This document shows positions 1 to 64,000 of a stretch of 64,000 bases of DNA, piece after piece. The position numbers and the translations under genes are program-made. This DNA is from a virus, in the IMG/VR virus record IMGVR_UViG_3300024496_000030, positions 19,117-83,116 of that record; one strand, 5' to 3'. The first letter of the stretch is position 1, and each line of letters starts with the position of its first letter. The notes under the pieces were generated by a model. That model made no database searches and had not been told where the DNA came from. It saw nothing but the letters and a program-made list of their open reading frames with translations.

Positions 1-555
1 AGGGGATACGGGATAACCAGCCTGGTTAACAAGTTGCGTGCCACGACGGCTGGCCTCAATCTCAGAAAGAATGCGACCACTGTTATTGAGATAGTTCATC
101 CCTAAAGCAAGGGATGCAGCACGACGCGCAGAAGGAATAGCAGCACTAACACCAATCGTGGCTAACCCTATCACATTAGGATTGACGCCACCATAGGTAT
201 GACGTTGGATCCATTGGAGTGGGCCACCACCTGCTTCAATGGACTGGTGGCCAAGCTCATGGCCAAGGGTAAACTTACTTGCTTTATCAACGTTCAAAGA
301 AATTGCATTCTCACCTAGCTTTGAATAGCTGGCGCCAGATGGCTGAACGTTTGCAGTAATGGTTGGATTTAATCCTGTTTGTTGAGTATATTGACCAACA
401 ATTTGATTAAGGGCTGGCTGCTCAAAAGCAGATCCAGTCTCCTGCATTCCACGTTGTTGATATTGTTTAATGGCACCACGTTGTAAAGCACGTGCACCAG
501 CCATGCCAGCTAGTGCAACGCCACTTTGCAATGCTGTTTTAGCAGCTTGATTCAC
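1..555 (-). CDS. Zn-metallopeptidase-like protein, C-terminus runs off the window
   Basis: My translation from GTG 555 (overlaps the stop of 552..755): MNQAAKTALQ...FTLGHELGHQSIE...LSEIEASRRG; HExxH plus a distal Glu; open to position 1; absent from the ORF track. Confidence 0.65.
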   Translation of the reverse strand, partial: MNQAAKTALQSGVALAGMAGARALQRGAIKQYQQRGMQETGSAFEQPALNQIVGQYTQQTGLNPTITANVQPSGASYSKLGENAISLNVDKASKFTLGHELGHQSIEAGGGPLQWIQRHTYGGVNPNVIGLATIGVSAAIPSARRAASLALGMNYLNNSGRILSEIEASRRGTQLVNQAGYPVSP

Positions 556-755
556 TCGGGATCAAAGTATGGTTCAACATCTTGGTAACCGGCAGAACGG
601 TTCCAATAGTTGTAGCTATTAGGAGGCAGAGGACCAATCCGTTCATACGGGTTGTAGTCCATTGGTTGCAGTGTTGCCATTTCAGAGCGGATCTCTGGGA
701 TCAATTGCTCTGTATAAGCTTTTAATTGTTGCTTTGCTTTATCAGCTTTAGACAT
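552..755 (-). CDS. hypothetical virion-block protein
   Basis: ORF track; coupled to neighbours by overlapping start/stop codons. Confidence 0.6.
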   Translation of the reverse strand: MSKADKAKQQLKAYTEQLIPEIRSEMATLQPMDYNPYERIGPLPPNSYNYWNRSAGYQDVEPYFDPE

Positions 756-1312
756 CAGGATTCAGCCTCAGGTCCGTTGTTGTACATGGCCTCTGGCCCC
801 ATTGCAGCACGCAGTAAACGCTGACGCTCTTGCGCAGTCTTCATGTCATAGGACATGCGCATCTGTTGCATACCCAGTGGAGAACCGGGTTGGTTTAAAG
901 CGATATAGCTTGTTTGTAAATCAGAAGGCATTACGTTACCGCCCATGCGTCCTGCTTCGGGTGGAACGCGGTTACGGGGATCAGTGATGTGATACCCCAT
1001 CAAGGCATTCATGCCAGCATTAGCACCCATGCCACCAACAAAGGCACCAGTCATTGCAGCGCCAGCAGCGGCAAGACCGACATCACGTTTTTTGATAGCA
1101 CCTTTCATTCCAACAGAACTACCAAATTGTTGAGCCTGGCTACCCATGGTCTGCAAGAATTGTCCTACTTTCTGACCAACACCACTGCTTGCAGATTCTG
1201 CTGCTTTCATTCCTGCTTGTGCAACTTGTGCACCCTTTTGTTCAATGCCACGTGCAATGCCGCCTCCTAAATAAGCAGCTGCAGTACGTGCAGATTCTGG
1301 AAGCATTGCCAT
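755..1312 (-). CDS. Gly/Ala/Gln/Met-rich putative internal virion protein
   Basis: Composition and position in the late block. Confidence 0.6.
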   Translation of the reverse strand: MAMLPESARTAAAYLGGGIARGIEQKGAQVAQAGMKAAESASSGVGQKVGQFLQTMGSQAQQFGSSVGMKGAIKKRDVGLAAAGAAMTGAFVGGMGANAGMNALMGYHITDPRNRVPPEAGRMGGNVMPSDLQTSYIALNQPGSPLGMQQMRMSYDMKTAQERQRLLRAAMGPEAMYNNGPEAES

Positions 1313-1324
1313 ATCTTTAAAATA

Positions 1325-1351
1325 AAAAAGGGGCAGTAATCACTACCCCTT
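1325..1351 (-). terminator. intrinsic terminator after scaffold-like gene
   Basis: Minus strand AGGGGTAGT-GATT-ACTGCCCCT followed by a T run. Confidence 0.75.
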
Positions 1352-1377
1352 ATTCTAAACTCAATTGTTTTTAAAGA

Positions 1378-2352
1378 TCAGTCCATCACCAGGAGTTTCT
1401 GGCGGAACACACCGGGATTGCGCTGAGCCTGCGACAGATAACGCCAAGCATTTGCAGGGTCACGTTCAGCCACGTTGCCAAAGTTATCCCAGAAGTTTTG
1501 CGAATCCATGTCTAGCTGAGGACTGGGAGGAACTGGCATATTGGCCCGCTCCAGAGAGGGGTTGTAGTACTCCTGCTCAGGATAAGCTTGCTGCTCTTGA
1601 TAACCATAAGCAGGTTGCTCATCTTTAACGGGGTAGGGACCGTTCTCACCGAAGAACTCACAGGTGTAATCAGCCAGTACATCAGGATCAGTCAAGATCC
1701 GTTCGTAAGCTTGATGTTCCTGGGCCAGTTCTTCCAGCAGTTGAACAGCTTCTGTCAGTTGCTCATAACGAGCAATCAAAGCATCTTCAACGGTGCAGGC
1801 ATATTCATTGAGAACAGCAGGAGCATCGGCACCGAAGTGATCAATAACCTCAAGACTTTGAGGACTTACCCCGTTTGCGAGGAGCTGCTGCGTTGTTATT
1901 TCCTGCGATGTTTGGGAAGAGTTGGGCGAGTAACCCTGGCTGGACGGATAGATCGGGGCTGCCGAATTGTTGCTGTACCCCACGCTCTGTTGGGAACTGA
2001 AGCTGGCCGGGTCGATTCCTTGTGTCGGTGCGGACTGTTGACCCTGGAACGGGAATTGAACTGGTGAACTCAGGAGTGACACCACCCGGTTGAACGCTTC
2101 CTTGTACGGGTTCTCCGCTGTAGGTTGGGACGGCTGGTACGACTGGATAGGGGCGTAAGGTGCCGCCGAGATCTGCGCCTGCATCTGGGGCGCTGGTGCT
2201 TGGGCCGGCTGGTAAGGTGCCACCCACTGGCTGGTTGTTGCCACCGGAGCCTGCGCTGCCGTCTGTTGTGCTACCGGCGCCGCGTAGCTGCTCGGCGGGG
2301 TCGAATACTGTTGGGGTACCGATTGGATCGGCGCTGCGGTATCGGCCTGCAT
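1378..2352 (-). CDS. putative capsid scaffolding protein
   Basis: Follows portal; Q/P/A-rich disordered N-terminus, acidic coiled coil (EDALIARYEQLTEAVQLLEELAQEH). Confidence 0.55.
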   Translation of the reverse strand: MQADTAAPIQSVPQQYSTPPSSYAAPVAQQTAAQAPVATTSQWVAPYQPAQAPAPQMQAQISAAPYAPIQSYQPSQPTAENPYKEAFNRVVSLLSSPVQFPFQGQQSAPTQGIDPASFSSQQSVGYSNNSAAPIYPSSQGYSPNSSQTSQEITTQQLLANGVSPQSLEVIDHFGADAPAVLNEYACTVEDALIARYEQLTEAVQLLEELAQEHQAYERILTDPDVLADYTCEFFGENGPYPVKDEQPAYGYQEQQAYPEQEYYNPSLERANMPVPPSPQLDMDSQNFWDNFGNVAERDPANAWRYLSQAQRNPGVFRQKLLVMD

Positions 2353-4084
2353 AAGTTACCTCTTTCTGGAGACTTTCGAGTGTTCTGTAAAGGAATGGCG
2401 TCAGATCAAGACGCGGATCAGCTGCCAGAGGGAGATCTGGGCGCTGGGGGTGAGGAGTGCGCATCTCTTGATTAATGAGATCAAGGAACGATGCATACGC
2501 TCGTTGCACTTGGCCAACCATCCGGAAGGGATAACCAGAGAGCATTTCTGCTACCTCGTCATCCGTCTTGGACGGGAACAAGTACTTAAGTGCCTCAATA
2601 CTATCAACACCCAATTCTTGTAAGTTACGGGTAAAGATAGATTGATTAACTTTGTCCTGTGGCGTGTCTTCATAAACAGGACCCATCCAGCGCCAAAGCA
2701 CTGTGCGGTCGCCGTCAGGGGCAAGACCAATGACACCATTAGGAATTTCTTTGGTTTCAAAAGCTTTATCGAGAGCTTTCTCTAAACCCTTCTCATACTT
2801 TTCTTTTGCTTTTTGATGTTTCTCTAATGCTGCTTCATCTGCATTCTCAGGCAATATCGGATATGTTAACCCAGATGCAACTGCTAATGATTTACGGAAG
2901 AGCTGTTCTTCCTGATAGATCATCAACTCAAAGCAACGGCAGATGCCATAGGTATAGAGCTGCAGACACTTTTTCTTTGCTGTGGCGCTAACACGTCCGT
3001 AAGCTGATTTGATTTCAGTTGCGGTGACGTTAGTAATCGACAGGTCATCAATACCACCAAGCGCCAGGCGAATCTCAGAACGCAACTGATCCACATAGCG
3101 GGACTGGTCTGTACTGATGGCGTTAGGTGTAATGAAACCAACGCGATCAGTCGGCTCCAGGTTGGCAATCACCCGTGGCACACGTAGGCCGCCACCAGGA
3201 AGTCCGATGTAGCCAGCTTGCTTGCGCTCTGTTGGATCCTGTTTAAAGGTGGAGCTAGAGAGGGAGAACTCAGATTGGAAACCAGATTGGCTTGCAATGC
3301 TGGGGCGTTGTACTGCACCTTCCTGTGACGACTCAACAATGTCGTGCTTTGGACGGGAGGACAGCAGTGTGGGGTTACCAAAGAACGACAGGTTTGCCCT
3401 GATGTTCTTGACCATCTCATCGTGAGCAATGATCTGGTTAGCTAACCATTCAAACTCACCGCTGCCATCAGTACCAAAAGCGTCAGGGTTATTGAGAACT
3501 TCTACGCATGGAATAAAGCCCAGCGTGTTCTCAAGTACTTTGTTATCGTTGAAATTAAGTGTCGTCTCCAGGGAATCAAACGACAGTTCTTGTTCACTGT
3601 GGAGTTCGTGAATCTCACTTGGCGTGATACGGAGCCGCACATAACGCTTATCAGTAACCAGGCCTACGCCACCAAATCCACGACTGGATTTAACCTTATA
3701 TGCATAGATGATGATGACTTCTTCTAGATCACCATCTGGAGAGTAATAAGTACGGTAAGCATCTTTATCAAACCAATACAAACGATAGGTTTTCTTTGTT
3801 GGCCTGATGTAAAACAGTCCTTTACCGTAAGATAAAAACCGATCCCAAATAGAATCTAAGCGTGCATCTAAACGATTGAACTTGATAACTTGTTGGATAA
3901 AATCAAAACGTTGCGTTCCAAAGTTATCTTGATTGGGATAAAACTCGACGCCCTGCCGAATCCCAAACATTTTCATTTGGGAGAGGTGGGCATTGATGAG
4001 CATCGTGTCTGCCGTGCCCGTGGACTCACGGTTCACAACAGCTTTGAGCATTCCTTCTAAAACGGATTGGCTCTGGGTGCTCAT
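1850..4084 (-). CDS. portal protein with long low-complexity C-terminal tail
   Basis: 744 aa, just downstream of TerL; portal-like helical segments (GFIPCVEV, ATEIKSAY). Confidence 0.7.
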   Translation of the reverse strand: MSTQSQSVLEGMLKAVVNRESTGTADTMLINAHLSQMKMFGIRQGVEFYPNQDNFGTQRFDFIQQVIKFNRLDARLDSIWDRFLSYGKGLFYIRPTKKTYRLYWFDKDAYRTYYSPDGDLEEVIIIYAYKVKSSRGFGGVGLVTDKRYVRLRITPSEIHELHSEQELSFDSLETTLNFNDNKVLENTLGFIPCVEVLNNPDAFGTDGSGEFEWLANQIIAHDEMVKNIRANLSFFGNPTLLSSRPKHDIVESSQEGAVQRPSIASQSGFQSEFSLSSSTFKQDPTERKQAGYIGLPGGGLRVPRVIANLEPTDRVGFITPNAISTDQSRYVDQLRSEIRLALGGIDDLSITNVTATEIKSAYGRVSATAKKKCLQLYTYGICRCFELMIYQEEQLFRKSLAVASGLTYPILPENADEAALEKHQKAKEKYEKGLEKALDKAFETKEIPNGVIGLAPDGDRTVLWRWMGPVYEDTPQDKVNQSIFTRNLQELGVDSIEALKYLFPSKTDDEVAEMLSGYPFRMVGQVQRAYASFLDLINQEMRTPHPQRPDLPLAADPRLDLTPFLYRTLESLQKEVTYAGRYRSADPIGTPTVFDPAEQLRGAGSTTDGSAGSGGNNQPVGGTLPAGPSTSAPDAGADLGGTLRPYPVVPAVPTYSGEPVQGSVQPGGVTPEFTSSIPVPGSTVRTDTRNRPGQLQFPTERGVQQQFGSPDLSVQPGLLAQLFPNIAGNNNAAAPRKRGKSSKS

Positions 4085-4100
4085 AGTGGGAAAAAATTAA

Positions 4101-4286
4101 TTAGTTGTCTTCGATCTCGTAACCAGTTTGCAGGCGCCGTAAGGTAATTACGTCATCCTCTACCTCAATATCAAACTCAGTTCCTGGTTGGAGCGCCATG
4201 TCGTGACACAGCTCATCAGGTAAAGGAATGATAGCTGAACCGTAAGCATCTTGCTCAAGTTCAACAACAAAGTAACCGGTGCTCAT
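4101..4286 (-). CDS. AbrB/MazE (SpoVT-AbrB)-fold DNA-binding protein
   Basis: IIPLPDELCHDMALQPGTEFDIEVEDDVITLRR pattern. Confidence 0.75.
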   Translation of the reverse strand: MSTGYFVVELEQDAYGSAIIPLPDELCHDMALQPGTEFDIEVEDDVITLRRLQTGYEIEDN

Positions 4287-4326
4287 TTGGACGTAGTATC
4301 AGTCTAATTCCGACAATACTCTAACC

Positions 4327-5850
4327 TTAATATTCCAACTCCAACTTGCCCCGTGTCATCAGGCCATTGCAGAGCCAGACCATGGCATCCACACAATCGT
4401 CGTGAGAGCTAACGCCAAAGTTAATGATCTCATCATGGAGCGCTTGGAACTTGCGATACTTGTTGAAGAAGATCTTGCGCTGCTCAAACAGACCCATGAT
4501 GCCCCGGAAGCGTGCCAGTTTGTCGCCACGGAATCCTTTGACTGGATGCCAGATCATGTTGTAGAGACCGTGCTCACCTAAACAGATGCGCTTGAAGTCC
4601 GCCTCCAGAGATGCTTGGTAGGCCACCGCTTCTGACCAAATATCCACGTTGGATCCAGTGGGGAAATATTTGTCACCATCTTTATAAACAATTCCCCATT
4701 CATACATCATTTCCATCATGGCTTCTAGCTTCTCCAGGTTGCCCATCAACCGGAGGCGCTTGGTATCAATGATGTAGATCTTGTCCCCAACCCTACCCCC
4801 TAGTACAAACACACTATAGTCATTACGTTCACGGACACCAGCTGATAGGTCAACACCAACGCCCAACGTGTCGAACTCAGTTGGGATCTTGCTCTTGATT
4901 AGCAGCTCAGGAGAAACCGACAGCTCACTGGTTTGGATAATCTGGTTTTGATACTGGAAACTAAAACTGATGGGAGCCTGGCGCTTACGATCTTGCAAGT
5001 ATTCCAGTGACCACATCTCAGGCCAGTAGGATTTATCGTCACCATTCTCATCAACTGTAATGGCAGATTGAACAATCTGCACCCAATCATTGGCTGGCGT
5101 AAAGGTTGTGTTGTGAATGTCGTCATGGCGGAATCGGGTGCCAAGACAGATAGCCCGAGCACCTTCAAACATGGTCGGAACAATAACTGAGTTCCAGTTA
5201 TCTTCCATGGCTGCACGAATATCTTTGTTCTTAATATCGTCTGCACTCTTGATAGCGTCATCAATAATACAAAGGTGCGAACGTTTTGAGGTCACAGCAC
5301 CTTTCAAACCTGCACAACAAACAGTAAATTCTTCTTCACCAGTTGATCTAATCCCTGCAAACTTCCAATCAATACTCCAATATTCGTTAGAGTTGATCCC
5401 TTTGGCAATCTTAACCATTGGGAAGATTTCTTTATAGTGCTTATTCTCTTCAATGATTCGTTTAATGGCTGCACTCTTAGGACGTGCAACATCAACTGTG
5501 TAAGAAATATAGAGAATCTTTAGCGGTTTCTTGTGCAGTGCATGGATACCAATCGACCACGCTGTAAACAAACCAAGCACCGTGGATTTTGCTGAACCCC
5601 GTGGCGCCAGGATGTCTACATTGGGGCCAGCAATACCAATCAAACATTCAGAGTTGTTGCCTGTGCAAAGGTGCTCATGCCATAGGCGCATGTGCGTTGC
5701 AGGTGGTTTCTCACCTACAACATCACAGAAGTAAGAAAAATCAACCCGTGCTCTTTCAATATCAATATCGCTGGTCTTCTTAACAACCTGTTGCTTTGCA
5801 CCGGCACGGGCAGTCCGCCTGTAAACAGCGTAAAGGGATGTGTTTGCCAT
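4327..5850 (-). CDS. terL: terminase large subunit
   Basis: Walker A APRGSAKST, Walker B CIIDD, GTR coupling motif, nuclease GVDLS and HDDCVDA. Confidence 0.92.
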   Translation of the reverse strand: MANTSLYAVYRRTARAGAKQQVVKKTSDIDIERARVDFSYFCDVVGEKPPATHMRLWHEHLCTGNNSECLIGIAGPNVDILAPRGSAKSTVLGLFTAWSIGIHALHKKPLKILYISYTVDVARPKSAAIKRIIEENKHYKEIFPMVKIAKGINSNEYWSIDWKFAGIRSTGEEEFTVCCAGLKGAVTSKRSHLCIIDDAIKSADDIKNKDIRAAMEDNWNSVIVPTMFEGARAICLGTRFRHDDIHNTTFTPANDWVQIVQSAITVDENGDDKSYWPEMWSLEYLQDRKRQAPISFSFQYQNQIIQTSELSVSPELLIKSKIPTEFDTLGVGVDLSAGVRERNDYSVFVLGGRVGDKIYIIDTKRLRLMGNLEKLEAMMEMMYEWGIVYKDGDKYFPTGSNVDIWSEAVAYQASLEADFKRICLGEHGLYNMIWHPVKGFRGDKLARFRGIMGLFEQRKIFFNKYRKFQALHDEIINFGVSSHDDCVDAMVWLCNGLMTRGKLELEY

Positions 5851-5873
5851 CCCCTTACCCTAACTCCCTACAC

Positions 5874-6359
5874 TCAGGATTCTTCCGCCAGGATTTTTGT
5901 CCACACAGCCATGACTGCATCCTGGAGTGGACCTTCAATGGGATCATCCTTAAAGATCAAAACAATCTCACGCAACGCCCGATCAGCACCAGCAAGGATC
6001 AAACCTTGCTTATCACCAACGTAGCGTTCATCTTGAATTTGCTTGATGGCACCACGCAGTTCTTTCTGGAGCATGGCGATACGAGCAGTGCCGTTATCTT
6101 GTTTCACCATGCCCAGATCAATGGCTTGACGTAGCTTCTCTACGTCTTCTCGCATACTGCCTACTTCAATCTCCAGGATCTGTTGGAGATTAGTTTTCTT
6201 AAAGGTGGACTGCTGCCACTGGTCACAATCAACGATGCTACCTGTATACCCAAGAAAACGGGCATACAGGTACATTTGGATCGGAGAACTGTGCTTTTTA
6301 CAGAATGTAAGGAACGCTTCTTTTTCGTTAGGAGTTAAAGTTTCTAGCCAATCAATCAT
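5874..6359 (-). CDS. putative terminase small subunit
   Basis: 161-aa helical protein directly upstream of terL; assignment by position. Confidence 0.45.
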   Translation of the reverse strand: MIDWLETLTPNEKEAFLTFCKKHSSPIQMYLYARFLGYTGSIVDCDQWQQSTFKKTNLQQILEIEVGSMREDVEKLRQAIDLGMVKQDNGTARIAMLQKELRGAIKQIQDERYVGDKQGLILAGADRALREIVLIFKDDPIEGPLQDAVMAVWTKILAEES

Positions 6360-7327
6360 GCACGGAATGCGCTGCGTGCTTGACTATAATCCTTCTCCTC
6401 TCTATAGCGACGATAGAGTTCCTGTTGCAGTTCGGTTTCCCGCTGTTCTTGAGCTTGCTTGCCAACAGTCAAACGTTCTTCTGCACCCGTTAATCCAATC
6501 TGACGTTCTTGACCGGCAAGCAATTCAGATTGTGTTTTACGTTGCTCTCCACCTGTTAAACCGATTTGACGCTCTGCACTTTCAGAAGCAAGACGTTGAG
6601 TTTCAATCTGACCACGCGTTGATTCGGTGGCAGCAAAACGTGTGGCGCCAGCAGATTGTTCAGAAGCATATTTAGTTGCTTCTGCTTGTGCTTGAGCACC
6701 TTGCAGGTTAAATTCACCCAAACGCTCGTTGGATTTGTTTTCGAGCATCTGCTCATCCAAGCGATATTGACCCTCTAGCTCATTAAAGGTTTCTGCTTGG
6801 GAAGAACCAAGCACATCCATAATGCTGCCAAAGACGCTTTCAATATCGCCAAGATCAACAAAAGTGCCTGCAGGTGTTTTTGTTATTTGGGTTTTACCAC
6901 CATCTTTGCCTTTTCCATCTTTACCTTTATCTTTACCTTTTAAACTAATCGTGCCACTTTGAATGCCTTGCTTTAGAAGATCTTTACCTTGGCTGCCAAA
7001 CTTTTGAATTAACTGATCTTTTTCTTTAGGACTAATTGTAGATCCAAGACCAGATAGGAAAGTCTGTGCTTTTTGAATTGAAGTTTTTTGAGTACCGCCA
7101 CCAGACTTTGGCGTGCCAGAACTGGACGCTTTAGGCACACCGCCTGCTGGTGTTGGTTTTGGGGCAGAGCTAGAAGGCCCTGTGCGCGGTGCCGTTGGGG
7201 TTGTTGCCCGCGCTGTTGATGCAGCAGGAGCGGGCGGGGGAGACGGACGTGGTGCTGACGGTGGAGATCCACCTCCACTCCGTGCACCGCTGCCACCTTT
7301 GGATCCGCCACCTCCTTTTGCTGCCAT
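6356..7327 (-). CDS. putative ejection/internal virion protein
   Basis: G/S/P/K-rich N-terminus; repeated ERQIGLTGxExR coiled-coil units. Confidence 0.6.
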   Translation of the reverse strand: MAAKGGGGSKGGSGARSGGGSPPSAPRPSPPPAPAASTARATTPTAPRTGPSSSAPKPTPAGGVPKASSSGTPKSGGGTQKTSIQKAQTFLSGLGSTISPKEKDQLIQKFGSQGKDLLKQGIQSGTISLKGKDKGKDGKGKDGGKTQITKTPAGTFVDLGDIESVFGSIMDVLGSSQAETFNELEGQYRLDEQMLENKSNERLGEFNLQGAQAQAEATKYASEQSAGATRFAATESTRGQIETQRLASESAERQIGLTGGEQRKTQSELLAGQERQIGLTGAEERLTVGKQAQEQRETELQQELYRRYREEKDYSQARSAFRA

Positions 7328-7370
7328 GAAAAATCCTGTTTAAACTGCTTTAACTATTATAGAGTTGTTA

Positions 7371-7952
7371 TCAACGACGATAACGGAAAGGCTCAACCGT
7401 TGCACGCTTGAGATCACCAAATGCACGACGCTTTTCAGCTTGTGCAGATGCTGCTAAACCAAGTTGTTGTTGCATCGACAGGTTGCGTGCAGCTTGAGCA
7501 GTAGGAGATAACTCCTTCGTTTCAAAAGCTTGCATCTGACGATTCAGCTCCTGGTTGCGCATGTACTCTGTGAAGGGGAGTGATGCAGCACCAAACGCTG
7601 TAGCAGCGCCAAGGTTTAAAACGTTTTGCTTAGCTTCTGACTCCAGGAGATCTTGTTGTAGTGCTCTGGATAATTCCTTATAAGCATCTACATTTAAACC
7701 AGTTGGAGACAAATCCTGTGCACCAGCAACAGAAGGTGGTTGCGCAAAATATTGAAAAGGTTTGGCAACATCGCCAATTGTCTTTTTATATTCTTCTAAA
7801 GCAAGATCAATCGTTTTGCCAGTATTAAAATCAATTCCTTTGTATTTACCAAAAGCAGCTTTTAATTTATCAAGATCAATTTTATTACTAGCCGTTGCTC
7901 CAAAATAATTTGGTGTCGTGGACTGATAAAAGCTGTTGAAATCTTGAGGCAT
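7371..7952 (-). CDS. putative internal virion protein
   Basis: Q/A-rich, late block. Confidence 0.6.
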   Translation of the reverse strand: MPQDFNSFYQSTTPNYFGATASNKIDLDKLKAAFGKYKGIDFNTGKTIDLALEEYKKTIGDVAKPFQYFAQPPSVAGAQDLSPTGLNVDAYKELSRALQQDLLESEAKQNVLNLGAATAFGAASLPFTEYMRNQELNRQMQAFETKELSPTAQAARNLSMQQQLGLAASAQAEKRRAFGDLKRATVEPFRYRR

Positions 7953-7967
7953 GATCAGCCCCTCCTA

Positions 7968-8774
7968 TCAGAAGTAACGGTACTGGGTAGCACCAGCTTG
8001 ACCAATGTTGCTCATGAAACCTTCTGCCATTCGCTGAGCGCCAAGCTGACCTTGCTGACGCATTGCAGCATCAGTAGCCAGAGCAGTCGCCAGTTGAGCA
8101 GCCTTAGCACCACGGATCAGATCAGCTTCTTTCGAACGCTGCTGATAAGCTTCTTGGTAAGGGGCATAACGCAGAGCATTCTGCAGACTTTGCATGTACT
8201 GCTGTTGTTCAAAACGCAGCTGACTTTGAATAGCACCAAGAGGATCAGCGTAACCAGCAGTACCTGGAGGGCCGAACTGACCGAGGTTAGAGGGGGTCAT
8301 CTGACCAGACTCATAACCAGGCACATCAGGAAGCTGGGGCATACCTGCACCCGTTGCTTGCTGAGTTAAGCCAACAGCTTTGGAGATTGGAGTAACAGCC
8401 TTACCTGCAAGACTTGCGCCGCCAGCAGCAAGGGCAGGAACAGCTAAGCCACCGCCAATCAGCGCAGCACCGCCAAGACCTTTAGCAAGGGCAGCTTTAC
8501 CAAGAGCTTGCTGGCCAATCGGGTTAAGGGTGCTGGCGCCACTACGAGCAAACAATTGAGACGCTTTATAAGCTTCTGGAGCAACTTTTGCTGCAAGGCC
8601 TGTACCAGCAAGCCGTGTACCAATAGCACCGGCCGCACCAGGAAGAATAGCACCTAAACCCGTACCAAGGAGGCCACCGCCAATCGTTTGACCAATATCA
8701 CCACCACTACGTTTGTAAGCTTCTGCTGCGCCTAGTCCGCCTCCGAATAAAGCACTAATCAATAACGGGTTCAT
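7968..8774 (-). CDS. glycine-zipper putative ejection protein
   Basis: GxxxG-rich hydrophobic N-half, Q/A-rich C-half. Confidence 0.65.
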   Translation of the reverse strand: MNPLLISALFGGGLGAAEAYKRSGGDIGQTIGGGLLGTGLGAILPGAAGAIGTRLAGTGLAAKVAPEAYKASQLFARSGASTLNPIGQQALGKAALAKGLGGAALIGGGLAVPALAAGGASLAGKAVTPISKAVGLTQQATGAGMPQLPDVPGYESGQMTPSNLGQFGPPGTAGYADPLGAIQSQLRFEQQQYMQSLQNALRYAPYQEAYQQRSKEADLIRGAKAAQLATALATDAAMRQQGQLGAQRMAEGFMSNIGQAGATQYRYF

Positions 8775-8823
8775 GAAATTAAATCCTCTTAATTGTTATT
8801 TTAGAAGAACTATGCTCAACATC

Positions 8824-9330
8824 TTATGCGCCAAACATGCTTGCTGCTCTGCCACCTGCAGCAAGAAGTCCAGCAGCAACTTGTCCTCCGGGAATAATAC
8901 CTGCAATTGGTGCAGCAATGCTGGCAATACTGCTGATAACTCCGGGGCCTCCTCCAGACTGTGTGGTTTTTTGAGTAGCACCGGGCATGTACATTGTGTA
9001 GCCACGCCCACGTGCGGCAGTACCTGCATTAGATGCGTAGCCACGATAATCTTTGGAGTTGCTATAACCACTATTTTGTTGTTTATAAGCAAGCGCTTTA
9101 TTTAAAGCACTAACTCCTGCACTTAACCAATCTGGTTGATCAGAACGGGATCCTAATGCACCAGTTCCACTTAAACCTGGCAAATTTAAAGAGCCACCCC
9201 AATCAACACCTGGCGTTTGTCCCCAGTCAGTGCCGCCACCTGCAGAGCCCCAATCGTAACCACCAATGGTAGGTGCTTGGCCTTTAAAGATATTATCTGT
9301 TTGAACGTAATTGTCGTAAAGTCCAGCCAT
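8824..9330 (-). CDS. Gly-rich putative virion protein
   Basis: ORF track 8824..9363; start moved to ATG 9330, just after the upstream stop. Confidence 0.55.
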   Translation of the reverse strand: MAGLYDNYVQTDNIFKGQAPTIGGYDWGSAGGGTDWGQTPGVDWGGSLNLPGLSGTGALGSRSDQPDWLSAGVSALNKALAYKQQNSGYSNSKDYRGYASNAGTAARGRGYTMYMPGATQKTTQSGGGPGVISSIASIAAPIAGIIPGGQVAAGLLAAGGRAASMFGA

Positions 9331-9332
9331 TA

Positions 9333-10541
9333 CTAATTCATGTATGGAGTAAGTTCTTGCCAACTAGAAACAGGGGGTTGTCCCATGGCTTCTGTTGCAG
9401 ATTGAAAAGAACCGTATTTGTGCTTTAGGTATTCTACTGGTTGTTCTTTCTTTAACCGTTCCTCTGCCTGCTTATTAAACAGTGCTTGCGATCCTTTCTT
9501 TGCTAAGTAGCCAGCACCAAGGCCAGCAGCTACGATGCCAGCAGCTGTTGCAAGTTTGGGTGCACCAATCGCTTCTTTCTGTGCAACATCTTCCATCAAG
9601 CTGGTGAGATACTGCACACCTCCCCTAGTTCCCTTGTTGATTGGAATACCAGCTTTTTCTACAGCAACTTCACGCCCCAGCTGTTTAACAGCCTTCTCCA
9701 TTTCTGGAGTACGTGCCATTACTGTTTGTGCATAGCGCATCTTTTCTGGCAATGCTTTTTGCAATGCTCCTGTTGTTCCAATAGCAGCTGCAGTACCAAT
9801 AGCTGTGGATGCCGTAACAGGGAAACCAAAATACTGGATCTCGGGTTCATTCAATCCTTTTGCAGTGCCACGAATAATACCCAGAGGTCCAACAAAAGAT
9901 TGTGATTGTGGATCAATCTTTCCAAAACCTTCTGGCTTCATGTGCTTGTAGCGCAGATACTGTTGGTATGTAGGATAAGCAATCTCAGGACGTTCTTCCT
10001 TAAACGTGGAGTAAGGAAGTGGATCACCACGCCGGCCTGTGAAGTAACGCAGAACAGATTCCGCCATGGGGTTAGCGGATGTGCGTCCTGTTGGATCCTC
10101 TTCTTTTGAGACTGGCAAGATGCTCTTGAAGCCAGCAGGGCGAGCACCTTGAAGCGGATTACCAACAGCACCACCTAAAGCAGCAATAGCAAACGGAGTG
10201 CTACGGCCAAGGAGATCTGTGGTGATGGGATCAAGTCCCATCTTTTCTCCAGCAGCACGACCTACGTTACGGCCAACAGCTAACGTGTGGTTCAAGAACC
10301 AATAGGTTCCGCGTGATGCATCTGTTAAAACATCAAGGGCACCAGTGGCAGCAGCCAATGGCAGATTACCTTGCTTAGCATATTTAACTGCTTCTTTTAC
10401 TCCACCGTAAACAGCGCGTGGTCCTGATGCTCCACGCCCAAGGTTTAAACCTTGCTCAACGTAATTGCTAAATTCACTGCCAAACTTTCCAGCAGCAGCA
10501 ATGCTATTGGAGAGATAATTCGGGATATTTGCAAAGCGCAT
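9333..10541 (-). CDS. putative internal virion protein
   Basis: 402 aa G/A-rich ORF, coupled to neighbours. Confidence 0.7.
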   Translation of the reverse strand: MRFANIPNYLSNSIAAAGKFGSEFSNYVEQGLNLGRGASGPRAVYGGVKEAVKYAKQGNLPLAAATGALDVLTDASRGTYWFLNHTLAVGRNVGRAAGEKMGLDPITTDLLGRSTPFAIAALGGAVGNPLQGARPAGFKSILPVSKEEDPTGRTSANPMAESVLRYFTGRRGDPLPYSTFKEERPEIAYPTYQQYLRYKHMKPEGFGKIDPQSQSFVGPLGIIRGTAKGLNEPEIQYFGFPVTASTAIGTAAAIGTTGALQKALPEKMRYAQTVMARTPEMEKAVKQLGREVAVEKAGIPINKGTRGGVQYLTSLMEDVAQKEAIGAPKLATAAGIVAAGLGAGYLAKKGSQALFNKQAEERLKKEQPVEYLKHKYGSFQSATEAMGQPPVSSWQELTPYMN

Positions 10542-11230
10542 CAGAAGTACCGAGTTGTTGGCGTACTTAACATCTGATTTGCAATCTCAAAGGGATTAGC
10601 GGTGCCACCTTGAGAAACATGGTAGATGTAGCTAGGGAACTTATAGTTCCTGGCGTAAGTTAATTCTAAACGACGTTGGTGCTCTAAAGCAGCAGGATCT
10701 GTTCCAACAATTGCTTCTGGTGTAGCTGCTAATTGGGCACCAGTAATATCAGCTTGCGTTGAAGTTTGTGTATTGCGCCCGCCACTATATCCCTCAGGGA
10801 ATACAGCGCTGGTTACTGCTTTGGTAATTGGTTCAGTTACTGCGACCATGCCAGCAAGACCCAAACCAAACTTCCCTGTAGCAGCTGCGCCACCTGCCAG
10901 TCCACCAGCAATAGCTTCTGGAATGTAAGGATTGCTAGCTAAGCGTTCCTGAAGCCGGCCTTGCATGCCAGCCAGGCGAGGACTCAGCTGTTTAGCGCCA
11001 GCAAGGACTCCGCGTTCAACAGGACCGCTTAATCCACCAATCAGAGCAGAACGCAACAGCGTCTTTTCAATTGGCGGTGCTTCTCCTCCAGTAATGATGG
11101 GCAAGCCCTGTTCAGCAGCAATGGTTAGCGCAGCGTTAATGGCTGTTTCTTTTGCTAACGCTCTGCCGCCAGATGGAGCAACAATGGGGAGCAGGCGTTG
11201 TCCTGCAAAACGTAAGGCTGTTCCAATCAT
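10541..11230 (-). CDS. putative internal virion protein
   Basis: 229 aa G/A-rich ORF. Confidence 0.65.
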   Translation of the reverse strand: MIGTALRFAGQRLLPIVAPSGGRALAKETAINAALTIAAEQGLPIITGGEAPPIEKTLLRSALIGGLSGPVERGVLAGAKQLSPRLAGMQGRLQERLASNPYIPEAIAGGLAGGAAATGKFGLGLAGMVAVTEPITKAVTSAVFPEGYSGGRNTQTSTQADITGAQLAATPEAIVGTDPAALEHQRRLELTYARNYKFPSYIYHVSQGGTANPFEIANQMLSTPTTRYF

Positions 11231-11646
11231 GAGATGCTTGTACCTTCTGAACCTGGGAACTCTTTTCCTTTCTCAGCTTTTTGTTGAATGATTGCAGTTA
11301 GTCCGCCAGGATTAACACGTTCTTCTGGTGCGAGAACAGGACTTTGATCGTATCGTGCAAGAAAAGATTGCAGGTAACCAGGACCACTAATTGCAAATGG
11401 ATCTTTACCAGTATTAGGAACAATCTGTTTTGTACCTGGATACGTTGTTAGATCAAGATCTTCTTGGAAAGATCCGTATTGTTTAGCAGGAAATACAGGG
11501 TTTGTATCACGCAGGTTTGCTAAGTACTTGTTGAGAAACGCTTTCTCACCTGCCATCTGTTGATCAACAAATGGACCCAAAGAATCACCCGCTTCTTTAG
11601 AAGCAGTTTTAACTCTATTGAGATACGGGATTTGCGTTTTAAACAC
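11227..11646 (-). CDS. small late protein carrying FLxxY motif
   Basis: AFLNKYL and SFLARY. Confidence 0.6.
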   Translation of the reverse strand: MFKTQIPYLNRVKTASKEAGDSLGPFVDQQMAGEKAFLNKYLANLRDTNPVFPAKQYGSFQEDLDLTTYPGTKQIVPNTGKDPFAISGPGYLQSFLARYDQSPVLAPEERVNPGGLTAIIQQKAEKGKEFPGSEGTSIS

Positions 11647-11651
11647 AGTAA

Positions 11652-11858
11652 TTAGCTACCTTTCTTTTTCTTGCGCAGGCCAGCAAGAGTCTTTGCTAAC
11701 TGCGCACGCTTTACAGTTTTTTCACTGTAGTCGCCAGGGTTCTTAGTAACAGCTTCTGCAAACTCAGCTGTACTCATTCCTTCTTTCTCTGCTTGAGCAG
11801 AAAAGGCGCCAGGCTTTTTGATGGCGCCCTTGATCCAATTACCTTTACTTTCAGCCAT
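11652..11858 (-). CDS. small basic phage protein (WIxGAIKKPGA type)
   Basis: Recognised widespread phage pattern WIKGAIKKPGAF...KRAQLAKTL. Confidence 0.75.
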   Translation of the reverse strand: MAESKGNWIKGAIKKPGAFSAQAEKEGMSTAEFAEAVTKNPGDYSEKTVKRAQLAKTLAGLRKKKKGS

Positions 11859-12292
11859 TACTTAAGCAGTGCTTTTACTTTGTTGATTGTTTCTTCTTTA
11901 CGAGCTTGGCCAGAGACCACATCCGTCAGAAGGTCAGCAGCAACCATCACCTTAGGACGGTCAGCCATTGCTTCGTACTTACGCACTCTATCTGCAGCAA
12001 CCTGGGGCAACCAACGCTTGGTTACTTCCAGAGTCATCTCTTTTAATTCAGCTGCACTGATATGACCATCAGCAACAGACTCAATTGCAAGTTCAACTGC
12101 AAACTCAACATCAGAGCCACTCCATGAACGCATGTTGCGCTCCAGCAGTGGGTCTAACACGTCATAAACACGGGTCAGAATCGGACCGTATTTAACTAAG
12201 TTGCGTGCAGCAATCAGCCGCGACAACCAACCGGCGCCAGCAGTTAAACCAGCACCAATCAGCAAGGCAATGATTGGCTCTAGGGTTGTCAT
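11858..12292 (-). CDS. membrane-anchored hypothetical protein
   Basis: N-terminal hydrophobic helix. Confidence 0.65.
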   Translation of the reverse strand: MTTLEPIIALLIGAGLTAGAGWLSRLIAARNLVKYGPILTRVYDVLDPLLERNMRSWSGSDVEFAVELAIESVADGHISAAELKEMTLEVTKRWLPQVAADRVRKYEAMADRPKVMVAADLLTDVVSGQARKEETINKVKALLK

Positions 12293-12323
12293 AATACCTC
12301 CCTAATAATCATCATTCTAAATG

Positions 12324-14774
12324 TCATAACTCATATGGGTTGCCTACAAAACGAGCATAACGGCTAACTGCTTTTTGCACTGGGCTTGCAGTACCACGTT
12401 TTGTACCTTGTGGATAAGAAAGGGGAACTGGAACAACTTCTGTAGAAGGTGTAGTTGGAAGGGTCACTTCACCTGACAATACTTGCTTTACTAATTCAGC
12501 CCGTTGACGCAGAACCTCTGCTTCTTGAGCGCGGGGGCTACCAGGAGCAGGTGGTTGCCAGGTGGAGAAGCGTGTTCCCATTGCAGCCGGTGCACCACTT
12601 TCACTGATGGCACGGCCTTCGCGGATGCTTGCAGGAATGGTGGCGCCAGGGGTAACGCGACTTGCTACACGACGACCACTTGCACGGGTAGCCTCAATAC
12701 GGCGACGGGCTTGAGCAGCTTGCTGACCACCCATGGCTTGTTGGCTATAAGCAAGACCCGTGGTGGGATCAAGCACTTCAGGTGCTGCTTCTGCCAGTTG
12801 AGCTAAAGCAGCAGGATCAAAAGAGCGTGGATCAATGACTTCAGCACTAACGCCTTTAAACGTGCGGCCTTCACGTCCCATAATTCGTTGGGGTTCTACA
12901 GCAGTGCCGCGTACTGCGCGGACTGCACCACCCAATAGGTCTTCCCGCTTGACCTGGCCTTCTGTCAGGATCTCGCCAGTGTCCACATTTTTGTAGAGGA
13001 AGGGAGTTGCTTCAATGGCACTGCCCTCTCCAGCAGTAAATCCTTCTGCAGCCAGTGCTTCGCGGCGACGACCAACACCACCAACTTCCTGACGACCTGC
13101 ACCACCAGCAGCACGCATCCGGTAGTACTGACTTGTGGGCATCCCTTCCACTTCAGGAACTACACGCGATCCCACAACTTCACCAGTGGTTTCACTGATG
13201 ACGGGAACTTCACGGATGCCTTGAGTAACTTCAGGGCGCAATTTATAAAGAACACCCGTTGCTTCTGCTTGCGCTAGGCGATTGCGTGCCGCTTCACTTG
13301 CAGCAGCTGTTTCACCCAGCAACTTCTTGGTGCGTGGATCTAAGGTTGCAAGTTCTGCTTGAGATGGTTGATAGGTAGAAGGAACACCAAGTTGTTCTAA
13401 TGCACGAGCTTTCATCTTGCTCTGCATGTTTAATGCAGCCTGCAGAGATTCAGCACGGCCCGTTGTAACAGGAACACCGGTTTGTGGATTGACGGTTTGG
13501 CCAAAAGCTTCGTAGAGAGAACCAGTTGGAACACTTTCACCAGAAGGAAGTGTTACACGAATCGGTAAACCCGGTGCTTCGCTGTAGGCAGAACGGATTA
13601 CGCCAGGGTCACCCGTTGCTTGGAAGATTGCTTCTGCTTGTTTCTGTACAGTGGCTGCACGTGGATCAGCAGAAAACACACGTTGCACACCAGAAAGAGA
13701 ACCCTGTGGGATAGGACGTTGCGTTCCTAACAATCCCCTAAGCGTTTCACCAGATTCCACAAAATTTTCTGGAGGCATCTGGCGAATGTTGCGTTCAATG
13801 TTGGTAAAGAACGGAGCATTAGCTGCTTCTGTCACGCGACCCGTCATTGGGTCCAGCACAGAACCTGGCGACAGACGTTGCCGCATTTGTTGCATGGATG
13901 CAGTCTCTAATGCTGGGCTGCTGTATCCAATCTTCTGCGTGAACTGCAAAATGCGGGATTGAATGTCAGGATCAACGCCAGTACCTGTGGTCTGCGTTCC
14001 AATGATGCTTTGTTCTGCTGGAGCAACCATGGTTTGACCGGCGCTACCAAGAGCAGATTCACTCCAGGGGTCTGGAATCCGTGATTTCAGGGACTGATGA
14101 ACACGAACTTCCGCAGGAACCACGTTTTGCGCCCGCACAATGCCGGGTGCAGTGTCATCAATCGCAGAAATGCCGTGTTGTGCTACAGCAAGAACGTTTT
14201 CTGCACCTTCACGGGTAACAAAACTAGGTTCAGCTGCTTCTTTGGCTAGGCCAAGCGCGGATTTAACCTTTGCCTTAGCGCGTTGACCCAGATCACGCAC
14301 CATTCCACCGACGCGTCCCACGCCAAGGTCAGTGCCGGTCAGTTTTTGGGCACCATACACGCCAGCAGCAACAGCACCGACCCCTAACGCCCCTAATGCA
14401 GCCTTTTCAAGGAGTGATTTTGGCTGCTCAGTACCACCAAACCCAGTTTCATAGGCATCATCAGCGTGATGCTGGACATAATGCTGCCCCGTCAGGCTGT
14501 TATTGAGCTGTCCTGCAACCTTTGGGATGTTGTTATCCGGTGTAATAGGCGACTGCAGGAGCGTATTGTCCCCATAATGCCGCACAGAGATGGGTTGATC
14601 GTAAACAATATCTCCTTGAAAGCCTTGAACCTCATCAAAACCGCGAAATTTACCAAATCCTCGGTTGAAATCATACACTTCAGGAGCTAAACGTGCCTTT
14701 TCCTGTGCAGTTTTAGGGTATGGATTGCCAGTTGCAGCTGCCCACAGTGCATAATCTTGCGGAGAAACGGGCAT
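12324..14774 (-). CDS. large putative internal virion/ejection protein
   Basis: ~816 aa A/G/Q/P-rich with one TM-like segment; ATG 14774 preferred over the TTG start at 14813. Confidence 0.7.
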   Translation of the reverse strand: MPVSPQDYALWAAATGNPYPKTAQEKARLAPEVYDFNRGFGKFRGFDEVQGFQGDIVYDQPISVRHYGDNTLLQSPITPDNNIPKVAGQLNNSLTGQHYVQHHADDAYETGFGGTEQPKSLLEKAALGALGVGAVAAGVYGAQKLTGTDLGVGRVGGMVRDLGQRAKAKVKSALGLAKEAAEPSFVTREGAENVLAVAQHGISAIDDTAPGIVRAQNVVPAEVRVHQSLKSRIPDPWSESALGSAGQTMVAPAEQSIIGTQTTGTGVDPDIQSRILQFTQKIGYSSPALETASMQQMRQRLSPGSVLDPMTGRVTEAANAPFFTNIERNIRQMPPENFVESGETLRGLLGTQRPIPQGSLSGVQRVFSADPRAATVQKQAEAIFQATGDPGVIRSAYSEAPGLPIRVTLPSGESVPTGSLYEAFGQTVNPQTGVPVTTGRAESLQAALNMQSKMKARALEQLGVPSTYQPSQAELATLDPRTKKLLGETAAASEAARNRLAQAEATGVLYKLRPEVTQGIREVPVISETTGEVVGSRVVPEVEGMPTSQYYRMRAAGGAGRQEVGGVGRRREALAAEGFTAGEGSAIEATPFLYKNVDTGEILTEGQVKREDLLGGAVRAVRGTAVEPQRIMGREGRTFKGVSAEVIDPRSFDPAALAQLAEAAPEVLDPTTGLAYSQQAMGGQQAAQARRRIEATRASGRRVASRVTPGATIPASIREGRAISESGAPAAMGTRFSTWQPPAPGSPRAQEAEVLRQRAELVKQVLSGEVTLPTTPSTEVVPVPLSYPQGTKRGTASPVQKAVSRYARFVGNPYEL

Positions 14775-15024
14775 TTTTATAAATATACCTAGATATAACG
14801 ATTTTAGGTGCAATCAATACAGTACCAACGCCAGGAGAAACCCCCTAACTGCCTTAGAAATACCCATTTCATGGTAAAAATCCGGGCAGACATCAAGCTC
14901 GCTCTGCTCGCAGGCGGGTGCGAGAGGAAAAAAAGAAAGGGGCGGGGGATATGCTCCCTCCGGTCGCGTTAACAGCCGGAAGAGAGAGTTCTATTCGGTT
15001 GTGTTCTTTATTTTATTTATCGTC

Positions 15025-15186
15025 ATGATCTACAGCGTGGAGATCAAGGAAGCGGGCGATGATTTTAGCCAGGCGTATATGTCTGGCTGCGAGGAGAAGT
15101 TTCATTCGGAGAAGGAAGCAGAAGAATATCTGCTGACGTTCGAAGAATGGGAACGTCCGATGCTTTGCATTCGGAAGTACGAATGA
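15025..15186 (+). CDS. small acidic early protein
   Basis: First plus-strand ORF; ATG 15025. Confidence 0.55.
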   Translation: MIYSVEIKEAGDDFSQAYMSGCEEKFHSEKEAEEYLLTFEEWERPMLCIRKYE

Positions 15187-15227
15187 AGATTAGGGGGAGC
15201 AACCGCTCCCTCCGGTCGCTTTTTGAG

Positions 15228-15352
15228 TTTTCCACAGGCTATTTTTACCCTATTTCCACCCTATTTTCCCTCAAATCCCTGTCATACCAAGGCTTCTGAC
15301 TACTATTTGCCTGGACATGTGTCACAACATGGCTTGCACTTTTTCCACAGGC
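15228..15352 (+). promoter_or_regulatory. two DnaA-box matches (TTTTCCACA at 15228 and 15341) with tandem TATTTYYACCC repeats
   Basis: Match the TTWTNCACA consensus; both extend to TTTTCCACAGGC. Confidence 0.5.
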
Positions 15353-15541
15353 ATCAAATCTTTTTACTGGGATCTCAGCGACGATTTGAAGGCTGTTTGG
15401 CTGTTTGTCAGCCTTATCTTCAACCCTGATTTTTATATAACTAGAAATACTTTTAGCAAGATTACCCAGAAGATTGCCTCCAGGAGCTATTTATTCCTCC
15501 TAGATGCAGTCCTCAGACTGCTGTTCTTTGCTTGTTTTCTC

Positions 15542-15718
15542 ATGGAGAAGTTCGGTGCTGCAGTGTGCTGCGTTGCTATCGGCATGGCAGCTTTCACTCA
15601 GTTAACGCTTCACTTGCTTGATCAAGCTACGGCTGAGCAATGCAAGAACCATGCGTGGCCTGCACACGCTGACCAGGTGCACCGTGACTGGTGCATCGCT
15701 AACAACTACGAACTCTGA
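15542..15718 (+). CDS. small membrane-anchored early protein
   Basis: 3' part of track ORF 15317..15718, from ATG 15542. Confidence 0.55.
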   Translation: MEKFGAAVCCVAIGMAAFTQLTLHLLDQATAEQCKNHAWPAHADQVHRDWCIANNYEL

Positions 15719-15722
15719 TCTC

Positions 15723-15914
15723 ATGATCACGATTACTACTGAAGAAGGTCTCCTTCTCACTGATCAACGTGGCAACTATCTATACGATGGGCGCCAGGGT
15801 GATCCTGTTCTCATCGAAGCGCCAGCAGGTCCAATCCGCTTTGGGTTGGAGGACATGCTGCGTTTCTGGACGACGTACTGCCAGTACGGCGACTATCAAC
15901 TTCACCTGTGGTGA
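15723..15914 (+). CDS. hypothetical early protein
   Basis: 3' part of track ORF 15618..15914, from ATG 15723. Confidence 0.55.
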   Translation: MITITTEEGLLLTDQRGNYLYDGRQGDPVLIEAPAGPIRFGLEDMLRFWTTYCQYGDYQLHLW

Positions 15915-16001
15915 GTTTCCGCTCCCTACGGTCGCTTTCATACTGTATTAATCAGTAGAGAAAGTTCAGAACAAATTGTCCATCATTACCTTCTCATTCC
16001 A

Positions 16002-16229
16002 ATGAATCTCTTTAACAACCTTGTCAAGGCCAGCATTGCCGGTGGCGTTGTCATCGGTGGTGCTGTTGCCTACGCCAAGCTGAATGACGAGCAGCGTCAG
16101 AAGCTCAACTCTGGTGTCAACAGACTGCGCCGCAAGGTGTCAGATCTAATTGCACCAAATGATGGTGTTTATACCATCCCCAAGGAAGTCGAAGCGGAGC
16201 TAGAAGCTCTGCTCAACGACGACAATTGA
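16002..16229 (+). CDS. small membrane-anchored protein
   Basis: N-terminal Gly/Val TM segment. Confidence 0.65.
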   Translation: MNLFNNLVKASIAGGVVIGGAVAYAKLNDEQRQKLNSGVNRLRRKVSDLIAPNDGVYTIPKEVEAELEALLNDDN

Positions 16230-16303
16230 TGGTCCCTCAGAGGGAAGCGCCATGCTTCCTTCTCTGTGATCTTCATTGATCACGTTCTTCGCATATTCCA
16301 TCC

Positions 16304-16528
16304 ATGGAATCTTTCATCTACGAGAAGGGCAACGACGGTTATCTCGTCACCATCCGTGGTGATTTTGCAGAGATGACCAAGGTTGACCTTGACCGTCAGG
16401 TGTCCAAGTACATCCGCTTGGAGGCACCTGTCGAGCATATCCGCTCCAGTGTGAAGAAGCTGCTGCACCAGGGTTATAAGCTGAGCAATCAGCTAGAACT
16501 TGGTTGGCAGCGTTTCATCGAAGCGTAG
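16304..16528 (+). CDS. hypothetical early protein
   Basis: ORF track; stop codon abuts the ribozyme. Confidence 0.65.
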   Translation: MESFIYEKGNDGYLVTIRGDFAEMTKVDLDRQVSKYIRLEAPVEHIRSSVKKLLHQGYKLSNQLELGWQRFIEA

Positions 16529-16594
16529 GACGAAACCGGAGGGTGCTATCCGCTCCCTTCGGTCGCTCCCTGCTATGGGGAGCCTGATGAGTCC
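16528..16594 (+). ncRNA. hammerhead ribozyme, type II
   Basis: GGAC-GAAA-CCGGAGGG..CCCTTCGG-TC^-GCTCCCT..GGGGAGC-CTGATGA-GTCC: complete core, stems I-III intact, GUC cleavage after 16564. Confidence 0.88.
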
Positions 16595-16608
16595 CTGCTT
16601 TGCTCACC

Positions 16609-16866
16609 ATGTCACTTTCTGCTTTCCTCATTAACTTCATGAACCGCCACCGTGATCAGCTACCTGCTTACGTTGGCATTACTCTTGGCATGGGTATCGG
16701 CGGACTCCTGTGCGTTAGCTTGAACAAAGCGATTAATGCCAGGATCCTTGCAACCTGTGACAAGAACCTGAATCAAATCATCTATATCAAGACAGCAGTA
16801 GGTGATAGCTACGGCTGTGTATCCAAGATGGTATTGAACGGGCCACCAGCTCCGATCAAACCATGA
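16609..16866 (+). CDS. membrane-anchored hypothetical protein
   Basis: TM segment YVGITLGMGIGGLLCVSL; ATG 16609. Confidence 0.6.
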   Translation: MSLSAFLINFMNRHRDQLPAYVGITLGMGIGGLLCVSLNKAINARILATCDKNLNQIIYIKTAVGDSYGCVSKMVLNGPPAPIKP

Positions 16867-16927
16867 GAAAGATTTTATTCAATTCATTGATCTTAACGAT
16901 CATCTTTTTGTTCTTCTGCCTCTAGTC

Positions 16928-17221
16928 ATGACTGAACAAATGTATAGCCACGACACAATCTGGCTTCTTCTGCACAACATTCCTCTCATGGATTATGCAC
17001 GCCAGGAGGAGCCAAAGCTGTGGAGAAAGTTCATGGAACTTGTTTCCAATGAAACTGCTCAAGGCTATCCCGATACATGGAACACTACTTTCCTAATCAA
17101 TAAGATTGCGGAAGATCTAGGTTCCTATCAACTGCTTCTAAATATCTGGTTGCAGATAGAGGAGCCGTTGAATGATGTTCTTAATCCCATCCAGCGTGAC
17201 TGGATTGATGCTCAACTATGA
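16928..17221 (+). CDS. hypothetical protein
   Basis: ORF track. Confidence 0.6.
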   Translation: MTEQMYSHDTIWLLLHNIPLMDYARQEEPKLWRKFMELVSNETAQGYPDTWNTTFLINKIAEDLGSYQLLLNIWLQIEEPLNDVLNPIQRDWIDAQL

Positions 17222-17460
17222 ACAACTACACCTTTTATCTGCCTGGAATCAACAAGCTGACTGGTGTAAGCCAGGAGGATTGGGATTTCCTTTGCGAACG
17301 TGCAGCAGAGAACAACGTTCTACCTGCCACGCTTGCCGCCAGGATTATCGCCAACGAGTTGGCTCAATGGCGTGATGAGATTCATTACGCCGATCAACAG
17401 GAAGGGCTTCGTGCAAATGAAGCCATGAACCAAGAGAAAGTTATTGAAGAGATTGTTTAA
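17218..17460 (+). CDS. hypothetical protein
   Basis: ORF track; ATGA overlap with upstream gene. Confidence 0.6.
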   Translation: MNNYTFYLPGINKLTGVSQEDWDFLCERAAENNVLPATLAARIIANELAQWRDEIHYADQQEGLRANEAMNQEKVIEEIV

Positions 17461-17568
17461 TCTTTTCTTTATCTTTCCAGATGTCTGCACTTTGGGATCT
17501 AGGCCTTAGCTTAGTTCCCTTTCTGCAGGCTTCACTTGCCTGCTTTGTACACCTACCTAGACAACACC

Positions 17569-18018
17569 ATGTCTGCTGCTAACAACGGAAACCTGGTCGG
17601 TACCATCGTGTCCGACATCATGACCAAGAATCCCAACGATTCTCTTTCGGTCACACAGTTCCGTGTTGCTCCGCTCGATGCCAGGGAAGAGGATTCTCCG
17701 CTGCCTGTCATCGCTTACAACGGTATCGGTGACAACATCGCCAAGCGCTACAACAAGGGTGACACTGTTGCCCTGACGACGCGCCTGCGTTATGTGACCT
17801 GGATGACGCCAGAAGGTGAGCCCCGTGGCCGCATGGAAGTTATTGTGACTTCCGTAAACACGGTTCGCCTTGGTCAGATCTCAACAGCCCAACGGACTGC
17901 TGAAGCTGCTGGTGTCATTGAAGCGAATACGGTCAACAAATCGCTTCATCCTGTCGCCGCCGCTGCCACCAGGGCTCCTTATGCGCAGGAACCAACCGCT
18001 GAGGTTGTTCCTTTCTGA
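17569..18018 (+). CDS. ssb: single-stranded DNA-binding protein (single OB fold)
   Basis: KGDTVALTTRLRYVTW..GEPRGRMEV pattern; C-terminal EVVPF. Confidence 0.75.
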   Translation: MSAANNGNLVGTIVSDIMTKNPNDSLSVTQFRVAPLDAREEDSPLPVIAYNGIGDNIAKRYNKGDTVALTTRLRYVTWMTPEGEPRGRMEVIVTSVNTVRLGQISTAQRTAEAAGVIEANTVNKSLHPVAAAATRAPYAQEPTAEVVPF

Positions 18019-18130
18019 GCAGAAGGTCAGTCCGACTCTTGCACTTAAACCTTCCGGGTTGGTACAGCTGTACTAGCCCGGTGGTTTTTCTGCAGGATTC
18101 ATCTCCTGCACAATCCTTTGCACATCACCA

Positions 18131-18520
18131 ATGGGCCTCGATCAGTACGCCTACATCAAGTTTCAACCTGAGTATGAGAACTGGTTGTTCCTTGCGGAAT
18201 GGCGCAAACATCCCAACCTCCAGGGTTGGATGGAACGCCTATGGCGCAAGAAGACGAACAGCAGTGAATCATACGAGAAAGATACATCAATTAATGATGA
18301 ATTCAATGGAGTTGAGCTTGAACTCACCCTTCAAGACATTCTTCAACTCCAAATGGACATCAGAGATAACAATCTTGATGGCGGTTTTGGCACCACAACA
18401 GGATTCTTCTTCGGTTGTAATGCCGATGATGAATACAAGTGGAAAGATCTTAGCTTCTGTGATAGAGCTAAGGTTGCTCTCAAGAATAACCACACTGTTT
18501 ATTACAACAGTTCTTGGTAA
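18131..18520 (+). CDS. conserved phage protein (MGLDQY...WRKHPNLQGWM...YYNSSW type)
   Basis: Recognised phage family pattern. Confidence 0.8.
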   Translation: MGLDQYAYIKFQPEYENWLFLAEWRKHPNLQGWMERLWRKKTNSSESYEKDTSINDEFNGVELELTLQDILQLQMDIRDNNLDGGFGTTTGFFFGCNADDEYKWKDLSFCDRAKVALKNNHTVYYNSSW

Positions 18521-18558
18521 TCTCTCCATCAATCAAACTCACTTACCTTTCATGAACC

Positions 18559-18933
18559 ATGAACAAATCTCTACAAGATCTCCACCCGGTTGAGTTCATT
18601 CTTGTTTGCATCCTCTTTGTTGCAGCAACAATCCTCAACCTATGCACACCCTCCAAACCTACCGAAGCGAAACACCTATCGAACGAACCGAAAGGTTCAA
18701 CGAATGGTACGAACGCTACACCGAATACGAAGGTGAGCCGCTCACCATCACGGTCCACCAGGTCTACGAAAACTATGGTGGACCAGAAGAAGGAGGCTGG
18801 ACCTTCCGTTGCGGTTACCCAATCGAAACCGTCTGCATCTTCTCGAAAGCGCAAGCCCTCAGGGTTCTCCACGAACTCCACGAGAAGTACGACACAGAAG
18901 AGTATGACGACGGAACCTACGACATCTGCTTAG
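18559..18933 (+). CDS. membrane protein with S/T-rich tail overlapping the next gene
   Basis: TM segment FILVCILFVAATIL. Confidence 0.4.
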   Translation: MNKSLQDLHPVEFILVCILFVAATILNLCTPSKPTEAKHLSNEPKGSTNGTNATPNTKVSRSPSRSTRSTKTMVDQKKEAGPSVAVTQSKPSASSRKRKPSGFSTNSTRSTTQKSMTTEPTTSA

Positions 18934-18983
18934 CCCAGGGCTACGCTGAGTTCTACCCTACGGTCCGTCCTCACTACGAATGA
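18642..18983 (+). CDS. conserved phage protein (YGGPEEGGW motif)
   Basis: Motif YGGPEEGGW...RPHYE; ATG 18642. Confidence 0.75.
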   Translation: MHTLQTYRSETPIERTERFNEWYERYTEYEGEPLTITVHQVYENYGGPEEGGWTFRCGYPIETVCIFSKAQALRVLHELHEKYDTEEYDDGTYDICLAQGYAEFYPTVRPHYE

Positions 18984-19264
18984 TCTCTTTGCCTGCACCA
19001 ATCATGACGATTCCTGAGAACATCTTCAAGCTTCAGCTTGATTCCATGCCTACAGAGAAAGACGCTGATCCATACGGTGATGTTCTGTTCTTCTCCAAGA
19101 AGAGTGGATGGATCATCACCAAGCTGGAGGATGCACAGGACATGATCGAGGAGTACAACTGTACTCATTGGACATGGACTCCTGAAATCCCGTCAGCTGA
19201 CGACTATGAACTGGATTCCACCAGGACTGAGCAGCTTAGAAATACAGGCTGGTTGAAAGATTAA
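18980..19264 (+). CDS. hypothetical protein
   Basis: PTEKDAD..GDVL..THW pattern. Confidence 0.65.
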   Translation: MISLPAPIMTIPENIFKLQLDSMPTEKDADPYGDVLFFSKKSGWIITKLEDAQDMIEEYNCTHWTWTPEIPSADDYELDSTRTEQLRNTGWLKD

Positions 19265-19335
19265 TAGGATTCTCAATAAACTTCAGTTATCAAGAATCCA
19301 ACTAAACCTACTCACTTCTTGAGTACATATGAACT

Positions 19336-19372
19336 AGCGGGCGTCATGTTTTCTTTCATGGCGTCCGCTTTA
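19336..19372 (+). terminator. hairpin/terminator
   Basis: AGCGGGCGTCATG-loop-CATGGCGTCCGCT then TTA. Confidence 0.55.
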
Positions 19373-19540
19373 TCTTGACGAATTGCATACCAAGTCTGCT
19401 TATCGCTACGGATTGCCGTAGCCTTGACTTTGCTCAGGTAGGTGATCAGTGCGCTTTGCATGACTTCCTCGTGGGATCTGTATCTATTTATACAGTACCA
19501 AGAGGTCCAGGGTATGCATAGTTCACATCGTTACACAATC

Positions 19541-19675
19541 ATGAACGAATCTCCGTACATGGGTTGGGTTGTTCCTTATTCCTGGCAAGAGCCAGAGTAT
19601 GAGGACGATGAACTCGATCAAGTTCCAGAAGATGAAAGTGATTTTGATGACGAAGGGTTATTCACTCTTCGTTAA
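19541..19675 (+). CDS. tiny acidic protein
   Basis: ATG 19541; D/E-rich. Confidence 0.45.
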   Translation: MNESPYMGWVVPYSWQEPEYEDDELDQVPEDESDFDDEGLFTLR

Positions 19676-19710
19676 TCACACCATCTTCATTACCACTCTG
19701 CACACTCAAC

Positions 19711-20007
19711 ATGTCCTACAACATTACCGAGATCAAGGACTTCTATACCTTGATCTACGCCATGGAGAAGCGGGTCAAGCAGCTTCTCATTGACGACAGT
19801 AAGAAGCATCAAATGGATGCAGAACCTTCCTGGTCCATGGAGATCATTGAGGATGAAATCATTCCAGCACTGGAGAAGTTCTTGGAAGTCTGGGATGATG
19901 ATCCAACTCCTCAGTATCTCTACGACAACACAGGTGGTGAGCCTCCAGTGACTGCCAATGAGATGCTCAACGCAGCATGGAAGCAGCACCTGGAGATGCG
20001 CTCCTGA
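19711..20007 (+). CDS. hypothetical protein
   Basis: ORF track; GGEPPVT motif. Confidence 0.7.
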   Translation: MSYNITEIKDFYTLIYAMEKRVKQLLIDDSKKHQMDAEPSWSMEIIEDEIIPALEKFLEVWDDDPTPQYLYDNTGGEPPVTANEMLNAAWKQHLEMRS

Positions 20008-20077
20008 CTACCCTTACAATATCTACATAACACAGGGCATTGGTACATCCTTACTAGTGCCCTTCTCTTTTATTCCC

Positions 20078-20356
20078 ATGAAGACTTTCCTCACTTCTCT
20101 GTTCAGCGCCAGCATCCTCTTACTTGGTTCCTTGCCTGCCCAAGCGCAGTGGGCAATGACTTGCACCAGAGATCCAGGTTCCAGCGTCAACCTACGCAAT
20201 GGCCCAAGTAAGAACAACTATGTCATCGCGTCCATCCCCAACAGTGAGTACATCCGTGCACTCAACTGGGTGTGGGGTAGCGATCAACTCAAATGGTACC
20301 GAGTTGAATACAACGGACTCGTTGGTTGGATGCGTTCAGATTACCTTTGCCGCTAA
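20078..20356 (+). CDS. secreted bacterial SH3 (SH3b) domain protein
   Basis: Signal peptide ending AQA; VNLRNGPS...WYRVEYNGLVGWMRSDYL. Confidence 0.8.
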   Translation: MKTFLTSLFSASILLLGSLPAQAQWAMTCTRDPGSSVNLRNGPSKNNYVIASIPNSEYIRALNWVWGSDQLKWYRVEYNGLVGWMRSDYLCR

Positions 20357-20358
20357 TC

Positions 20359-20757
20359 ATGGTTAAGAAGTTAATCATTGGAGCAGCAGGACTCGGTGCC
20401 TTCATTGTTGCAGCTGCTCTTGTCTCCATCATCTCTTCCATGGTGTCAGCTTTGATACCAGGGCGCAGTCCTGATGCACCTGGCAAGCTTGATCCACCTA
20501 TCGAAGAGAAGAGCAAGCAAGAGTATGCATCAACTCTCAATCCTAAAGAAGAACCTAAGACTGATGAGTCTCCTAATGAGACACCACCATCTGCTCAACC
20601 TCAAGAAGTTTCTCCACCACAAGAAACTGCACCATCACCTGATCCTTTTCTTGTTGCATCGCCTGCCCCACGCAGCAGTGGACCTGGCAACTTTGATGCG
20701 CCGCCTGCTCCTTATGCAGGTGGTGGCATCTACCCAACTGGCCCAGGTAACATGTGA
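20359..20757 (+). CDS. membrane-anchored Pro-rich protein
   Basis: N-terminal TM, P/E-rich tail. Confidence 0.6.
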   Translation: MVKKLIIGAAGLGAFIVAAALVSIISSMVSALIPGRSPDAPGKLDPPIEEKSKQEYASTLNPKEEPKTDESPNETPPSAQPQEVSPPQETAPSPDPFLVASPAPRSSGPGNFDAPPAPYAGGGIYPTGPGNM

Positions 20758-20803
20758 CCTGAGCAGATGATCCCTATGCATCTGTTCCTTTGCTTTGCAC
20801 CCC

Positions 20804-21592
20804 ATGAATAAACAGATGATCTTCCTTGCTCTTGCAGCTGGTTCCATTACAGCCATCACCCAGCACGGTGTGTCGCAAGTGCTCCTTGCTCACCATCAAG
20901 GACAGCACCCGACACCCTATGACCTGATGGCAAATCAGCCCCATCCTCAACCTCTCGAACAGATTGCTCCAGAGGAGGCCAATGCCACAGGGTCACTCCC
21001 CGTTGCGCCTCCTCCTGCCGTCCTTCCTGCTGACGCTGATTCAGGTCCAGGAACCATTGATGAGCCTGGATCAGCTCGTCCACAGATCCGTATAAAACAG
21101 GGTTGGTCTTGGAAGAATCTTCTTCCACAGCCAGCATCTCGTCCATCTGCATCTCTTGTCCTCACCAGGACGAAAGAACAGGTGAAGACTACCAAAGATC
21201 CGATTTGGGAACTGCAACTTGTCGATAGTAAAGGAACAGTTCTCCAAACGTTACCTGCCTTAACAGGTCGCTCCTATCGTCAAACCGTTGATCGCCATGT
21301 CGCTGGTAACAAATCGCCTCTGCCTCGTGGCGTGTACAGCATTGACCGTTACGGCATTGCTCGTGGTCCGTTTAGTGATCCAGAACTCGGTCAAGGTTAC
21401 TGGATTCCCGTCGTCCCCTTGTTTTCCACAGGTCGCAGTGCTCTTGGATTCCATCAAGACCCCAGCTGGGGAAAACTTAACGGTGAATCCGGTACCTCAG
21501 GCTGTATCGGCCTAGAAAACAAGGAGGCAACAGCCACACTCGTTGAATGGATTCGTCACTTCAACGTTACCAAACTGACTGTCAATTCTTGA
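20804..21592 (+). CDS. L,D-transpeptidase (YkuD)-like protein with N-terminal signal
   Basis: LPRGVYSI...LGFH...TSGCIGL His/Cys motif. Confidence 0.7.
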   Translation: MNKQMIFLALAAGSITAITQHGVSQVLLAHHQGQHPTPYDLMANQPHPQPLEQIAPEEANATGSLPVAPPPAVLPADADSGPGTIDEPGSARPQIRIKQGWSWKNLLPQPASRPSASLVLTRTKEQVKTTKDPIWELQLVDSKGTVLQTLPALTGRSYRQTVDRHVAGNKSPLPRGVYSIDRYGIARGPFSDPELGQGYWIPVVPLFSTGRSALGFHQDPSWGKLNGESGTSGCIGLENKEATATLVEWIRHFNVTKLTVNS

Positions 21593-21597
21593 ATGCC

Positions 21598-21741
21598 ATG
21601 AAGACTTCATACATCAAGATTGCTTACCGTAATGAAGGTGAATGGCAAACCACAACCTTCAGGACAGATGATCCTCAGTGGCGTGAAACATTCTTGACTC
21701 TGCGCAACAGCTTTCAATCTGTCCGTATTCTGTACAGCTAA
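21598..21741 (+). CDS. hypothetical protein
   Basis: ATG 21598 in track ORF. Confidence 0.5.
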   Translation: MKTSYIKIAYRNEGEWQTTTFRTDDPQWRETFLTLRNSFQSVRILYS

Positions 21742-21749
21742 CCATCGCC

Positions 21750-22100
21750 ATGGGTAAGAAGAAAGACAAGAAGAAGCAAGAGAAGGAACAGCTTCCTGTT
21801 TCTAATCATGCTCTCAAAATTAAATACATCCTGGATCATTTCAACTTTGCCAAAGTTCAAGAGGCAATGGTTGCATTGAACTGGGTATGGCAACACATGG
21901 ATGATCCAGATGATCAAACCATGCGCGTTCCTACCATTGAACGCATGAAACAAACTGCTGCACATCTCCTTTACAGCGCAGCTACTAGCAAGGAACGTTA
22001 CTTTGCAACGGGTGGATTCCATGCTCAGCGTTATGAGTATGGCGATCTCTCCTTGCAATTTGTAGTAGCTGAGTACGATACATGTGATGACACCATGTAA
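21750..22100 (+). CDS. conserved phage protein (FNFAKV..M..LNWVW / ATGGF type)
   Basis: Recognised pattern. Confidence 0.75.
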   Translation: MGKKKDKKKQEKEQLPVSNHALKIKYILDHFNFAKVQEAMVALNWVWQHMDDPDDQTMRVPTIERMKQTAAHLLYSAATSKERYFATGGFHAQRYEYGDLSLQFVVAEYDTCDDTM

Positions 22101-22102
22101 TC

Positions 22103-22444
22103 ATGCAAAACTATCCTCGTTTTTTTCTGCATCGAAACTCCGACAAAACACGCATTGCTAAAGCCATGAACAACATTGAATGGGAATCCAACGACAGCAC
22201 CAAGGATCTCAGCAAGACTGATGCTCCTACCATGCGTCAACTAGCTGGGATGCAGCTCGTCGCCAGGATGAAAGAAGCTGCAGACAAAGTTGGTGCTGGC
22301 TTTGTTGGTGGCTTCATTGATGAGAATGGCAACCGCTTCATGATGTCCAACATGGGCGAAGGCCACATGAAAGAACATCAAATCATGGAGCAACTAGAAC
22401 AATACAAACGTGAAGTAGAAGGAGATGCTACAGACTGGAAGTAG
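22103..22444 (+). CDS. hypothetical protein
   Basis: ORF track. Confidence 0.65.
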   Translation: MQNYPRFFLHRNSDKTRIAKAMNNIEWESNDSTKDLSKTDAPTMRQLAGMQLVARMKEAADKVGAGFVGGFIDENGNRFMMSNMGEGHMKEHQIMEQLEQYKREVEGDATDWK

Positions 22445-22462
22445 CTCTCAGTTACATCCTCC

Positions 22463-22786
22463 ATGTACAACATCTGGAATGCAGCAGCCTATGAAATAAC
22501 AAACATCCTCATTGATTACAACAGAAAACTAGAACTCAACCCATGGATCAAAGCAATCCGTCTCCACTGCTTCCCAGATTGGGTAGCATGGAAGACCGAA
22601 CGCACCATGGGTCGAGTCGATCAACAAATTGAGCAGCTCCAGAAGGAGATGCAAATTGAACACGATAAGAAATATGTCACACCCATCATCAGGGAGCATC
22701 AACCTGATGAGTCCAAGACGCAGCAGCTTCTAGGTGGTACTCTGCAGATCACAGCTCCCTGGTACAAACCAGAGGAGAAAAACTAA
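22463..22786 (+). CDS. hypothetical protein
   Basis: ORF track. Confidence 0.65.
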   Translation: MYNIWNAAAYEITNILIDYNRKLELNPWIKAIRLHCFPDWVAWKTERTMGRVDQQIEQLQKEMQIEHDKKYVTPIIREHQPDESKTQQLLGGTLQITAPWYKPEEKN

Positions 22787-22832
22787 TTGCGTGTACACTG
22801 CATTGAACCTGCATACAATTTACGTTAGAACC

Positions 22833-23087
22833 ATGAAGATGCGCCAGTCCCCAGCTGATCAGAAGCAAGAACAATTCATCGAAGTACTTCGTAATGTCCA
22901 TGCCACACTTACGAACCTCCTTGAGGATCCTCTCTTTATTGATAGTATTCATGGTGAACAGGAAATGGGTCTCGACCTTTCTCTTGAACTCATTGACAAC
23001 ATCATTGCTCGGATCGACCCCAAGGACCACAGCGCTCAGGCCGAACTGATGGATCGCCTTGAACTCACCGCTGTTGATGCTGATTGA
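22833..23087 (+). CDS. hypothetical protein
   Basis: ATG 22833 in track ORF. Confidence 0.6.
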   Translation: MKMRQSPADQKQEQFIEVLRNVHATLTNLLEDPLFIDSIHGEQEMGLDLSLELIDNIIARIDPKDHSAQAELMDRLELTAVDAD

Positions 23088-23214
23088 GTCTCATCAGACT
23101 TATTACACTGTCCAACAAGAGCCGTCTGCTTCTAGCTAGTGCTTCTAAGCTATTCATGCCGTGGTCCTCCCTGTCATGGGTGTTGGATCACGGCTTCTTT
23201 TTGCACACCATCCA

Positions 23215-23607
23215 ATGTTCTCACCCTCAGAATACTTAACAAACCTTAGGCAGATCAGTCTCCTCAATGGACTGGTCACGCCAGTAGGTCAACTCCCTTC
23301 CATTCCTCCCATCCCAAAGATGGAATCAGCTACAGCAGGAATCCCTGTTGTAGCAACTGTTCCAGCAGCGCCAGAATGTAATGACATCATCAATGCTGTT
23401 GCATCCTCTCCTCTTGCAATCAATCTGGCAGCACTGTTTGCAGCTGGATTGATTCTTACCATTCTTATCAAGAAGTACGGACCATCCATCCTTGCCTGGT
23501 TCCGTGACAAGATGCAGCGCTTCCTTGCTTCTATCCGTAGCAAGATCAGTAAGCGACGTAGCAATCTGCTACAACCTTCTGTCTGCACTGTCGTGGTGAT
23601 GGGCTGA
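23215..23607 (+). CDS. membrane protein
   Basis: TM LAALFAAGLILTILI, basic tail; ATG 23215. Confidence 0.6.
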   Translation: MFSPSEYLTNLRQISLLNGLVTPVGQLPSIPPIPKMESATAGIPVVATVPAAPECNDIINAVASSPLAINLAALFAAGLILTILIKKYGPSILAWFRDKMQRFLASIRSKISKRRSNLLQPSVCTVVVMG

Positions 23608-23873
23608 TGTACCGCACAAAAGCACATCACTTTTACAAAGGAAACCAGAAGTTCCTCAGGACTAAACAGTTCTGGACTGTCTGGCGCAAGGTCAGGATGG
23701 TCATTGGCATCATCTATGACAGTTGCTCCGTCATTTTGGTACTCATGAGTCTCGACCGTGTGTACAAATTCAAGAGCTGGAGGGTTGTTAAACCCTGGCA
23801 GATCGCTACTTTGGTCGAGCGTTTACCCAAGCTGTTCCGTACCCTTAGACACCACTTCACCTATGGGATCTAA
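23607..23873 (+). CDS. basic hypothetical protein
   Basis: ORF track; TGATG coupling. Confidence 0.5.
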   Translation: MYRTKAHHFYKGNQKFLRTKQFWTVWRKVRMVIGIIYDSCSVILVLMSLDRVYKFKSWRVVKPWQIATLVERLPKLFRTLRHHFTYGI

Positions 23874-24058
23874 CCGCTTCCAGGGTTCATAAACTGATAG
23901 GAAAAACTTAAGGTTACCTACAGCTTTTCTTATCGTTCCATTGCTACGCTGGTTTGCCTACAAACCCTGTCGTAGCAATGGATTTCAGTCTTACAAGACA
24001 CTGCACTTGGATAGGTTTGTGCCCTTCATAATTAATTACCGGATGGAAAATATTTACC

Positions 24059-24226
24059 ATGGAATCCAATATGTCGCCAGCAGGAAAACTTGCCTGGGCA
24101 ATCCTTGCTCAACGTCCTGACGGCAAGAGTGAAGTCATCAAGATCACCAATCACGAAGAAGCCGATCAAGCTGTCAAAGAGAATCCCACTCTTTGGTACA
24201 AGAGCGGCCCATTCATGCTAGTTTGA
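24059..24226 (+). CDS. small hypothetical protein (55 aa)
   Basis: My translation MESNMSPAGKLAWAILAQRPDGK...; below the track cutoff. Confidence 0.5.
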   Translation: MESNMSPAGKLAWAILAQRPDGKSEVIKITNHEEADQAVKENPTLWYKSGPFMLV

Positions 24227-24281
24227 ATCCACTCCAGGACACATCCTCGTCACTGTGTCCTGGGGAATCCCCTTCATTCCA

Positions 24282-24491
24282 ATGAAACTTCCTGTGACTG
24301 CTTACATCGTCATGCTTCATCATGCTGATGTAGGTACATTTGCTCCAGCTTTCCCCAATCTTGACGACGCTATTGAGTTCTCCAATGCAATGCGCTTGGT
24401 CAACGATCAACTTGCTGTAGCTGAACCGGTGCCTTTGGTCTCCACGATGGCTCCAGGAGGAAGCAAAGTTTTAGATTGGGTCGAGCATTGA
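24282..24491 (+). CDS. hypothetical protein
   Basis: ATG 24282 in track ORF. Confidence 0.55.
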   Translation: MKLPVTAYIVMLHHADVGTFAPAFPNLDDAIEFSNAMRLVNDQLAVAEPVPLVSTMAPGGSKVLDWVEH

Positions 24492-24553
24492 TTCAACCTA
24501 ATTAAATACATAAGAATCTGTGTTATCTTGTATCGAGGTAACACAGATTTTTT

Positions 24554-24802
24554 ATGGCCGTCGTTCTATCAGTTAGTATCCCCGATGAGATGCACGCCAG
24601 GTGGAAATCATCTGGATTTGATATTAGCCCCAGTGCGATTTTCCAAAATGCTTTGGAGTCACAGCTCACTGAAACCAATCAACATCTCACCTACTGGAGC
24701 AATCGTGCCTTGTCTGCAGAAAAGAAACTAAAGACCATCGAGAAGTTACTGTCTGCTAGTGAGAAGGAGATTAAAAAATTCCTTTACTTTGAAGACATGT
24801 GA
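24554..24802 (+). CDS. ribbon-helix-helix (CcdA-like) DNA-binding protein
   Basis: LSVSIPDEMHARWK...ISPSAIFQNALE RHH pattern. Confidence 0.6.
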   Translation: MAVVLSVSIPDEMHARWKSSGFDISPSAIFQNALESQLTETNQHLTYWSNRALSAEKKLKTIEKLLSASEKEIKKFLYFEDM

Positions 24803-24867
24803 TCTTCCTAACAATTGATTGGTAACCTGTTCGGTAGACTACAATTAACAAATGCATCTGCATTTCT

Positions 24868-25050
24868 ATGCCTGACAGAGGTTACCTTTTCTTAAGCGAC
24901 GATCAGCGACTTGATGTTGCAAGCTTGCTAACAACGCTTAAAGGTCTCGGTATTGTCCGAGATGAAACAGATTTTCAAAGGTTTGTCACTGGTTGTTTCT
25001 TCCGTGGTCTTTATGATTACAAAAGAGATCTAACTCGCAGCGACTGCTGA
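24868..25050 (+). CDS. hypothetical protein
   Basis: ORF track. Confidence 0.5.
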   Translation: MPDRGYLFLSDDQRLDVASLLTTLKGLGIVRDETDFQRFVTGCFFRGLYDYKRDLTRSDC

Positions 25051-25278
25051 ACAACTAACCAAGAGAATCATTAAGACAATATAAATAATACGATAAACAA
25101 TTGAATCCATTTGATCAAGCTACCAGTACTGCTGCGTAGCTTCATTTTATTTTGCAAATAAATTTAGAAAAGCTTCTCTTGGAGAACGGCCCACCGCCAC
25201 GTAAGAATATTAGATATATACAAAGTAATAACTATACCAATAACACCTAACTAAATACATATGTACCATCCCATAGAT

Positions 25279-25356
25279 AAAAAAATGGACCGGGCACCAC
25301 CCCAGTCCAGAATCTGCTTTGCACACACAGCCTTCAGGATTCCTTTCTGAAGCTGC
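25279..25356 (-). ncRNA. candidate trans-acting small RNA (~78 nt): hairpin, seed, terminator
   Basis: GCAGCUUCAG-loop-CUGAAGGCUGU, unpaired GUGUGCAAAGCAGAUUC, UGGACUGGG-GUGGUG-CCCGGUCCA-U7; promoter TTGCGC-18-TAGACT upstream. Confidence 0.72.
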
Positions 25357-25357
25357 G

Positions 25358-25392
25358 TTGTCAGTCTAGTCAAGTCCCGCTAGTATGCGCAA
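25358..25392. promoter_or_regulatory. overlapping divergent sigma70-type promoters
   Basis: Plus: TTGTCA(25358-63)-17nt-TAGTAT(25381-86); minus: TTGCGC(25392-87)-18nt-TAGACT(25368-63). Confidence 0.6.
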
Positions 25393-25424
25393 GCAAACGG
25401 CGCAACCTCATTTGCACACCCACC

Positions 25425-25850
25425 ATGTCTCCATTTAATTTCCAGCCTGTTCAACTGCTTGAACTCTCCGACGCTGACACTCCGAGCATTGATGTGCAGG
25501 ATGGACAGCTGATCCTCACCGCTCAACGTGGTGAAGAGAAGATCCGAATCACTGCTCCTCTGCGTCAGGTTCTTCCCCAGGTGGCAGCAACAACTGTCAA
25601 GGGTCCGTCTCGATTGAAAGGGCTTCACCTACCTGGTGGCGATAAGCGTGTTGGTGAGCTGAACGGCATGGCCAAGCTCAACGAACAAGCAGTTCGTGAA
25701 ATCCGTCTCATGATCAGCGATCCGAAGTTTATCAAGAGCTTCCGCACACGCCACGCTCTCTGCTTAGAAATTGCTAAGGCTTATAACGTTCATCCCGCTA
25801 CGGTGAAGAACGTTATTGATAACGTCAGCTGGAAGCACGTCAAGATCTAA
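25425..25850 (+). CDS. DNA-binding protein with C-terminal HTH
   Basis: GELNGMAKLNEQAVREIR...IAKAYNVHPATVKNVI..SWKHV. Confidence 0.75.
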   Translation: MSPFNFQPVQLLELSDADTPSIDVQDGQLILTAQRGEEKIRITAPLRQVLPQVAATTVKGPSRLKGLHLPGGDKRVGELNGMAKLNEQAVREIRLMISDPKFIKSFRTRHALCLEIAKAYNVHPATVKNVIDNVSWKHVKI

Positions 25851-26242
25851 TGGAAAAGACTTACAGCATCTTGATCCAATTTGGTGATGGAAAGCCTGTA
25901 GCTTCTAAGATCAAAGCAAAGGATGGAGTCGATGCTCAGGACAAAGCATTACGCTTAAACCCTGGTGCACGCTCCATCCGCATCACCGGTGTCTTAGAAG
26001 TCCACCTTCCAAAGCTAAAGCCTCTTCCTAAACCAAAACCAAAGGCTGCTGTTCATCCACTCTTTACAGATGTTGATGATGCAGTGGTTACGGATTACGT
26101 TAGGAACACTTCTCCTGATGTGCGGTTACAGATTTGTCACCAGCTGCGGAAGGAAGGCCTGACCTATAAGGCCATCGCTAAACAATTGGATATGGGTGAG
26201 ACAACAGTTCGCACCTGGATCAAAAACACACTGCCCTCCTAG
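25850..26242 (+). CDS. HTH DNA-binding protein
   Basis: LRKEGLTYKAIAKQLDMGETTVRTWI. Confidence 0.75.
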   Translation: MEKTYSILIQFGDGKPVASKIKAKDGVDAQDKALRLNPGARSIRITGVLEVHLPKLKPLPKPKPKAAVHPLFTDVDDAVVTDYVRNTSPDVRLQICHQLRKEGLTYKAIAKQLDMGETTVRTWIKNTLPS

Positions 26243-26254
26243 TGAGGGCTTTTT
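26233..26254 (+). terminator. intrinsic terminator-like hairpin
   Basis: GCCCTC-CTAGT-GAGGGC-TTTTT. Confidence 0.55.
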
Positions 26255-26272
26255 CTTTGCACATTTCACACC

Positions 26273-27853
26273 ATGGAATTCCGTCTTCCCACTGAACTTG
26301 CAAACAAACTGGTTGATTATGACCAGACCCTCAAACAAATCAAACCCAAGAAGGAACCAAAAGAAGCCAGCACCAGGCTCAAGCGCAGAACAAAGCTAGC
26401 CTTCCCTTGTCCTGACATCTTCTTTGATCTCACAGTAGATGAGATCCATGAGATCTACGAAGAGTTCTGCTTTCGCCCTGCTCCGATGCGTTATCACACG
26501 GTACGCAGCAATGTAAATCCCATGCTTACTCGTTATCTCGTTGCATGGGATAAGTGTTCACAAACTAAACAAGAGATCTGGTATTGCTGGAAGGTTGGTG
26601 ATAAAGATTGTCCCATCATATTTAGAACATGGGATGAATCAGATCTAGATGATGAGTACCACGAATTCCGTGCTGATCAATCATTGAAAGCTTTAAATAA
26701 AGCTCAAGATAATCCTTTTACTGTTAGATATAAAGCAGAACAAGAACGTTATGAAGCAGTCTCTTGTTTTATATCTGCTGTCTGTAATCAAGTTGAATTG
26801 CCTGAAATCAATAGAGCTTTACATGTAACAGGTAAATTAAATATGTACGGTATTACTAAATTCTTTTATGAGATGTTTTTCTCTGCTAAAGATGAGCAAT
26901 CTTTTTATCCTGCTCAGTGGTTATCAAAACAGAGAATGCACGCTATGACTGAGTGCATGATTGATCTTAAAACAAATAGCACCATCATTAATAGTAAGTT
27001 TTACCAGAACGAAGTAAGAAAAGAAGCTAAGTGTTTAGAGGAAAAAGTATTAACTGGATATATTAATCCTCAGTCTCTTGTTCATAAACTAAGTTACATT
27101 TATTTGTTTCTTACTGTATTTCCTGATGAGTATGATCGTTCCATTAATCTTTATACTCAACTAAGTCAATATCATTTTTCTTCTCATTGGTCTACTTGGG
27201 CAATCTTTGATCGAATTACACGTGTAAGAATTGGATTTAGATCTAAATTTATGCAGTGGTTTACTTCTAAAGTTACACCACAAATGTTTATCAATTGGAT
27301 CCTTGAAGAAGTAGAAATTAAACAGAAGCGTGACTATGACACTACCATCCGCGACACAATGGAAATGTTGATTAAAGCTAGAGAACGAATTGATTACCTA
27401 AGTAATCCCAATCCTGAGTATCTCAAAAAACCTAAGCGCTGGCGTCTCCAGGAGGTTCATGATCATTACGTTGGCATCACTCTTCAGATGGATAACCAGA
27501 TGAAGAATCTACCAACAGATTTGATTCCAGAACCAATTACTTTTGAAACAGAGCTTGGAACCATCCGTATGTTCCAGCCTTCCACCAATCACGAGGTCAT
27601 CCGCTGGGGTAAAGCAGTCCGTAACTGCGTTGGTTCAGCTGGCTATGACGAGCGAGTGCTCAAGCGCAGCGCTTTCCTTGTGTTTGCTGAACGCAACGAG
27701 AAGCCATGGCTAACCTCTTTGCTTACCCTCAACATGGGGATGCTCCACGTGGGACAGACGGTCTCACCGTTCAATGCCAACCTAGAACCTGGTGAGCGCC
27801 AGGTGTATGAGCGGTGTTTACAGCAAGCCATTGGTATTACTGAGCAACAGTAA
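26273..27853 (+). CDS. PcfJ-like domain protein
   Basis: C-terminal EVHD...WGKAVRNCVGSAGY...N pattern. Confidence 0.6.
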   Translation: MEFRLPTELANKLVDYDQTLKQIKPKKEPKEASTRLKRRTKLAFPCPDIFFDLTVDEIHEIYEEFCFRPAPMRYHTVRSNVNPMLTRYLVAWDKCSQTKQEIWYCWKVGDKDCPIIFRTWDESDLDDEYHEFRADQSLKALNKAQDNPFTVRYKAEQERYEAVSCFISAVCNQVELPEINRALHVTGKLNMYGITKFFYEMFFSAKDEQSFYPAQWLSKQRMHAMTECMIDLKTNSTIINSKFYQNEVRKEAKCLEEKVLTGYINPQSLVHKLSYIYLFLTVFPDEYDRSINLYTQLSQYHFSSHWSTWAIFDRITRVRIGFRSKFMQWFTSKVTPQMFINWILEEVEIKQKRDYDTTIRDTMEMLIKARERIDYLSNPNPEYLKKPKRWRLQEVHDHYVGITLQMDNQMKNLPTDLIPEPITFETELGTIRMFQPSTNHEVIRWGKAVRNCVGSAGYDERVLKRSAFLVFAERNEKPWLTSLLTLNMGMLHVGQTVSPFNANLEPGERQVYERCLQQAIGITEQQ

Positions 27854-27877
27854 GATAAAGCAACATTCATTGTTGCT

Positions 27878-28099
27878 ATGGAAACCTCCACTGATGCAGG
27901 TCTCACCGTTACCTTTGACGATGAGACCGGCGTTTTTTCTTTTGAATGGGATGAGGAGACTCATCCTGAGTACAACTTTATTAAAGATTTCACCGATGAA
28001 AGTTTTGCTACCATGATGCGCAACTACATGGAGAGCTTGGATCTCCCTCCCAATGTCACGGAAGCCAGCGACGATTCAACCGAAGTTTCAGCCGGGTGA
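27878..28099 (+). CDS. small acidic protein
   Basis: FSFEWDEETHPEY. Confidence 0.65.
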   Translation: METSTDAGLTVTFDDETGVFSFEWDEETHPEYNFIKDFTDESFATMMRNYMESLDLPPNVTEASDDSTEVSAG

Positions 28100-28373
28100 T
28101 CGGGTAGCAGAGCGCCCAAAAGCATCCCTCATCTCTGCTATCCGCAAAGAAGCACGGGAGATTGTTAAAAAGTACACAGGTCACCGCCGTGGTGTTGTAG
28201 TTGGCAACACCATCAAGGTGTTGACTTCAAGCAATGGCCGCACCAGCAGGGTGTGCTACGTCAGCATCTTGTGGGACGGATTGAAAAGTCCTTCTGAACA
28301 TTCACAGATGCGAATTTGTTTAGAAGAAGAGTACGACAAAATCCGTCAGGATCACTATGCATTGACTGAGTAG
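28053..28373 (+). CDS. SH3/KOW-like small protein (paralog 1)
   Basis: FQPGDRV...ILWDG..PSEH. Confidence 0.6.
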   Translation: MSRKPATIQPKFQPGDRVAERPKASLISAIRKEAREIVKKYTGHRRGVVVGNTIKVLTSSNGRTSRVCYVSILWDGLKSPSEHSQMRICLEEEYDKIRQDHYALTE

Positions 28374-28394
28374 ATCTACACACTTCTCTTTCTC

Positions 28395-28709
28395 ATGACT
28401 GACAACAATCATCCGATTACTCCTCCGCCTGAGCTGTTACGAGAATGGGTAGGCAGTCAGCACGGCTACCTCAATGCTGCCCGCTGGGGCGCTGATCAGG
28501 AGCTGGAGGCGTGCTGTGCGGACCTGCGAATGGTTCTTGGACCCAACCAAGCTGATTGGCTGCGCTCCGTGCGCCGCCCCAAGCCGCCGAGCTTGAAGGA
28601 GCAGGCGTTAGGAGCCCTCTATGCCATAGCCACAGGGGCTGATGACACCAGAGAGTTTCACCAAGATCTGGAAACCATTAAGCAAGCTCTTGAATCCCTG
28701 CCCGATTAG
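28395..28709 (+). CDS. conserved cyanophage-type protein (HPITPPPEL / ADQELEACC / RPKPPSLKEQAL)
   Basis: Recognised pattern. Confidence 0.75.
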   Translation: MTDNNHPITPPPELLREWVGSQHGYLNAARWGADQELEACCADLRMVLGPNQADWLRSVRRPKPPSLKEQALGALYAIATGADDTREFHQDLETIKQALESLPD

Positions 28710-28917
28710 TCAACATCACTTCTATGCGTAATTACTTTCTTGCCACACTCGCAATCCTTACCCTTGTGGTCGGATACGTATTTCTTCTGCAGTCTGCCAA
28801 TGATCGCATTGAAGCCAGGTGTGCTGCCAATGGCGGTCAAGTGCTAACGCAACCTGGCGATGTGTCCAGATGTTTGCGCCCTGCCCAGTAGTCAGACCCA
28901 CTTATCACTTTTCAATC

Positions 28918-29172
28918 ATGAGCGGCAACGCTAAGCGTGAGTTTAAAGTTGGTGACCGTGTTAAGTACAACAAGAAAGGAATGGCTGGTCCTCTTTCTAA
29001 CAACAAACCACACCAAGTGTTTGCTCCACGGTTAGGAGAAGTGAAGGGCATCTTCATTAAAGAAGATGGCAAAGGTTACAAACGCAAGTGGATTCAGGTT
29101 CTCTGGGATGGAGCAGTACGCCCCAGTGATCACGCCAGTCAGCGGCTGGTGTTTGAGCATGAAGAATGTTGA
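28918..29172 (+). CDS. SH3/KOW-like small protein (paralog 2)
   Basis: FKVGDRV...VLWDG..PSDH; ATG 28918. Confidence 0.6.
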   Translation: MSGNAKREFKVGDRVKYNKKGMAGPLSNNKPHQVFAPRLGEVKGIFIKEDGKGYKRKWIQVLWDGAVRPSDHASQRLVFEHEEC

Positions 29173-29211
29173 CTAACCCTGTAAGCTAGGTAACAACGAA
29201 GGAATGAACCA

Positions 29212-29865
29212 ATGAGCATTGTTGAACTTGTTTGGGCTACACCAGATGCTGAAGCACTGATCACTAAGATGGCACGCGTTTCAGCGCCAGCCAATGAGAA
29301 CAACATGGAGACTGCTCCTAAGTTGCTCCGTTACTTAATCAAACATGCTCATTGGTCGCCATTTGAAATGGCAAACATGTGTATAGAGATTCATACAACT
29401 CGTGCAATCTCAGCCCAGATCATCCGTCACCGTTCATTTTCCTTTCAAGAATTTAGTCAGCGCTATGCAGATATCAATCTGTTAGGTTCAACTTACGTGC
29501 CGCACTTGCGTCGCCAGGATACAAAAAATAGGCAGAACTCTGTTGATGATCTTGATGCAGAGATGACCGGTCAATATTACCGGCGCATCAGTACTCTCTT
29601 TGAAGAAGCTGAGCATCTGTATAAAGAGATGGTGAGTTCTGGTGTAGCAAAAGAATGTGCACGTAACATTCTTCCGCTTGCATCTCCTACCCGTATTTAT
29701 ATGAATGGCTCCTTGCGTTCATGGATTACTTATATTGCTCTGCGCGAAAAGCACGGAACGCAGATGGAGCATATGCAAATTGCAAAAGATGCTAAGAAGA
29801 TCTTCTGTGGTCAGTTTCCTACGATTGCAGAAGCTCTAGGTGGCTCTGAAGAATGGACCATCTAA
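29212..29865 (+). CDS. thyX: FAD-dependent thymidylate synthase
   Basis: HWSPFE and RHRSFSFQEFSQRY signature. Confidence 0.95.
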   Translation: MSIVELVWATPDAEALITKMARVSAPANENNMETAPKLLRYLIKHAHWSPFEMANMCIEIHTTRAISAQIIRHRSFSFQEFSQRYADINLLGSTYVPHLRRQDTKNRQNSVDDLDAEMTGQYYRRISTLFEEAEHLYKEMVSSGVAKECARNILPLASPTRIYMNGSLRSWITYIALREKHGTQMEHMQIAKDAKKIFCGQFPTIAEALGGSEEWTI

Positions 29866-29951
29866 AAGATAAAGTATAAAGATTAATAACATTTAATTAC
29901 CTGGGCACCGCAAGGGTAAGTCCCAGCTTTGTTGTATTTGCACACACCACG

Positions 29952-30896
29952 ATGGACAACAAACTACCCAAAGTTCCTGAGAAAGCTCTTGAAGCTTTGA
30001 AGGATGGCATTCAATCTGTTCTTGATTCTAAAGATTGGACTGGTTTTCTTTCTGCTATTCGGTGCATACATGACTATAGTTTCAACAATAAGTTGTTGAT
30101 TATGATGGCGCAACACAAGCGTGGATGGGCGTTTAGTCCATTTGTTGCTGGCGCCAGGAAGTGGAACGACAAGTTCAATCGGCAACTTAAGAAAGGTGAG
30201 TTCACCAATCCCATCTGGATCCTTGCTCCAGTACTCATTAAGAAGACGGACGAGAATGGACAAGTCCTTTGTCGTGCGGATGGAACGCCTGAGCAAGTGC
30301 CAATTCGCTTTCGTGGGGTGAAGGTCTATGACCATCATCAAACAGAGGGAGATCCAATCCCTGAACCAGACACCACTGGCATGATGGCACAGCTAGAGGG
30401 AAACATCTCCTCCCATGTCATGGATGGTATGGTTGCCGTTGCTAAGCGCCGTAGCGTTGAGGTGCAGCGTTGTTCTGCAGCTGATCTTGGTGCTGCGCTA
30501 GGCCGCTGCTGGTTTGCCAATCAAGGGCGGGCCAGCAAGATTGAGATCAGTTCAGAACTGAATGAGATCACTGCTGTCAGTGTCATGGCCCATGAGCTGG
30601 GTCACGCCATCCTCCACAACCGTGATGAGTACCAGGAACATGACTCCTCCTCCATCAAAGAACTGGAAGCTGAGTCAGTTGCTTATCTGGTTTGTTCTCA
30701 TTACGGCGTGGATCTTGGTTGTCGCAGCTTTCAGTACATTGTTCATCACAACACTGCGTCTGATGATGTCGTTGCAGATCTTTTGAAGTCAGGTGATCGG
30801 ATCTTCCGTGCCTACGAGGAGATCATTAAGACCACTGATGAATACCTCACGACAGGGCCAGCTCCAGTGGAAGCTAAGATGCTGGCTGCTGTCTGA
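29952..30896 (+). CDS. ArdC-like ssDNA-binding / zincin antirestriction protein
   Basis: YSFNNKLLI..Q, VAG..KW..FNR.LKKGE, VYD..QTEG; AHELGH and ELEAESVAY. Confidence 0.75.
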   Translation: MDNKLPKVPEKALEALKDGIQSVLDSKDWTGFLSAIRCIHDYSFNNKLLIMMAQHKRGWAFSPFVAGARKWNDKFNRQLKKGEFTNPIWILAPVLIKKTDENGQVLCRADGTPEQVPIRFRGVKVYDHHQTEGDPIPEPDTTGMMAQLEGNISSHVMDGMVAVAKRRSVEVQRCSAADLGAALGRCWFANQGRASKIEISSELNEITAVSVMAHELGHAILHNRDEYQEHDSSSIKELEAESVAYLVCSHYGVDLGCRSFQYIVHHNTASDDVVADLLKSGDRIFRAYEEIIKTTDEYLTTGPAPVEAKMLAAV

Positions 30897-30998
30897 GTTC
30901 AGATCAAGCCAGGCTTCACGAGGCCTGGCTCTAACCGCTTCTGAAGTGCGGGTAACGCCTCATGAAGTAAATCAAAAGGCAACGAAACTCTACCATTG

Positions 30999-31295
30999 AT
31001 GAAAGGTTTTGTCAGCTCAACGCAACCCACACGCACTGCTAGTTATTGGGTTGCCTGTTACTCAAAAGAAGATGAAGATGTTCCGATGGGTATTCACAAA
31101 AAAGTTTTGAAGTATAAGGTAGGACAGGATAAAGAGAAACTTATTATTCGGTACTGCCACCAGTTGTTTGATCTCAACCGCACCATCTGGGATGTGCTTG
31201 TGCACCAGGGGCCATCAGAAGTTCCAGAACACGGCGATCAAGTCGTGATGCGCATGAGTCGTGATCAGTTCCGTGGCTCGACAATTGTTCGTTAA
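30999..31295 (+). CDS. hypothetical protein
   Basis: ORF track. Confidence 0.6.
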   Translation: MKGFVSSTQPTRTASYWVACYSKEDEDVPMGIHKKVLKYKVGQDKEKLIIRYCHQLFDLNRTIWDVLVHQGPSEVPEHGDQVVMRMSRDQFRGSTIVR

Positions 31296-31311
31296 TCCTT
31301 TATAATTTTTT

Positions 31312-31585
31312 TGGTTCTGATCAGACCCTCGTGGCCACGAGAACGTCCAGTTACTTTCAGGCGTAACTGGATACCTGATATCACAGAGTGGAAGCTGTGA
31401 TGTCAACGATGAAGCAGAAAGAGGAATGGGGGCCGACCCTCATTTAAAACCCGTGAACGGGATCCTCTTCTGTTAAAAATTTTTGTAGGGGCGCAGCCCC
31501 ACCGATAGCTACACGGCAGGGCTGTTCACTTACCAGCAGAAGGAAACCACAAAAACTTCTGCTCCCCAGGGCCTGCCGTGGTTCT
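31312..31585 (+). ncRNA. candidate structured ncRNA (array of hairpins)
   Basis: No credible plus-strand ORF; TATAAT at 31301; at least 7 consecutive stem-loops. Confidence 0.5.
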
Positions 31586-31636
31586 TCTACGGCCCCATCC
31601 TATAATAGGTTCTATGCGCTTTACAAGAACCTCACC

Positions 31637-31867
31637 ATGGCCGTATTATGCAAACCAAAAATCATAGGGACAGTTGCCTGTGATTCCGGTTCAATCGCTC
31701 TTGTTGATCCATCTCATCTCGAAGTATCGGATGCAGATACTGTTCAGCTTCCTCATTGGAATCTGTTTACTTCTGTGGATACTGAAACAGGAGATGGAGA
31801 ATTTGTTGTTTACGCTCAACGTGACAACCGTGGTTGTTTGCGTCGAGTCATCATTGAAATTGAATGA
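31637..31867 (+). CDS. conserved phage protein (DSG...DP / GDG pattern)
   Basis: IGTVACDSGSIALVDP...GDGEFVVY. Confidence 0.7.
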   Translation: MAVLCKPKIIGTVACDSGSIALVDPSHLEVSDADTVQLPHWNLFTSVDTETGDGEFVVYAQRDNRGCLRRVIIEIE

Positions 31868-32012
31868 TCTCTACAACTATCTTTCTGATCTGGGTTCTCA
31901 TCAATATCATCTTCTTATTTAACTTTAATCTTCCAGTTGGTTACCTTGTTATTGTCAACCTATCCTTTATAGTGGCGAGTATCCTTTCAGATGCTGAGCC
32001 CCACAATCGGAT

Positions 32013-32291
32013 ATGAGCAACCTGCTAGACCCCAGGCGCGAGCCCAACCGTTGGCTTGCTGCTATGTTTGATCACCTTCTTCAGGTAGGCGATTCTGACT
32101 CTCTTGATTCTCTTCGTTCTGGTTATTATCAACTTTGTAATGTTGTTGAGCCTGGTTTGATTGACAGTCTGTTTCAACCTTGGATTGAAGCATATCTTCA
32201 AGGACTCCAGGATGAGGATGGAACAGAAAACATTCAAAATATCCAGCGTCCACCGCAGGGGCTAGAGGATCTGCCGGAACCACTCCAATAA
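32013..32291 (+). CDS. hypothetical protein
   Basis: ORF track. Confidence 0.55.
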   Translation: MSNLLDPRREPNRWLAAMFDHLLQVGDSDSLDSLRSGYYQLCNVVEPGLIDSLFQPWIEAYLQGLQDEDGTENIQNIQRPPQGLEDLPEPLQ

Positions 32292-32745
32292 TTTTCCCCA
32301 GTTCATATAACGGTTCAGCTGCATATGGCGGTCTGTGCCACCAAAACTTCAAGGCTTCCCAATCCACTGACCAGTCCGGGTGGTACGCCAACCACCTGGA
32401 CCATGCCTTGAATTGCTTTTCTGGATGCCGCGAGGTGCAATCCAAATACAAGCAGTCGCCAGGTTCCAGTTGCCAACGTGCTACCAATAGGTGCTTAAAG
32501 CCTTGGTTAATTGATTTGAATCCACCTTTACCTGTTAGGTGGCTGCGCATATTGCTAGCACGTTTGTTCTTTTTATTTCGGTACCAATCATTAAGTTGCC
32601 GCTTTGATTTGCTGATGGCATAAGCGACACGCCATACCCAATGATCACCAGTAAAGCAAAACTCTGGCGTTAGGAAGAGTTTGCAATACTGATCATTGAT
32701 TTTAAACGTAGTAGTGCTACGCTTGCGGCATACTTTATAGGTCAT
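32062..32745 (-). CDS. Trp-rich hypothetical protein
   Basis: Isolated minus-strand ORF; ATG 32745. Confidence 0.6.
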   Translation of the reverse strand: MTYKVCRKRSTTTFKINDQYCKLFLTPEFCFTGDHWVWRVAYAISKSKRQLNDWYRNKKNKRASNMRSHLTGKGGFKSINQGFKHLLVARWQLEPGDCLYLDCTSRHPEKQFKAWSRWLAYHPDWSVDWEALKFWWHRPPYAAEPLYELGKIIGVVPADPLAPAVDAGYFECFLFHPHPGVLEDMLQSKVETDCQSNQAQQHYKVDNNQNEENQESQNRLPEEGDQT

Positions 32746-32748
32746 GGC

Positions 32749-33027
32749 GTGGACGATCTTATCATCGCTATCCAACAAGATCCCGAACTATGGGAGATTG
32801 TTGAGAAGCTGAAAAGTCCTGATGAAGATCTAGAAGATTTCCTGCTCAGCATAGCGCATATGCTGTCGATTGAATTCCAGGAACTTCATAAGACAGATCT
32901 TTCTGACAAACTTGCTTCCCTTTTCGGTGGTCTTCCTAACAAGTCACTGATCATGGCACCGATGCTTCTGCATATTGCACTGGATATTTTTCTGATGCGT
33001 GCCATTCCTCATCAAATGGAGGGGTGA
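32749..33027 (+). CDS. hypothetical protein
   Basis: ORF track. Confidence 0.6.
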   Translation: MDDLIIAIQQDPELWEIVEKLKSPDEDLEDFLLSIAHMLSIEFQELHKTDLSDKLASLFGGLPNKSLIMAPMLLHIALDIFLMRAIPHQMEG

Positions 33028-33028
33028 A

Positions 33029-33262
33029 ATGCAACGCGGTTACGTGCTCTGTAACTATGATCTCTCCCAGGTGTTGTGTTTGACACCAGGGAAAGACGGT
33101 GTGATGCTGCAAGATGTGGACAGTACAAAGGTACTCAACAAAGCAGTGTGCCTGCCGGATTTGACTGAAGCTAAAAATGTTTCACAAAGGCTTCAGAATA
33201 AAGAGATGACAGGTGACCTTGAGATTGTTAATGTGGCTCGGCTTTATAAGAAATTTTTCTAA
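33029..33262 (+). CDS. hypothetical protein
   Basis: GGAGG upstream of ATG 33029. Confidence 0.6.
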   Translation: MQRGYVLCNYDLSQVLCLTPGKDGVMLQDVDSTKVLNKAVCLPDLTEAKNVSQRLQNKEMTGDLEIVNVARLYKKFF

Positions 33263-33274
33263 GGTGATCTCCTT

Positions 33275-35122
33275 ATGAGATTGGTATTGGACCTTGAGAG
33301 CAATGGGTTGTTGCCAGTAATGGACACAATCCATTGCATTGTGCTACGTAATGTTGATACTGGTAACTTAATTAGCTGTGCAGATCAACCAGGTCATCAC
33401 AGCTTAGAAACAGCTCTTGATTTTATAAAAGAAGCAACGTTACTTGTTGGTCATAACATTATTAAGTTTGATCTACCAGCCCTGAGAAAAATATATCCAG
33501 GTTTTCAACTTAGACCTGATGTTCAGTATTACGATACGTTAGTTGTTAGCAGAGTCATGTGGCCTGAATTAGAGCCTGTTGATGCTGCTAAGTTCTCACA
33601 TATCCCACGTAAATACTTTGGGCGCCACAGCTTGGCAGCCTGGGGTGAACGCCTCGGTGTTAGTAAGATTAATTTCAAAGAAGAGAGTAAAAAAGATAAT
33701 GATGAAGTAGAAGATGTGTGGGAAAGATGGACACCTACAATGCAAACATATTGTGAAGGTGACGTAGAAGTATCGACTAGACTATATGAATATCTTTCCT
33801 GTCAAGATCTGGACTCCAGGTGTCTGGAACTAGAGCATGAGTTTGCTCTAGTCATGGCACAGCAGGAAACATTTGGGTTTCCCTTCAATGAAAAGGCAGC
33901 CTATGCGTTGGTCAACACGCTCAAAGCTCGACGCTCTGAGCTTGAAGATGAACTCCAAGCAACCTTCCCGCCAATCGAGAAGGAACGCTGGTCGGAAAAG
34001 ACTGGCAAACAACTTAAAACAGAGATTACAGTATTCAATCCTGCCTCCAGGACACAGATCTCGCAGCGTCTACGAGCTAAGTACCCTGAGATTACGTTTG
34101 AATCCACGGAGAAAGGCAAGCCAAAAGTGGATGATGATGTTCTGGAGTTTCTTGGTCAGAAATATCCAGAAGCCAAGCTCCTTGCTGAGTACCAACTCTT
34201 TAATAAAAGGCTTGGTCAAATTGCTGAAGGGAAGGAAGCATGGCTGAAGCACTGCAGGATTTATAACGATGGCCGTATTCATGGCGAAGTTATTACTAAT
34301 GCTTGCATTAGCGGCCGATGCAGCCACAAACGTCCCAACATGGCCCAAGTCCCCAGTGTTGGTCACGCTTTTGGAGCTGAGTGCAGGGCTCTGTTTTATG
34401 CTCCTGATGGTTGGCTGCTGGTTGGTGCTGATGCTTCTGGACTCGAACTCCGGGCGCTAGGTTCCTGGCTTGCTTACTTTGATGATGGTGAGTACGCCAG
34501 GCTAGTCAGCACCGAGGGTTTTGATATCCACACATACAATGCCAAACTCTTCGGGATCTACGATGGTGTTGGTGAGATCAGCAAGGCTACCCGTGATCTA
34601 TCGAAGCGGCTTATTTATTGCATCTTGTATGGTGGCGGTGCAAAAAAGACTGGATCCATTATATCTCCTGACGAAAGTGAAGATACCCAATACAAGCAGG
34701 GTAAGAAAACCATTGATACTTTCTATCGGAATCTACCTGCTATCAAGAAGCTTAAAGATCTCATCGACGAACGCATTACGCAACGCGGTTATCTTACTGG
34801 TATTGATGGCAGACGGCTACAGATTCGCTCTAAACATTCAGCCCTCAACCAGCTCCTCCAATCCACGGGCGCAATCGCGGTAAAGAAAGCAACAACAATT
34901 CTTTATAATGATTTAACTAATGAAGGATTAGTCTTTGCAAAAGACTGGGGATTTGTTGCACACGTGCATGATGAATATCAGGCTCTAGTTAAACCTGAGT
35001 ACGTTGATCTTTATACCAAGCTTGCTATTGATTCTTTCCGTAAATCCGGTGAGTACTTCCAGTTAAAATGTCCACTGACAGGTGAGGCTAGGACAGGAAG
35101 GAACTGGCAAGAGACTCACTGA
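33275..35122 (+). CDS. polA: family A DNA polymerase with 3'-5' exonuclease (T7-like)
   Basis: ExoI DLESNG, GHNIIKFD; motif A DASGLELR, motif B RDLSKRLIYCILYG, motif C HDEYQ. Confidence 0.95.
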   Translation: MRLVLDLESNGLLPVMDTIHCIVLRNVDTGNLISCADQPGHHSLETALDFIKEATLLVGHNIIKFDLPALRKIYPGFQLRPDVQYYDTLVVSRVMWPELEPVDAAKFSHIPRKYFGRHSLAAWGERLGVSKINFKEESKKDNDEVEDVWERWTPTMQTYCEGDVEVSTRLYEYLSCQDLDSRCLELEHEFALVMAQQETFGFPFNEKAAYALVNTLKARRSELEDELQATFPPIEKERWSEKTGKQLKTEITVFNPASRTQISQRLRAKYPEITFESTEKGKPKVDDDVLEFLGQKYPEAKLLAEYQLFNKRLGQIAEGKEAWLKHCRIYNDGRIHGEVITNACISGRCSHKRPNMAQVPSVGHAFGAECRALFYAPDGWLLVGADASGLELRALGSWLAYFDDGEYARLVSTEGFDIHTYNAKLFGIYDGVGEISKATRDLSKRLIYCILYGGGAKKTGSIISPDESEDTQYKQGKKTIDTFYRNLPAIKKLKDLIDERITQRGYLTGIDGRRLQIRSKHSALNQLLQSTGAIAVKKATTILYNDLTNEGLVFAKDWGFVAHVHDEYQALVKPEYVDLYTKLAIDSFRKSGEYFQLKCPLTGEARTGRNWQETH

Positions 35123-36069
35123 GGATTAACTTTTACGTTTCCAGCTGAATCAACATCTAAATTATACTTATAAGGTTTGCCATATCCTTGGGTTACGATG
35201 CCGCGACCAATCATGTCAGGGCTAACAGGCATGAAAAGTGGACGTTTCCAAAAACTTGTATCAGTTAGAAATCCTCCTTTATTTTTAGGTGCATAACCAA
35301 AGTTATATGTTTCATCTTTGATTGTATATTTACTATCTGTTATTGTAGGCTCTACCCAGACGCTTCCTAGTGAGTTGCGTAATTGCCACTGTTCACCAGT
35401 AGTGCCAGTATGCATAGCTTTGTATGCAGATTTTTGTTCTGATGGAGTTGCATCTCCAAAGCGTCTTTGTAAAACTGTTTCTGGCCCTACATCTCCCGAT
35501 GCATAATATAAAGGAACATAGCCTTCTTTAAGTTTTTCTCCATACCAAGGTCGTTGTCCTGGTTCACTTAAAGCGCTTTGCATGAAAGCAGGATCAGAAT
35601 ATTTTTCTTTATTTTGTTTTATATCTGCATAAAGTTGACGCCCAACTGTTTGTGGAATTTGTAAATTATCGGCACCAGTTCCAGATAAATACCGAAGGAA
35701 CATGTTGGTATTTAGATCATATTCATTTTGAATGTCCGGATTAGCTGCGTAATATTCTGATACTTTTTGTATTTCTTTTGGATTACTTAAGACCACACCA
35801 ACAGGATTGGCGCCTGCTTGTGTAATTGCTCTAAGCGCATTCAATGCCTGACCTTGACCAGCAAAACGCCCTGGTTTTCCTTGATAATCATAGCTAGCAC
35901 TTTGTCTTGCTAAACTTTCTTGACGCCGTCTAGCAAGCTCACGTTCACCTTCTTGTTTTGCGCGTGTTAGCGGGGAGGCAGTTCCACCGCCAGGAAGCCA
36001 GCCACCTAAAGCACTGTCTGCTTGGCTCCAAACTTGTCCTGCTTTTCGAAAAAAACTAGATAAAGGCAT
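35116..36069 (-). CDS. putative virion-associated protein inserted in replication region
   Basis: 317 aa, G/Q/Y-rich like the late proteins. Confidence 0.65.
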   Translation of the reverse strand: MPLSSFFRKAGQVWSQADSALGGWLPGGGTASPLTRAKQEGERELARRRQESLARQSASYDYQGKPGRFAGQGQALNALRAITQAGANPVGVVLSNPKEIQKVSEYYAANPDIQNEYDLNTNMFLRYLSGTGADNLQIPQTVGRQLYADIKQNKEKYSDPAFMQSALSEPGQRPWYGEKLKEGYVPLYYASGDVGPETVLQRRFGDATPSEQKSAYKAMHTGTTGEQWQLRNSLGSVWVEPTITDSKYTIKDETYNFGYAPKNKGGFLTDTSFWKRPLFMPVSPDMIGRGIVTQGYGKPYKYNLDVDSAGNVKVNPQ

Positions 36070-36246
36070 TACTTTTTCTTTCCGCCATTCTTGGCTTTAC
36101 GGGCGTTTGCATTACCGCTGTTCTGTTTAGCATTTTGCTTAGCAGTAGCAGCGGATTTTTTGTTCTTGGCCTGAGCCATTTTAATACTATCTTCTACTTG
36201 TCATTCTACGAGAAGTCAGTACAGTAGTTCCGGTGCCCACCTTCTC

Positions 36247-36423
36247 ATGGAACCCCAACGCATCAGCGCTATCAAAGCCTCCCTGTACGACATGTCCATG
36301 GAGGAACTTCAAGATATGAGTGATGATCTCAGTGCTCTCATCTCAGTCTTAATTACACGCCAGGTGGCTATCGAAGATGCCATCTTGGATCGACTCGAAG
36401 CAGCCTTTGCGAAACAGGTATGA
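36247..36423 (+). CDS. small coiled-coil protein (58 aa)
   Basis: My translation MEPQRISAIKASLYDMSMEEL...; ATGA coupled to the deaminase. Confidence 0.55.
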   Translation: MEPQRISAIKASLYDMSMEELQDMSDDLSALISVLITRQVAIEDAILDRLEAAFAKQV

Positions 36424-36875
36424 ACCCTGAGGAGCACAAATGGCACCAGCGTTTTACCTTGCTAGCTAGGCAAGTTGCCAGCTGGAGTAAGGATCCATCC
36501 ACTCAAGTTGGTTGCGTACTGACTAACAACAAAAAGGTTTTAAGTGTTGGATATAACGGGTTTCCTAAGAACATTAGTGATGACCTAAACCGACTCATTG
36601 ATCGTGAGCAAAAGTATGAAATCACTGTTCATGCTGAGGTTAATGCAGTCACAACAGCTGCACTTCATGGTGTCAGTACTGAAGGCGCTAACGCTTACAT
36701 TACTTTCAATCCATGCTCTCGCTGTGCTGCTGTACTTATCAACGCAGGTATTAACGCCATCTATGTGGATGGCGGTGCCCAAGTCCCTGAGCGTTGGTTA
36801 GAAAACTTTATCTTGGCCAGCAAAATTCTTGCTGAAGCCGGGGTAGAGTACCACACCATTGATCCCACTTCCTAA
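36420..36875 (+). CDS. dCMP deaminase
   Basis: SKDPSTQVG, GYNGFP, HAEVNA, PCSRC. Confidence 0.92.
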   Translation: MNPEEHKWHQRFTLLARQVASWSKDPSTQVGCVLTNNKKVLSVGYNGFPKNISDDLNRLIDREQKYEITVHAEVNAVTTAALHGVSTEGANAYITFNPCSRCAAVLINAGINAIYVDGGAQVPERWLENFILASKILAEAGVEYHTIDPTS

Positions 36876-36877
36876 TC

Positions 36878-37627
36878 ATGAACACTCTGCTTGCTACTGG
36901 TATCTACGCCGGTGAGAAATTCATGGATAATGGTTTGCGTTTTGTGCAAATCAATCTTCCTAAAGTAGGTAATTCAGGAGCACAAGTTCCTCTGCTGGTT
37001 GTACCTAACAAAGCAGCAGGTGAAACCTTTGATGTATTCCAACCTGGTGCAACATTGTTAGTTGGCGGTCGTTTGTATCCCAATCGTCAAGACTACAAGA
37101 TGTACTTGGTTCCTAATCAAGTATTCCAAATTGCACCACCTAACTTAACTGTTAACCAGGTTAATCTTGCTGGTGGTGTTGGATTTATTCCAGAACAAAA
37201 CAAAGAAGATTTGTTTACTTTCTCGCTAATGTGCTCAGCCCCAGCGCAGCAGATCCTTGGTCACACCTGGGATGACAGCCTTGCCTTCCGCATGGAAGCC
37301 TGGGGTGATGACGCTAAGCGCATGACTGCAAACCTCCACGTGGGACGGCAGATTGCTGTCAGTGGCGTGCTCCGCTACAACACCTGGACGACACAGGATG
37401 GTCAGCAGCGTGGCATGTACCAGGTTCGCGTCAAAAGTGGTACCTATGCCTTCTTTGGTAAGAACAAGAAGAAGGAAGAGCAGAATGAACTGCGGGCCAT
37501 TAACACTGGCAATCGGTTTGAGTCGCCAGCAGCTGTCACAGCTGAGCCTTACCAGTCTGCTGTGCAACTGCCTCCTCTCCAGCAGGATGTGCCCGCTGGT
37601 GTAACAACTGATGATGTTCCTTTCTGA
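36878..37627 (+). CDS. ssb: SSB with two tandem OB folds
   Basis: GATLLVGGRL and GRQIAVSGVLRYNTW; acidic tip DDVPF. Confidence 0.7.
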   Translation: MNTLLATGIYAGEKFMDNGLRFVQINLPKVGNSGAQVPLLVVPNKAAGETFDVFQPGATLLVGGRLYPNRQDYKMYLVPNQVFQIAPPNLTVNQVNLAGGVGFIPEQNKEDLFTFSLMCSAPAQQILGHTWDDSLAFRMEAWGDDAKRMTANLHVGRQIAVSGVLRYNTWTTQDGQQRGMYQVRVKSGTYAFFGKNKKKEEQNELRAINTGNRFESPAAVTAEPYQSAVQLPPLQQDVPAGVTTDDVPF

Positions 37628-37632
37628 TTGCC

Positions 37633-37857
37633 ATGCCTCCTCAATTTGAACTTACAGGACAGGATTGTCTTTCTTTAAGAGATGCTATTGCTTACGAGTT
37701 TTATATGGATAATGTAGTTACAACTATGGAACAATGCAAAAGTAATGATGAAGATTATGCAAAGGCACTCGCAACGCTTGCAAGAGCTTCATACATTGTT
37801 GCAGATATATTCTGGGCAGCTCGTGAACAGCAACTCAATCCATCTAGTGAATCATAA
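37633..37857 (+). CDS. hypothetical protein
   Basis: LSLRD..A...A..SY..AD...AR pattern. Confidence 0.65.
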   Translation: MPPQFELTGQDCLSLRDAIAYEFYMDNVVTTMEQCKSNDEDYAKALATLARASYIVADIFWAAREQQLNPSSES

Positions 37858-37927
37858 GAAAAAGTAATACGTAACAATGAATTCAATCCATCTGCCTTAG
37901 CTAAGGTAGGGGAGGCGAAGAACCAAG

Positions 37928-37954
37928 GGTTGCGGGTCACACTGCAACCTTTTT
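37928..37954 (+). terminator. terminator-like hairpin
   Basis: GGTTGCGG-GTCACA-CTGCAACC-TTTTT. Confidence 0.55.
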
Positions 37955-37956
37955 AT

Positions 37957-38018
37957 CCTCAGGTCAGCGCCAGCGGAGCCAACCCGTTGTGCAGGTGCAA
38001 CTCCTGTTCTGAGGACCA
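37957..38018 (+). ncRNA. D-armless tRNA-like element with encoded CCA
   Basis: Acceptor CCTCAGG/TCTGAGG + A + CCA; arm CAGCGG-AGCCAAC-CCGTTG; T arm GCAGG-TGCAACT-CCTGT. Confidence 0.6.
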
Positions 38019-38051
38019 TCTAAACAAACCGACTGCTCTGAACAAACTGAA

Positions 38052-38975
38052 ATGACTTCAATTCTGAACCGCTATCTCAATACTGAGAAGTACCAGGGTG
38101 TCCTGCGTGACTTCTGCAACTGCCAGATCCTGAATGACAAGAGCCAGTGCGGCCTCTTTCTGAAGGACACTGTGCTGGCCCGTATTGGTTGGACTGGTGC
38201 TCCCGATCAATTCCCTGATGCTGAGGAGTACGAGCACACCTATAACAACGGTGACAGCAACAAAGGAATCTTCTTTAAGACTCCCCGCATGGTAGTGCTG
38301 CACTGCGGTTTCAGGAAAGATGTCACCTTTATCGAGAATTCCGAGAAGGGTGGCATCGAAGGAATCTATCCTCGTGATTCGTTTCTCTATGACGATTGGC
38401 AGGAGAAGAATCCCAACAAGCCTTCGCCCTACAAGCGTCGTCGTCTTGTTCTGATCTTCCTTGTTGATGAGAAGGGCACTCCGGTTCACAAGAAGCCGCT
38501 GCTCCTTTCCATCCACGGTGGTGCTTCCAACCTGTTTACCGATGCTTACGGCACTTTCATCGAGCAGCTGGAGTCTGCGTTTGCTGAATTTGCTGGGCTG
38601 AAAGGTGGCGCTGGCTTTGACCCCAAGCAAGCAGCTGCTGCAATCTTTACTCCCACCTTTGGTTCTCAGCTCTATGGTGAGAACAACAAGAGCTGGATTG
38701 CATTCCCCAAGCAATGGGTTGTCCCCACGGTCAAGAACATCGAGTCTTTCTTCCCTAAGGGTGAGGATGATATCGACTTCATTGAGGAAGTGTGGGAGAC
38801 TTGTCCGCCTGAGGTGTATGCCAAGTCCTTCTTCCAGCAATGTGAGAAGGAGATTGGCTACCACGCCATCAAGCCTGGCCTGGATTTCTCCCTGCCTCCT
38901 GTTGAATCCTCTGGCTCCAGTGCTCGTGTGCTGACCGGCGCACGGGATCCTGAGACCGGAGAGATCGAACTCTGA
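38052..38975 (+). CDS. DUF5895-like cyanobacterial/phage protein (possible ssDNA-binding or annealing)
   Basis: PRMVVL, IFLVDEKGTPVHKKPLLLSIHG pattern; next to SSB. Confidence 0.5.
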   Translation: MTSILNRYLNTEKYQGVLRDFCNCQILNDKSQCGLFLKDTVLARIGWTGAPDQFPDAEEYEHTYNNGDSNKGIFFKTPRMVVLHCGFRKDVTFIENSEKGGIEGIYPRDSFLYDDWQEKNPNKPSPYKRRRLVLIFLVDEKGTPVHKKPLLLSIHGGASNLFTDAYGTFIEQLESAFAEFAGLKGGAGFDPKQAAAAIFTPTFGSQLYGENNKSWIAFPKQWVVPTVKNIESFFPKGEDDIDFIEEVWETCPPEVYAKSFFQQCEKEIGYHAIKPGLDFSLPPVESSGSSARVLTGARDPETGEIEL

Positions 38976-38998
38976 TCTAGACTGCTTCTGGAATGTTC

Positions 38999-39024
38999 AG
39001 CCGCTCCTTCGGGGGCGGTTTTTT
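38999..39024 (+). terminator. intrinsic terminator
   Basis: GCCGCTCC-TTCG-GGGGCGGT then T run, between convergent genes. Confidence 0.8.
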
Positions 39025-39268
39025 ATTCTTCGTAGTAGGTTTTGATCACATCAGCCTCCAGGTTGGCAAGCCGTGTAATCAAACTTCTAATTACTGCTTG
39101 ACGTTGAACCGAGAGTTGCAATAGCTTCAGAGCTGCAGACTTCAGAACAATCGGATCGTCAACTGCTTCTATTTCTTTTGTCAGCTTCGTAAGCAAGAAC
39201 TCATCTTCTAATGACAGGTTAAAATCATCAGGATTGAACTTAAACTCAATCAGCTCAAAGCCAGACAT
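39023..39268 (-). CDS. NblA-like protein
   Basis: LSLEDEF start of a helix-loop-helix, size typical of NblA. Confidence 0.5.
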   Translation of the reverse strand: MSGFELIEFKFNPDDFNLSLEDEFLLTKLTKEIEAVDDPIVLKSAALKLLQLSVQRQAVIRSLITRLANLEADVIKTYYEE

Positions 39269-39358
39269 CTTGACATGGCATAATGTTTAGTCTAAGCATT
39301 AAACATGCGAAGTAAAGTTTGAGTTAGACTATCTTTATATTCTGATCCACTAGCAACT

Positions 39359-39973
39359 GTGGCAATCCCTAAAGCAGATCCCAAAAGTTTTCTAAACCGT
39401 TATATCGGTAAAAACGATCAAGAGTCTGGTAAAGAACGTAGAGAGCGCCGCCAGGAACGACGCGAAAAGAAAAGAGAGCGTCAGTACAATGCTTCTATTC
39501 CTCAGGAATATAAAGATAAGTATGGTTCTACTGCTGGATCTATGTACGAAAGGGATAAGCTTGCCCAACGTGACGTCTCTACTGCAATGACAAAGCAAGG
39601 CGTTACTCCACTAGAAATAGATCGTTATGGTAGTGATGCTTTAAATGTGGCACGTGCACGCCAGTTAAACGAGCAGAAGAAGCAGATTGCAATGGATACT
39701 CTTACTCCAGGGATGGAGGATCGTCAAAAGGCGTTAGATGAAAGCTTCCGTTTAGCACAAACCGCCGGCATTCCAGGTGCTCGTGACTCTAAGCAAGCAA
39801 CTAAGGATTTCTACACTAAAGAATTTGCTCGGTTTGGTAATAGCGCAAATGTTTTTGGTATGAAAGATCTGCTTGAAATGCGTAACCGGGGCGAAAGCGA
39901 AGGAGATATTCGCCGTATTGCTTTAACCATTGGTAGCGTTGGTCCACTTGCTCGTAAAGAGCTTGGAATTTAA
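39359..39973 (+). CDS. charged late-type protein with FLxxY motif
   Basis: SFLNRYI; R/E-rich. Confidence 0.65.
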   Translation: MAIPKADPKSFLNRYIGKNDQESGKERRERRQERREKKRERQYNASIPQEYKDKYGSTAGSMYERDKLAQRDVSTAMTKQGVTPLEIDRYGSDALNVARARQLNEQKKQIAMDTLTPGMEDRQKALDESFRLAQTAGIPGARDSKQATKDFYTKEFARFGNSANVFGMKDLLEMRNRGESEGDIRRIALTIGSVGPLARKELGI

Positions 39974-40021
39974 TTAACGTCTTGCTAGACTATTTTCTAT
40001 AACACATAGACTATAACAACT

Positions 40022-40828
40022 GTGGCTGATACTGCACCAACTACTCCTACCAAGTCACTGTCTCAGCAGTTCCTTGACAAATACTTGGCTGATCCTGAGA
40101 AGAACCCTTATGGTCAGTTCTACTCTCAAGCAGCTGGTAATTCAGTAGTTGGTCAGTTGCCACGTTCTTTTGAGAAGTACGGAGCATTACCTGATCCTTT
40201 AGCTCTTGCTAAACAGTTGCAAGGAGCAGGTGACTCTCGCGCTGTACTAAAAGCTTCTCAAGCTGCTGTTAATAAATTTAGTGAGCAACGTGCTGCTAAT
40301 TATGCAGCTTATGAAGAACCTTACAAAAAAGCTGAAGCATTGTTCCGCCAGCAAAGGCAAACAGGTTTTGCTACTCCAGAAGCAGAACAAGAAGCTCGTC
40401 AAGGTTTAGCTGCTGTTCGTGAAGCCACTTTCATTCCTTACTTAGCCAACCGTGGTTATCTCCAGGCTCAAGAACAGTTGACAAGAGATGCAAGTACTCT
40501 GGCTAAGCGTGAATCCAGGATGTCCCGCATCAGTGAACTGCTGTCTAGCCGTGGTGCTAGTCAAGAAATCATTGATGCAAGTTTAGATCCTTTCAAGAAA
40601 ATTCAGAAACGCCAAGAAAAACGAGCAGCTACTCGCTACGGAGCTGTTAAAGATGTTGGACAAGGTGGCACTGTTGAACTTGGTGATCGTTTAACAGCTG
40701 GAGAAAGTATTAAAGGAATGATGAACAAAGCTGTAGATGAAGCATCTGATCGCCGTTGGCGCAAACAATACCGTGATGGTAAAGCTCCTGGTCAGGGGGC
40801 TGGCTACGAATCCCGATCTAAAGCTTGA
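40022..40828 (+). CDS. A/Q-rich late-type protein with FLxxY motif
   Basis: QFLDKYL. Confidence 0.65.
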   Translation: MADTAPTTPTKSLSQQFLDKYLADPEKNPYGQFYSQAAGNSVVGQLPRSFEKYGALPDPLALAKQLQGAGDSRAVLKASQAAVNKFSEQRAANYAAYEEPYKKAEALFRQQRQTGFATPEAEQEARQGLAAVREATFIPYLANRGYLQAQEQLTRDASTLAKRESRMSRISELLSSRGASQEIIDASLDPFKKIQKRQEKRAATRYGAVKDVGQGGTVELGDRLTAGESIKGMMNKAVDEASDRRWRKQYRDGKAPGQGAGYESRSKA

Positions 40829-40879
40829 CGGCAACAACTGAAAACCTAGACTGGATCTGGGTTTTCAGCTCTTGCTACA

Positions 40880-41011
40880 ATGGCAAAGAAATCTTTCAGC
40901 GGCACCATTCACAAGGAGTCTGTGCCTAAACGGACTTCTATTGGCCATGGCCGGCGCAAGCGTGGCTCGTTTAAGAACAGCAAAAAGTACAGGGGGCAAG
41001 GAAAAGCATGA
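40880..41011 (+). CDS. small basic phage protein ending YRGQG
   Basis: My translation MAKKSFSG...PKRTSIGHG...KKYRGQGKA. Confidence 0.7.
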   Translation: MAKKSFSGTIHKESVPKRTSIGHGRRKRGSFKNSKKYRGQGKA

Positions 41012-41067
41012 CCTTCTAGACCTGGAGTAAGTCTTAAAACTGCTCCTGCACACACCACCTGACCGTA

Positions 41068-41940
41068 ATGACCGTAACCGAAGCGCTGCTTTCCGATGCT
41101 CAGCGTCTTGTGTATGGACGCAGAAGAATTATTGACACGCTCTATCAAGAAGATCCAGATAAGTTCAAAGTTTTACAGGCTACTGATATTCAATCCATCT
41201 CACTCCAGGATGATTTGGTTTGTCTGGATCTAGCAGACACCCAACTCTATATAGAGCGGGCAAAAATCCTCAAAAATTTTTGGGAGCACCGCACGCGTAC
41301 CCCTTCCTACTTTGATTACAAGGTCTGGAGCCAGGCATTGAGCAGCCGCCCCTGGCAAGGAACACCTGTTGCAGCCTTGGATTACGGTCCGTCCCAAGCA
41401 ATTGATGCGCTGGAGCCTTTGCTGGGACGCCCGCCTCGAATTCAAACGGATCGTGATGGAGTACAGAAGTTGTACTTTGTTATGGAGAAAGAAGAAATGT
41501 GCAGCTGTGAATCATGGAATCAAATGCATGTTCACAGGCATGAACTTTCTGATGAGTTCTCTACTTATACCGACATAAAATTCAAGCCTATTTGTAAGCA
41601 TTTACAATGGTGTTCTGCCAACATGTTGCTTCATGCAATTCGGTTTGAATCCAGGCAGAACGATAAAGAATATAACCCAAGAATCTGTGTCTACTATTTT
41701 GATCATCGTCGCGGTTTGTTACTGTATCGCGTTACTTATGACGGTGTAAAAACAGGTGGTCAGTGGCTACCTGTTGGTGGGTGGAAAGAAAAAGCTGTCT
41801 ATGACAGCAACCACATGCCAACCGGAGCTTGCTGGCAAACCTTCACCGATGCTTTAACTCAAGATCCTCCCTTCAAACTATCGCCCTATTCCCATAGCCT
41901 GGGTGCTCTGATGAATAGCACCTGCTCTAAACAGTCCTGA
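41068..41940 (+). CDS. SWIM-type zinc finger protein
   Basis: CSC...CKH. Confidence 0.65.
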   Translation: MTVTEALLSDAQRLVYGRRRIIDTLYQEDPDKFKVLQATDIQSISLQDDLVCLDLADTQLYIERAKILKNFWEHRTRTPSYFDYKVWSQALSSRPWQGTPVAALDYGPSQAIDALEPLLGRPPRIQTDRDGVQKLYFVMEKEEMCSCESWNQMHVHRHELSDEFSTYTDIKFKPICKHLQWCSANMLLHAIRFESRQNDKEYNPRICVYYFDHRRGLLLYRVTYDGVKTGGQWLPVGGWKEKAVYDSNHMPTGACWQTFTDALTQDPPFKLSPYSHSLGALMNSTCSKQS

Positions 41941-41964
41941 TTGCACACCACCGCATTACTCACC

Positions 41965-42561
41965 ATGGCTGACAAGCTTTCCCTGATCCAGATTGCTGAA
42001 TCCATCCAGCACATCAGCTTCTTGAAGGACATGCCCGACATCCCCGAAGATGAGCGGGCCATGCTGGAGCAACATCTTCATGATCTGGCTTCTCGCCAGG
42101 AGTCCAAGTTTGATGCCATCATCGGCATGATTAAAAAGTGCGATGCTTATATCGAGGCATTGCAAACAGAGATGGATGAGATTAAGGTAAACCTAGATGC
42201 ATGGAAAAAGAACCGAGAGAAAATGGTTTCCATTGTTAAGTTTGCGTATCAACAGAATCTCATTGATAACAAACCAACAGGCGTTAAATATCAAGCTACT
42301 ATTCGTAAAGTTAAGCCACGTCTTGTGGATAACTTTGAACACTGGGAGGAGGAAGATAAGACTGAATTTGGTTTGCGTAAGACCACAACAGTAACGCGCA
42401 TTAAAGACAACACAGTTGTGGATGTGAAGCAAGAGGATATACCTGATAAAGACCGGGTGCGTGATGCACTTGCTACTGATGACGGCTCAGCGCCAGCAGC
42501 AGCCCAGCTTGTTCCTGGATTCTCCTTTGTGTATGAGCGCCGCAAGAGATTAACTACCTGA
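41965..42561 (+). CDS. Gp157/Gam-like coiled-coil protein
   Basis: ESKFDAI.....IEALQTE....K; PDKDRVRDAL...VPG. Confidence 0.6.
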   Translation: MADKLSLIQIAESIQHISFLKDMPDIPEDERAMLEQHLHDLASRQESKFDAIIGMIKKCDAYIEALQTEMDEIKVNLDAWKKNREKMVSIVKFAYQQNLIDNKPTGVKYQATIRKVKPRLVDNFEHWEEEDKTEFGLRKTTTVTRIKDNTVVDVKQEDIPDKDRVRDALATDDGSAPAAAQLVPGFSFVYERRKRLTT

Positions 42562-42642
42562 TAAACTAGATGAGTTCCCCCTCTCTTTGATGGGGCCTCA
42601 CGGTTCTGGAGGCGTCCGTTAACGTCTCCCCGACTTCCCCTC

Positions 42643-42813
42643 ATGCGTCGCCAAAAGCTCTGGCACCTCTGGGCAAAAGCACTCGGAGAAAAGACAGGAC
42701 GGACAACCTCAGAAGCTGATCAGGTTGCTCTTATCCGTTCCGTCATCTTCTTAACTTACTTCTTAACTAACTGTTTCATTGTGGCTGGTGTCATTCGCCA
42801 CTGGAACAACTGA
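42643..42813 (+). CDS. small conserved membrane protein (WAKALGEK...VIRHW)
   Basis: My translation, 56 aa; recognised cyanophage pattern. Confidence 0.7.
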   Translation: MRRQKLWHLWAKALGEKTGRTTSEADQVALIRSVIFLTYFLTNCFIVAGVIRHWNN

Positions 42814-42903
42814 GTCTCGTGTAAGACTTAACACTTTCTCCCTACCCTCCCTAGTAACCAAGAACAACATCCGCTAATCTTGGTGCGGCCTTCCGTACCT
42901 TCT

Positions 42904-43230
42904 ATGGCTGCTGAGTTCTACTACAGGGATTACGAAACCTATTTCCCCACATTCAGCAAGCACTCTGGCAAAATTGCTGAAATGATGGCTCATTTGAACC
43001 ATCAGATTACTGAATTTAATTTGGCGCCAGTACCCAGTCAGGAACTGTTTCGTATGACTTTGGATCTGATGTATTACGTTGATCAAAGTTATAAATCAGA
43101 TCACGGTATTCCTGATCAGTACGAAGTTCTTTCTTTCAAAACTAAAGATGAAATGCTTGATTCAATGCGATCTCTCCTCAAAGAAGAACTTGATCGGTAC
43201 CTGGGATCTAGCGATGCAGCCAATCAATGA
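42904..43230 (+). CDS. hypothetical protein
   Basis: ATG 42904 in track ORF. Confidence 0.6.
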   Translation: MAAEFYYRDYETYFPTFSKHSGKIAEMMAHLNHQITEFNLAPVPSQELFRMTLDLMYYVDQSYKSDHGIPDQYEVLSFKTKDEMLDSMRSLLKEELDRYLGSSDAANQ

Positions 43231-43405
43231 AACCACTCAGTCCTGGGTCTGTGATGTTGATGAGGACGGTGTTCTTACCTTCCCCGATGAACTCTGGAAC
43301 CTCATGGGTTGGCAGGAAGGAGACACTGTGGAGTTTCTTGATCAAGAAGATGGATCATTTATTCTCAGGAAAGTAGACCCTGAAAGCAATGATCAAGATT
43401 GTTAA
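43214..43405 (+). CDS. AbrB/MazE-fold protein
   Basis: LTFPDELWNLMGWQEGDTVEFLDQEDGSFILRK. Confidence 0.75.
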   Translation: MQPINETTQSWVCDVDEDGVLTFPDELWNLMGWQEGDTVEFLDQEDGSFILRKVDPESNDQDC

Positions 43406-43555
43406 AGATAAGTTGGTCCGACGTTTGAATGTTCATCTGGTGTCTCACATTGGGGCGCCAGAAACATCAACTGATTGGGTCAATGGCTATCAACAAGCCA
43501 TCAATGATGCTGAAAAGTTTCTTGATCAGCTTGAAGTTTATGAACCTTACACAGA

Positions 43556-43969
43556 ATGAAACTTTCCGAACTTCTCAACAAGCTGCAACGGTTTCACGAT
43601 CTGTACCCACAGATTGATCCTGAAATCACGCTGACTGAAGTTGCATATTGTACTTATGATATAAGAAAGACTGATCCCGAGTTTTACTGTAGAACTGTCA
43701 AGGAAATTACTTGTTTTGAGTTGCAAACATTCTTGCATATCCCTGCTGAAAGTTTGTTTTCAGAACGCGGTCCTTACCTAAACATCTTCTATGAAGGCGA
43801 TGTTATTGATAGACCAGAAGACTATTGGAAAAACAATTACTTTGCTCAACATGCAAACAAACAAACTGGAGCAGTTCATTCAAGCAGCTGCTCAAGCCCA
43901 GACCCAGGATCTCCAGTGGATCAGCAACCTGTACCAGAGCAGGCTGAAGAATCTTACGGAGAAAAGTGA
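43556..43969 (+). CDS. hypothetical protein
   Basis: ORF track. Confidence 0.55.
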   Translation: MKLSELLNKLQRFHDLYPQIDPEITLTEVAYCTYDIRKTDPEFYCRTVKEITCFELQTFLHIPAESLFSERGPYLNIFYEGDVIDRPEDYWKNNYFAQHANKQTGAVHSSSCSSPDPGSPVDQQPVPEQAEESYGEK

Positions 43970-44001
43970 GAAATATAATGAAGGGAAGAATTCTGCTTTC
44001 A

Positions 44002-44229
44002 ATGAAAACACACAAACTAATTGACCTCATGCAGCCAGAGTGGGTTTGTACCGACTGTGGTAGGCAATGGGGTCTATGGTGGGATGATGGAAAATACGCC
44101 GGCCCAGCAAAACACTGTGCTACCTTCCATGACGGAAAGTGTGATGTGTGCGGTAATAAAAAACCTGTAACTGAAGCTCGTGACTACGGTTACCTAAAAG
44201 AAGGATGGCATGAACCTTTGGTAGAGTAG
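44002..44229 (+). CDS. small Zn-finger protein
   Basis: CTDCG...CDVCG...VTEARDYGYL. Confidence 0.7.
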   Translation: MKTHKLIDLMQPEWVCTDCGRQWGLWWDDGKYAGPAKHCATFHDGKCDVCGNKKPVTEARDYGYLKEGWHEPLVE

Positions 44230-44459
44230 TACCAATAAAAGTGCTTTGGAATGATGCGTCATCGCAGCGCTCTTAAAGAACAAGTTCTTGCTGATGCTCG
44301 TAAGAAAATGGGCATGAGCGATGAAAAACGTACCGAGTTTCAGCAACGAATGAAAGAAGCTAAGGCCAAGCGTATGGCTAAGCAAGAGAAGAAGACAGCT
44401 TCTGCATAATTGCTTCTTAAATAAAACCTGCTAACTTAGTGCTGTAAGTACCATTTCAT

Positions 44460-44696
44460 ATGGCTCGCAGCACTAAACAAGCACGCTTTAAAGGTAAGCC
44501 TTCGGAAATCCTAGACTCCATTGAGTTCGAGGGTTACACCATTCAGTCTTTACGCCACGGGGTAACGGGACATATTCTCTACCGTTATCCCAGCGAAGAT
44601 TATGACTGGGAACCCTGCTGGGGTATGGACCTTGAAACGGCTAAAAAATCGGTGTTGCGCTGTCGAGAAGCAGAGCAACTACAATCAAAAGCATAA
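44460..44696 (+). CDS. hypothetical protein
   Basis: ORF track; extended -10 TGCTAACTT at 44429. Confidence 0.6.
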   Translation: MARSTKQARFKGKPSEILDSIEFEGYTIQSLRHGVTGHILYRYPSEDYDWEPCWGMDLETAKKSVLRCREAEQLQSKA

Positions 44697-44707
44697 TTAG
44701 TGTTGTC

Positions 44708-44968
44708 ATGGGACCAGTTAAGAACGACCTTATGGATGACCTTGCATGGTCCATCTATGAGTACTTAGTTGATGAGTCAACCAAGTACGAGGGTTCTTTG
44801 CTGGTCCTCATGCCAATCACCAAGATTGCTAAACAGTTTGAACGTAATCACCGGACTGTCACCAGGCGGTTGAGTGCGCTTAAAAATGAAGGGTTGATTA
44901 CTCCTATCATCAAAAAAGACTATGTGACACTTTATAGTGTTGCTGATGCGGAGATTCCTGATGAATGA
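44708..44968 (+). CDS. winged-helix DNA-binding protein
   Basis: ITKIAKQFERNHRTVTRRLSALKNEGLI. Confidence 0.7.
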   Translation: MGPVKNDLMDDLAWSIYEYLVDESTKYEGSLLVLMPITKIAKQFERNHRTVTRRLSALKNEGLITPIIKKDYVTLYSVADAEIPDE

Positions 44969-45254
44969 ACGAGAACAAAATCCCGTTGCGGATCTCACAT
45001 TCCTCTTGGGTAGCTTTACTGACAATGGCCGCTCGCTTCGATCTTTTGTGAATCACCCTCAAGAACTGGCTATCACCATCTTGGTTACTGGATTACTGTC
45101 TAACTCCAGGTGGGCAATGGATCCAGAAGATGCCATCAAGACTGCCTTTGTGATTCACGAGCAGATTCAGAAGGAAGTGCAGAACTATCAGTCCTTGAAG
45201 TTCGTCAACAACGTTGAGAACTGCTTTAAGAGACCGGAGTTGACGGAGGAATGA
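44961..45254 (+). CDS. hypothetical protein
   Basis: ATG 44961 in track ORF. Confidence 0.6.
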   Translation: MNEREQNPVADLTFLLGSFTDNGRSLRSFVNHPQELAITILVTGLLSNSRWAMDPEDAIKTAFVIHEQIQKEVQNYQSLKFVNNVENCFKRPELTEE

Positions 45255-45511
45255 AAAAGAAATCCACGCACGCACCTCTCTCCTACTTCGATATTGATAT
45301 CGAGTGGGGTCATGTCCGGATTGGCAAGCTGTTGATTCACTGGTTTAACTCCAGTGCTCAGTACGACAGCTGGGGAAGTTGCGATATTACGTGGGATCTT
45401 AAGCATTCTTTCCTTTTCTGCTTTAATGAGGTGCGCCAGCGGTTTGAGTTCAGTCACCGCATCATTGATCCCGATATCCGCCGGGTCATGCAGGGCGTCA
45501 AACACTTCTAA
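45251..45511 (+). CDS. hypothetical protein
   Basis: ORF track. Confidence 0.55.
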   Translation: MKKKSTHAPLSYFDIDIEWGHVRIGKLLIHWFNSSAQYDSWGSCDITWDLKHSFLFCFNEVRQRFEFSHRIIDPDIRRVMQGVKHF

Positions 45512-45564
45512 TTGGTTGCAACCACTCAGGTTTTTGCTACGTTACAGGGACTTGAGCTGCGTCT

Positions 45565-46485
45565 GTGCCTGCTGTCCTGGATGAAATTTGTGCAGACGTT
45601 CGCTTAATAGAAGAACTAGAGCGCAAGATTTATACGCCGTACTCTAAAACTGCATCGTATGAGCAGTTCTTGGATTACCGTTCCGAAGGGGATACCCGTG
45701 TAGAAATTAACGGTAGTCGCCACTACAAGACGCCTTATGGTGCGCTTCCCTCTGTTACCACAATCCTCTCCGCAACTGGTGGTAACAAGGCAGCATTAGA
45801 AAGATGGGCAAAAAAGAATCCTGGTGGACGAGAAGCAGCAGCTGCACGTGGTACCCGTGTTCACTCCTTAATGGAGGAGTACCTTCTTGGTATCAATAAG
45901 AACCCGCAGATTGATGATGAGGAGATCTATGACTTCTGGAAAGGTCTTCCCGAGAAACTTGACAAGCTGGATCGGGTGGTCTGGGCAGAAAACCCTGCCA
46001 ATCCTGATGATTTTGCTTGGACGATGGGTGGTGATGGTATCTCCCGAGTCTGGCATCCAGGTGTTCACGAGAGCGAAACGTGGGGTTGGGCTGGTGCTCC
46101 TGACATCGTGGCAGAGTACAAAGGAAAAGTGGTTCTTGGTGACCTTAAAACCAGTAATGGCCTGTATTTCAGTAAGTGGCCAGGACCTGAAACCCTGAAA
46201 AGTGAGTACGGAATGAAGCGTGCTGGCTTCATGAAGTACCAAAAGTGCATGATGCAGATGGGTGCTTACGCCATGGCACTGGAGCACACCGTTGGAATTG
46301 TTCCTGAGATCATGATGATCTTTGTGGCAACACGGGAGCGGTCCCAAGTGTTTGCAGTACAGGGCGGGACCATCGAGAAGTACAAAAACAAGTGGCTTGA
46401 TGCTGTAAATAAGTACTATTCTGAGATTCTGCCGTCTCTAAATAAGACTGATATTGATATGGATGTGGTGGACGGCGACGCCTAA
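45565..46485 (+). CDS. PD-(D/E)xK exonuclease
   Basis: PSVTTIL, RGTRVH, AGAPD..GDLKTS, QMGAY. Confidence 0.85.
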   Translation: MPAVLDEICADVRLIEELERKIYTPYSKTASYEQFLDYRSEGDTRVEINGSRHYKTPYGALPSVTTILSATGGNKAALERWAKKNPGGREAAAARGTRVHSLMEEYLLGINKNPQIDDEEIYDFWKGLPEKLDKLDRVVWAENPANPDDFAWTMGGDGISRVWHPGVHESETWGWAGAPDIVAEYKGKVVLGDLKTSNGLYFSKWPGPETLKSEYGMKRAGFMKYQKCMMQMGAYAMALEHTVGIVPEIMMIFVATRERSQVFAVQGGTIEKYKNKWLDAVNKYYSEILPSLNKTDIDMDVVDGDA

Positions 46486-46605
46486 GTGCAGGTGTCTGCC
46501 TCGTAAATTAAAGATACGAAGAAAAACGGTGGATCTCCTGGGCACTCCTGTCAAGTGCCGCTACGCTGGCTCCGTCGTCTTCTCCCTGATCCGCAATAAA
46601 ACAAC

Positions 46606-49221
46606 GTGACGACCGCTACTCCAGAACCCAAGCCCCCGCATAAGCATCTGTCTCCAGGTCAGATCAATCTCGATCTGATTCCGGTTGATTTTCCCCTAAC
46701 TCCCTTGCAGGGGAAGAAAGCTTATCTTCCTGGCTGGACTAGCGACCCCAAAACCGTCAGTGAAATCCGTAAAGAATTAGAAGAAGGCAGGGCAACGGGT
46801 GTTGGTTTGCTCTGCGGACAGTGGAGTAATGACCTTGCTCTGATTTTTGTTGATGTGGATGGAGAAGATGCCATCCCCGTCATTGAAGAGCTGGGTGGTG
46901 GTCCAATTGATGAAATCTTTCCTCCCACACTGACCATTACCAGTGGGAAACCTGGGAAATTTCGCATGTTATTTCGGGTGCCGCCAGAGCGCATCCAACA
47001 ACTGCCCGATAAAGCAACCATTAAAGTTGATAAGGCGCCATGGGAAATCCTTTGGAGATCCCGTCAAGGTGCATTGATGGGTGCACACCCTGATACAGCC
47101 GGATATTCCACAACAGCGCACGGTGGTTTTGAATATGCCAAGCGCCTACCGGAAATGCCGGAATGGTTATATGAAGCCATTGCCCGTGCATATCCCAGTA
47201 GCCGTTACCGGAAACGGAACTCTCCAGCTGGTGCTGTCGTTACCCAAAGCATCACGCTGAACTACGACACAGACTCGAAATATCACCAGGAAACTGTTGT
47301 AGCAGAAGCCCTTGAGTACCTGTCCGCACTATCGGAAGAACGGGCTGATGATTATGAAGAGTGGCTTGCAGTTGGCATGTCACTCCACCAAATTGATGAA
47401 TCCTTACTAGAAGCGTGGATTGAATGGTCCGCTCAGTCCGATCAATTTGAAGACGGTGCGTGTGAGCGCAAGTGGTCTAGCTTTGAGCGGCTGCCTGGTG
47501 GACCAAACCCTGATGGCGCCAGGGGTCTGAAAACGCTTCGGGCTAAAGCAAAGGAAGATGGTTACATTGATATGGGAGGCTTTGTTGTTCCTTCCATTGA
47601 TACCATCAGGAAACGTGCTGCCATGGATGACGACGGCACCGTTGAACATGATGAGGGCAACCTATTTGCTGAACTGTTTGGTGGTGTTGCACTGCCAGAC
47701 GATCTTTTCGGTGAGGATGGTGAGCTAGATCTGGTACGGATTCCTGGTCAACCGTCCTTGCCAGGTGGGAAGAAGCAGAAAGGAGCAACCCGTAATCCGC
47801 CTGCTTCTGAGATTGCTAACTTCATCTCACCCATGTTCAACAAAAATGGGTGGCGATATGACCCTAGATTTGATAGGTTTATGAAATATGACCGCCAACG
47901 CGGTGTATGGAATGAGCAAGATCATACGAAAGATTTTAAGCATGAGGTGCAATTTGTCCTCGGAAACACTTCTCTCCCTGGCGGGTACACTTCTCATCTC
48001 GTTAATGATGTGTGTGCTCTGCTGGAGGGGCACCTCACCGAATACCAATGGAATGACGATCCCTCCCGTCTTGCATTCCGTAACGGTGTCTACGATCTGG
48101 ACACCAAGGAATTCCTAGAGCACAACCCTGATCACTTCATCATCTGGGGTCTAGACATTGATTACATCCCAGAGGCTGATCCCGGTCCCATTACCGAGTG
48201 GCTCTACCGCACGCAATATGGTGATGAGGCCAGGGTTAATGTGCTGCGGGCTTGGCTCCGTGCCTGCTTAGTGGGGCGTGGTAATGAAATCCAGCGCTTT
48301 TTTGAAGTGATCGGCCCAGGTGGTCGGGGTAAATCGACCTTTGCCAACCTCTGCTGTGCTCTTGTTGGTAGCGGGAACTACGCCAGTACTACCCTCAACC
48401 AGCTGGAGCAAAGCCGCTTTGAGCTGTCCTCCATCAAGGGCAAGCGCCTGACGCTAATCAATGATTCGGAGCGTTACGGCGGTTCTGCCCAGACCTTCAA
48501 GGCACTGACCGGTGGTGACTCCCTGCGCTATGAGGAAAAGCTCAAGCCCATCGGTGAACCATTTGTGTACACCGGCATGGTCATGGTAGTTGCTAACGAG
48601 CCCATTCAGACAACGGATAACACCAGTGGTTTGAGCCGCCGCCGCTTAACAATTGAGTTCAATAGGCCCTTATATGAGCGCAATAGTGAAGCCAAGGACA
48701 TGATCAAGATTGAACATGGCCGGGTGTCAGGTCTCTGGAAGGACTACCTGCCCGGTCTGGTCAACTGGGTTATGGAGATGGATGAACAAACCATGCGTCA
48801 GTACCTGCTTGACACCAATGAAATGGTGCCAGCACTGCGCCGCGTTCGTAATAACATCCTCCTCAACAGCAATAACCTGATTGAATGGCTGCAATCAGAA
48901 GTGGTGCAAGCTGATCACGTCACTGCTGTTGGTAAGAAGATTCCGAACGGCAATAAAGAAACCAATGAGCGCTATGTCAATAGCAACTACCACCTCTATC
49001 CCAGCTACTGCGAATACTGTGACGCCACGGGATCGAAAGCTGTGGGTCAGAAACGATTTATCAACCTGCTACTGGATTGCTGCAAGAACCAATTAGGTCT
49101 TGATGAGGTCCGTACCTTTAGTAAAGGTGGCAAACCCTTTGTCAAAGGACTTGCTATCCGTAACTCCGATCAGAAATTTAAAGATCTACCGACAATCCTT
49201 CCAGAAGGAAAAGAAGAGTAA
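46606..49221 (+). CDS. Prim-Pol/PriCT-2 primase fused to D5-like SF3 helicase
   Basis: FVDVDG, DDYEEWLAVGMSLH, FRNGVYDL, Walker A GPGGRGKST. Confidence 0.9.
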   Translation: MTTATPEPKPPHKHLSPGQINLDLIPVDFPLTPLQGKKAYLPGWTSDPKTVSEIRKELEEGRATGVGLLCGQWSNDLALIFVDVDGEDAIPVIEELGGGPIDEIFPPTLTITSGKPGKFRMLFRVPPERIQQLPDKATIKVDKAPWEILWRSRQGALMGAHPDTAGYSTTAHGGFEYAKRLPEMPEWLYEAIARAYPSSRYRKRNSPAGAVVTQSITLNYDTDSKYHQETVVAEALEYLSALSEERADDYEEWLAVGMSLHQIDESLLEAWIEWSAQSDQFEDGACERKWSSFERLPGGPNPDGARGLKTLRAKAKEDGYIDMGGFVVPSIDTIRKRAAMDDDGTVEHDEGNLFAELFGGVALPDDLFGEDGELDLVRIPGQPSLPGGKKQKGATRNPPASEIANFISPMFNKNGWRYDPRFDRFMKYDRQRGVWNEQDHTKDFKHEVQFVLGNTSLPGGYTSHLVNDVCALLEGHLTEYQWNDDPSRLAFRNGVYDLDTKEFLEHNPDHFIIWGLDIDYIPEADPGPITEWLYRTQYGDEARVNVLRAWLRACLVGRGNEIQRFFEVIGPGGRGKSTFANLCCALVGSGNYASTTLNQLEQSRFELSSIKGKRLTLINDSERYGGSAQTFKALTGGDSLRYEEKLKPIGEPFVYTGMVMVVANEPIQTTDNTSGLSRRRLTIEFNRPLYERNSEAKDMIKIEHGRVSGLWKDYLPGLVNWVMEMDEQTMRQYLLDTNEMVPALRRVRNNILLNSNNLIEWLQSEVVQADHVTAVGKKIPNGNKETNERYVNSNYHLYPSYCEYCDATGSKAVGQKRFINLLLDCCKNQLGLDEVRTFSKGGKPFVKGLAIRNSDQKFKDLPTILPEGKEE

Positions 49222-49234
49222 CTGCACAAAAATA

Positions 49235-49267
49235 AGTCTGGCTGACAAAAAATATGTCAGCCAGACT
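49235..49267. terminator. bidirectional terminator hairpin
   Basis: Perfect 13-bp stem AGTCTGGCTGACA/TGTCAGCCAGACT between convergent genes. Confidence 0.75.
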
Positions 49268-49298
49268 CTTGTTGTAAAAATATTAGTGAAGGGGACTA

Positions 49299-50237
49299 CT
49301 ACGCTTCGAGGGCAGCAACACGAGCCTTCAGTGATTCAATCTCACCAATGGCTTCCTGCAGTGCAGCCGTCAGCAGCGGCACGAGCTTGGACTGGTCGAT
49401 GCCTTGGTAGATGGGGTTGCCGTCAGCATCTACAGCGTCTTTCTCGCCGGTGATCGCTTCGGGAACGACGGCTTGAACTTCATGGGCGATGAAGCCGTCA
49501 ACCGTTTGGCCTGGGTTGGCAATGAAGTTGAATCGGCTTGGTTTGAGCTGCTGTAGACGGGTGATGCCGTCGGAAACCAACGAGATGTTCTCTTTTAAGC
49601 GATAATCGGAGGAGGTGTTGTAAGACGTTGACGTAGACGTAACACCTATTGTTCCAACTGTTGAGCCACTGCGACGCATCTCTTGTATTGTGCCATCGCT
49701 GTTTCGATTTAAGTAGACAGTAGCATTGCTGCCTCTAGAAGCAAGAAGCGTTGCGCCATCTGCAGCGTTTTCAATTACAAATCCAGTATTTGTGTTTCCT
49801 ACGCCAGGATTAGTTACGGTTGCACCGCAACACAATGTATTTCCATTTTTGTCAATCCTCATCCGCTCCGTCGGAGAACTCGCCCCATCCGCAGTAGTGG
49901 AGAACCTTAGAAGAGTTGGCTGGCTACTTCCGGAAGTCCAAGTGCCTCCATCACGTACTGCCGTAATACTTGCTGCCGGAACATGCCCACTGTCTGCAAA
50001 GTTAATAACACCAATGTTTACACCATCTGCTGGAGTAGAATCGCCTCTGGTAATGAACAACCCACCAGCATTCGTTGCGCCATTTGCATTTCCTTGAATA
50101 AGAAGCCGACAAGTACCCTGAGCGCTACTAGACGTACCAACTAATAAACGTCCAGAGCTGTCTAGATTGACAGATCCATCAGGTGCAGAACTACTTAAAC
50201 TAAAACCTTTGACTAATGCTGCCTTTGTTTGCGACAT
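49299..50237 (-). CDS. tail fibre/spike with C-terminal S74 intramolecular chaperone
   Basis: SDYRLKENI, GFIAHEVQ, DQSKLVPLLTAALQE. Confidence 0.85.
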   Translation of the reverse strand: MSQTKAALVKGFSLSSSAPDGSVNLDSSGRLLVGTSSSAQGTCRLLIQGNANGATNAGGLFITRGDSTPADGVNIGVINFADSGHVPAASITAVRDGGTWTSGSSQPTLLRFSTTADGASSPTERMRIDKNGNTLCCGATVTNPGVGNTNTGFVIENAADGATLLASRGSNATVYLNRNSDGTIQEMRRSGSTVGTIGVTSTSTSYNTSSDYRLKENISLVSDGITRLQQLKPSRFNFIANPGQTVDGFIAHEVQAVVPEAITGEKDAVDADGNPIYQGIDQSKLVPLLTAALQEAIGEIESLKARVAALEA

Positions 50238-50419
50238 TACGCATCAACTTTATCCTTACCTTTCATTTTACAGGAACAAGATTCACATTTCTTGCACCAA
50301 GTTTTGTCGCCAGGGATTACTTCGGTTCCGTAATCCCAGTCATCATAGCTTTCTGAATTGCGTAGCCAACGGGCAAACTCTTCAATGTATTTTTTGATGA
50401 GTTGTGTTGGCATGATCAA
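50237..50419 (-). CDS. small hypothetical protein
   Basis: ORF track, coupled to neighbours. Confidence 0.55.
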   Translation of the reverse strand: MIMPTQLIKKYIEEFARWLRNSESYDDWDYGTEVIPGDKTWCKKCESCSCKMKGKDKVDA

Positions 50420-50739
50420 AGAAAACTTGGTAGTTGAGGTCCCTTAGGTCCAGAAGGTTTAGGTGGCATCAACGGTTTAAATCCCCGTTCATAAAGCTGC
50501 TCCATGTAAGGAGAGTCAATGTGCGGAGCTTTAATAATTGCGTTCGGTGGAGTGTAACGAATCGTGCGTGCAACTAAAGGTCCACCTTGTTCTTGTTCAT
50601 ACTCCTGACGCACTCCTAAATCTGGAATACCTTCACCGGCCTGGCTGTAGTCCTGCATACCGCTGACGTACTGCTGCAGAAAACCAATGGTGTTTTTGTC
50701 CCCACCTAATTTCGTAGGGAAATCATTGTCCATCATCAT
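50416..50739 (-). CDS. small late protein with FLxxY motif
   Basis: GFLQQYV. Confidence 0.6.
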   Translation of the reverse strand: MMMDNDFPTKLGGDKNTIGFLQQYVSGMQDYSQAGEGIPDLGVRQEYEQEQGGPLVARTIRYTPPNAIIKAPHIDSPYMEQLYERGFKPLMPPKPSGPKGPQLPSFL

Positions 50740-50741
50740 GA

Positions 50742-51545
50742 TCAGATCAGGCCCAGGCGGAAGGCACGAGTTAAGTTACGGGCACGATCACCAGCACTCA
50801 TGCCAGCAGTCGTTGCCATGTCAGCTTGCGTAGCAGTGGCTTCCTGTTGGGCAGCCTGAGATGCCAAAGGATTTAAGGTTTCCATCGTTGGACCCATCTC
50901 ACCTTGGGCACGGGTACCGAGATCACCCATCTGCACCTCTTCTGGAGTAGCAAACGTACCAGCAAAACCCTTGGTTTCAGGGAATGTGGCAGCTAACAGA
51001 GGGTTATAAGCACCAATAGCACCACCGGCTTGGGCCATGGGAGTCTTGGCATATTTCTCCATCCAGATCTTCATGCCAAGATCTTCTGCTTCTGCTTGCT
51101 TTTCTTGCTTGATCAAGTTTTGGTACTGCGCCATCTGCGACTTGTACTCATCACCCTGTGTGTAATCAACAGTGCCAGCAGGAGTCAGACCTTTAACAAT
51201 GGCACCAGCATTAACAGTTCCAGCAGGAATAGTTACAGGTGCAGTCGGAATGTTGACGCCAGTGCCAGGAGCGGGGACACGACCAAGAAGAGACTGATCT
51301 ACCTGCGGAACCGTTTGTGCATTAACACCGCGTGCACCAATTTGATTGCGATTTAAAAAATCAGCAAAGCCTTGTAGTGGTCCACTAGGTGAAGCAATAT
51401 TTTTGATTGGCGCCAGGATTTCTCCTGCTCGTGTTTGGAAGAATTCCCCAGGACCAAATCCTGGTTTGGTCATCATTAACTCACCGCTAGGTTGTTGCCA
51501 ACGCTTTCCTTTACCGGGAACATTAACCCACCGCCCCTGAGCCAT
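50742..51545 (-). CDS. putative virion-associated protein
   Basis: G/A/Q/T-rich, 267 aa. Confidence 0.65.
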   Translation of the reverse strand: MAQGRWVNVPGKGKRWQQPSGELMMTKPGFGPGEFFQTRAGEILAPIKNIASPSGPLQGFADFLNRNQIGARGVNAQTVPQVDQSLLGRVPAPGTGVNIPTAPVTIPAGTVNAGAIVKGLTPAGTVDYTQGDEYKSQMAQYQNLIKQEKQAEAEDLGMKIWMEKYAKTPMAQAGGAIGAYNPLLAATFPETKGFAGTFATPEEVQMGDLGTRAQGEMGPTMETLNPLASQAAQQEATATQADMATTAGMSAGDRARNLTRAFRLGLI

Positions 51546-51600
51546 CTTAAATGTAGAAATCCTTTCTTACAATAGTAACACCGGGACACAGGATCTGCTA

Positions 51601-51792
51601 ATGCAAGTTATTCAAACCTTTCCAAAGGGTACCACTATTGAATTGGGTGAAGATCAACACAACAATCAGGTGCACAGAGTTTGTACACCAGGTGGATCCA
51701 TGTGTCGCTACGTTGAACCTTACCATTGTGCGTTGACGTACGCTGAGCAGTTCGAGGAATGGTACCCTCATGCTCCCCAAGACCTAGAGTAA
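51601..51792 (+). CDS. hypothetical protein
   Basis: RVCTPGGSMCRY. Confidence 0.55.
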   Translation: MQVIQTFPKGTTIELGEDQHNNQVHRVCTPGGSMCRYVEPYHCALTYAEQFEEWYPHAPQDLE

Positions 51793-52100
51793 AAAGCTTT
51801 TTGTTTCCTTTCAGTTAGGAATAAGTTGCTAAAGCAGAGGTTTAACCTGTTTAAATCTCTAAATCCGATATGCAAATTGCCTGGATCTTGTTCTGTTGCT
51901 AGTCTCCAGGCAATTCTTTCTGCTGGAAATATACCATTGGCAACAAAAACTCTGTATTTTGCTACACCACCACGGTGATCTAGCTTGGTTGCAGGTTGCA
52001 AAGTCTCCTTATCTAGGAGCAGACCTTTATTTTGGTCATAAATTAGCTCTTTTTGGATAGTAGAAGCCTCAGGAAGTTTCAAATAGAAGTGACTTGCCAA
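51768..52100 (-). CDS. degenerate HNH-endonuclease-like protein
   Basis: AERIAW..ATEQDP...IGFRDLNRLNLCFSNL; equivalent to HR..W...IDHxDxNxxNNxxxNL with the His residues lost. Confidence 0.55.
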   Translation of the reverse strand: MASHFYLKLPEASTIQKELIYDQNKGLLLDKETLQPATKLDHRGGVAKYRVFVANGIFPAERIAWRLATEQDPGNLHIGFRDLNRLNLCFSNLFLTERKQKAFYSRSWGA

Positions 52101-52170
52101 GTTGGGGAAAGCAAATGTACTACTTAGGATTGCCCGTAAACCGTTGTCCCGCAGTCACTTTGCTCCAGGG

Positions 52171-52381
52171 GGCAAAGGAACGGACGTTTTCAGCAGTTAT
52201 TTCCGCTATTACCTACGGCGTGGCGTTTTAGCTGTTCTAAAGTGTCCGTCATAAGTACGGGTGCTTGGAACGGATACATTAGAACAGCTAGCTACCGGTA
52301 TCTAAAGATATATAGGGATTTAAGAGCAAAAGCGTCCGTTCTTTTGTCAATCCTTAAAATCCCTTGACTCGCAAGGGATTT
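52171..52381 (+). repeat. nested long inverted repeats plus palindrome (candidate origin or structured RNA)
   Basis: 52171-90/52329-48, 52229-49/52270-90, AAATCCCTTG-N5-CAAGGGATTT 52357-81. Confidence 0.75.
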
Positions 52382-52419
52382 GACCCTATCCTCAAGGTGT
52401 TCCAAAAACCTCCCCTACT

Positions 52420-52926
52420 GTGGACTACCTGCAGTTTTTCAGAGATGAATACCTAACAGAACAAGATCTCGTTGCTTTTGCTACTACTCTCAAGCTGTGT
52501 CAAGATGGAATCGGATTGAGTCCATGCTGGTGCTTGAAGAAACTGGACCACCCTGGCCTCAAACACTTCTCTACATCGCACCGATTCCGTCCCCAGTTCA
52601 AAGGACGGGATGCCAGGCTGCTGGCACTGGCCCTGGTGAATCAGTTCATGCCAGAGGAGGGGGCAGTGGTGGTGCGTAAACACACCTGTCAATCACAGCA
52701 CTGCATCAACCCGTCTCACTACTACTTTGGAACGTTGAAAGATGTGAAGCTAGAGCACGCCAAGAGAAAAGGAATCAATATCAATCCAGCAATGGTCACA
52801 GAAATCCGGTCCAAGCGTGAGTCTGATAAGACTACGTGGACATATCAGAAGTTGGGCAAGTTCTACAAACTCCCCTACCATGTCATCAGACGCATCTGCA
52901 CGGAGAACGCTTACGCCAATGGCTAA
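52420..52926 (+). CDS. HNH/His-Cys zinc-loop-like protein with C-terminal HTH
   Basis: CW...HTCQSQHCINPSH..GT; TYQKLGKFY....IRRI. Confidence 0.6.
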   Translation: MDYLQFFRDEYLTEQDLVAFATTLKLCQDGIGLSPCWCLKKLDHPGLKHFSTSHRFRPQFKGRDARLLALALVNQFMPEEGAVVVRKHTCQSQHCINPSHYYFGTLKDVKLEHAKRKGININPAMVTEIRSKRESDKTTWTYQKLGKFYKLPYHVIRRICTENAYANG

Positions 52927-53530
52927 CCTTGATGGCATCCTCAGTGAAAACCTGGATTCAATCCTGAAGCCTGATAATAAATTTGAGAACCAGGTCAAGA
53001 AGATCCATCAAGAGACTGCTAATAAGTACTGCCTCTGGCACCGCAACGGCGAGCCCACTCATTGGAACAACTTTGGACTCATGGGAGAATGTCGAGATTG
53101 CTTAGCAGAGATCCACAGAGGGCGCTGCACTGTTGATGTTTGTAACTTTGAACTGGATACCTACTGGACAGTTCGGAACTTCTGGCTAAAGGTGGATATC
53201 AAAGGACCAAATGAGTGCTGGCCTTGGATGGGAGCAACGCGGCGCAACAACCAAGAGACTGTTGCGTACATGCCAAGCCCCTTTCATTCCGCCAAAACAC
53301 AGTCCGCCTCCAGGGTTGCCTTCTGGTTATCACGTGGTTACACAGGGAAATACCGCGTATTCCATCAAGAAGGTTGTGATGTTCTGTGCTGCAACCCACT
53401 GCATCTGCGTATAAAGGAGTTAGCATCAGTACCTCAGCCCACTGAGATCACGACCATAAATCTGAGCTATGGCAACATCTTCGACCGAGCAAAAACCAAT
53501 GCAGAAGCGGAGTCAGGTACTCCCGAGTAA
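52919..53530 (+). CDS. HNH zinc-loop-like protein
   Basis: FWLKVDIKGPNECWPWMG...ASRVAF...H..CD..CCNPLHL. Confidence 0.65.
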   Translation: MANLDGILSENLDSILKPDNKFENQVKKIHQETANKYCLWHRNGEPTHWNNFGLMGECRDCLAEIHRGRCTVDVCNFELDTYWTVRNFWLKVDIKGPNECWPWMGATRRNNQETVAYMPSPFHSAKTQSASRVAFWLSRGYTGKYRVFHQEGCDVLCCNPLHLRIKELASVPQPTEITTINLSYGNIFDRAKTNAEAESGTPE

Positions 53531-53810
53531 CTTCCACTCAAAAGAAAAGCAGTACGCAGGCTTCATCACCATTGGTGGAGAAGCTCATGTTACTGATTGG
53601 TTTGAAACCAAGGAAGAAGCTGAGCTGGAATTGCGCTGCCTAGAAAAATCTTTAAGCTACGAATTGATTGAAACTGTAGAAATGGAAGGTATGTATCCAG
53701 AACGCGCTAGAATCATTGAAGAAAAGTATCAAGCCAGTGGCCGTACTAACGGTTTATACACCGGTTTAAATCTGTCTGATGGCAAGATTTCTGACAACGT
53801 TGCCAGTTAA
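53499..53810 (+). CDS. hypothetical protein
   Basis: ATG 53499 in track ORF. Confidence 0.55.
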   Translation: MQKRSQVLPSNFHSKEKQYAGFITIGGEAHVTDWFETKEEAELELRCLEKSLSYELIETVEMEGMYPERARIIEEKYQASGRTNGLYTGLNLSDGKISDNVAS

Positions 53811-54456
53811 CCTAGGTTTCGTTAACTTAGGAACAGTAGAAACATATCCCACTGGAGGCACAGGGCCTACTGCTTATGGTCCCACATCATACTACGGTAG
53901 TGATCCACTGCCTCCACGTCTGGGAGATTCTGTTAATAACCCTGTTAATCTGGGGAATCTCACGTCTATATATCGCACGATAAATATCTCTAACTCTCAT
54001 GGCGGTTTATCCCGTCAACAAAGTACATTTTTTGCATTCAACTTATTAACGCCACGAGCAATCAAAGTAACCCAGAATTTCAGTCAGACTGCAACAACAC
54101 AGAAAACAAATAAAAACACTTTACTGTCTTTCTACAAAGTAGAAGATGGTACTCATCGCCGAGAACTGCCCATTAATGATCAAGGTTACGTCATTGATGA
54201 AGCGTCGGTAGAAAACGGCGACCAAGAAAACCCTAACGTCTGGACTGATTATCCAGCAACGCAGCTCCCTAAAGGAAACTATATCTTTTTAATTACCAAC
54301 GATATCCGTTATCTAGAAACCACCTACTCAATTTCTTTAGAAGCTTTCATTGCCGACTGGCGCTTTGTGAATGAAAGTGTAGAGGAAGCACTTGACTTTG
54401 GATCCATTACGTCGCCAGTAACAGCTACGCTGGACTTTGGTTCAGTAACATCTTGA
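53779..54456 (+). CDS. beta-rich putative structural protein
   Basis: T/S/N-rich; C-terminal LDFGS repeated twice. Confidence 0.6.
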   Translation: MARFLTTLPVNLGFVNLGTVETYPTGGTGPTAYGPTSYYGSDPLPPRLGDSVNNPVNLGNLTSIYRTINISNSHGGLSRQQSTFFAFNLLTPRAIKVTQNFSQTATTQKTNKNTLLSFYKVEDGTHRRELPINDQGYVIDEASVENGDQENPNVWTDYPATQLPKGNYIFLITNDIRYLETTYSISLEAFIADWRFVNESVEEALDFGSITSPVTATLDFGSVTS

Positions 54457-54501
54457 TTCTTTCAAGAAATCTGCTAACCTAATTACAGCTGCATAGCCAC
54501 C

Positions 54502-54705
54502 ATGAAAACTGTTACTCTCAAAGAATTTGAGCTTAACTTCGATGTTTTCATGGATGACATCATTGAAAACAACCGCCACTATAAGATTACTTATGGTGAC
54601 GGTAAAGCTGTCATGATGGTTCCTTATACTGAATATGATCTACTTCTAAACACTTATCAAGACTGGATCGAAGAAACTAAAAGCTCGATTGAAGAAAGCT
54701 TTTAG
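54502..54705 (+). CDS. Phd/YefM-like antitoxin-fold protein
   Basis: VTLKEFELNF...D.I......IT..G.KAVMMVP..EY. Confidence 0.65.
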   Translation: MKTVTLKEFELNFDVFMDDIIENNRHYKITYGDGKAVMMVPYTEYDLLLNTYQDWIEETKSSIEESF

Positions 54706-55125
54706 TTAACGGCCAAGATCTGTAAGAGGTTTTGAACCAGTAGAAGTTAAACCTAATGCATCAGAATAAGCTTCTCGTGAATCTTTTTTCTTTTTAGGTT
54801 TATCCATCACTGGTGGTTTAAACATACCGCTTTCTTCTGCAGTTTTTACTAAACCAGAAAGATCTTTAATTTCTGGAGCACGGTAAGGCTCAATAACATC
54901 ACCGCCTCCAGTTGTGTATGGATCATAAACAGGTGCCATACCATACTCACCCAGATAACGATTGACGTTTTCTTGACGAGTGGAGGCAGCTAAACGCGCA
55001 CGTTTCTGGTAAAAATCTGCTAAACCTGTAAGTTTATCTAGATACTCAGGAGATAGGTATTCCCGTACAATGACAGGTTTACCACCTTTAACAACGGTTT
55101 CACTCTTAGGTGCGCTGGAGCCCAT
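54706..55125 (-). CDS. putative virion-associated protein
   Basis: MGSSAPK start; late-type composition. Confidence 0.6.
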   Translation of the reverse strand: MGSSAPKSETVVKGGKPVIVREYLSPEYLDKLTGLADFYQKRARLAASTRQENVNRYLGEYGMAPVYDPYTTGGGDVIEPYRAPEIKDLSGLVKTAEESGMFKPPVMDKPKKKKDSREAYSDALGLTSTGSKPLTDLGR

Positions 55126-55185
55126 TGCTAATCTTTACTTCAGCTTGACTTCTATACTTACTCTATCGGAGATAAACCTGTAAAC

Positions 55186-55524
55186 ATGGGGCACCACCTG
55201 GAACCCACCGACGATCAAAGCAATGATCAAGATCAGCTCAGCGTAGGTAAGAGGTCGCTTCATCAACATAGTCCTTTTACTGAGGATTTTAAAGAATTGC
55301 TCAAGGCAATGTCCACTAAGACGATGTTATCACTAATGTCAACCCAACAGAAGAACTTCGCAAAGTCTTTATGGGAAGCTTGCAACTATGGCGGTCGGCC
55401 TAAACCAGGTGACCTAAAGCACATGGAGCCTATAAGGGATTACTACGAACTGGTTCTCATGATGGATCATCAGCGCCAGTGGGAAGAGAAACAGTTCTAT
55501 TGCAAGCAAGCAAAAAATTGTTAG
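55186..55524 (+). CDS. hypothetical protein
   Basis: ORF track. Confidence 0.55.
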   Translation: MGHHLEPTDDQSNDQDQLSVGKRSLHQHSPFTEDFKELLKAMSTKTMLSLMSTQQKNFAKSLWEACNYGGRPKPGDLKHMEPIRDYYELVLMMDHQRQWEEKQFYCKQAKNC

Positions 55525-55548
55525 GCTATGGCAAAACAAACCCTATGA

Positions 55549-56121
55549 ATGAGCTATCGTTTTACCGATCTTGATATTGATCTAGTTACGGTCGAGAACT
55601 ATCAAGAGATTTTAAAACCTTCTTTAGCTCAGCAGGTTACACCGTTCCTGCCGCCAGAGGGAAGCTTTGAAACGCCAGACCTTAAGCGATACCTGGAGCT
55701 GGTCAAGAGCTATGAGGTCAGCACAACGGATCTTATTCACGGGTTATCACTAGCTGATCAGATCAGGATTACCTTCAGTGATATGAAACCCGCCACCATT
55801 TGTGAGAAGTTTCCCGACATTGACTTAGCAACAAAACGGCGATATCGTTGTGTAGCTGAATATTTGATACGCCAGCAAGAGCTAGCTAAACTCAAAGATG
55901 AGAATGGCAAGCTCATTAAGAAACTAGGCAATATGGGAAAGATGGTTGTCATCTATCAACCCCTGCCTAAGATCTGCAAAACCCTACAACAAACCGGACT
56001 CGGGCAGTTTATTAAAGATGAGCGACAGGCGGCAAAGGTTAATCAACGGTCTCCTCTCAACAGCCAAAACTGGTGGGGAGAAGAAGATGGCACAGCTTGT
56101 GATCGAGAGAATCTGTGCTGA
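55549..56121 (+). CDS. hypothetical protein
   Basis: ORF track. Confidence 0.65.
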   Translation: MSYRFTDLDIDLVTVENYQEILKPSLAQQVTPFLPPEGSFETPDLKRYLELVKSYEVSTTDLIHGLSLADQIRITFSDMKPATICEKFPDIDLATKRRYRCVAEYLIRQQELAKLKDENGKLIKKLGNMGKMVVIYQPLPKICKTLQQTGLGQFIKDERQAAKVNQRSPLNSQNWWGEEDGTACDRENLC

Positions 56122-56434
56122 CATGTGTGACTTCTACGAGAAGTTCTACGGCAACGAAGGTCCTGGCGCCATGGTGTATGTTCCTGGTACTGAAAAGCCT
56201 GAGGACTCCATGTTCTACTTGACGGTCCCAGCATTGATCCAGGCACAGTCTGACTTCCGCTCCAGGGAAATGGATGGTCCTGCTGAGATTATGCAGAAAG
56301 CCATTGCCCGTGCAGAATCTATTAACCCAAAGGAGCAGGCTGTTTTTATCCTCCAGGATGAAAAGCAAATGTCCCTGATCTGCTATAAGCGTGATCAGCC
56401 ACTGCCATTTGCTGAACTGGGAGAGGATGCATAG
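56018..56434 (+). CDS. hypothetical protein
   Basis: ATG 56018 in track ORF. Confidence 0.6.
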   Translation: MSDRRQRLINGLLSTAKTGGEKKMAQLVIERICADMCDFYEKFYGNEGPGAMVYVPGTEKPEDSMFYLTVPALIQAQSDFRSREMDGPAEIMQKAIARAESINPKEQAVFILQDEKQMSLICYKRDQPLPFAELGEDA

Positions 56435-57053
56435 GCAGCGGGCTACAACAAATAACCATTTTGAAAAGCTCTATCGCATCTACCGACTAGAGGAAGATTG
56501 GTGTACACCACCTGAATATCTTCCTCTGATTTATCACACCTTAGGTAGCGTTGATCTTGATCCAGGATCAACAGAACATGCTAATAATGAGTTCTTAAAA
56601 GCAGATACAATCTTTACCAAGAAGGATGATGCACTCAACCGCACCGATCCCTGGCGCGGCAATGTGTATTGCTTCCCTCCCACCTATGGCCGCTGCTCCT
56701 TTAACAAACACAGGGGCAGCTGGCGCTGGTCATTACGCGGTGGCTTTGGCGCACAGAGTCCGTCTACAGCTTGGTTCAGACGCCTGGAGAAGGACTGGAA
56801 GCTGGGCTATGTCAATGCTGCCTTGTTCTTTACGGTGACGCCAGAGGTGATGAGAACGGCTCCTCAGATCTGGGATTATCCAATCTGTATTCCGTCAAAA
56901 CGTCCTAAGTTGCTGCACGGCAAGACGTTCTACCAGATTGAAAACTTCCCTAAATGGGGATTCTTTGTATTCTTACCACCCAAGGAAGGTGGCTTTAACC
57001 GCCTGGATAAGTTTGAAGAAGCCTTCTCAACGATTGGGAAGGTTGTACTTTGA
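56427..57053 (+). CDS. phage Dam-type N6-adenine methyltransferase-like protein with variant catalytic motif
   Basis: DWCTP, DLDP, DDAL..PWRG.VYCFPPTYG in place of NPPY. Confidence 0.65.
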   Translation: MHRQRATTNNHFEKLYRIYRLEEDWCTPPEYLPLIYHTLGSVDLDPGSTEHANNEFLKADTIFTKKDDALNRTDPWRGNVYCFPPTYGRCSFNKHRGSWRWSLRGGFGAQSPSTAWFRRLEKDWKLGYVNAALFFTVTPEVMRTAPQIWDYPICIPSKRPKLLHGKTFYQIENFPKWGFFVFLPPKEGGFNRLDKFEEAFSTIGKVVL

Positions 57054-57054
57054 A

Positions 57055-57351
57055 CTAAGACGGTGTAGCGCGAAAGGAATTGCGGTAACCAAGAGAGCGG
57101 TCAGTGTTACCGAAACTGGAAGAACCACGTGGCTCGTAAGGGAGCGCAACGATAGGAATAGTACCGCCTTGTGCAGGGAAAACAAACCGATCATCTTGGC
57201 TCCGTTCCTGTGTGATAGGCAGCCTAGCGGTTGAACGCCGCGCTTCTAAATAGTTTTGTAAGAAACCAAGGGCCTGATTGTTGTCAGGCATCTCCTTTGC
57301 TTCTTTAAAGCGACTGTCAACCTTGTAGGATTGACTCTTCTCAAATGCCAT
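57055..57351 (-). CDS. small late protein with FLxxY motif
   Basis: GFLQNYL. Confidence 0.6.
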   Translation of the reverse strand: MAFEKSQSYKVDSRFKEAKEMPDNNQALGFLQNYLEARRSTARLPITQERSQDDRFVFPAQGGTIPIVALPYEPRGSSSFGNTDRSLGYRNSFRATPS

Positions 57352-57382
57352 TCTATTATTCTGCCAGCACTAAACGTTAACC

Positions 57383-57790
57383 TTGTCAGATCCAGTCAAT
57401 CACCCCAATCATTACACCAAAGGTGGTGTGGAATGTATTGATGCCATCCAATCCTCAATGACAGAGGAGGCCTTCCGTGGCTACTGCAAAGGTAACATTC
57501 AAAAATATATCTATCGCTACGAAGATAAACAGAATCCTAAGCAGGATCTATTGAAGGCACGGTGGTATCTGGATCGTCTGCTTCAAACGTTTCCTCAAGA
57601 AACTCAGTCAGAGCCTCAACCTCCTCAATCATCAACACCCGAGCAAACGCATCAAGCTCCTGTAAATATTTCTCTGACTCCTCCGGAATTAGACTGCTTG
57701 CGTACCTTAGAGGCTCTAGATCTTTTAGATCAGCTTCAAGGAAAGAAGAGCGGGAGCCCGTCGACCGTGGCGGCTCGTTCCAAAGCGTAA
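57383..57790 (+). CDS. DUF3310 (T7 gp1.7-like nucleotide kinase) protein
   Basis: DPVNHPNHY..G.VECIDAI...GYCKGN..KY..R...K....DL.KA.WYL. Confidence 0.85.
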   Translation: MSDPVNHPNHYTKGGVECIDAIQSSMTEEAFRGYCKGNIQKYIYRYEDKQNPKQDLLKARWYLDRLLQTFPQETQSEPQPPQSSTPEQTHQAPVNISLTPPELDCLRTLEALDLLDQLQGKKSGSPSTVAARSKA

Positions 57791-58427
57791 AGAATTTAGA
57801 AACAATTTCACCGCCAGGGTCTAACCGTAAAAGTTCAGATTCTAAATATTCAATAGCTTTAACCTGCTCGACAGTTCCGTTATAGTTTGCTGCAATGTTC
57901 AACAGACACTGGGGCAGAACACATTGATGTTCAACCAACAACGGAACTTCAATATCACTCTGTAAATAAAGATCTAATTCAGCTCTCCTCCTATCCCTTA
58001 AGGTAGGATCTGATTGATAATTTCTACGCATAAAGGGAGACCATTCTTTAATGATCTCCTCTTTACTTGCGTTGCTATTGATTAATTCAAGCAGCTTACA
58101 TTCCTTGAAGTAAGTAATACCTACACTCTCTGCATAGCTTAGGACAGCACCACGCTTCTTTTCATTCAGTGGCATGTAAACCAGATCAGCCACATACTCA
58201 GAGAAGACCTCTAGATCTTTCTTGAGCTGCTCATCAATTTCATGGCGCCTAACCTTGGTAAACGGTGTAACTGTCTGGCGGCCAATCTTCTTACTGCCGT
58301 AACCAATCAGCCAGGGACCGTCTTCCTTGGTTGCTTTATAGGAGGTATATTCTTCAAACCCAAGATGGATGCGGCAAGGTGTGTACCGCCGCACCAGTTC
58401 AAACGCGTAGTCGGTATAAAAGGACAA
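57537..58427 (-). CDS. GH24 lysozyme-like protein, catalytic Glu apparently lost
   Basis: WLIGYG, LNEKKRGAVLSYA..VG, RRRAELDLY. Confidence 0.6.
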   Translation of the reverse strand: MSFYTDYAFELVRRYTPCRIHLGFEEYTSYKATKEDGPWLIGYGSKKIGRQTVTPFTKVRRHEIDEQLKKDLEVFSEYVADLVYMPLNEKKRGAVLSYAESVGITYFKECKLLELINSNASKEEIIKEWSPFMRRNYQSDPTLRDRRRAELDLYLQSDIEVPLLVEHQCVLPQCLLNIAANYNGTVEQVKAIEYLESELLRLDPGGEIVSKFFTLWNEPPRSTGSRSSFLEADLKDLEPLRYASSLIPEESEKYLQELDAFARVLMIEEVEALTEFLEETFEADDPDTTVPSIDPA

Positions 58428-58452
58428 GGGACCGCTGGCCCCTTATCAGGGC

Positions 58453-58839
58453 TCAGGGAACAACAACAGAACCGTTATAGCTGATTTCGCTATAGCCGTC
58501 TGGAGTGGTCATCAGAACAATATAGTTCTTAGCAGCATTGGTCACAGTCACAGCAACGGCACCTTTGCCCTTGCCTGCTTTTGCAATGTTAAAGAATTTC
58601 TGATAACCGGTTGGCGGGTTGCCAGCGGTGTAGTCATCATCCTGGAAGATCTCGATGGTTTCAATACCAACGCTACGATCAATGGTCACAATGATGTCGC
58701 CAGTAGTTCCGGGGTTCACCAGGAATGCACGCTGACTTAAATCACCAGTGGAACCAGGCAGAGCATCACCTTTATAAACCAGCTCAGCGCCACTAGCGGT
58801 AAAGGTGTCTTGCGTTCCTTGAAAAGTGCGGGTAGCCAT
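58453..58839 (-). CDS. beta-rich putative structural protein
   Basis: T/G/V-rich, 128 aa. Confidence 0.6.
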   Translation of the reverse strand: MATRTFQGTQDTFTASGAELVYKGDALPGSTGDLSQRAFLVNPGTTGDIIVTIDRSVGIETIEIFQDDDYTAGNPPTGYQKFFNIAKAGKGKGAVAVTVTNAAKNYIVLMTTPDGYSEISYNGSVVVP

Positions 58840-58841
58840 TA

Positions 58842-59063
58842 TCAGTTAATTTGGTTTTGCGTTTGAAACTGGAAGGAGATGTCGGCATCAATACCGTGTT
58901 CTTTAAGGATGCTGAGGAACATCTGACGGTCCATCATTTTCATGTGGAGCATGTCCACGAAGGCTTCCTCTAGCTCATCACGGTCAAGATCCTTGATTGC
59001 CAGAGCTGCTGCATGGATAGCAAATTCACTATCAATGGGCAGATCCAGGGCATTGGCATCCAT
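58842..59063 (-). CDS. nblA: NblA-like phycobilisome degradation adaptor
   Basis: L.IDSEF.I......I..LDRDEL...FVDML...MM.RQMF..ILK matches the NblA helix-loop-helix pattern. Confidence 0.6.
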   Translation of the reverse strand: MDANALDLPIDSEFAIHAAALAIKDLDRDELEEAFVDMLHMKMMDRQMFLSILKEHGIDADISFQFQTQNQIN

Positions 59064-59116
59064 TAAAAATTTACCAATCCGTCACTACATCCTAACAGCT
59101 CTGCAATTTTTGGCTA

Positions 59117-59263
59117 CTAGGCCATTGCAGGTTGATCACCAAGTGGAATGTACCGTTGGTCTACGGTGAAGTACGGAATATCTGGTGCGCCCTCTGATTC
59201 CTCTGGGTTGAAATCAGGAAGCCTTTCTGTGACGTAGCCGTTGAGAAAACTTTTTGTATCCAT
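59117..59263 (-). CDS. 48-aa protein with FLxxY motif
   Basis: My translation MDTKSFLNGYVTERLPDF...; below the track cutoff. Confidence 0.55.
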   Translation of the reverse strand: MDTKSFLNGYVTERLPDFNPEESEGAPDIPYFTVDQRYIPLGDQPAMA

Positions 59264-59337
59264 GATTAAGAATTGATGAACTTACAACACAGGTGCAAGC
59301 ATAAACACTGGCAAAAACAATGACCAGAGTTGCCATC

Positions 59338-59679
59338 TCACGCAGCAGCAACATGGAAAGTTACAGTTGCAGCAGTGCCACCGCTCTCGCTAACAAAGTT
59401 AGGCCGAATCCATTTCACTGGACGGCCCGACACAGAATAGGATGTATTGCCGTTAGCAGTAATTGTTTGATCAGCAATGATCGGTGCATAGTTTGTTCCA
59501 TCAATGCTGCCTTCTAAACGGACAACAACATTAGTATTGATGTTACTAACCAACACAATTAAGGTGTAGTCACTTGTAGAAAACAAGTTGTTAACTGCAA
59601 CTTGCAAGGTATTGCCAACACCAGGGGCGGTTAACGCTGCATTAATATCAAAGATTGTGTCTTGAAAATAGTTAACCAT
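59338..59679 (-). CDS. beta-sandwich putative structural protein
   Basis: VRLEGSIDGTNY pattern. Confidence 0.65.
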   Translation of the reverse strand: MVNYFQDTIFDINAALTAPGVGNTLQVAVNNLFSTSDYTLIVLVSNINTNVVVRLEGSIDGTNYAPIIADQTITANGNTSYSVSGRPVKWIRPNFVSESGGTAATVTFHVAAA

Positions 59680-59681
59680 GA

Positions 59682-60140
59682 TTACCCCAGGGTGGACTTA
59701 AGCAGCCATTGGAATTTTTTGTGAACGCGGCCGCGCTCTACAGCCAAGTCTAAGGTGAACTGATCTTGCATTGCCTCTGCTTCTTCTGCTAGCAGATGGA
59801 ACGATTCAGCTACGGCATTGTTGTTAATAGCAAGCGTCCGGATCATGGCATCTTGATCAAAACAATTCTCAGGCACTGGCGCCAGCATTGAATTGTTAAG
59901 ATCTTCTACACTCATTGGAGTGCTGATATCTAAAGAACGCAGGTGTTCAGCAATGGTATCGAGACCACCCTGCAGTTCTTCGTAGATCTCTTGGGTGAGT
60001 TTGTGGATGGAGTAAAACTTACTGCCCATCAGATTCCAATGGACAATATAAGTTTGATTGAGAAGATGCGATGTATCCCGCAGCAACTGTACCAGATGAC
60101 AGTAACAGGTTGTTTTGGAATCCATTTTTACTTTAGCCAT
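59682..60140 (-). CDS. dps: Dps/ferritin-like protein
   Basis: HWNLMG..FYSIH...EIYEE....LD.IAE; HKKFQWLL. Confidence 0.85.
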   Translation of the reverse strand: MAKVKMDSKTTCYCHLVQLLRDTSHLLNQTYIVHWNLMGSKFYSIHKLTQEIYEELQGGLDTIAEHLRSLDISTPMSVEDLNNSMLAPVPENCFDQDAMIRTLAINNNAVAESFHLLAEEAEAMQDQFTLDLAVERGRVHKKFQWLLKSTLG

Positions 60141-60158
60141 TGCTTTTACCATTTAACC

Positions 60159-60734
60159 TCAAGCTGGAAAAAACTTCTGAGTTTTTGAAAACCATTTTCC
60201 ATCTGCAAATAAAAACTCGGGAGGGCAACCAGTCTCAAGGCGGCGCTTAAGAGCATCTGGATCTTTACCAGATATTCTAGCAGCGTCATATAAGCACATC
60301 TTCTCTCCTTTGTACTCAACAAAAATATTGTTTCTTTTATTACGATTTTGATCATATGCTGTAGCCCACCGAACATTTCCAGGAGCATAGTCTCCTTGAG
60401 GATCAATTCGGTCAAGAGTACATTTATCTGGTCTAGGACCTAACTCATTCCAGAACTCATCAAAGGATTTAAATAAAAATTGAACATGACCATAACAATT
60501 CTTGTGGTTATCTTGAACTCTTTTTTTAGCTCTGTAATAACTTTTATATGCTCCTAATTTTATTGGATCATGTTTTGCTGATGGTTTTTTAACATTGCAC
60601 TTTATACCTGTACGCGCGCAAGATCTACAGACCCACTCACAACCTTTCCGATTATATTGATCTATTCGAATAGATGCTTGTTTTTGACAGGTTTTGCATT
60701 TTACGTCAACGTAGTTCCAACGTGGTGAAGGCAT
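60159..60734 (-). mobile_element. free-standing HNH-type homing endonuclease gene
   Basis: LGPRP...TLDRIDPQGDYAPGNVRWAT...QNRNKR; AT-rich; flanked by duplicated VKW codons. Confidence 0.75.
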
Positions 60735-61060
60735 GAGGTCAGAAGCTCAGACCCAACTATACCACTTATAATCATCCACTTCACGCGGTCAGCCCAGAAG
60801 GCAGCTGACATTTTTCCTTTGGCAATGTTTTTAGCATGACGTGCTTTAAAACTTTCCCTGCGTTTACGGTAACTTTCTGATTCACCTTGTTTTTTAGGTG
60901 AGCCAGAAACACCTTGCTGGCCAAAGCGAATGATCTTTTCTTTTCCATTCTCGCACGCCTTGACTACATGCGATTTGGTTGGGTGGCCAGGAGTGCGCTG
61001 CGGTTTATTGCAGGCCATCCGTTCCTTCGCTAACCGCTTGGCCTTTGCACGATCTGCCAT
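60701..61060 (-). CDS. conserved basic phage protein (KIIRFGQQG / RRESFKARH) with read-through tail
   Basis: Recognised pattern, which as I recall normally ends ...VKW*. Confidence 0.75.
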   Translation of the reverse strand: MADRAKAKRLAKERMACNKPQRTPGHPTKSHVVKACENGKEKIIRFGQQGVSGSPKKQGESESYRKRRESFKARHAKNIAKGKMSAAFWADRVKWMIISGIVGSELLTSCLHHVGTTLT

Positions 61061-61064
61061 GGCG

Positions 61065-61262
61065 TCAAACGTAATTAGAGCGACGTTCTTCGCTGATCAC
61101 GGTCATATCAGGACGACCTTGAGCCAGCTTCTGCCAGTTGGTAGGCCAGCGCTCATCACGCGTTTCCTTTAAGTTTTCTTCTGGAGCCGGAAAATCTTCT
61201 GCGCGGATGTAACGATCCAGAAAATCCTTACCTGCTCCTTCTGTATCTTCTGGAGGCATCAT
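61065..61262 (-). CDS. small late protein with FLxxY motif
   Basis: DFLDRYI. Confidence 0.55.
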   Translation of the reverse strand: MMPPEDTEGAGKDFLDRYIRAEDFPAPEENLKETRDERWPTNWQKLAQGRPDMTVISEERRSNYV

Positions 61263-61636
61263 GCGCTTACAACAAAGTCAGTAACGTTGAATAGAGAAAC
61301 AGTCTGAGGTTTCTGCTCTAACCACTGTTTAATTTTACTTTCCCTTTCCTCAGAGTACAATGGATGCCCTTTTTTAAACCAGGCAAAGGGCAGATCCGAT
61401 GCTTTTGATTTATTACAGGAGGTGCAACAACAAGCTAGGTTGTTGCGGGTGTTGTGTCCACCTTTGTGTTTAGGAACAATGTGATCAATTGTGGCAGTAC
61501 GTTCACACAATTGTTTTTCACAGTATGCACATTTCCAATGCCAGGCTTCAAATATTGATTCTCTAAATTTCTTGCGAGCACTCTTAGGAGTTAAAACAAT
61601 GAGATTAACTAAAAGATCGTTCTCACAATGAAACAT
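61259..61636 (-). CDS. HNH endonuclease (McrA-like)
   Basis: CAYC..TIDHIVP..KGG.N...NL...C..CN..K. Confidence 0.9.
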   Translation of the reverse strand: MFHCENDLLVNLIVLTPKSARKKFRESIFEAWHWKCAYCEKQLCERTATIDHIVPKHKGGHNTRNNLACCCTSCNKSKASDLPFAWFKKGHPLYSEERESKIKQWLEQKPQTVSLFNVTDFVVSA

Positions 61637-61705
61637 GAGCGGTTCATGATTCCTAACATCAGGTTAGGGTGCACAAACCTGTACTACCTGCTAAGCTGCT
61701 GGAGT

Positions 61706-61780
61706 GCCCGGATAGCCCAATCGGAAGCAGGCAAGCGATTTAAAATCGCTACAGTGAGGGTTCAAATCCCTCTCCGGGTA
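61706..61780 (+). tRNA. trnL: tRNA-Leu(TAA), short variable loop
   Basis: GCCCGGA/TCCGGGT acceptor, AGCGA-TTTAAAA-TCGCT, GAGGG-TTCAAAT-CCCTC, A73, no encoded CCA. Confidence 0.85.
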
Positions 61781-61783
61781 TAA

Positions 61784-61857
61784 CGGGATATAGCGCAGCT
61801 TGGAAGCGTGCCTGATTTGGGTTCAGGAGGTCGCAGGTTCAAATCCTGCTATCCCGA
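61784..61857 (+). tRNA. trnP: tRNA-Pro(TGG)
   Basis: CGGGATA/TATCCCG acceptor, CCTGA-TTTGGGT-TCAGG, GCAGG-TTCAAAT-CCTGC. Confidence 0.93.
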
Positions 61858-62097
61858 TTAATCAGTTAAACCAATCTCTTCTAAGAACAAATCAGTATCT
61901 TGATCTGCTGGATCATAGTCTGCATCTTCTAAAAGTTTTAACAAGAAGTGATGCACACGCTCTGTAACCCAGCGTAGATCCTCATCATTAACATCACAGA
62001 CAATTGCATTAAGACGGAGTTCACGGGACGGCTCCCGTACATAATCTGCAATTAACTCCAGAGCACGATATCGTCCCTTGGTGAACTCACCGAGCAT
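61858..62097 (-). CDS. hypothetical protein
   Basis: ORF track. Confidence 0.6.
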   Translation of the reverse strand: MLGEFTKGRYRALELIADYVREPSRELRLNAIVCDVNDEDLRWVTERVHHFLLKLLEDADYDPADQDTDLFLEEIGLTD

Positions 62098-62315
62098 CAG
62101 TCTGCACCAAGACCACCAAGAGCTGCCTGTACAGCCTCGGTATCAGCAACATCCTGGCGGTCCTTGACAACCGTAAGGATCTCAAGGGCACCTTGCACTT
62201 TGAGGTAACCCTCTTTACTGCGCATCAGTTTCTCTTCTGTTGCACGGATATCGTCAGCAAGCGCCTTGAGTTGTGCGTTTAACCCCGACTCCAGTTCAGA
62301 AATAATTGCGGACAT
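62097..62315 (-). CDS. small coiled-coil protein
   Basis: YLKVQGALEIL pattern; ATG 62315. Confidence 0.65.
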   Translation of the reverse strand: MSAIISELESGLNAQLKALADDIRATEEKLMRSKEGYLKVQGALEILTVVKDRQDVADTEAVQAALGGLGAD

Positions 62316-62344
62316 AACAATGATTGATCTAGGCAAATAATAAC

Positions 62345-63583
62345 TTATTTGAGATCAATCCACCAACCAGTGTTAGGTCCATCCACAGTCCAGCGGCGCT
62401 TAAAGAGGTTATAGCTATAGCGCAGGCGTTCACCGTTGGTGCTGATGTAGGTGCCACTGTAGTTATCAATTTCACCCCAGGGGTCATGGACAACAAAGCG
62501 TTGCTTCTCTTCTTCATAGCCAATGACACAAATCCAGTGACCGCTTCCTGTTGGCGCATTAGCTGGTCCTTTATGGAGGATGCCAACAGGACAGGGGAAA
62601 CCTTGATCAATGCGTTGCTTGAGATCTTCAATATTGCCGTTTTGCTTGAAAGCCGCTTTTAATCCAAGCTGCTGCAGCGCTTTGACCTGGACCCAGGCTT
62701 CTGTGGTATCACCAATAGCAAACACTTTCTTAATGTAATCATTATCATTGGCGATACAACCAGGCCGCAGATACATCGCTGCCATAGCGCAGCTGGAGGA
62801 GAAACAGGTGCGGCCAGCATCTCTGTAGTTGTCCCGCTGGGACTGATAGGGAACAGGCAGGATCAGGCCGTCGTAGAGCACCTCTGCTTTCTCAGCAGGC
62901 TTGGTCATGGCACCACCTAGGCCATACCAGTGTTCATCAAAGGCCCACCAAACACCAAGGCCCCAGGGAAGTAGAAGCTTAGTGTGCTTAGCACGTTTCT
63001 CAAGAACTTGAACACCTTTATATTCCCGATCTTTTTTAATTGGAACCCGTTGATTGAGTTTCAGTTCACTGCTAGGAACTGGTTCTTTCTTAAGAAAAGT
63101 ATTTGTGACGCAGCGAATATCAATGGTTTCTATGGGCTTGAGTTCAGCGCCAGAGGTAAAGAGTTCAACTTCTTTCTTGCGCCGCTCTACAAGTCCAGGG
63201 AGGACCACACCATCACCCTTAACCCACTTAGGTAACTCTTCTTGTGCAACTTTATTAGGATCTTCTTTGTTATTAAGACGCTTGCGTAATGTGGATTCTT
63301 CTAATGCACCGAGGCCACAGTTAAATGCAAAGGATACCAATGCATCAAATTGTTGTTGATTTAAAGGAACCGTAATTAAAAGATCAACACCCTGCTCAAA
63401 CTTAACCAGATCACGCCGTAACATCTTATTGGCACGATCTTCTGTAATCACCATCCCTGGAGTTACATCATCTCCTGTATGACCGTAACCAACAGTCCAT
63501 ACGCCAACAGGACAAAGATAGGATTCAAGGCGTAAACCTTCAAAGCTTTTAATTAGGTTTAAGCCAGTCTCAGAAATCTTCAC
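62345..63583 (-). CDS. endolysin: GH24 lysozyme plus C-terminal C39-like cysteine peptidase
   Basis: IKSFEGLRL..Y......WTVGYGH, QFDALVSF.FN; VPYQSQ..TCF...GHW.CVIGY...HDPWG. Confidence 0.9.
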   Translation of the reverse strand: MKISETGLNLIKSFEGLRLESYLCPVGVWTVGYGHTGDDVTPGMVITEDRANKMLRRDLVKFEQGVDLLITVPLNQQQFDALVSFAFNCGLGALEESTLRKRLNNKEDPNKVAQEELPKWVKGDGVVLPGLVERRKKEVELFTSGAELKPIETIDIRCVTNTFLKKEPVPSSELKLNQRVPIKKDREYKGVQVLEKRAKHTKLLLPWGLGVWWAFDEHWYGLGGAMTKPAEKAEVLYDGLILPVPYQSQRDNYRDAGRTCFSSSCAMAAMYLRPGCIANDNDYIKKVFAIGDTTEAWVQVKALQQLGLKAAFKQNGNIEDLKQRIDQGFPCPVGILHKGPANAPTGSGHWICVIGYEEEKQRFVVHDPWGEIDNYSGTYISTNGERLRYSYNLFKRRWTVDGPNTGWWIDLK

Positions 63584-63611
63584 AGCAATCTAGATGCTGC
63601 GTTTATTGTAT

Positions 63612-63866
63612 CTAGTCTGCATTCCTTGACAGGCTAATCAAGGTTGTCAGTACACCCATCATGACGGCAATGGTCCGTGAATCAACGTCACTACAGCCCA
63701 TTGGAGCAGGATCTATTTTGTCACCTTCTAGTGTCCCTACATACTTGGCATACCAAGGCCAGATGGTAGGAAGCACATAAAACCGACAAGCACCCCACTG
63801 CAGTACAGCTACCACCAGGATTGCTGTAGCGGTCCCAACCACAGAACGCCACAGCCAATCCTTCAT
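63612..63866 (-). CDS. holin-like membrane protein
   Basis: Two hydrophobic segments; directly upstream of the endolysin. Confidence 0.5.
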   Translation of the reverse strand: MKDWLWRSVVGTATAILVVAVLQWGACRFYVLPTIWPWYAKYVGTLEGDKIDPAPMGCSDVDSRTIAVMMGVLTTLISLSRNAD

Positions 63867-63931
63867 AGCAGACTATCCTTGTTCTCTAGTGGGGTCAGCG
63901 GGCGCGGGCGTAATTGAAGAATTGACATGCC

Positions 63932-64000
63932 TTATGTAAGGGGACCTGGAGGCGTAAACGTTCCGGTGTATTTTGCATAACCCTTATAAACAGCAAGATC
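63932..64000 (-). CDS. C-terminus of a LamG-like tail protein (partial)
   Basis: My translation ...DLAVYKGYAKYTGTFTPPGPLT*. Confidence 0.45.
   Translation of the reverse strand, partial: DLAVYKGYAKYTGTFTPPGPLT

Follow-up and report, generated by a model that had tools for sequence, protein, structure and literature searches.

A conserved hairpin-forming 15-mer between the first early genes of an uncultured freshwater phage, a candidate RNA punctuation signal

The window analysed here is a stretch of 64,000 nucleotides from the 83,116-bp record of an uncultured freshwater phage, for which blastn against GenBank phages found no relative. The gaps that separate its small + strand early ORFs hold a 15-nt repeat, GCTCCCTNCGGTCGC, with exact matches at 14953, 15205, 15921 and 16552 (n = 4, all on the + strand), whose centre bases are C, C, A and T, respectively. 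Four or more matches were reached in none of 100 shuffles, the mean per shuffle being 0.13. Even with one mismatch permitted, the whole record is without further matches, and the genome-wide search added only a fifth, compensated variant copy, v0, in which positions 5/11 are G-C and not C-G. An earlier note on this DNA had listed the four sites with their centre bases and had confined them to gaps among the early genes; the list was reproduced, and all copies indeed lie between small + strand ORFs. The features of the locus are as follows.

14897–14911, + strand: v0, variant hairpin copy GCTCGCTCTGCTCGC, 9 nt inside the block (AGACATCAA...) that opens the early region and is strictly conserved
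14953–14967, + strand: c1, 15-mer copy 1, centre C, class A, exact match
14979–14992, + strand: Box 1 (GAAGAGAGAGTTCT), 12 nt past c1 and 45 nt ahead of the ORF1 ATG (15025)
15193–15204, + strand: upstream arm of c2 (GGGGGAGC) with the loop AACC, pairing with c2 positions 1–8 (class B)
15205–15219, + strand: c2, 15-mer copy 2, centre C, class B, 19 nt past the ORF1 stop and followed by TTTTT
15921–15935, + strand: c3, 15-mer copy 3, centre A, class A, 7 nt past the ORF3 stop
15956–15967, + strand: Box 3 (TAGAGAAAGTTC), 20 nt past c3 and 46 nt ahead of the ATG at 16002
16528–16594, + strand: type II hammerhead ribozyme, predicted from a descriptor scan with shuffles and a 21-variant alignment
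16552–16566, + strand: c4, 15-mer copy 4, centre T, made up of the 3' strand of hammerhead stem III, the GUC, and G1.1 and C1.2 of the hammerhead

The cluster lies 34 kb into the contig, where the structural and early modules meet and diverge, and the break points of related contigs differ, which leaves the proposal of a position near the first-injected end unsupported. The repeat is conserved in related phages: about 30 related contigs carry it, with 52 non-ribozyme copies in distinct contexts, and all 52 have the same sense as the early genes and follow shortly after stop codons, within intergenic gaps. Copy number ranges from 4 to 6 across the relatives, tandem duplications included. The position of v0 is conserved in all close relatives, as is the synteny of c1, whose centre base is free and which is tandemly duplicated in L128 and L130 at a distance of 32–33 nt. 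A GUC followed by GC is kept in all copies. The recurrence of the hairpin-forming 15-mer among the first early genes is real, in this phage as in its close relatives.

The majority of the copies form part of a composite module with the order stop codon, 7–20 nt, 15-mer, 7–23 nt, AAGAGAAAGTTC box, ~42 nt, ATG. The box was found 7–23 nt past 33 of the 48 distinct non-ribozyme copies and 38–46 nt ahead of the next ATG; within this genome, it follows c1 and c3 only. The module is reused in front of different, unrelated small early ORFs, and the modules stand out as conservation islands bordering early ORFs that have been replaced. For example, c2 is covered in 60% of the relatives as compared with ~20% for its flanks, and 40 alignment ends fall at most 25 nt from it. 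The module consensus contains no -10-like element, no sigma-70-like promoter was detected on the + strand accompanying the copies, and no copy was called as a canonical terminator. The lack of such a promoter and terminator at the copies fits one long transcript. The phage is present in riverine metatranscriptomes. One RNA-library contig spans v0, c1 and c2 unbroken, with DNA carry-over as a possible source. One RNA-library contig starts exactly at 14897; assembled contigs cannot show RNA ends.

A mosaic of this kind could arise if the 15-mers were mainly recombination substrates, or scars, of early-cassette shuffling with no regulatory role. Such an origin would agree with the pile-up of alignment ends where the modules border replaced ORFs, and with the variation between 4 and 6 copies and the tandem duplications. 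However, a repeat of 15 bases offers little length for homologous exchange, the linked box stands at a constant distance from the ATG, and the invariant internal loop, the covarying stems and the free loop centre described below point to selection on structure rather than identity, and we consider this explanation very unlikely.

The closest match in architecture is to the PeSL (promoter-early stem-loop) cassettes of T4-type phages (PMC2839356, PMC4122927). As in those phages, short composite signals are repeated between small early genes of a hyperplastic region, islands of identity flank inserted, deleted and replaced ORFs, and a stem-loop is joined with a second conserved box ahead of the next gene. 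Unlike PeSL, which pairs a recognisable sigma-70 early promoter with a terminator-like stem-loop, the present modules have no detectable sigma-70 promoter, place the hairpin first and the box second, and contain a hairpin of 15 nt only, whose internal loop is conserved and which mostly lacks a U-tract. The two thus share the repeat between small early genes and the flanking replacements, but not the host-type promoter and terminator.

Covariation supports the 15-mer pairs 1–15, 2–14, 5–11 and 6–10; the 2x2 internal loop between them is fixed, and the loop centre is free. The pairing covariation was 0.238, as compared with 0.098 ± 0.027 for shuffles, none of 500 of which reached 0.238, while slid-register controls gave at most 0.055. 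Positions T3, C4, T12 and C13 are almost invariant. Among the natural variants, the v0 site in L128 and L130 reads GCTAGCTGTGCTAGC, in which both mismatches have turned into Watson–Crick pairs, and the c3 site in L139 and L148 reads GTTCCCTTCGGTCAC, where C2–G14 has become T2–A14, with a U.G intermediate in L156. The view of the repeat as a conserved hairpin element with a free loop centre is therefore borne out both by the covariation and by its presence in the ~30 related contigs. A UNCG tetraloop, C(UNCG)G, was also considered and rejected, since v0 and the A-T and G-C variants pair position 5, not 6, with 11. The comparative fold of the 5' leader chose a tetraloop register, which the 5–11 covariation contradicts, and found no larger structure with covariation support.

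Several observations bear on the strand that forms the hairpin. Both single-step intermediates are U.G (pairs 2–14 and 6–10), which is a wobble on the + strand only, and no A.C-type intermediates were seen in variants outside the ribozyme; this strand argument comprises two U.G variants only. In addition, the class B arm and ribozyme stem III both use the 15-mer in + strand helices containing G.U pairs. The class B upstream arm is kept in at least nine divergent contexts with variable loops, and its G.U at U7 pairs on the + strand only. Duplex tests of the upstream and downstream arms were weak and not strand-decisive. Nearest-neighbour folding of the 15-mer gave ~0 kcal/mol for DNA, −3.0 for minus-strand RNA and −0.5 for plus-strand RNA; the isolated plus-strand RNA 15-mer is thus predicted to be barely stable, no better than shuffles.

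The partial dyad symmetry of the 15 bp around a free central base pair is also a feature of classical operators. The 15-mer might therefore be a double-stranded DNA site, an asymmetric operator or promoter-proximal element by which a phage or host regulator switches the early operon, with v0 overlapping the transcription start. In favour of this, v0 stands at the start of the conserved leader block, and the class B arm is readable as an additional inverted half-site. Nevertheless, the identical asymmetry and orientation in 52 of 52 copies would be needless for a symmetric dimer site, one copy is buried in a ribozyme, and the remaining copies are 60–100 nt from the next start without a recognisable promoter. 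Also, the unrelated L069 group, which carries the same scaffold, varies at 5/11 in a manner suggestive of structure and not of base read-out: three different Watson–Crick pairs are found within one cluster, and 21 of 22 non-C/G instances are Watson–Crick. An operator function is thus quite unlikely.

The copy in question, c4, is embedded in a hammerhead. Stem II is formed by GGAC (16528–31) with GUCC (16591–94), GAAA occupies 16532–35, the stem III arm 16535–43 and CUGAUGA 16584–90, and stem I pairs 16565–71 with 16577–83, with cleavage predicted after C16564 (C17, the end of the GUC). The core contains CUGANGA, GAAA, the A15.1–U16.1 pair and H17 and is invariant in 21 of 21 variants, and the fold has three covariation-backed helices, of which I and III are closed and II is open. 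All three stems were recovered by RNAalifold on the 21 variants, and 8 of their 19 pairs showed compensatory changes. In the descriptor scan, one hammerhead match was found in the genome, as compared with five minimal matches over 100 shuffled genomes. Stem I is replaced wholesale in L148, L152, L140 and L176, and changes within c4 are compensated in the ribozyme arm in L128 and L152. Rfam, at gathering as well as permissive thresholds, gave no hammerhead match even at E ≤ 10, probably because the long stem III with its 11-nt loop falls outside the models; no other family was found at the 15-mer copies or in the unrelated carriers. Judged by its sequence, c4 belongs to a genuine type II hammerhead, for which self-cleavage is predicted. 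The identification of copy 4 with the 3' strand of stem III plus GUC, made in the earlier note, is hereby confirmed, and the first two bases of stem I can be added to it. In runs X16–X18, the interval 16524–16581 around the ribozyme cut was uncovered by assembled contigs, which cannot show RNA ends and in which a gap is no evidence.

The pairing of copies 1 and 2 with the ribozyme arm is as perfect as had been claimed: ACCGGAGGG (16535–16543) is the exact reverse complement of CCCTCCGGT. Since every copy also retains the GUC and the following GC, the single hammerhead might cut the copies in trans, as remote substrates. The substrate strand of hammerheads in an older clade matches the 15-mer at 10–11 of 15 positions, so the repeats could even derive from a hammerhead strand. 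The geometry of the ribozyme, however, argues against a trans reaction. Loops close stems I and III, giving a closed type II fold, the core halves flank their own cleavage site and would be separated by self-cleavage, and merely 2–3 nt past the cut could pair with stem I. Moreover, no open-armed enzyme strand (CUGANGA, stem II, GAAA, arm) was found in this genome or in any of nine relatives, and the sole arm for the 15-mer is the cis arm at 16535. This arm co-varies with the cis strand only, and in L128 it fits just two of the six copies. In some relatives the ribozyme is broken by a homing-endonuclease gene and the 15-mers persist; every copy is retained in at least five contexts with a broken ribozyme, which speaks against any dependence on it. 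The comparisons leave trans-cleavage of the remote copies with a negligible probability, and we reject it.

A second proposal was that the copies are single-stranded DNA promoters of the kind found in phage N4, where the promoters are DNA hairpins with a 5-bp stem and a GGA or GAA triloop (PMC13037366, PMC4496689). The chemistry invoked for it, that is, C-GNA-G mini-hairpins and the N4 promoters, is present in the literature (PMC13037366), and there is a likeness to N4 in the few same-sense copies at the start of the early region and in a template strand that can be drawn as a C-GNA-G triloop hairpin. An N4-type promoter has a perfect stem of 5–7 bp and a 3-nt loop, and its transcripts start ~11 nt past the loop. 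The stem, in contrast, consists here of 2+2 Watson–Crick pairs with two mismatches between, the copies lie inside the transcript, and the template-strand centre base is any of the four, whereas the central purine is contacted in N4. A virion or other phage RNA polymerase gene was not recognisable in the genome either: PF00940 gave no match, the DxDGD motif is absent from every frame, and the largest ORF, of 908 aa, is tail-fibre-like. An 829-aa orphan beside the cluster was tried as a hidden RNA polymerase and discarded; it has no Pfam or PHROG match and is a low-complexity protein rich in Ala, Gly, Gln and Pro. With the loop centre unconstrained and the RNA-library contig running through v0, c1 and c2, an N4-type promoter is unsupported.

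The minus strand can nevertheless be considered on its own merits. It reads GC-GA-CC-GNA-GG-GA-GC, as the earlier note had written it, with CCGNAGG in every canonical copy; the sequence thus holds, while the very high stability attributed to it, for which there is a literature basis in C-GNA-G mini-hairpins (PMC13037366), was not reproduced by nearest-neighbour folding. Such a template-strand DNA mini-hairpin, active when single-stranded, would have a C-GNA-G triloop closed by two G-C pairs, followed by tandem sheared G.A pairs and a further two G-C pairs. Its most plausible role, on the model of RSF1010 ssiA and G4-type origins, would be to signal priming or loading to the phage Prim-Pol/D5 primase-helicase (46606–49221) or to a host primase. 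A hairpin promoter would be less likely, given the missing RNA polymerase gene, the unconstrained loop centre and the RNA-library contig that includes v0, c1 and c2.

The minus strand of the T-centred copies contains CCGAAGG, identical to the apex of ssiA (PMC13037366), the G-C variants hold a GCGAAGC-type core, and the sheared G.A tandem would directly explain the near-invariance of T3, C4, T12 and C13. The phage also encodes its own SSB (17536–18018) in addition to a Prim-Pol with D5_N primase, an archaeo-eukaryotic-type enzyme. On the other hand, ssi signals (RSF1010 ssiA, G4-type) are 40-nt perfect hairpins located at origins on opposite strands (PMC13037366), whereas the five copies here are short, lie on one strand and are scattered between genes over 1.7 kb, unlike an origin. 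In addition, the DNA folding energy is ~0 kcal/mol, several genomes tolerate the variants T4 and T9, in which the G.A and GNA features are weakened, and the two wobble intermediates favour the opposite (+) strand. No positive support was gained for a minus-strand role such as priming, and the DNA mini-hairpin stays a live rival on the unlikely side.

Further evidence on this point came from unrelated viruses. Single 15-mer matches in IMG/VR are at chance level, and hence only multi-copy loci were used, which numbered 17 of 119 for the motif and 0 of 120 for a backwards control. Among the carriers are a complete virus of 13.5 kb, each of whose inverted terminal repeats contains the motif, a group of AT-rich phages in which it forms non-coding clusters, and giant-virus contigs. 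The proteins shared with our phage are limited to generic terminase and DNA-polymerase similarity, no hammerhead context surrounds the 15-mer in these viruses, and the longer L010/L042 element has no adjacent tRNA. The scaffold is found there in AT-rich clusters free of ORFs and within inverted terminal repeats, and it faces either way relative to the neighbouring genes, which would suit a hairpin acting on DNA. However, the carriers show no link to a primase, and those that are searchable lack both Prim-Pol and a T7-type RNA polymerase. One could go further and regard the scaffold GCTC-N-C-TNY-G-N'-TCGC as a widely shared, self-sufficient module, a nuclease-resistant, SSB-excluding mini-hairpin of the purine strand by which unrelated viruses would signal priming, end protection or replication at the DNA level. 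In the present clade the module may then have a dual reading, with one strand forming a DNA hairpin and the other serving as ribozyme substrate or as a punctuation mark on RNA. We regard this broader proposal as doubtful.

Taken together, the copies probably mark gene boundaries on the early message and are neither remote ribozyme targets nor N4-style promoters. The explanation that we tentatively prefer, with a probability of roughly 40%, is that the 15-mer punctuates the early polycistronic RNA as a hairpin read by a protein. It would be a clade-specific, strand-specific cis element marking cistron boundaries, with pairs 1–15, 2–14, 5–11 and 6–10, a constant U.C/C.U internal loop and a U-N-Y triloop whose centre is free, and it would work as part of the composite module of stop codon, 15-mer, AAGAGAAAGTTC box and ATG. 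We infer that a protein would read the hairpin on RNA, taking specificity from the fixed internal loop and only shape from the stems, with the outcome that each cistron could become an independently processed or stabilised unit. At one boundary, an older, cis-cleaving hammerhead would do the same job alone, the 15-mer and the ribozyme substrate strand having merged there into one sequence.

The occurrence of copies on the sense strand only, the covariation, the U.G intermediates, the + strand G.U helices and the reused module all argue for punctuation at the RNA level. Against it, the conserved mismatches are exactly what tandem sheared G.A pairs and an R-N-A triloop require on the minus strand, a combination known as a very stable DNA motif (PMC13037366), and the either-orientation scaffold in unrelated viruses fits a DNA-level role better. 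The barely stable plus-strand RNA fold and a leader without covariation-supported larger structure also count against it, and no reader-protein candidate was found among the early ORFs.

Two known systems offer parallels to an RNA punctuation hairpin. The boxB hairpins of the lambda nut sites are 15 nt long, occur in several copies in early transcripts, and have stems that provide shape and unpaired bases that are read. The present 15-mer resembles them as a 15-nt multi-copy hairpin in an early transcript, but by analogy only, as no N-like protein, boxA or terminator context was identified here. Clustered type II hammerheads between phage and prophage genes form the second parallel (Perreault et al. 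2011, PMC3088659). Like these, the 15-mers are intergenic, lie in an early operon on the sense strand and include one copy inside such a ribozyme; unlike them, v0 and c1–c3 have no nearby catalytic core and so would not undergo hammerhead self-cleavage. More distant relatives, at 61–62% identity, are without the 15-mer and have hammerheads in these early intergenic gaps instead, suggesting that the gaps are RNA-processing sites in the wider group.

Many phages organise and reshuffle the genes for host takeover by means of repeated regulatory cassettes placed between small early genes, and few such signals have a known reader. The 15-mer is short and clearly delimited: its stems covary, its internal loop is invariant, its partner box is fixed, and its natural variants are many. 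If the hairpin were read on DNA, its recurrence in unrelated viruses would point to a general structural signal. The merger with a self-cleaving ribozyme that predates the 15-mer gives a direct experimental handle, and genomes in which a homing-endonuclease gene has disrupted the ribozyme provide a natural comparison of the ribozyme-cut boundary with the hairpin-only boundaries.

The window covers the last 64 kb of an 83,116-bp record (about 97% complete by CheckV). Up to 14813 it is the minus strand that is coding, with terminase, portal and tail genes; beyond about 14900 come small genes on the plus strand, and then SSB, DNA polymerase A and Prim-Pol/D5 primase-helicase. Among public runs, the phage DNA came from riverine and freshwater metagenomes. 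A 15-nt repeat, GCTCCCTNCGGTCGC, had been claimed for the gaps among the first early genes. Indeed, we found four exact matches, every one on the plus strand, a number reached in none of 100 shuffles, and no further exact copy anywhere in the genome. A generalised scan added a fifth copy, v0 (GCTCGCTCTGCTCGC), in which C-G at positions 5/11 is changed to G-C. All copies are intergenic, and c2, c3 and c4 lie 19, 7 and 24 nt 3' of a stop codon, respectively.

Copies of the 15-mer (window positions)
v0, 14897-14911, plus strand, variant swapped at positions 5/11
c1, 14953, plus strand, exact match
c2, 15205, plus strand, exact match, class B (upstream pairing arm)
c3, 15921, plus strand, exact match
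c4, 16552, plus strand, exact match inside the hammerhead ribozyme

Relatives were retrieved through two proteins, one of 829 aa encoded next to the cluster and an early one of 74 aa. All those so retrieved (8 + 15 viral contigs, 39 metagenome contigs) have 4-6 syntenic copies in the same orientation, with a freely variable centre base and divergent flanks. Its presence follows identity in the 74-aa protein: relatives at 81% or more always have the 15-mer, and those at 62% or below never do.

Alignment of 52 distinct-context copies from outside the ribozyme yielded 14 distinct sequences, with two-sided changes at pairs 2-14 (C-G, U-A, U.G) and 5-11 (C-G, G-C), while pair 6-10 occurs as C-G and U.G. 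The covariation score was 0.238, compared with 0.098 +/- 0.027 for shuffles (0 of 500 equalled it) and at most 0.055 for slid controls. Thirteen of the 14 sequences leave 3/13 and 4/12 unpaired; these positions become Watson-Crick only in v0 of contigs L128 and L130. The 15-mer is therefore a hairpin: two 2-bp helices separated by a fixed 2x2 internal loop and capped by a triloop whose centre is free. At 2-14 and at 6-10 the single-step intermediate is U.G on the plus strand, which speaks weakly for RNA-sense folding. Nearest-neighbour folding predicted nothing stable for the 15-mer by itself, whichever strand was folded; the extraordinary stability of the minus-strand form (C-GNA-G plus tandem G.A) is taken entirely from the literature (PMC13037366). 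A DNA mini-hairpin on the minus strand, as proposed earlier, is rather unlikely but still a live rival, since it would fit the unchanging mismatches, a minus-strand core identical to that of known DNA mini-hairpins and the way the scaffold behaves in unrelated viruses.

A descriptor scan (control: 5 minimal hits in 100 shuffled genomes) located a single hammerhead in the genome, of type II, at 16528-16594, with 8, 4 and 9 pairs in stems I, II and III and cleavage after C16564; an Rfam search at the site reported nothing. Given twenty-one distinct variants, RNAalifold reproduced all three stems and an unpaired core, with compensatory changes at 8 of 19 pairs, and stem I is swapped wholesale in L148, L152, L140 and L176. 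As had been claimed, c4 provides the 3' strand of stem III and the GUC site; it also reaches two bases into stem I. Relatives at 61-62% have a hammerhead at the syntenic site and no 15-mers, so the ribozyme predates the repeat; in this older clade, 10-11 of 15 substrate-strand positions already match the 15-mer. No hammerhead was found in the 52-58% relatives.

The proposal that the remaining copies are remote substrates cut in trans by this single ribozyme is rejected, and we give it hardly any probability. The hammerhead is closed at stems I and III, with the core halves on opposite sides of the cleavage site, so that self-cleavage separates them; neither this genome nor nine relatives contain an open-armed enzyme strand, and 3' of GUC only GC or GCU is available for stem I pairing. 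Changes in the arm (the 5' strand of stem III) follow the cis copy only, the L128 arm fitting 2 of its 6 copies, and the ribozyme is broken in at least five distinct contexts with all copies kept.

Most of these breaks are due to a homing-endonuclease gene of the HNH-AP2 type, free-standing and about 565 bp long (L127:7153-7715, on the minus strand of the locus), which takes the place of core base C3 and of the 3' strand of stem I. It is inserted at the identical loop I point in several backgrounds (L127, L125, L129, L131, L132, L154, L157, L186). A homing endonuclease appears to target a ribozyme sequence and destroy it, unlike the loop insertions of group I introns. Among the relatives at 61-62% identity, two type II hammerheads without a 15-mer lie in early intergenic gaps of L140 (1044-1101 and 4215-4281; also L142; L176:1870-1946), and L141 has the first of the two minus its 5' half.

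An N4-like single-stranded promoter is unsupported. The search for a virion RNA polymerase yielded neither a PF00940 match nor, in any frame, a DxDGD motif; the largest ORF (908 aa) is tail-fibre-like, and the 829-aa orphan adjoining the cluster, a candidate hidden polymerase, is low-complexity. The N4 promoter stem is perfect and its central purine contacted (PMC13037366), whereas the 15-mer stem is interrupted and its loop centre unconstrained, and one RNA-library contig spans v0, c1 and c2. The 829-aa protein (12324-14813, minus strand; Ala/Gly/Gln/Pro-rich), first gene of the minus-strand structural module, matched nothing in Pfam or PHROG and is 67-90% conserved among relatives; it probably belongs to the internal virion or ejection proteins.

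Outside the ribozyme, the 15-mer forms composite modules. In class A, a AAGAGAAAGTTC box follows it by 7-23 nt (33 of 48 distinct contexts) and lies 38-46 nt 5' of the next ATG; between this box and the ATG stands another short one, TGT(G/T)YC. Here the first box accompanies c1 and c3 only, and the distant relatives lack it. In class B, the c2 type, a conserved upstream arm, GGGGGAGC, and a variable loop of 3-4 nt precede the 15-mer, and the arm pairs with positions 1-8, including a G.U. Neither a sigma-70-like promoter nor a canonical terminator was found at the copies. We tentatively favour RNA-level punctuation, at a probability of roughly 0.4, because the copies keep strictly to the sense orientation and come after stop codons, a fixed partner box stands ahead of the ATG, plus-strand helices containing G.U pairs make use of the 15-mer, promoters are absent, and relatives have ribozymes in these very gaps. 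The same module precedes quite different ORFs in different relatives. Similarity between genomes breaks off at the modules: 60% of relatives cover c2 and about 20% its flanks, 40 alignment ends fall within 25 nt, and ORF1 is mostly replaced. The same border behaviour is described for the PeSL cassettes of T4-type phages (PMC2839356, PMC4122927), which have a promoter and terminator, whereas the modules here have neither. Less likely, as is trans-cleavage, are a duplex operator, which seems quite improbable, and an origin of the 15-mers as recombination scars, which we find more doubtful again.

The 90-nt C/U-rich, G-poor tract 3' of c2 (15220-15311), with repeated CTATTTT(C)CACC-like units, resembles a Rho-utilisation site; in each of two runs the RNA-library contigs end at 15311, a weak hint, as contigs cannot show RNA ends. 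Early genes examined had no Shine-Dalgarno sequence. The motif CTGCTTTGC(T/A)CAC (16595-16608) runs right up to the ATG at 16609, and part of it coincides with the 3' extension of hammerhead stem II. Two adjacent plus-strand tRNA genes lie at 61706-61857 (Rfam 57.0 and 65.8 bits).

Single matches to the 15-mer in IMG/VR are at chance level, but loci with at least two copies numbered 17 of 119 for the motif versus 0 of 120 for the backwards pattern, and of the 22 scaffold instances with something other than the searched C/G, 21 have a Watson-Crick pair at 5/11. Orientation to neighbouring genes varies among unrelated carriers, and no Prim-Pol, RNAP or other protein common to them and this phage was found. 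In an unrelated AT-rich phage group (L069:322-828, L028:10364-10825, L068:1678-2101), the scaffold occurs in clusters within a stretch of about 1 kb that lacks ORFs, and 5/11 is C-G, G-C or A-T; the opposite strand of the G-C form carries the classic GCGAAGC mini-hairpin. Tandem pairs in L027 and L102 are 33-36 nt apart, the spacing in L128 and L130. The complete 13,451-bp virus L062 has an exact 15-mer in each inverted terminal repeat (159-173 and 13279-13293), 159 nt from each end and pointing inward, opposite to the outward-facing terminal genes. L010 (1140-1300), L042 (470-640 and 1580-1750), L011 and L108 share a conserved element of about 110 nt, in which fixed joiners (..TCAACCTC and TGGAC..) flank the 15-mer, followed by a freely covarying second hairpin and GCCGGTTAGCTC; it has no Rfam family match and no adjoining tRNA. 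Finally, in giant-virus contigs of IMG/VR (L012, L017, L018, L051, L095, L106) the exact 15-mer is part of a longer repeat (..CTACGA-15mer-TCTCCG..AATATAAAAGAAAT..), of which a giant-virus metagenome assembly has dozens of copies, on both of its strands, and whose flanks suggest a different fold with a GAGC/GCTC stem.

Follow-up and report, generated by a model that had tools for sequence, protein, structure and literature searches.

Type II hammerhead ribozymes are known to flank prophage genes, and a role in the processing of long transcripts of phages has been put forward for them (Perreault et al. 2011, PMC3088659). Intergenic phage hammerheads have been described since 2011, and the element reported here is of this known kind. 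With the bacterial and prophage examples (PMC3088659, RF02276) it has in common the core, the permutation, the intergenic position in a phage and the proposed role in cutting transcripts. There are also differences. While the described hammerheads (PMC3088659) occur in clusters, the present one is found as a single copy per genome. Compared to RF02276, it has a 4-bp stem II with an interrupted extension and a 7-bp stem I, and no pseudoknot of at least 4 bp was found, whereas the tail of RF02276 forms a pseudoknot.

The closest case with demonstrated activity is that of Desulfovibrio vulgaris, in which three type II hammerheads located beside phage-like genes cleave in vivo as well as in vitro (Olzog et al. 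2021, PMC8782182), the activity having been assayed by cyPhyRNA-seq (PMC8782182). The ribozyme type and the gene context are comparable to those considered here, while the host and the sequence differ, and the activity that was shown there is a prediction here.

A further parallel is offered by engineered systems. RiboJ-type insulators, which are attributed to Lou et al. 2012, reportedly consist of an engineered type III ribozyme derived from sTRSV that is placed before a gene leader and gives the mRNA a fixed 5′ end. The hammerhead discussed below likewise lies just upstream of a gene leader, the likeness being one of working principle only.

With the present locus, a covariation-supported hammerhead, fixed at one gene junction, is added to the little-studied freshwater cyanophage lineage related to S-EIVl. 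What makes it noteworthy is that this fixed junction has two natural alternatives among related phages, that the ribozyme overlaps with a repeat of the early region, and that it falls into a blind spot of Rfam.

Sequence and fold of the element

The DNA analysed here, called the window, is a stretch of 64,000 nucleotides that corresponds to positions 19117-83116 of an IMG/VR record of 83,116 bases, the latter being referred to as the genome. The nearest named relative of the phage is Synechococcus phage S-EIVl from a high-arctic lake, with 52% amino acid identity over a 744-aa structural protein, and on account of this relationship the host can be inferred to be probably a freshwater picocyanobacterium. 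A blastn search of positions 15300-17500 against 50,697 phage records gave no match. The features of the locus, which lies between the genes called A and B, are collected in Table 1.

Table 1. Features of the gene A/gene B junction and related loci (window positions unless a contig is named).
Feature	Position	Strand	Remarks
Gene A (upstream), 74 aa	16304-16528	+	no known family
Stem II extension, 5′ strand	16519-16525	+	end of gene A; pairs with 16596-16602; predicted by MFE fold
Type II hammerhead, complete motif	16528-16594	+	sequence, MFE fold, covariation, own covariance model
Stem II, 5′ strand GGAC	16528-16531	+	partner GUCC 16591-16594; 4 bp, open; G10.1-C11.1 = 16591-16531
Core G12 A13 A14	16532-16534	+	unchanged in 7 of 7 homologs; GAAA = 16532-16535
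Stem III hairpin	16535-16563	+	16535-16543 with 16555-16563, 9 bp including one G-U; loop 16544-16554
A15.1-U16.1	16535-16563	+	counted within the 9-bp stem III
Predicted cleavage site	16564..16565	+	after C17 (16564), before G1.1 (16565); based on the GUC triplet (16562-16564) in the consensus
Stem I hairpin	16565-16583	+	16565-16571 with 16577-16583, 7 bp, the last being U-G; loop 16572-16576
Core C3 U4 G5 A6 N7 G8 A9 (CUGAUGA)	16584-16590	+	only N7 varies in homologs
Stem II extension, 3′ strand	16596-16602	+	gene B leader; part of the 'seed site'; predicted by MFE fold
Gene B (downstream), 85 aa	16609-16866	+	no known family; one hydrophobic stretch
16-nt repeat NGCTCCCTNCGGTCGC	14952-14967, 15204-15219, 15920-15935, 16551-16566	+	early intergenic gaps
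166-aa HNH_3 endonuclease ORF	L003:2548-3048 (also in L002, L004, L005, L006)

The order of the motif is 11.x, G12-A14, stem III hairpin, C17, stem I hairpin, C3-A9 and 10.x. Loops close stems I and III, and both RNA ends lie in stem II, which is the type II permutation. The conserved core of a type II hammerhead is present in full (CUGAUGA, GAA at 16532-16534, U16563 and C16564), and the pairs adjacent to it are canonical, namely G16591-C16531 (10.1-11.1), G16565-C16583 (1.1-2.1) and A16535-U16563 (15.1-16.1). The sequence-only reading had described an intact type II hammerhead at 16528-16594 with these cores, a 9-bp stem III, a 7-bp stem I and an open GGAC/GTCC stem II, and all of these parts were recovered at the same positions. 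It had also let the ribozyme start in the stop codon of 16304..16528 and end at an 'sRNA seed' site and the next ATG. The first G of stem II is indeed the last base of the TAG, and the seed motif adjoins at 16595-16607, with the ATG following at 16609, 14 nt after the ribozyme.

The three-way junction was found to be both the MFE and the centroid structure in RNAfold calculations (-40.1 kcal/mol, z = -3.5, with none of 200 shuffles as good), and the fold is also retained in a 211-nt context. A strict descriptor of the motif matches the 83-kb genome once, whereas 300 first-order Markov shuffles of this genome give no match. With a loose descriptor one weak second match appears in the real genome, which can be accounted for by the 0.4 matches that this descriptor gives per shuffled genome.

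Homologous junctions and the Rfam model

Viral contigs were searched with the 74-aa gene A protein, which yielded 15 loci, and two more, L070 and L106, came from a pattern scan. The gene A/gene B junction of L007/L098, L008/L105, L106, L009-L011/L107 and L070 contains a complete type II hammerhead. The gene A of these loci is 46-91% identical to that of the window, and gene B homologs come after the ribozyme in L098, L106, L107 and L070. In every ribozyme-bearing relative, the ribozyme starts in the stop codon of gene A, and across the homologs it ends 10-15 nt before the next ATG.

Seven homologous copies, from the window and six related phage contigs, were aligned for the analysis of covariation. 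In this alignment, 96.4% of the cells are paired, compared to 33-57% in slid controls, and compensatory double changes are seen in 8 of the 20 base pairs (two in stem II and three each in stems III and I). Stem II takes the forms GAAC/GUUC and AGAC/GUCU in relatives, with two of its four pairs altered on both sides, and stem I is GGCCACU/AGUGGCC in the L009/L070 clade. The core is invariant in the seven homologs except for N7, which can be U, C or A and is a free position in the consensus. In one homolog, L010, G10.1 is replaced by A, resulting in a mispair next to the core. Since the core is invariant and the stem changes are compensatory, selection acts on the ribozyme fold itself. The covariation backs the earlier assignment of the element as a type II hammerhead located between two genes of the early region, and the comparison of the sequences provides the decisive evidence that the 67-nt element is a genuine and evolutionarily conserved member of this class. 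A covariance model of our own, built from the 7-sequence alignment, scores 85.2 bits on the window, which is its sole strong match in the genome, and it gives no match in S-EIVl or in two relatives that lack the hammerhead.

A scan with cmscan against the Rfam hammerhead models, which had been put forward as a check of the sequence-only reading, left the element unscored: no hammerhead was reported for the whole window at the gathering cut-off, nor for a stretch of 321 nt at E ≤ 10. When RF02276 (Hammerhead_II) was run against the whole genome there was likewise no match, the gathering cut-off of 37 bits not being reached. In the printed consensus of this model, stem II comprises 2 bp, stem I is about 9 bp long and capped by a UGG loop, and the 3′ tail is single-stranded and conserved. 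As a comparison set, we fetched 93 viral stretches by a hammerhead-like pattern, some of the loci overlapping on one contig. The descriptor recognises about 179 complete hammerheads of type II in these stretches, with as many as 12 at one locus. In nearly all of them stem II is 4 bp long (GGAC/GUCC and similar) and stem I measures about 7 bp. For the 12 hammerheads that the descriptor finds in L047, RF02276 reports 4, of which 2 are over the cut-off; the corresponding numbers are 2 for the 6 in L025, 0 for the 8 in L045, and 0 for the 5 in five homologs of the present element. The element is thus missed because RF02276 is narrow, most of the clear phage hammerheads likewise escaping it. The miss is a property of the model and no evidence against the ribozyme. 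More generally, RF02276 passes over a large subclass of phage type II hammerheads.

In unrelated viral contigs (L047, L101, L045, L025, L029, L089 and others), 6-12 type II hammerheads were seen to be packed into 5-9 kb. A GGAC/GUCC-like stem II of 4 bp together with a stem I of 7 bp is found in nearly all copies on these dense-array contigs, and most of the copies are under the RF02276 cut-off. The arrays of L047, L045, L025 and L101 resemble the present element in their stem II and in the stem I of about 7 bp, whereas here there is one copy, tied to one gene junction. Elsewhere in the window, two adjacent tRNA genes at 61706-61780 and 61784-61857 (+) match Rfam RF00005 with 57 and 66 bits.

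Proposed message splitting and a possible link to the translation of gene B

From the sequence, fold, conservation and covariation described above, we infer cleavage and an effect on the fate of the mRNA. In the reading that we prefer, with a probability of roughly 0.7, the type II hammerhead is selected at the gene A/gene B junction of a rightward early operon of this uncultured freshwater phage, where it cuts one RNA into two messages. In the nascent transcript, the 67 nt would fold into the three-way junction and self-cut between C16564 and G16565. The stem III hairpin of 9 bp would close the upstream product, which would carry a 2′,3′-cyclic phosphate at its 3′ end, while the first nucleotide of the downstream product would be a 5′-OH G at the base of the stem I hairpin (7 bp), 44 nt ahead of the AUG of gene B. 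If the RNA cuts, this hairpin-based 5′-OH end of the downstream RNA would follow from the geometry of the modelled fold. The two products should separate, since they would be held together only by stem II and their predicted association of -7.5 kcal/mol is weak, and the polycistronic RNA would thereby become two messages, each with a structured end and with its own stability and translation. In bacterial mRNA decay, 3′ hairpins hinder 3′ exonucleases, and a 5′-OH or a 5′ hairpin hinders the 5′-end-dependent RNase E and RNase J. Because ends of this kind hinder the decay enzymes, the fates of the gene A and gene B messages would be uncoupled, in line with what Perreault et al. suggested for the hammerheads of prophages (PMC3088659).

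Metatranscriptome data are available in the form of assembled contigs of a variant strain, and contigs of this type cannot show RNA ends. In three riverine runs there is a gap between contigs that end at 16512-16523 and contigs that begin again at 16582-16598, without loose ends, and in a fourth run one contig, which may be DNA or uncut RNA, bridges the cleavage site unbroken. The riverine contigs are roughly gene-sized in the region 15900-18100 and break at each structured gap (~16224-16280, 16513-16581 and 17484-17534). As a sign of cleavage the break at the ribozyme is at most a weak hint and is not counted here, the breaks not being confined to it.

Another option considered was that the main role of a real hammerhead at this place is that of a translation-linked switch for gene B, and not a simple splitting of the message. 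Stem II and its extension would pair the end of gene A and its stop codon with the gene B leader (16591-16602), and the internal loop predicted in the window (U16526 A16527/C16595) contains the first two bases of the stop codon. In the MFE structures, stem II is extended past a bulge or internal loop holding the stop-codon U in all six of the folded family members (the window and five of five relatives). Since the extended stem II spans the stop codon, a ribosome terminating on gene A would, according to the model, have to unfold the ribozyme, and the folded ribozyme is predicted to partly cover the gene B initiation region. Cutting followed by strand separation, or unwinding by terminating ribosomes, would then free this region. 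The constant placement of the ribozyme, from the stop codon to shortly before the next ATG, and the weak predicted association of the products after cleavage also fit with a switch. However, the stem II extension comes from energy predictions only, and its sequences differ between subclades, and we therefore consider it unlikely that switching is the main role.

The rate of the proposed message splitting is a separate matter. In many type II hammerheads, a pseudoknot of at least 4 bp between loop I and the 3′ tail provides a tertiary contact and gives fast rates at low Mg2+. In six family members, no complementarity of at least 4 bp was found between loop I and either flank, and the in vivo cleavage rate is for this reason uncertain. 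The conserved bulge or internal loop, located 4-6 bp into the modelled extended stem II, may act as a substitute for the tertiary contact.

The motif that had been called an sRNA seed, CTGCTTTGYNCAC, has three exact copies on the + strand, at 16595-16607, 17540-17552 and 25314-25326. The first of these forms the 3′ strand of the predicted extended stem II, and the second is located shortly before the SSB gene. With up to 2 mismatches allowed, the window contains 16 matches to the motif versus 15 expected, which is no enrichment.

Natural alternatives at the junction and the 16-nt repeat

In the five closest relatives (L002-L006), whose gene A is 92-96% identical, a 166-aa HNH_3 ORF is inserted in loop I of the ribozyme. 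The sequence is unaltered as far as loop I (...GCUCCCUGCUAU), where the ORF begins, and downstream of the ORF it resumes at ...UGAUGAGUCC, followed by the same leader and the gene B homolog. The 5′ half of the ribozyme, including the 16-nt repeat, is kept, while the 8 nt that are lost correspond to the 3′ strand of stem I and C3. Since these parts are absent, the ribozyme must be dead in the five relatives, and it is therefore dispensable there. The HNH_3 domain of the ORF is over the cut-off with 35.7 bits, and an AP2 match is sub-threshold. Close relatives of the inserted endonuclease were found only on the five contigs themselves, and none in the genome of the window. The leader of the endonuclease ORF was seen to resemble that of gene B.

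Free-standing HNH homing endonuclease genes, such as those of the mob/seg type in T4, are found in phage intergenic regions. Judging from its sequence and position, the inserted ORF looks like a gene of this kind that has landed in hammerhead DNA. It is likewise located between two conserved genes, at precisely the place where relatives free of the endonuclease show a conserved sequence, the interrupted sequence here being a ribozyme and the homing putative. The conserved hammerhead DNA could be the homing site of the inserted endonuclease, and we consider this more likely than the promoter-insulator arrangement discussed below.

The distant relatives L012-L016 are without the hammerhead and have a terminator-like hairpin at the same gene junction, which suggests that a transcript boundary is wanted there. 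An intact ribozyme, an endonuclease knock-out and a terminator-like hairpin at the same junction constitute natural comparisons across near-isogenic phages. Because the relatives supply these comparisons at one junction, the role of a phage hammerhead becomes testable at the level of mRNA ends and mRNA amounts.

We now turn our attention to the 16-nt repeat NGCTCCCTNCGGTCGC, whose fourth copy is made up of the 3′ strand of stem III, C17 and the initial two bases of stem I. This repeat, in which the centre base varies, is restricted to the + strand and to the gaps that separate the first genes of the early region. Each close relative has 4-6 copies of it, and a degenerate copy is present near 14896 of the window. 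Many of the copies have a G-rich complement upstream and could form a hairpin in the + strand RNA, and in L098 a repeat variant, GAAG...CUUC, is altered on both sides. On the minus (template) strand, the repeat corresponds to a GCGACC-GNA-GGGAGC triloop hairpin with tandem G-A, which is reminiscent of the hairpin promoters of the N4 virion RNA polymerase.

One possible arrangement is that the repeat is an early promoter from which transcription would start ~5-10 nt past the cleavage site, the ribozyme being a natural insulator fused to this promoter. If true, read-through transcripts would receive from the hammerhead a 5′ end that nearly coincides with that of the locally started ones, but we regard this arrangement as improbable. 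In a related scenario the functional unit is the repeat itself, as an early promoter or as a processing or protein-binding signal, with the ribozyme as an accessory that contributes little. The occurrence of the repeat in the early intergenic gaps of the window and all close relatives is in line with this, as is its intact state in the relatives with a destroyed ribozyme, and no sigma-70-like promoter was found on the + strand in 14700-17700. However, the L009/L070 clade has a complete hammerhead at the same junction, and the repeat is absent from its fetched loci. The two are thus separable, with the ribozyme occurring without the repeat in this clade and the repeat without a working ribozyme in L002-L006. 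The invariant core and the compensatory changes in the stems also argue for selection on the ribozyme fold, and searches in PHROGs, Pfam, PDB sequences and ESM Atlas found no phage RNA polymerase among the large ORFs. It is quite doubtful that the repeat is the functional unit.

The large ORFs searched include one of 829 aa at 12324-14813 (-), which adjoins the early region. It has no match in the same four resources, and its ESM Atlas model has a pLDDT of 0.39. A trans-acting ribozyme directed at the other three copies of the repeat was also considered and rejected, no enzyme strand of the type CUGANGA-stem II hairpin-GAAA with matching arms being present in the genome. The ribozyme at the junction is of the cis type, both of its arms being closed by loops.

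Finally, it is very unlikely that the motif resembles a hammerhead by chance or is an inactive relic in decay: the silence of Rfam, the loss of the element in close relatives and the 10.1 mismatch of L010 could be read in this way, but strict matches are absent from the 300 shuffled genomes, the eight compensatory pairs and an unchanged core are found although the flanking protein is down to 46-63% identity, and the Rfam model likewise misses most clear phage hammerheads.

The L009-type phage was found to carry a second complete type II hammerhead (L107, minus strand, reverse-complement positions 7481-7538). It lies 3.1 kb upstream of the hammerhead of the family and follows immediately on the first early ORF, at a site where the clade of the window has a copy of the 16-nt repeat.

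Follow-up and report, generated by a model that had tools for sequence, protein, structure and literature searches.

The timing of phage gene expression is usually attributed to promoters, sigma factors and a small number of proteins that repress translation. RNA-based control of phage immunity is known from the c4 RNA of phages P1 and P7 and the CI RNA of P4, antisense RNAs in which a short exposed sequence pairs with more than one site on phage transcripts. These RNAs are processed from the operon that they control and address two sites close by, ahead of a single gene or operon, and the c4 RNA and its sites differ together between P1 and P7, thereby setting immunity specificity. Among bacterial RNAs, cyanobacterial Yfr1 carries a C/A-rich motif, ACUCCUCACAC, and the G/U-rich region R1 of enterobacterial GcvB is said, after work by Sharma et al. 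in 2007, to pair with C/A-rich leader elements.

GcvB represses a multi-gene regulon (PMC4474525, PMC9299463). Phage-encoded trans-acting sRNAs are also known, for example VpdS, DicF and P22 sar (reviewed in PMC12197685), and VpdS of vibriophage VP882 has been reported to act on transcripts of phage and host alike (PMC12197685; bioRxiv 10.1101/2024.10.31.621285). Cyanophage S-PM2 encodes CfrI, a cis-antisense RNA of ~225 nt at psbA (PMC12197685). In the literature on phage sRNAs we found no report of a common motif on the leaders of ~10 early genes, nor any report of seed-leader co-variation across lineages.

Here we follow up a sequence-only reading of the window, the 64-kb stretch of phage DNA analyzed throughout, which had proposed a small trans-acting RNA whose seed matches the leaders of at least 11 phage genes. 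From comparison with related loci, a widespread freshwater phage group appears to address ~10 early genes with one tiny RNA by means of a shared leader code. This RNA, encoded by the phage itself, probably acts as a master regulator of translation for the early genes, with its accumulation, its pairing in vivo and its repressive effect all inferred from sequence.

Genome context and leader styles

The window was taken from a single virus record of 83,116 bp in total, estimated to be 97% complete. Structural genes, including those for terminase, lysozyme and tail-fibre-like proteins, lie on the minus strand and have SD-like leaders. The early and replication genes occupy the plus strand at ~15-49 kb, have C/A-rich leaders without SD, and comprise family A DNA polymerase, Prim-Pol/D5 primase-helicase, thyX, SSB, Gam-like, ArdC-N/metallopeptidase-like and PcfJ-like genes. 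Looking at leader styles across the genome, we observed that the minus-strand structural genes mostly use an SD of the AGGA/GGAG type and that the SD-less leaders of the plus-strand early genes are C-rich, often with CACC just before the ATG.

The closest isolate is Synechococcus phage S-EIV1, to whose primase that of the window phage is 36% identical over 98% of its length. A DNA search against isolated phages returned similarity to thyX only, and the related loci used below originate from lake and river metagenomes. The window phage is an uncultured freshwater phage and a distant relative of S-EIV1; its host is not established, and the S-EIV1-like lineage is probably one of cyanophages.

A conserved small RNA gene on the minus strand

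The putative sRNA gene is transcribed divergently from a gene for a 141-aa protein, and the elements of the locus are as follows (window positions).

25279 to 25358, minus strand: sRNA gene; predicted transcript of ~77-80 nt, its start inferred at ~25356-25358 without transcript data
25387 to 25392, minus strand: -35 box TTGCGC of the sRNA promoter, read from the sequence
25363 to 25368, minus strand: -10 box TAGACT of the sRNA promoter, with an 18-nt spacer from the -35 box
25328 to 25355, minus strand: 5' hairpin with 9 modelled pairs and one bulge (9-11 bp in the fold)
25310 to 25327, minus strand: unpaired linker or seed region UGUGUGCAAAGCAGAUUC, unpaired in both the MFE structure and the covariance-model consensus
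25320 to 25326, minus strand: GUGUGCA, the invariant core within the linker, from the homologue alignment
25286 to 25309, minus strand: terminator hairpin of 9 bp with a GC-rich stem in the fold and the conserved loop GUGGUG (25295-25300)
25279 to 25285, minus strand: U7 tail of the intrinsic terminator, a T-run in nearly all homologues
25358 to 25386, plus strand: divergent promoter TTGTCA-17-TAGTAT of the 141-aa gene operon, from a promoter scan

The promoter TTGCGC-18-TAGACT, the 5' hairpin, the unpaired linker and the 9-bp terminator with its U7 tail are all found on the minus strand where the sequence-only reading had placed them, and the phage sRNA does have the hairpin-seed-terminator layout that had been likened to that of Yfr1. 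The predicted fold has an MFE of -33 kcal/mol (z = -2.5). Rfam at the gathering score identified only two tRNAs in the whole window and no family that covers the sRNA, and a search of the sRNA stretch with E values up to 10 gave McaS as its best match, whose score of 16.4 bits falls short of the threshold of 42 (E = 3.7).

An exact 16-mer scan for relatives returned one true relative and three chance matches, and a search with the PcfJ-like protein found none. Loci were gathered via the adjacent 141-aa protein, for which 55 homologues were collected, and via the DNA polymerase; all of them carry the sRNA element at the same place and in the same orientation. A covariance model, R1, built from nine close sequences, yields one match per locus in ~54 distinct related contigs, on the minus strand throughout and divergent from the 141-aa gene, and this pattern persists where the 141-aa homologue is only ~30% identical. 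The whole genome of the window phage contains a single match to the model, at 109 bits.

RNAalifold returned no structure on a plain MAFFT alignment, because helices of differing length are misaligned in it, and the covariance-model alignment was used instead. In the latter, 94.9% of cells pair and double compensatory changes occur in 17 of 18 pairs; none of 500 shuffles reaches this, and partner-sliding controls stay at or below 55%. Each of the nine modelled pairs of the 5' hairpin shows compensatory double changes across homologues, as do eight of the nine pairs of the terminator stem, where 99.1% of cells pair. Numerous U-G and G-U pairs in the terminator stem would turn into C-A and A-C mismatches if the plus strand were the RNA, which assigns the structure to the minus-strand RNA.

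Sequence conservation extends beyond the helices. The promoter, as TTGnnn-N16-19-TAnnnT, is retained at a constant distance in 50 of 54 distinct homologues, with a spacer that is mostly 18 and inner box bases that vary. Located between the two covarying helices, GTGTGCA (GUGUGCA in the RNA) is invariant in 39 aligned homologues, and the most conserved bases of the intergenic region coincide exactly with the unpaired linker of the minus-strand RNA. The terminator loop is conserved in sequence too, as GUGGU(G/A). In S-EIV1 the sRNA was not found, and the leader motif is absent at its starts. On this comparative evidence, the predicted sRNA gene is real and represents a new family without an Rfam match.

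In three variants (L025:2529-2614, L043:478-577 and L153:3617-3704), the -10 box ends 6 nt ahead of the seed. The corresponding RNAs are predicted to have no 5' hairpin and would begin with the seed, which leaves seed and terminator as the constant core. A coding function for the sRNA stretch was considered and rejected, given the stop in the upstream frame of the window and the G-U-type covariation that the helices retain.

Parts of 24000-27000 are contained in RNA-library contigs from 22 riverine metatranscriptome runs, and in four of these runs the contigs are only 2-5x deep (e.g. 25109-25376 and 25307-25720) and reveal neither strand nor ends. The hexamer of the sRNA -10 box, TAGACT, occurs 15 times genome-wide, nine times in intergenic sequence, with copies at window positions 24835, 38978, 39289(-), 39325, 39986, 40007, 40847 and 4301(-). 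Several of these are grouped at ~39-41 kb, ahead of GTG-start genes, and the copies probably constitute a promoter class.

Neighborhood of the RNA gene

The plus-strand promoter of the 141-aa gene operon overlaps the sRNA promoter back to back, sharing the same ~35 bp, and in relatives its GCTAnnnT element and -35 box are conserved. The leader site of the 141-aa gene falls at about +18 from the predicted start and, together with the seed region, forms a 19-nt direct repeat in which 15 of 19 positions agree. The gene at 25425 had been taken to encode an HTH protein, for which we found no support: neither Pfam, run on 27 homologues, nor a PDB profile search found an HTH or Mor domain in the 141-aa protein, and the HTH that Pfam does detect belongs to the next gene, the HTH_23/sigma-70-region-4-like gene of the same operon (25850-26242). 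The name 'Mor family' for the 141-aa protein was likewise discarded, as it is merely the source label on one 40%-identical homologue.

In the relatives P0001, P0002, P0009, P0011 and P0012, the called ORF is 196-198 aa long, with ~55 codons added upstream. This extension traverses the promoter region and the sRNA gene, where a stop and a frame difference occur in the window, and is likely an annotation artefact that arises because the conserved RNA gene is stop-free. The annotation is corrected here for the neighboring ORF, which some gene callers had extended by 55 codons through the RNA gene.

Another highly conserved non-coding block, 25178-25270, lies ~80-110 nt past the sRNA terminator. 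Its first part, 25178-25206, resembles a plus-strand promoter, TTGGAG-17-TAAGAA(T), with TTTACA in other lineages, and is followed by AT-rich repeats of the ATAGATA type. The spacer of this promoter-like block is unusually conserved and GC-rich, GGCC(C/G)CCGCCA(C/G)G, with a core that is unique in the window. As the promoter-like block is directed into the sRNA gene, it could yield a long antisense leader; alternatively, the block 25178-25270 could be an origin or an operator. A plus-strand intrinsic terminator at 25114-25152, which comes after a 60-aa ORF (24868-25050), consists of the stem GCTAC/GTAGC and then a T-rich run, and shows compensatory stem changes, GCCG/CGGC, in relative L004. 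On the other side of the locus, the PcfJ-like gene (26273-27853) is missing in the syntenic relative L004/L086, in which window position 26260 is joined to ~27849, and is present in L085 and L025. Its patchy presence indicates that it behaves as an insertion/deletion cassette, one that brings its own motif-bearing leader, directly after a terminator.

A leader motif complementary to the seed

The following plus-strand leader sites match the predicted seed, and all 11, together with their ATGs, are present as the sequence-only reading had listed them.

16595 to 16607, plus strand: leader site CTGCTTTGCTCAC (ATG 16609), 9-nt perfect match, duplex -20.7 kcal/mol
17540 to 17552, plus strand: leader site CTGCTTTGTACAC of the ssb-like gene (ATG 17569); the ssb leaders of relatives keep G[CT]ACAC
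18116 to 18125, plus strand: leader site CTTTGCACAT (ATG 18131), sequence match
19696 to 19705, plus strand: leader site CTCTGCACAC (ATG 19711), motif present in the L087, L021 and L024 orthologues
20789 to 20800, plus strand: leader site TTTGCTTTGCAC (ATG 20804), 10-nt perfect match
23199 to 23208, plus strand: leader site TTTTGCACAC (ATG 23215), conserved in L087, L013, L016, L021, L022 and L024
25411 to 25419, plus strand: leader site of the 141-aa gene (ATG 25425), sequence match
26255 to 26264, plus strand: leader site CTTTGCACAT of the PcfJ-like gene (ATG 26273), right after a plus-strand terminator at 26233-26249
29937 to 29947, plus strand: leader site TTTGCACACAC of the ArdC-N/metallopeptidase-like gene (ATG 29952), 11-nt perfect match, conserved at orthologues
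41047 to 41055, plus strand: leader site TGCACACAC (ATG 41068), duplex -22.2 to -24.7 kcal/mol
41941 to 41948, plus strand: leader site TTGCACAC of the Gam-like gene (ATG 41965), sequence match

Several of the ATGs associated with these sites are not the earliest possible start of their ORF. Rfam found no hammerhead in 16528-16594, which abuts the site at 16595, either at the gathering score or with E values up to 10.

Across the whole window the 9-mer is not enriched (21 observed against 24.6 expected). It is strongly skewed to the plus strand, and of its 16 copies there, 10 precede a start codon by no more than 30 nt. Shuffled and internal sequences had been proposed as controls for the sites, and enrichment is found over both. 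With dinucleotide-preserving shuffles of each leader serving as the control for the C/A-rich background, 11 leaders show Watson-Crick complementarity of 7 nt or more to the linker, compared with 4.4 ± 2.0 shuffled leaders; for the early plus-strand genes there are 9 such leaders against 2.7 ± 1.6, and in not one of 300 shuffles is the number as high as that observed. Unbiased 6-mer enrichment in leaders likewise recovers pieces of GCTTTGCACACC. Duplexes of -17 kcal/mol or lower are predicted at 11% of early start regions as opposed to 1.9% of internal coding controls, and the start regions of late genes show no enrichment of low duplex energies.

The energies taken as a whole are less discriminating: early start regions as a set are only marginally shifted in duplex energy (Mann-Whitney p = 0.06), and in a genome-wide ranking the proposed sites (-18 to -22 kcal/mol) are not distinct from many matches in coding regions. 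The proposal that deviations from the motif are mostly G-U wobbles also finds no support, as complementarity with G-U pairs allowed is not enriched in leaders (19 against 16.6 expected), and the variant counts are mixed, the non-wobble variant TGCTCAC being as enriched as some wobble variants.

In 28 sRNA-bearing loci, 45 of 109 plus-strand cases of TGCACAC lie within 30 nt upstream of an ATG, start regions making up 6.7% of bases, and in 46 unrelated phage loci none of 45 cases, counting both strands, falls in a start region. GCACAC is several-fold commoner on the plus than on the minus strand in most sRNA-bearing loci, and about half of its plus-strand copies precede an ATG-ORF. The leader of the 141-aa gene retains GCACAC(AC) in every lineage, 5-22 nt from the ATG, a variable spacing that argues against an SD-like element dependent on spacing. 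The motif is conserved, again at varying distance to the ATG, at the orthologous ssb, ArdC-like and 141-aa leaders. Judged by these comparisons, the leader motif is real and clade-specific.

CACCAC(C), the complement of the terminator loop, often comes after the motif in leaders. In genomes with a GGUGGUG loop, 31-36% of the occurrences of the loop complement are in start regions, compared with 11-15% for other C/A-rich hexamers, and in genomes with a GUGGUA loop no start-region enrichment of the loop complement is seen. The terminator loop may be a second contact site.

Other identities of the motif were tried and rejected. A PeSL-like stem-loop and early-promoter cassette, as in T4-type phages, was set aside since 10 of the 11 sites are without a sigma-70-type promoter; only the 25411 site (1/11) has TTGnnn-N16-19-TAnnnT within 90 nt upstream. 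The motif was also not accepted as a promoter of a phage RNA polymerase, as no RNA-polymerase domain turned up among those large ORFs that were searched with Pfam.

Joint change of seed and leaders across lineages

A further test that had been put forward was whether seed and sites show compensatory change in relatives, and such change is seen in L155, L160 and L159. We compared every sRNA linker from 24 genomes with the start regions of each genome, using a double-centred score. Cognate matching exceeds non-cognate matching to a degree reached by 0 of 20000 permutations, and likewise when 15 lineage representatives are used. The signal comes from the lineages with an altered seed. L155 has the seed UGUGUGCGUGUGUG and leaders with CACGCACAC(A), and L160 has the seed UAGUGUGUUGUGUGU and leaders with CACACAACA or ACACACTA. 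L159 carries GCAAAGGAU as its seed, and one of its leaders, at the orthologue of the gene starting at 41068, reads ATCCTTTGCAC, matching the L159 seed.

A further orthologous case is the L155 Gam-like gene (70% aa identity), whose leader has a 14-nt match to the L155 seed with a predicted duplex of -28.4 kcal/mol, against -10.9 to -15.8 kcal/mol with non-cognate seeds. A different pattern is found in L095, where a dozen leaders match differing sub-segments of the linker (TTGCTTT, CTTTGCAC and TGCACACAC). The match is lost in some orthologous leaders, for example the Gam-like leaders of L153, L159 and L164. Seed and leaders change together, including at orthologous genes; a shared protein reader is not ruled out by this alone.

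Proposed mechanism and alternative explanations

We favor, as likely though well short of secure, a base-pairing sRNA that pairs inside the 30S footprint of SD-less, C/A-rich leaders and reduces translation from a set of early genes, the divergent regulator operon among them. Host RNA polymerase would start the sRNA at its sigma-70-type promoter and stop at the intrinsic terminator, after which the exposed G/U-rich linker GUGUGUGCAAAGCAG would pair with the C/A-rich motif (CTGC)TTTGCACAC, located 1-25 nt upstream of the start codons of ~10 SD-less early genes. The predicted targets include the ssb-like, Gam-like, ArdC/metallopeptidase-like and PcfJ-like genes as well as the adjacent 141-aa gene. 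Pairing this near the start codon should block 30S binding and thereby reduce early-gene translation coordinately, and the overlapping divergent promoters may add a mutually exclusive transcriptional switch. Most likely the sRNA acts like GcvB, as a repressor that base-pairs with early mRNAs of its own phage; repression is inferred from the position of the sites near start codons. The earlier proposal that the sRNA regulates early leaders is supported comparatively with regard to seed-leader pairing; its repressive part remains an inference, and there is no direct evidence of a discrete transcript.

Much of the same evidence could be arranged differently if the sRNA were real and acted locally, by cis-antisense pairing or by promoter interference on the adjacent regulator operon, and the leaders elsewhere simply shared a cis-element, a reading we think unlikely and yet have to reckon with. 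The TTTGCACAC leaders would then be translation enhancers or sites of a phage RNA- or DNA-binding protein (in the protein-reader form, UUUGCACAC as RNA or TTTGCACAC as DNA), and the seed would match them only because one copy of the element sits inside the sRNA gene. At the locus itself, the sRNA promoter would exclude the overlapping plus-strand promoter, and the sRNA would be fully complementary to plus-strand read-through from the promoter-like block at 25178-25206. The conservation of the overlapping divergent promoters suits such a local role, as do the strongly conserved plus-strand promoter-like block, whose GC-rich spacer accompanies an orientation into the sRNA gene, and the HTH protein among the neighboring genes. 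Most sites in one genome align in a single register, so that a fixed-core protein site is not excluded, and concerted change of all plus-strand copies would be expected with one co-evolving protein as well. However, the copy in the gap falls within the linker left unpaired in the minus-strand RNA, where on the plus strand no ORF that a leader element could serve follows within 90 nt, and the variants without a hairpin retain just the seed and the terminator. The sites elsewhere stand 1-25 nt from ATGs at variable spacing, within operons and away from promoters, and the L095 leaders match different sub-segments of the linker, points that count against the local reading.

It is highly doubtful, in our estimation, that the main targets are host transcripts, whether C/A-rich leaders of host mRNAs or a host sRNA for which the phage RNA would be a sponge, and that the phage-leader matches are secondary or merely tune the system; the host, as noted, is not established. 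Known phage sRNAs do often act on host mRNAs (PMC12197685), and the seed is extremely conserved across lineages that differ in their sets of phage leaders, yet host targets would leave unexplained why the complement is enriched at phage start codons specifically in this clade, and why the motif changes in step with the seed. Next to no credence remains for chance, that is, for an intergenic hairpin and terminator without RNA function beside a compositional C/A bias in leaders. What could be cited for it is the lack of window-wide enrichment of the 9-mer and the unremarkable energy ranking, but it is contradicted by the conserved promoter, the invariant seed, the covariation in both helices, the enrichment over dinucleotide-shuffled leaders and the absence of the motif from starts in the 46 control loci (0/45 cases). 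Helix covariation, control loci and the co-variation permutations have already effectively refuted this reading.

Base pairing of the sRNA with early leaders could also be elaborated into a lineage-specific RNA 'address code', in which the sRNA silences or licenses only those genomes that bear the same code. We consider this extension quite improbable. Because seed and leaders change together (window TTTGCACAC, L155 CACGCACAC, L160 CACACAACA), the RNA would act on same-code genomes only. If the address code is true, relatives infecting the same cell would exclude one another, or be heteroimmune, by means of RNA, much as P1 and P7 are through c4, except that the code would extend across the entire early regulon of a phage that appears to be lytic and would be tied to the mutually exclusive divergent-promoter switch with the regulator operon.

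Significance and comparison with known systems

If confirmed, repression of early genes by the base-pairing sRNA would give the S-EIV1-like, probably cyanophage, lineage its first regulatory sRNA family of the seed type and would be a clean natural case of co-evolution between an sRNA and its regulon. It would also supply ready-made orthogonal sRNA-leader pairs for studying the translation and control of SD-less, C/A-rich leaders. The sequence-only reading had known of no described example of the element. That statement is too broad, as phage trans-acting sRNAs are known, although none was found to govern ~10 of a phage's own early-gene leaders. The literature searched offered no precedent, in this lineage of phages, for a conserved self-regulon whose code co-evolves.

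The present sRNA shares with cyanobacterial Yfr1 a stem-loop, a conserved unpaired motif and a terminator stem-loop within ~60-80 nt. In contrast to the phage RNA, Yfr1 is chromosomal, and its C/A-rich motif is opposite in sense to the G/U-rich phage seed; no Rfam match links them. CfrI resembles the present RNA as a non-coding regulatory RNA from a cyanophage, but is neither a short RNA of the seed type nor one whose targets are dispersed. VpdS, lambda PreS and DicF are base-pairing sRNAs that are encoded in phage genomes and act on several mRNAs, as proposed for the present RNA, although they belong to temperate phages or prophages of Hfq-using proteobacteria and have no sequence in common with the RNA described here.

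The c4 and CI RNAs offer a phage parallel, since the joint difference of RNA and sites between P1 and P7 mirrors the seed-leader co-variation of the present sRNA. Unlike them, it has its own conserved promoter and sites that are spread over ~25 kb (16.6 to 42 kb) and ~10 genes, and no lysogeny genes were identified in its phage. GcvB offers a parallel in targeting, with a single-stranded G/U-rich seed directed against C/A-rich sequences in or near the ribosome-binding region of many mRNAs, and with its own promoter and intrinsic terminator. GcvB differs in having no similarity of sequence or model to the phage sRNA (Rfam, E up to 10), and the present RNA is phage-encoded, much smaller (~78 nt) and predicted to target the phage's own early genes. 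Belonging to none of these families, the present sRNA would, by analogy, work on C/A-rich leaders in the manner of GcvB and at the same time in the manner of the c4 and CI RNAs.
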